Origin: Octopus sinensis
Lineage: Eukaryota
DNA: 8,182 nt
NCBI RefSeq assembly: GCF_006345805.1
Contig: NW_021828490.1
Span: 1-8,182 of the forward strand
Direction: 5' to 3'
The position numbers and the translations under genes are program-made. The notes beneath the pieces were generated by a model. That model made no database searches. It had not been told where the DNA came from and saw only the letters and a list, made by a program, of their open reading frames with translations. This document shows, piece after piece, positions 1 to 8,182 of the stretch. The first letter of the stretch is position 1. The number at the start of each line of letters is the position of its first letter.

Positions 1-287
1 AAAATTTGCCGTTTATAATTATACCATATGTTGTATATGCAGTGGTACCTTGACTTACGTGTTTAATTTGTTCCCTGACGGAGCTCGTAACTCAAATTAC
101 TCGTATGTCAAATCAAATTTCCCCATTGAAATAAATTAAATGCCATTAATCCGTTCCGAGCCCCCACCAAAACCGCAATTATTTTTGTTATTTGTTTTTA
201 AATAAGAAAAATTTATTTATAAATAACGAATATTGCATAAAAAACAATGCAATAGAATGTACTGAAATAAACTGGTTTTATTAAGCA

Positions 288-774
288 CTAGCAGTATCGC
301 CCGGCGTTGCTCGGGTTTGTAAGGGAAATAACTATATAAGCATTTTTAGTGAGTTATAGCCAAAAAATAGCAAAAAAATGGATTAAAGATGGAATAAAAA
401 AGGATGGTAATTTTGGTGTCTTCAAGCCATGAAGTCGTTGTTCTAAAAGAACGCTGGTCTCCTTGACAACGTATTACGACGTTGATTTCCTTACACTCCC
501 TTCCCCACAGCTTCACGAGGGAGGGAAGAAGGGGGAGAAGCAACGCCATCGACACACGAAAAACTATGCATTAAAATGGAATAAAATGATGTTAAATTAT
601 TTTTTAAATCGTAGACTCATCGTAGACGCGCGCTAATACCCAGACGGGCTCGATATGAATCACGACTATAAGATACCCGAATTTGGTTAAACTGCACCGC
701 AAAATGTGGGAGTAGTTAGGAATCTAAATCGTAGGAGACAGACACTCACACAACTACAGTTTTATATATATAGA
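288..774 (-). mobile_element. Non-autonomous Helitron-like element, copy 1 (487 bp)
   Basis: On the minus strand it starts TC (TCTATATATATAAAA, 774 down) and ends CTAG (288-291). A GC-rich subterminal hairpin lies at 300-315 (CCCGGCGTTGCTCGGG). It is inserted between A287 and T775 with no TSD. A second copy at 2738-3135 has the same boundaries. Confidence 0.85.
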
Positions 775-834
775 TAAGGTACAGCATTTACCTTGGGGAT
801 GAGACAACTTGAGGATGCTGACAGAGGTGGAGGA

Positions 835-1033
835 GAAAAGTTCTATCTACGACGATTTCATCTCAATCGAAGGAGAGGAGGCTTTCTCCGTCCGGGTTGC
901 GGATCCGTGGAATAAGCTGCCGGACGAGATAGTGAAGATGCCGACGACCGCTCGGTTCAAAGTCTCTCTTGACCAGAAATGGCCTGAACTCTTTACATGA
1001 ACACCACCCTGTACATAACTCCATGTCCCCCTA
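835..1033 (+). mobile_element. CR1-clade LINE 3' fragment A (ORF2 C-terminus plus start of 3' UTR)
   Basis: It reads EKFYLRRFHLNRRRG / (1-nt frameshift) AFSVRVADPWNKLPDEIVKMPTTARFKVSLDQKWPELFT*, with the stop at 998-1000. This is the CR1-type terminal motif FSxRVxxxWNxLP...FKxxLD. Confidence 0.82.
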
Positions 1034-1155
1034 AACGATGCCGTGGTGATCTCATTCTTGCTCACAACATCATAAGCGGAAAGTGTATCCTCTCGAAAGA
1101 GCTGTTCTTCACTCCTGCTCCAGAGCCTCGGCTGCGGGGTCACTCCGAAAAGCTC

Positions 1156-1156
<1 letters not shown>

Positions 1157-1204
<48 letters not shown>
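1157..1204. repeat. (AAT)16 microsatellite
   Basis: Direct reading of a perfect trinucleotide run. Confidence 0.97.
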
Positions 1205-1205
<1 letters not shown>

Positions 1206-1210
1206 GTAAA

Positions 1211-1282
1211 GAAATACCTATTTCTTTACTACCCACAAGGGGCTAAACACAGAGGAGACAAACGGATTAAGTCGATTACATC
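1211..1282 (-). mobile_element. Short 3'-terminal fragment of a probable cephalopod SINE (Nin/Deu-domain type)
   Basis: The minus strand reads GATGTAATCGACTTAATCCGTTTGTCTCCTCTGTGTTTAGCCCCTTGTGGGTAGTAAAGAAATAGGTATTTC. I recall this as the 3' end of an abundant octopus SINE. It is not part of the CR1 sequence as shown by fragment A. The family name is unverified. Confidence 0.6.
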
Positions 1283-1340
1283 TCAATCGAAGGAGAGGGG
1301 CTTTCTCCGTCCGAGTTGCGGGGTCACTCCGAAAAGCTCT

Positions 1341-1367
1341 AATAATAATAATAATAATAATAATAAT
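1341..1367. repeat. (AAT)9 microsatellite
   Basis: Direct reading. It follows the same GAAAAGCTCT flank as the first run. Confidence 0.97.
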
Positions 1368-1629
1368 AAGTTCTCATCTCAATCGAAGGAGAGGGGCTTT
1401 CTCCGTCCGAGTTGCGGATCCGTGGAATAAGATGCTGGACGAGATAGTGAAGATGCCGACGACCGCTCGGTTCAAACTCTCTCTTGACCAGAAATGGCCT
1501 GAACTCTTTGTATGACCACCCTCCCTGTACATAATTCCGTGTCCCCTTACATGGCCTTGCTTTTGCTTTTTGAGCCAATAGAAATTTAATTGAACTGAAG
1601 TGAAAAGGCTGAACTGAATAACTGAATCT

Positions 1630-1953
1630 TATTTGCTGATTTTTGTCCTTTGCGCCACGCTTTCCTCTCTCCTCTGCAGGAATTTTCGATGAAAACCTGT
1701 CCAATGAGGTCTGTTTCATCCTCACTTTTAGAGTGTTTTTGAAATGTGTTAGGCAAGTGTCATTAAATAGCGCCATCGCACGCCCAGTTGCGACTTTCTC
1801 TGGGTGTTTCCTATGAGTAGAATCTGGAAGTTTCTCCCACATTATCCACATTTCCTTTATCGCACTGGTAGAGGGAACCTCCTCCGGCTCCTCCGCATTA
1901 CCTTTTCCCCGCAAAACCTCCGTGTGCCGCTGCGTCTGTAGCTCCTTTAGCTC
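1630..1953 (-). pseudogene. Tigger/TIGD-like transposase C-terminal fragment
   Basis: ELKELQ...IKEMWIMWEKL...KHPEKVATGRAMALFNDTCLTHFKNTLKVRMKQTSLDRF contains the Tigger C-terminal KQTSLDxF motif. It is in the same reading frame as the 2089-2391 fragment. Confidence 0.85.
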
Positions 1954-2088
1954 CCCCACTATGACCCCGCAACTCCGGGTCATAGTGCTAGTATATATAT
2001 ATATAAATGGCCAAATGTCTGTGTGTGTGTGTGCCCTTTATACAAATCCACAATTTTTCAGTTAGAGGGCTCGCAGTTTCTATGGTCA
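1954..2088 (+). mobile_element. Helitron-like tail-to-head junction fragment (3' end of ~38 bp joined to ~97 bp of 5' end) from a second family
   Basis: A perfect 11-bp stem CACTATGACCC/GGGTCATAGTG (1957-1967/1977-1987) is followed by CTAG (1988-1991) and then TATATATATATATAAATGG...TGTCTGTGTGTG. Both halves resemble the corresponding ends of the full Helitron copies in this window. Confidence 0.7.
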
Positions 2089-2391
2089 TTCCTTGGAGTG
2101 CTCCTCAATGATCTCATTAATGTAACCATCATTCACGTCGAGGTCAATGGACTTGTCGAGAGACACAATCTCCTCCACAACTGCCGCTTCGAGTTCGAAT
2201 CTTTCAAAATCCGTTTCGGACACAACCATAGGCCACAGCTTCTTCCACGCAGAGGTCAAGGTCCTCTTTCTAAAACCCTGCCAGGTCATATCGATAATTC
2301 TGAAGCATACCACGATGTTATAGGGGTCCTTCCAGAACTCTAGAAGGGTGAGGTTTGTGCTCTCCCTCGTCTCAAAGCAGCAGCGGAACAG
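2089..2391 (-). pseudogene. Tigger/TIGD-like transposase fragment (end of the DDE domain and the acidic region after it)
   Basis: Translation LFRCCFETRESTNLTLLEFWKDPYNIVVCFRIIDMTWQGFRKRTLTSAWKKLWP...DFERFE...VVEEIVSLDKSIDLDVNDGYINEIIEEHSKE matches the recognisable Tigger pattern (TLxEFWK..., AWKKLWP, DFEGF, VEEIVSLG, EEHxxELT). The first 19 aa of ORF 2086..2448 are unrelated read-through. Confidence 0.88.
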
Positions 2392-2528
2392 GATAGATGT
2401 CCGCTGTCGACAGTCCCAGATGGACCTACCTAACGGCAAGAGGTGCAAATGAGGGTAGCTACATCAAACTCCATTCTTCATCAAGTGCCAAATATAAGGC
2501 TCTCAGTAATAACAGTGTAGCACGAAAC

Positions 2529-2559
2529 GGTGGTGCACCAGCATGGCCGCAGCTGAAAC
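2529..2559 (+). mobile_element. Degenerate SINE 3'-tail remnant
   Basis: GGTGGTGCACCAGCATGGCCGCAG-CTGAAAC matches the tail at 2625-2663, with the small CAGTCA/TGACTG hairpin collapsed. Confidence 0.7.
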
Positions 2560-2587
2560 TACAGCAAAAAGAAACTGTACAAGATAA

Positions 2588-2681
2588 TTAAGAGGTTCGG
2601 CTGGGATCAATTTCTTCGACTAAAGGCGGTGCTCCAGCATGGCCGCAGTCAAATGACTGAAACAAGTAAAAGAGTAAAAGA
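2588..2681 (+). mobile_element. 5'-truncated, internally deleted SINE 3' end (same family as 6323-6732)
   Basis: GGTTCGGC...TCGACTAAAGGCGGTGCTCCAGCATGGCCGCAGTCAAATGACTGAAACAAGTAAAAGAGTAAAAGA matches the reverse complement of 6323-6460, lacking about 45 bp of internal sequence. Confidence 0.85.
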
Positions 2682-2737
2682 ATATATGTGTGTATGTATG
2701 CGTGTATATGTGTGTGTATGAACGTTTTTATCAAATA

Positions 2738-3135
2738 CTAGCAGCATCGCCCGGCGTTGCTCGGATTTGTAAGGGAAATAACTATATAAGCATTTTTAGA
2801 GAGTTATAGCCAAAAAATAGCAAAAAATGCATTAAAAATGGAAAAAAATGATGGTAAATATTTTTTTTAATCATTGACTCATCGTAGACATTTTTAGAGA
2901 GTTACTTCCCTTATATAATAGCGAAAAAAATGTATTAAAATGGAAAGAAATGATGGTAATTTTTTTTTAAATCGTAGACTCATCGTAGACGCGCGCTAAT
3001 ACCCAGAAGGGCTCGATATGAATCACGACTATAAGATACCCGGTTTTGGTTACACTGCACCGCAAAATGTGGGAGTAGTTAGGAATCTAAATCGTAGGAG
3101 ACAGACACACACAACCTCACTTTTATATATAAAGA
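2738..3135 (-). mobile_element. Non-autonomous Helitron-like element, copy 2 (398 bp)
   Basis: It has the same termini as copy 1 (A|CTAGCAGCATCGCCCGGCGTTGCTCGG ... TTTTATATATAAAGA|T) and an A/T insertion site. The terminal ~120 bp and ~190 bp are very similar to copy 1. Confidence 0.85.
2791..2990. repeat. Imperfect tandem duplication (~100-bp period, 2 units) inside Helitron copy 2
   Basis: CATTTTTAGAGAGTTA...ATTAAAA(A)TGGAAA..AATGATGGTAA...GACTCATCGTAGA occurs at 2791-2888 and again at 2889-2990. Confidence 0.85.
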
Positions 3136-3638
3136 TTAGAGAAGTTGGTACGAAACTATATCAGCGCGATGGGGCGAACTGTAGCATTCTTTAAGCTGTG
3201 GGGCACGAAAGACCCTCAACTATACATTGAGACACGATACTGCAAGAACCTAAGATTCAAACGCTCAGGGCTTTCCAGTAACTTGTCTGAAAACCAGAGA
3301 GACCGACACAGAATGGATTTCAACATATTGGAGAATTGAATAAATATTTGGAACAGCTTCGCGTCTACGATTGCCGTAGAATCGACAAGAATCCGAACCG
3401 AGGGCAGATGTACTAAAGAACAAGATTTTACGAAAACACAACTCGAAGAATAAGGTAGGTTGGAGGGGGGGAGGGAAATGGTTGTGAAGAATGTGGTGGT
3501 ATTTCTGTATTATCAGAGCCCTTCGGGTGCTGGTGTGAGAAGATAAATATCCACAGAGAGGGGGGGGAGGGGGAAGGAAGGTGACGGGGGTAGGGGGAAA
3601 ACAGGAAAGCGAAAGAGGAGAGTGTGAAGAAGAGCGCA

Positions 3639-3639
<1 letters not shown>

Positions 3640-3676
<37 letters not shown>

Positions 3677-3790
3677 GCATATATATATGTATGTAATATA
3701 TATATGTATACATGCATATATATGTATGTATATATATATATGTATATATAATATATATATGCACACATACACCTACACGTATGTATGTAC

Positions 3791-3837
<47 letters not shown>

Positions 3838-4105
3838 CATATGTATGTATGTATATATATTGTACATATGTATGTATTATCTCTCCTGCTGTGCGTTCGC
3901 CTTGCGGCGAGTTTCTGTTAGGTATATATGTATATATACCTATATATATGTACATATATATATACATATATATATATATGTATATATATATATAAATTAT
4001 ATATATGTATATATATATATACACATATGTATATATATATATATGTGTTTATACACATACGTATGTACTTGTGTATAATTATAGACACATATATGTATGT
4101 ATATA

Positions 4106-4141
<36 letters not shown>

Positions 4142-4177
4142 CATATTCATATATATCTATGTATAAGTATATATTTA

Positions 4178-4183
<6 letters not shown>
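3640..4183. repeat. Compound/degenerate (TA)n-(TATG)n-(CA)n microsatellite region
   Basis: Direct reading. A ~45-bp GC-richer island interrupts it at 3878-3922. Confidence 0.95.
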
Positions 4184-4213
<30 letters not shown>

Positions 4214-4255
4214 TGTATGTATGTATGTATGTATGTATGTATGTATGTATGTATG
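4184..4255. repeat. (TATG)~18 tetranucleotide microsatellite
   Basis: Direct reading of a perfect run. Confidence 0.95.
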
Positions 4256-5000
4256 AGTGTATATATATTCATAGAGATAGACAAATGCACTTAAGAAACA
4301 TAAAAGGTTGGACATAGACAATAGAAGTGGAAGCAGTGTCACACGTATATAACCTTGAGAGGCATCTATACACATATATACATATACACTTACATATATA
4401 CGTACATAAACACATAAGCACGAACGGAAAGACAGATAGAGACACAGGCAAACAGACATGATAGTTAAAAGGCTGGTTATAGTGATCTATATACGATAAC
4501 AACGACAACCACTTCACCTACAGATATATATATATATATACATATATATACATATATATACAAAGTGCTTAATGAAAAACAGTTAGACAAATAGGCGTAA
4601 AATTGAATGGGAAAGGTTAGATATACACACGCGTGTGTATATATTGTAACATTCAGAAACTTTGTACGTAACCTAGAGCCGAACAGACCGACAGACAGAA
4701 AGACAAACAGCCGGCTTGACAAACAGACAGACGGAGAAATAGATGTGTTAATGGGTTACGAATATGGCCGCTATCAGCTTCTGGCGGAGAAATGTTTCTA
4801 TAAACACGTTTATCGAGAGGGGATGTTACCGGTTTCTCCCCCTGTAAATTCCCACAGACAACTTAGGTCATGTGCGCATGCGTGTGTTAGGTGTGTGTTT
4901 GTGTGTGTGTCGGTAGGTATATGTGTTATAAAGCTGTTTGCTGGAGGTACACCATAAGTACACAGAGATAAGTAGCTTGTCGAAAGATGTATATGAATGC

Positions 5001-5032
<32 letters not shown>

Positions 5033-5305
5033 GCATACATATATATATGTATACCTATATATATATGTATATCTGTATATATGTATATACTTGTATATAT
5101 ATAACATCTACTTGAATGTATATATAAATATATATATATATATGCATATACACAAACATATATATATACGCATACCAGCCTGTGTAGATATGTATGTGTG
5201 TCTACGCATTAATAATATGAGAAGTATAACACCTACTATCTGTGAGAGTGTGTATATACATGAACACGAGTGCGTGTATACGCTTAGAAATATAAATATT
5301 CATAA

Positions 5306-5343
<38 letters not shown>

Positions 5344-5533
5344 AATATATAATATATATATATATATATATACGTAGGTATGTATGTATATATATACATA
5401 TATATATAATGTATGTATATATATATACATATATATATATATGTATATATATACATATATATATATATATGTATGTACATATATATATATACATATATGT
5501 ATATATATATATATCTATATATATATATTATAG

Positions 5534-5611
<78 letters not shown>
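5001..5611. repeat. Long interrupted (TA)n low-complexity region
   Basis: Direct reading. It is the source of the poly-(YI) pseudo-ORFs. Confidence 0.93.
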
Positions 5612-5613
<2 letters not shown>

Positions 5614-5799
5614 CAGTAATTAAACAGATGAAGGCTAATATAATTAGTTCTCTAGAGGCCACCTATATCATTGGTCAAATGAACTAGCTTTCCAATAATA
5701 TTATCATGGACGTAAGGGGCTATAAATCAAATATATTGAATATAGTCTTTCGTTGATATTTAATATTTTGCCATCTTTTGTACTAATTCGTTCTGCTTG

Positions 5800-6322
5800 T
5801 GTATGTGTGTAATGCGCGCGTATGTGTGTGTGTGTGGTGTGTGTGGTGTAGGTTCTATATGCGTGTGTGTGTGTATATATATTTGTGAAACGACCGTTGA
5901 AATGAATATATGGGCGTCACAAATTCGTATGTACACAAACACTTATATCCGCACGTATATATATATATATATATAATATATATATTATATATATATATAT
6001 AGATATATATATATATATATTGTGGTGTGTGTGTGGATGTGTGTGTGTGTGTGTGTGTATATGTATATGTATGTATGTATGTATTAATGTCATGTAGATA
6101 TATATATATATATATAATATTATCTATATATATGCGCGTGTATATGTAGATAGATAGATATAAATATATATACAGATAGATGTAATATATAATATATAAG
6201 GTATATATATATATATATATGTCTATAATATATATACTATATATATACATATACACGATAAATGTATATATATATATAGTGTATATATATATAATATATA
6301 TATATTCATATATATATATATA
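5800..6322. repeat. Compound (TG)n/(TA)n/(TAGA)n microsatellite region
   Basis: Direct reading. Confidence 0.9.
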
Positions 6323-6732
6323 TACTCTTTACTCTTTACTTGTTTCAGTCAATTGACCGCAGCCATGCTGGAGCACCGCCTTTAGTCGAGCAAATCGAGC
6401 CCGGGGCTTATTCTTTGGTAAGCCCAGTACTTATTCTATCGGTCTCTTTTGCCGAACCGCTAAGTGACGGGGACGTAAACACACCAGCATCGGTTGTCAA
6501 GCAAGCTAGAGGGACGGGGACAACAACACACACAAACACACACACATACATATATATATTTATACATATATACGACAGGCTTCTTTCAGTTTCCGTCTAC
6601 CAAAATCCACTCACAAGGCATTGGTCGGCCGGGGCTATAGCAGAAGACACTTGCATAAGATGCCACGCAGTGGGACTGAACCCGGAACCATGGGTTGGTT
6701 AGCAAGCTACTTACCACACAGCCACTCCTGCG
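6323..6732 (-). mobile_element. Near full-length tRNA-derived SINE (octopus-type) with internal microsatellite and (AGTAAAG)n tail
   Basis: The minus strand starts CGCAGGAGTGGCTGTGTGGTAAG. It has an A-box-like TGGCTGTGTGG (6714-6724) and a B-box-like GGTTCAGTCCC (6672-6682). A (TA)/(TG) tract lies at ~6520-6571. The 3' tail is shared with 2588-2681 and ends in short tandem repeats. Confidence 0.9.
6672..6724 (-). promoter_or_regulatory. Internal RNA polymerase III type-2 promoter (A and B boxes) of the SINE
   Basis: TGGCnnnnTGG and GGTTCAnTCCC motifs are spaced 31 nt apart, as in tRNA. Confidence 0.7.
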
Positions 6733-6741
6733 TGTATATAT

Positions 6742-6796
<55 letters not shown>

Positions 6797-7488
6797 ATAG
6801 ATATATATAATATATATATGTGTGGTATATATATCTATATAATATATAATATATATAATATATATATTATATAATTATACAGAGAGGAGAGAACAGACAG
6901 ACAGACAGACAAACAGAGAGTGAAGACAAAGAATAAGATAGATAATACACACGCACATATAAAAGTATGTATGCATACACACTCACACAAGCACATATAT
7001 ACATACAAACACATATATATGTATGAATATATATATATATATTATTAAGCATGCACATATATTCACACACATATACGTGTATACACACACGCACACCAAT
7101 ACATATACATACATAATATAGTTTATACATTGTATATTATTGTGTCTATATATATGCATACGCATATGTGTGCGTGTATGCGTGTGTGTGTGTGTGAGCA
7201 TAAATGTATCAATGCGCGTGATTAGACATACGAGCATATATGGTGATGTGGAGATTGTGTAGATTCTATTGTATGAGTTTATATAAGTGTGCTTGTGTGC
7301 GTTCACATGTGTGTCTATACATATATTTATAAATATAATATACATATACGTATGTATATTTATGTATATATTTATATAGATACACACATACACACACACA
7401 CACTATATATATATATACATATATATATAGATACATACATACATATATTCATATATATACTACATATAAATCATTAATATATATATAT

Positions 7489-7522
<34 letters not shown>

Positions 7523-7580
7523 GATGCATGCATATCATATACCTATATATACTTTTATACACACACGTGTGTGTGTATTG
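6733..7580. repeat. Compound (TA)n/(CAGA)n/(CA)n/(TG)n microsatellite region
   Basis: Direct reading. Confidence 0.9.
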
Positions 7581-7751
7581 TGTATATTAACGTCTCGTTA
7601 TTTATATTTAGAGTTGCTTAAGTAGTCTATAATATTTAGGTTATGTAGATACGTTGGTTTAGTAAGTGGAGAAGGAGTGACAGTGGGAGCGTTGGTTTAG
7701 AAGAAGGATAGGGTGTGCTGGTAAGTGGTGTACTGTTGACAAGTGAGGGAT

Positions 7752-8182
7752 AGAGAGAGACAGAGAGAGAGAGAGAGAGACAAACAGACACATAGCAGGT
7801 GGATTGAAAGATATATAGACAAATAGATGATAGATATATATATACATACATACATACGCACACGCATACATGCATGCATACACACATACATATATACATA
7901 CATACATACATACATACACACACATATACATACATACATACATACATACATACATACATACATACATACATAGATACATACATATATAACCAGTGAGAGA
8001 GTGAGGTAGAGTGAGAGGGTGAGAGAGATGAGAAGATAAAAATATAGATCAATAGATCGATACGTTGATAGATACATATATATATAGAGAGAGAGAGAAG
8101 GAGAGACGGCACGGATAGACAGATACATAGATGGATAGAGTGAGAGAGAGAGAGACAGACAGACAGACATATAGATGGACAT
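7752..8182. repeat. Compound (GA)n/(CATA)n/(TAGA)n/(CAGA)n microsatellite region
   Basis: Direct reading. (CATA)n dominates at ~7844-7985. Confidence 0.9.

What the first reader, a model, noticed from the sequence alone, without database searches (positions are those of the whole stretch)
1954..2088. Permuted Helitron tail-to-head junction captured inside a Tigger transposase: possible fossil of a circular rolling-circle intermediate
Seen: two in-frame transposase pieces (...EEHSKE | ELKELQ...) are separated by 135 bp of foreign DNA. The insert is a Helitron 3' end (hairpin + CTAG) followed immediately by a Helitron-like 5' start, so the termini are in the middle and the broken ends face outward. 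Its 3' end CCCCGCAACTCCGGGTCATAGTGCTAG parallels CCCGAGCAACGCCGGGCGATACTGCTAG of the full copies. Its start TATATATATATATAAATGG..TGTCTGTGTGTG parallels their TCTATATATATAAAACTG..TGTGTGAGTGTCTG. Known: Helitron (Helraiser) transposition yields circles with CTAG-TC head-to-tail junctions, and the Tigger consensus normally has about LTTE between these peptides, so ~3-4 codons look lost. Inference: a piece of a Helitron circle or tandem concatemer was patched into a double-strand break by end joining rather than by normal A|T insertion. Caveat: the junction reads CTAG-TA, not CTAG-TC.
Basis: partly seen in the sequence, partly recalled or inferred. Interest (0 to 1): 0.72.

Follow-up and report, generated by a model that had tools for sequence, protein, structure and literature searches.

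The report
Repair patch copied from Helitron tandem
A 135-base piece spanning the tail-to-head join of two rolling-circle transposon copies sits inside a broken transposase gene; it was likely copied there during DNA-break repair from a chromosomal tandem that survives elsewhere in the genome, so it is likely an ordinary repair scar and not the fossil of a circular intermediate.

Summary
A 135-bp insert interrupts a DDE_1 (Tigger/pogo-type) transposase copy; 0 of 29 other copies carry it. Both halves belong to one ~364-bp non-autonomous Helitron family ('B', over 2,400 heads), not to the two full Helitrons in the window.

The circle reading is not supported. Only three B-tail|B-head junctions were found genome-wide. 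One, in a tandem on contig C27, has the same CTAG|(TA)7 join and shares three rare variants with the insert (36 of 2,410; 9 of 1,834; 3 of 518). The first C27 copy's head lacks the head variants, so this is not a fresh monomer-circle junction. The right joint sits on a 7-of-8 microhomology; left-joint microhomology is not shown. Most head-to-tail junctions here join different families, and three C27 units against 21 empty paralogues show nesting at a resident head, as the scan noted on other DNA (e1-10335465). The insert is also present in a related organism.

Verdict: likely a templated repair insertion copied from a chromosomal tandem. How that tandem formed (nesting or rolling-circle read-through) stays open.

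The parts
1957..1991 (+). Family-B Helitron 3' end: 11-bp stem hairpin (the remainder of a 17-bp palindrome) plus CTAG; carries the rare variant shared with the C27 tandem
1992..2091 (+). Family-B Helitron head (about the first 100 bases), starting (TA)7 instead of TCTC(TA)5; carries two rare variants shared with the second C27 copy
1988..1995 (+). Tail-to-head join CTAG|TATA; one of three B|B junctions found in the genome
   Evidence: confirmed by contigs of X1, X2, X4
1954..1960 (+). Left joint zone: letters fit the target majority at 6 of 7 (with two ambiguous columns) and the Helitron arm at 4; microhomology not shown above chance
2085..2091 (+). Right joint zone: 7 letters shared by the Helitron and the target with a one-letter gap (15 of 24 target copies match all 7)
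2089..2392 (-). Upstream piece of the dead DDE_1 (Tigger/pogo-type) transposase copy
1604..1953 (-). Downstream piece of the same transposon copy (further pieces at about 774-838 and 14-285)
286..773 (-). Full family-A Helitron (A|TC...CTAG|T) inserted in the same Tigger-type copy; not the source of the insert
2738..3135 (-). Second full family-A Helitron (A|TC...CTAG|T); not the source of the insert

Best explanation
The insert is a 135-bp copy of a Helitron tail-to-head junction that also stands in a chromosomal tandem on contig C27, and it was likely written into a break in a dead Tigger-type transposon by templated end joining. Shown: both halves are termini of family B; the junction and three rare variants are shared with the C27 tandem; the outer ends are internal Helitron sequence; the right joint lies on a 7-of-8 microhomology; other target copies are empty; the insert is present in organism B too. 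Inferred: a broken end copied about 125-135 bases from the C27 tandem or its parent and rejoined through microhomology, losing 1 to about 11 target bases. The enzyme (polymerase theta or a synthesis-dependent annealing route) is not tested. Open: whether the C27 tandem first arose by one B copy landing at the A|T of another's head, or by rolling-circle read-through.
For: B|B junctions: 2 with CTAG|TA (window, C27:12339439; both (TA)7 ATGGCC), 1 with CTAG|TC (C10); a looser pattern gave 5 matches, the same 3 plus 2 chance ones. Shared rare states: head variant 36 of 2,410, 31 of them on C27; internal variant 9 versus 1,825, 2 of the 9 in the C27 tandem and 1 in the window; hairpin variant 3 exact among 518 within one mismatch. 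The product is about 4e-7 (rough, the states are not independent). The head of the first C27 copy has the majority letters at these sites, so the states likely accumulated on the chromosome before copying; none of the other 6 carriers of the internal variant has the head variant. Right joint: 7 of 7 letters with one gap, null 0.0002 in 200,000 draws (score chosen after seeing the joint). 0 of 29 other target copies carry B sequence at the site. Size and junction features fit class 2 templated insertions, 73-414 bp (PMC5110952, passages).
Against: Left-joint microhomology is not above chance (2 of 4 letters against most copies, null 0.25). The window and C27 differ at about 8 positions, 2 private to the window and 6 to C27 (binomial p 0.29), about as much as two random B copies (median 3.7% each from the majority), so the donor may be a parent of the C27 tandem rather than C27 itself. 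Both chromosomal B|B dimers share one rare hairpin-arm variant (23 versus 3,320 genome-wide), which hints at a donor lineage prone to rolling-circle read-through. The window is an unplaced 8-kb contig, so its distance from C27 is unknown. Sequence alone cannot separate a chromosomal template from a strand or transcript released from the same locus.
Confidence: 0.7

Rival explanations
1. The patch was an extrachromosomal Helitron intermediate: a monomer circle, or a strand peeled from the C27 tandem (or its parent) by the transposase after reading through the weakened hairpin, captured at the break.
For: Helraiser makes circles with tail-to-head junctions, about half of them aberrant before DpnI selection (PMC4778049, PMC5876387, passages). 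The copying is about as old as the family's burst. A CTAG|TC dimer between A and T exists at C10. Both chromosomal dimers share a rare arm variant.
Against: No monomer with all the shared states was found. The first C27 copy's head lacks them. A monomer circle would need two captures of one rare molecule. The join is TA, and 0 of 30 inspected CTAG|TA junctions follow a B end.
Confidence: 0.13
2. A B tandem inserted normally at an A|T in the Tigger-type copy and was later trimmed by two deletions, one on each side.
For: 7 of 24 target copies have A at site letter 5 and 17 of 24 have T at letter 6, so an A|T may have stood there. The right-hand microhomology also suits a deletion.
Against: It needs two deletions that each stop within a few bases of the insertion point. 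Organism B shows the same left joint. The C27 tandem has no final 3' end.
Confidence: 0.08
3. The patch was RNA-templated: a transcript across the C27 tandem was reverse-transcribed into the break.
For: Class 2 templated insertions are proposed to come from RNA (PMC5110952, passages). LINE-like pieces are frequent around both loci (family not tested).
Against: No poly(A), target duplication or splice sign distinguishes it; transcription of the donor was not tested.
Confidence: 0.07
4. The insert is an assembly chimera of repeats.
For: The window is a small unplaced contig; the right joint is not bridged by 31 letters.
Against: Contigs of X1 and of organism B cross the left joint and the CTAG|TA join. 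The insert differs from the C27 junction at about 8 positions.
Confidence: 0.02

Closest known systems
Class 2 templated sequence insertions / filler DNA at repaired breaks (PMC5110952, passages; maize filler DNA 1-131 bp, PMC2686159, passages; POLQ templated insertions, PMC7454005, passages)
   Same: Short copy of sequence from another locus, donor left in place, no target duplication or poly(A), microhomology and small loss at the joints; 135 bp lies within the 73-414 bp range reported.
   Different: The copied stretch happens to span a Helitron junction; it is old and shared by two organisms rather than a known polymorphism. It is longer than the 2-35 bp POLQ insertions in the passages read.
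Head-to-tail Helitrons made by consecutive insertion (maize r1 region, PMC2267711, passages; nested Helitrons, PMC3288121, passages)
   Same: [quoted passage not shown] Seen here in 3 C27 units against 21 empty paralogues.
   Different: Here it is frequent (89 + 32 junctions at B heads) and mostly gives CTAG|TA. For the C27 B|B junction itself nesting is inferred, not shown.
Helraiser circles and rolling-circle tandem arrays (PMC4778049, PMC5876387, passages; Xiong et al. as summarised in PMC12628747, passages)
   Same: A 3' hairpin plus CTAG joined to a head of the same family. Arrays with several heads and one tail also occur in family B (L010, L027, L196).
   Different: The join is TA, not TC; the two halves trace to two different chromosomal copies; no circle was observed.
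Canonical non-autonomous Helitron1 elements
   Same: Family B starts A|TC (21 of 30) and ends hairpin-CTAG|T (16 of 16 called ends).
   Different: Its 3' end is a perfect 17-bp palindrome with CTAG on both arms and a loop found in both orientations.

Membership tests
Helitron1 non-autonomous family (source family B) | 5' TC after a host A | tested here: met
   21 of 30 unselected heads A|TC, 4 other letter|TC, 5 without TC
Helitron1 non-autonomous family (source family B) | 3' hairpin then CTAG, followed by host T, no target duplication | tested here: met
   16 of 16 called ends among those 30 are followed by T; hairpin. Duplications were looked for by eye only.
Helitron1 non-autonomous family (source family B) | Mobilised by a RepHel transposase | tested here: inconclusive
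   An element with a related end carries a Pif1 2B piece (E 2.4e-15); B itself is non-coding and its partner was not identified
Helitron transposition product (the insert itself) | Outer ends are TC and CTAG at an A|T target | tested here: not met
   Outer ends are internal B sequence; the termini are in the middle
Helraiser-type circle junction | Precise CTAG|TC join | tested here: not met
   CTAG|TA
Helraiser-type circle junction | Both halves come from one monomer | tested here: not met
   The tail state traces to the first C27 copy and the head states to the second; no monomer with all states among exact-pattern matches. An unassembled monomer is not excluded.
Helraiser-type circle junction | Exists as an extrachromosomal circle | not testable with these tools
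   Only assembly and contigs were available
Class 2 templated insertion | No target duplication, no poly(A) | tested here: met
Class 2 templated insertion | Microhomology or small loss at the joints | tested here: met
   Right joint 7 of 7 with one gap, null 0.0002; 1 to about 11 bp lost; left joint not above chance
Class 2 templated insertion | Donor sequence still present at another locus | tested here: met
   C27:12339417-12339538, 89% over 130 bases, with shared rare states
Class 2 templated insertion | Polymorphic presence or absence | tested here: inconclusive
   No joint skipping the insert was listed in 4 runs (3 samples at most); contigs show presence, not absence
Tigger/pogo-type DNA transposon (host element) | DDE_1 transposase | tested here: met
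Paralogues L039 and L059 hit PF03184 (E 1.8e-31, 1.1e-12) and align with both window pieces. The window pieces alone gave no hit.
Tigger/pogo-type DNA transposon (host element) | Terminal inverted repeats and TA target duplication | not tested
   The window copy is truncated at 2392

The most novel reading that the evidence does not exclude
A Helitron transposase peeled a strand or circle off a tandem whose first hairpin was weakened, and host break repair used that intermediate as the patch. The insert would then be a genomic record of a rolling-circle intermediate diverted into repair, and the arm variant shared by both chromosomal dimers would mark a read-through-prone donor lineage.
Probability: 0.13. 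Interest if true: 0.55.

Novelty: new member of a known kind. Interest (0 to 1): 0.22.

Why it matters
As it stands it is one well-resolved repair scar with an identifiable donor. Its use is as a caution: a tail-to-head Helitron junction, even a perfect CTAG|TC, is not evidence of a circle, because in this genome about nine in ten inspected ones join different families and paralogous empty sites show nesting. If the novel reading held, it would be in-genome evidence that Helitron intermediates are used as repair patches, which four paper searches (listings only) did not turn up.

Tried and rejected
Pfam on the two window peptides: no DDE_1 hit; the family call rests on paralogues. Search for an allelic or duplicate copy of the window locus: best other match 88% over part, so no empty allele in the assembly. 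Laying contigs on the C27 junction: no listed piece bridged it, so the donor's presence in organism B is unknown. Run X3 and the low-share runs gave no listed piece across the insert; not evidence of absence. Comparing the window with five C27 stretches found only common repeats, so linkage to C27 is untested. The idea that 135 bp in frame has coding meaning: rejected, 3 stops. The idea that the insert derives from the window's two full Helitrons: rejected, different family. The idea that the shared arm variant marks dimers: only 2 of about 10 full B copies with it are dimers, and the two dimers share nothing else. Tree test of the loop flip: near-star tree, little power. PMC4224331 held no passage on head-to-tail junctions; PMC1794268 was not held; Pritham and Feschotte's and Xiong's results are taken second-hand from PMC2267711 and PMC12628747. 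No supplements were read. A search of earlier scan notes for this captured junction gave 0 findings.

Full report
Setting. The window is the whole of contig C4961 of a 2.72-Gb genome. Earlier scan notes call this genome an octopus; I did not test that.

Observation. The 135 bases at 1954-2088 separate two in-frame minus-strand peptides...EEHSKE and ELKELQ.... The frame has 3 stops inside the insert. Paralogous copies encode DDE_1 and align with both peptides, with four residues (L-T-x-E or similar) between them. Of 40 matches to the right flank, 29 other copies were fetched (81-88% identical); 0 of 29 carry Helitron sequence at the site. A contig of run X1 covers 1694-2004 without a difference. 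Contigs from one sample of organism B cover 1616-1999/2004 with 20 substitutions and 11 gap letters, none listed in 1957-2004. The insert is therefore real and likely predates the split of the two organisms. The right joint is crossed by only 16 letters on its short side.

Source family. Both halves map to the two ends of one non-coding element of about 364 bp, here called B. It has 2,410 exact head motifs and 3,320 exact left-arm motifs. Of 30 unselected heads 21 read A|TC, and 16 of 16 called ends read CTAG|T. Copies lie a median 3.7% from their majority (43 near-full copies plus two dimer copies). The two full Helitrons in the window belong to a different family, A.

A chromosomal twin of the junction. 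Exact patterns found two B-tail|B-head junctions with CTAG|TA (the window and C27:12339439, both (TA)7 ATGGCC) and one with CTAG|TC (C10). A looser pattern gave 5 matches: these 3 and 2 chance ones. At C27 a full B copy is followed by a 157-base head unit and a further partial unit. The window shares three rare states with that junction. The head variant is in 36 of 2,410 heads, 31 of them on C27. The internal variant is 9 versus 1,825, with 2 of the 9 in the C27 tandem and 1 in the window. The hairpin variant is 3 exact among 518 within one mismatch; one more carrier appears among the 100 listed. The product is about 4e-7, a rough figure. The two junctions therefore have one origin.

Why not a monomer circle. 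In a circle, tail and head come from one copy. Here the tail state belongs to the first C27 copy and the head states to the second, while the first copy's own head has the majority letters. None of the other six carriers of the internal variant has the head variant. The simplest reading is that these states accumulated on the chromosome and were then copied. After copying, the window gained about 2 changes and C27 about 6 (p 0.29). Two of those six lie in the joint zones, where the window's letters also equal the target majority.

Joints. In 24 of 29 copies in register, 12 bases lie between window 1953 and 2089. On the right, target and Helitron share 7 letters with a one-letter gap (15 of 24 copies match all 7). 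A null of 200,000 random joints gave 0.0002, though I chose the score after seeing the joint. On the left, the window fits the target majority at 6 of 7 letters, but overlap with the Helitron arm is not above chance (null 0.25). Target loss is 1 to about 11 bp by assignment. Neither outer end is a Helitron terminus. These features match class 2 templated insertions (PMC5110952, passages), maize filler DNA (PMC2686159, passages) and microhomology-primed POLQ insertions (PMC7454005, passages; those are shorter). The pathway is inferred.

What head-to-tail junctions mean in this genome. B heads are preceded by a CTAG in 89 places with TA and 32 with TC. Of 30 TA cases inspected, 27 follow a family-A-type end, 3 are other and 0 follow a B end. 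Of 30 TC cases, 26 were called A-type (one doubtful), 3 other (two are decayed A-type ends) and 1 follows a B end. Among 26 C27 loci, 21 show one flank directly before the B head. In three further-fetched units a 1.83-1.94 kb Helitron sits exactly between that same flank and the head, giving a perfect CTAG|TC; one such element carries a Pif1 piece. Of 17 TA junctions fetched far upstream, the incoming element's start was found in 15, and 8 of these are preceded by a TC(TC/TA)n remnant of the resident head. Nesting at a resident head thus makes such junctions without a circle, as proposed for maize (PMC2267711, passages; PMC3288121, passages) and noted by the scan on another piece (e1-10335465). 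Later deletion in the 21 units is a less simple alternative.

What stays open. How the C27 B|B junction formed is not settled. Nesting is favoured because the second copy's head variant matches the neighbouring cluster's copies. Against that, B tails rarely precede B heads, the C10 dimer looks like a read-through product, and the first copies of both dimers share one rare arm variant (23 versus 3,320) and nothing else. A rolling-circle origin of the tandem, followed by decay and later copying, is compatible with everything seen. A strand or transcript released from the tandem cannot be told from the chromosome by sequence. Circles with precise and aberrant junctions are documented for Helraiser (PMC4778049, PMC5876387, passages). 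Searches for a report of a captured Helitron junction fragment (listings and abstract starts) showed none, which is weak evidence of absence.

Verdict. Observation confirmed, interpretation partly supported. It is likely a templated repair insertion copied from a chromosomal Helitron tandem (0.70): a new member of a known kind, interest 0.22. All genome counts are exact-pattern counts and miss decayed copies.

Noticed in passing
Family-B 3' ends, e.g. L067, L070, L166-L192: The end is a perfect 17-bp palindrome with CTAG on both arms, and its 5-base loop occurs in both orientations: 21 versus 15 of 43 copies, 7 uncalled. The state is not clustered on a near-star tree (10 changes versus 11.8 shuffled), which suggests recurrent flipping. 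One paper search (listing only) showed no report for Helitrons.
   Followed up: partly
G000 genome-wide: 73 of 89 CTAG|TA junctions have the same spacing to the B head motif (five TA units), suggesting a measured joining position at resident heads or a few amplified composites.
   Followed up: partly
L002:1501-1535 and L063:1476-1513: The first copies of both chromosomal B|B dimers carry the same rare left-arm variant (23 versus 3,320 genome-wide) and share no other change. Unexplained.
   Followed up: partly
L063:1151-1646 (C10:28.357 Mb): A B dimer between A and T with a precise CTAG|TC join and an internally deleted second copy; the best candidate here for a rolling-circle read-through product.
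   Followed up: partly
L010, L027, L196, L002: Tandem repeats of the first ~157 bases of B followed by one tail or none; in L196 and L002 the later units start at base 5. This resembles the many-heads, one-tail arrays described in plants.
   Followed up: partly
G000:C27 12.50-13.01 Mb (L138-L162, L193-L195): A tandem cluster repeats one B insertion in more than 20 units; three units carry a second Helitron, of two different types, at the same A|T edge.
   Followed up: yes
L200, L211: Head-to-tail pairs of a third start type in which the second copy begins two bases short.
   Followed up: no
L207; L088/L089 (C1:62.0647-62.0649 Mb): B heads arranged head-to-head around a TA run or around another Helitron.
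   Followed up: no
L002:480-700: A stretch resembling C2H2 zinc-finger coding sequence lies upstream of the donor tandem (seen by eye, motif recalled, not tested).
   Followed up: no
window 838-1600: A partly duplicated repeat piece (880-1005 matches 1395-1520 at 94%) with two (TAA)n runs is inserted in the same Tigger-type copy; LINE-like by appearance only.
   Followed up: no
L257-L279: About half of the arm-variant matches belong to a sister element that shares only B's last ~50 bases and has an imperfect hairpin.
   Followed up: no
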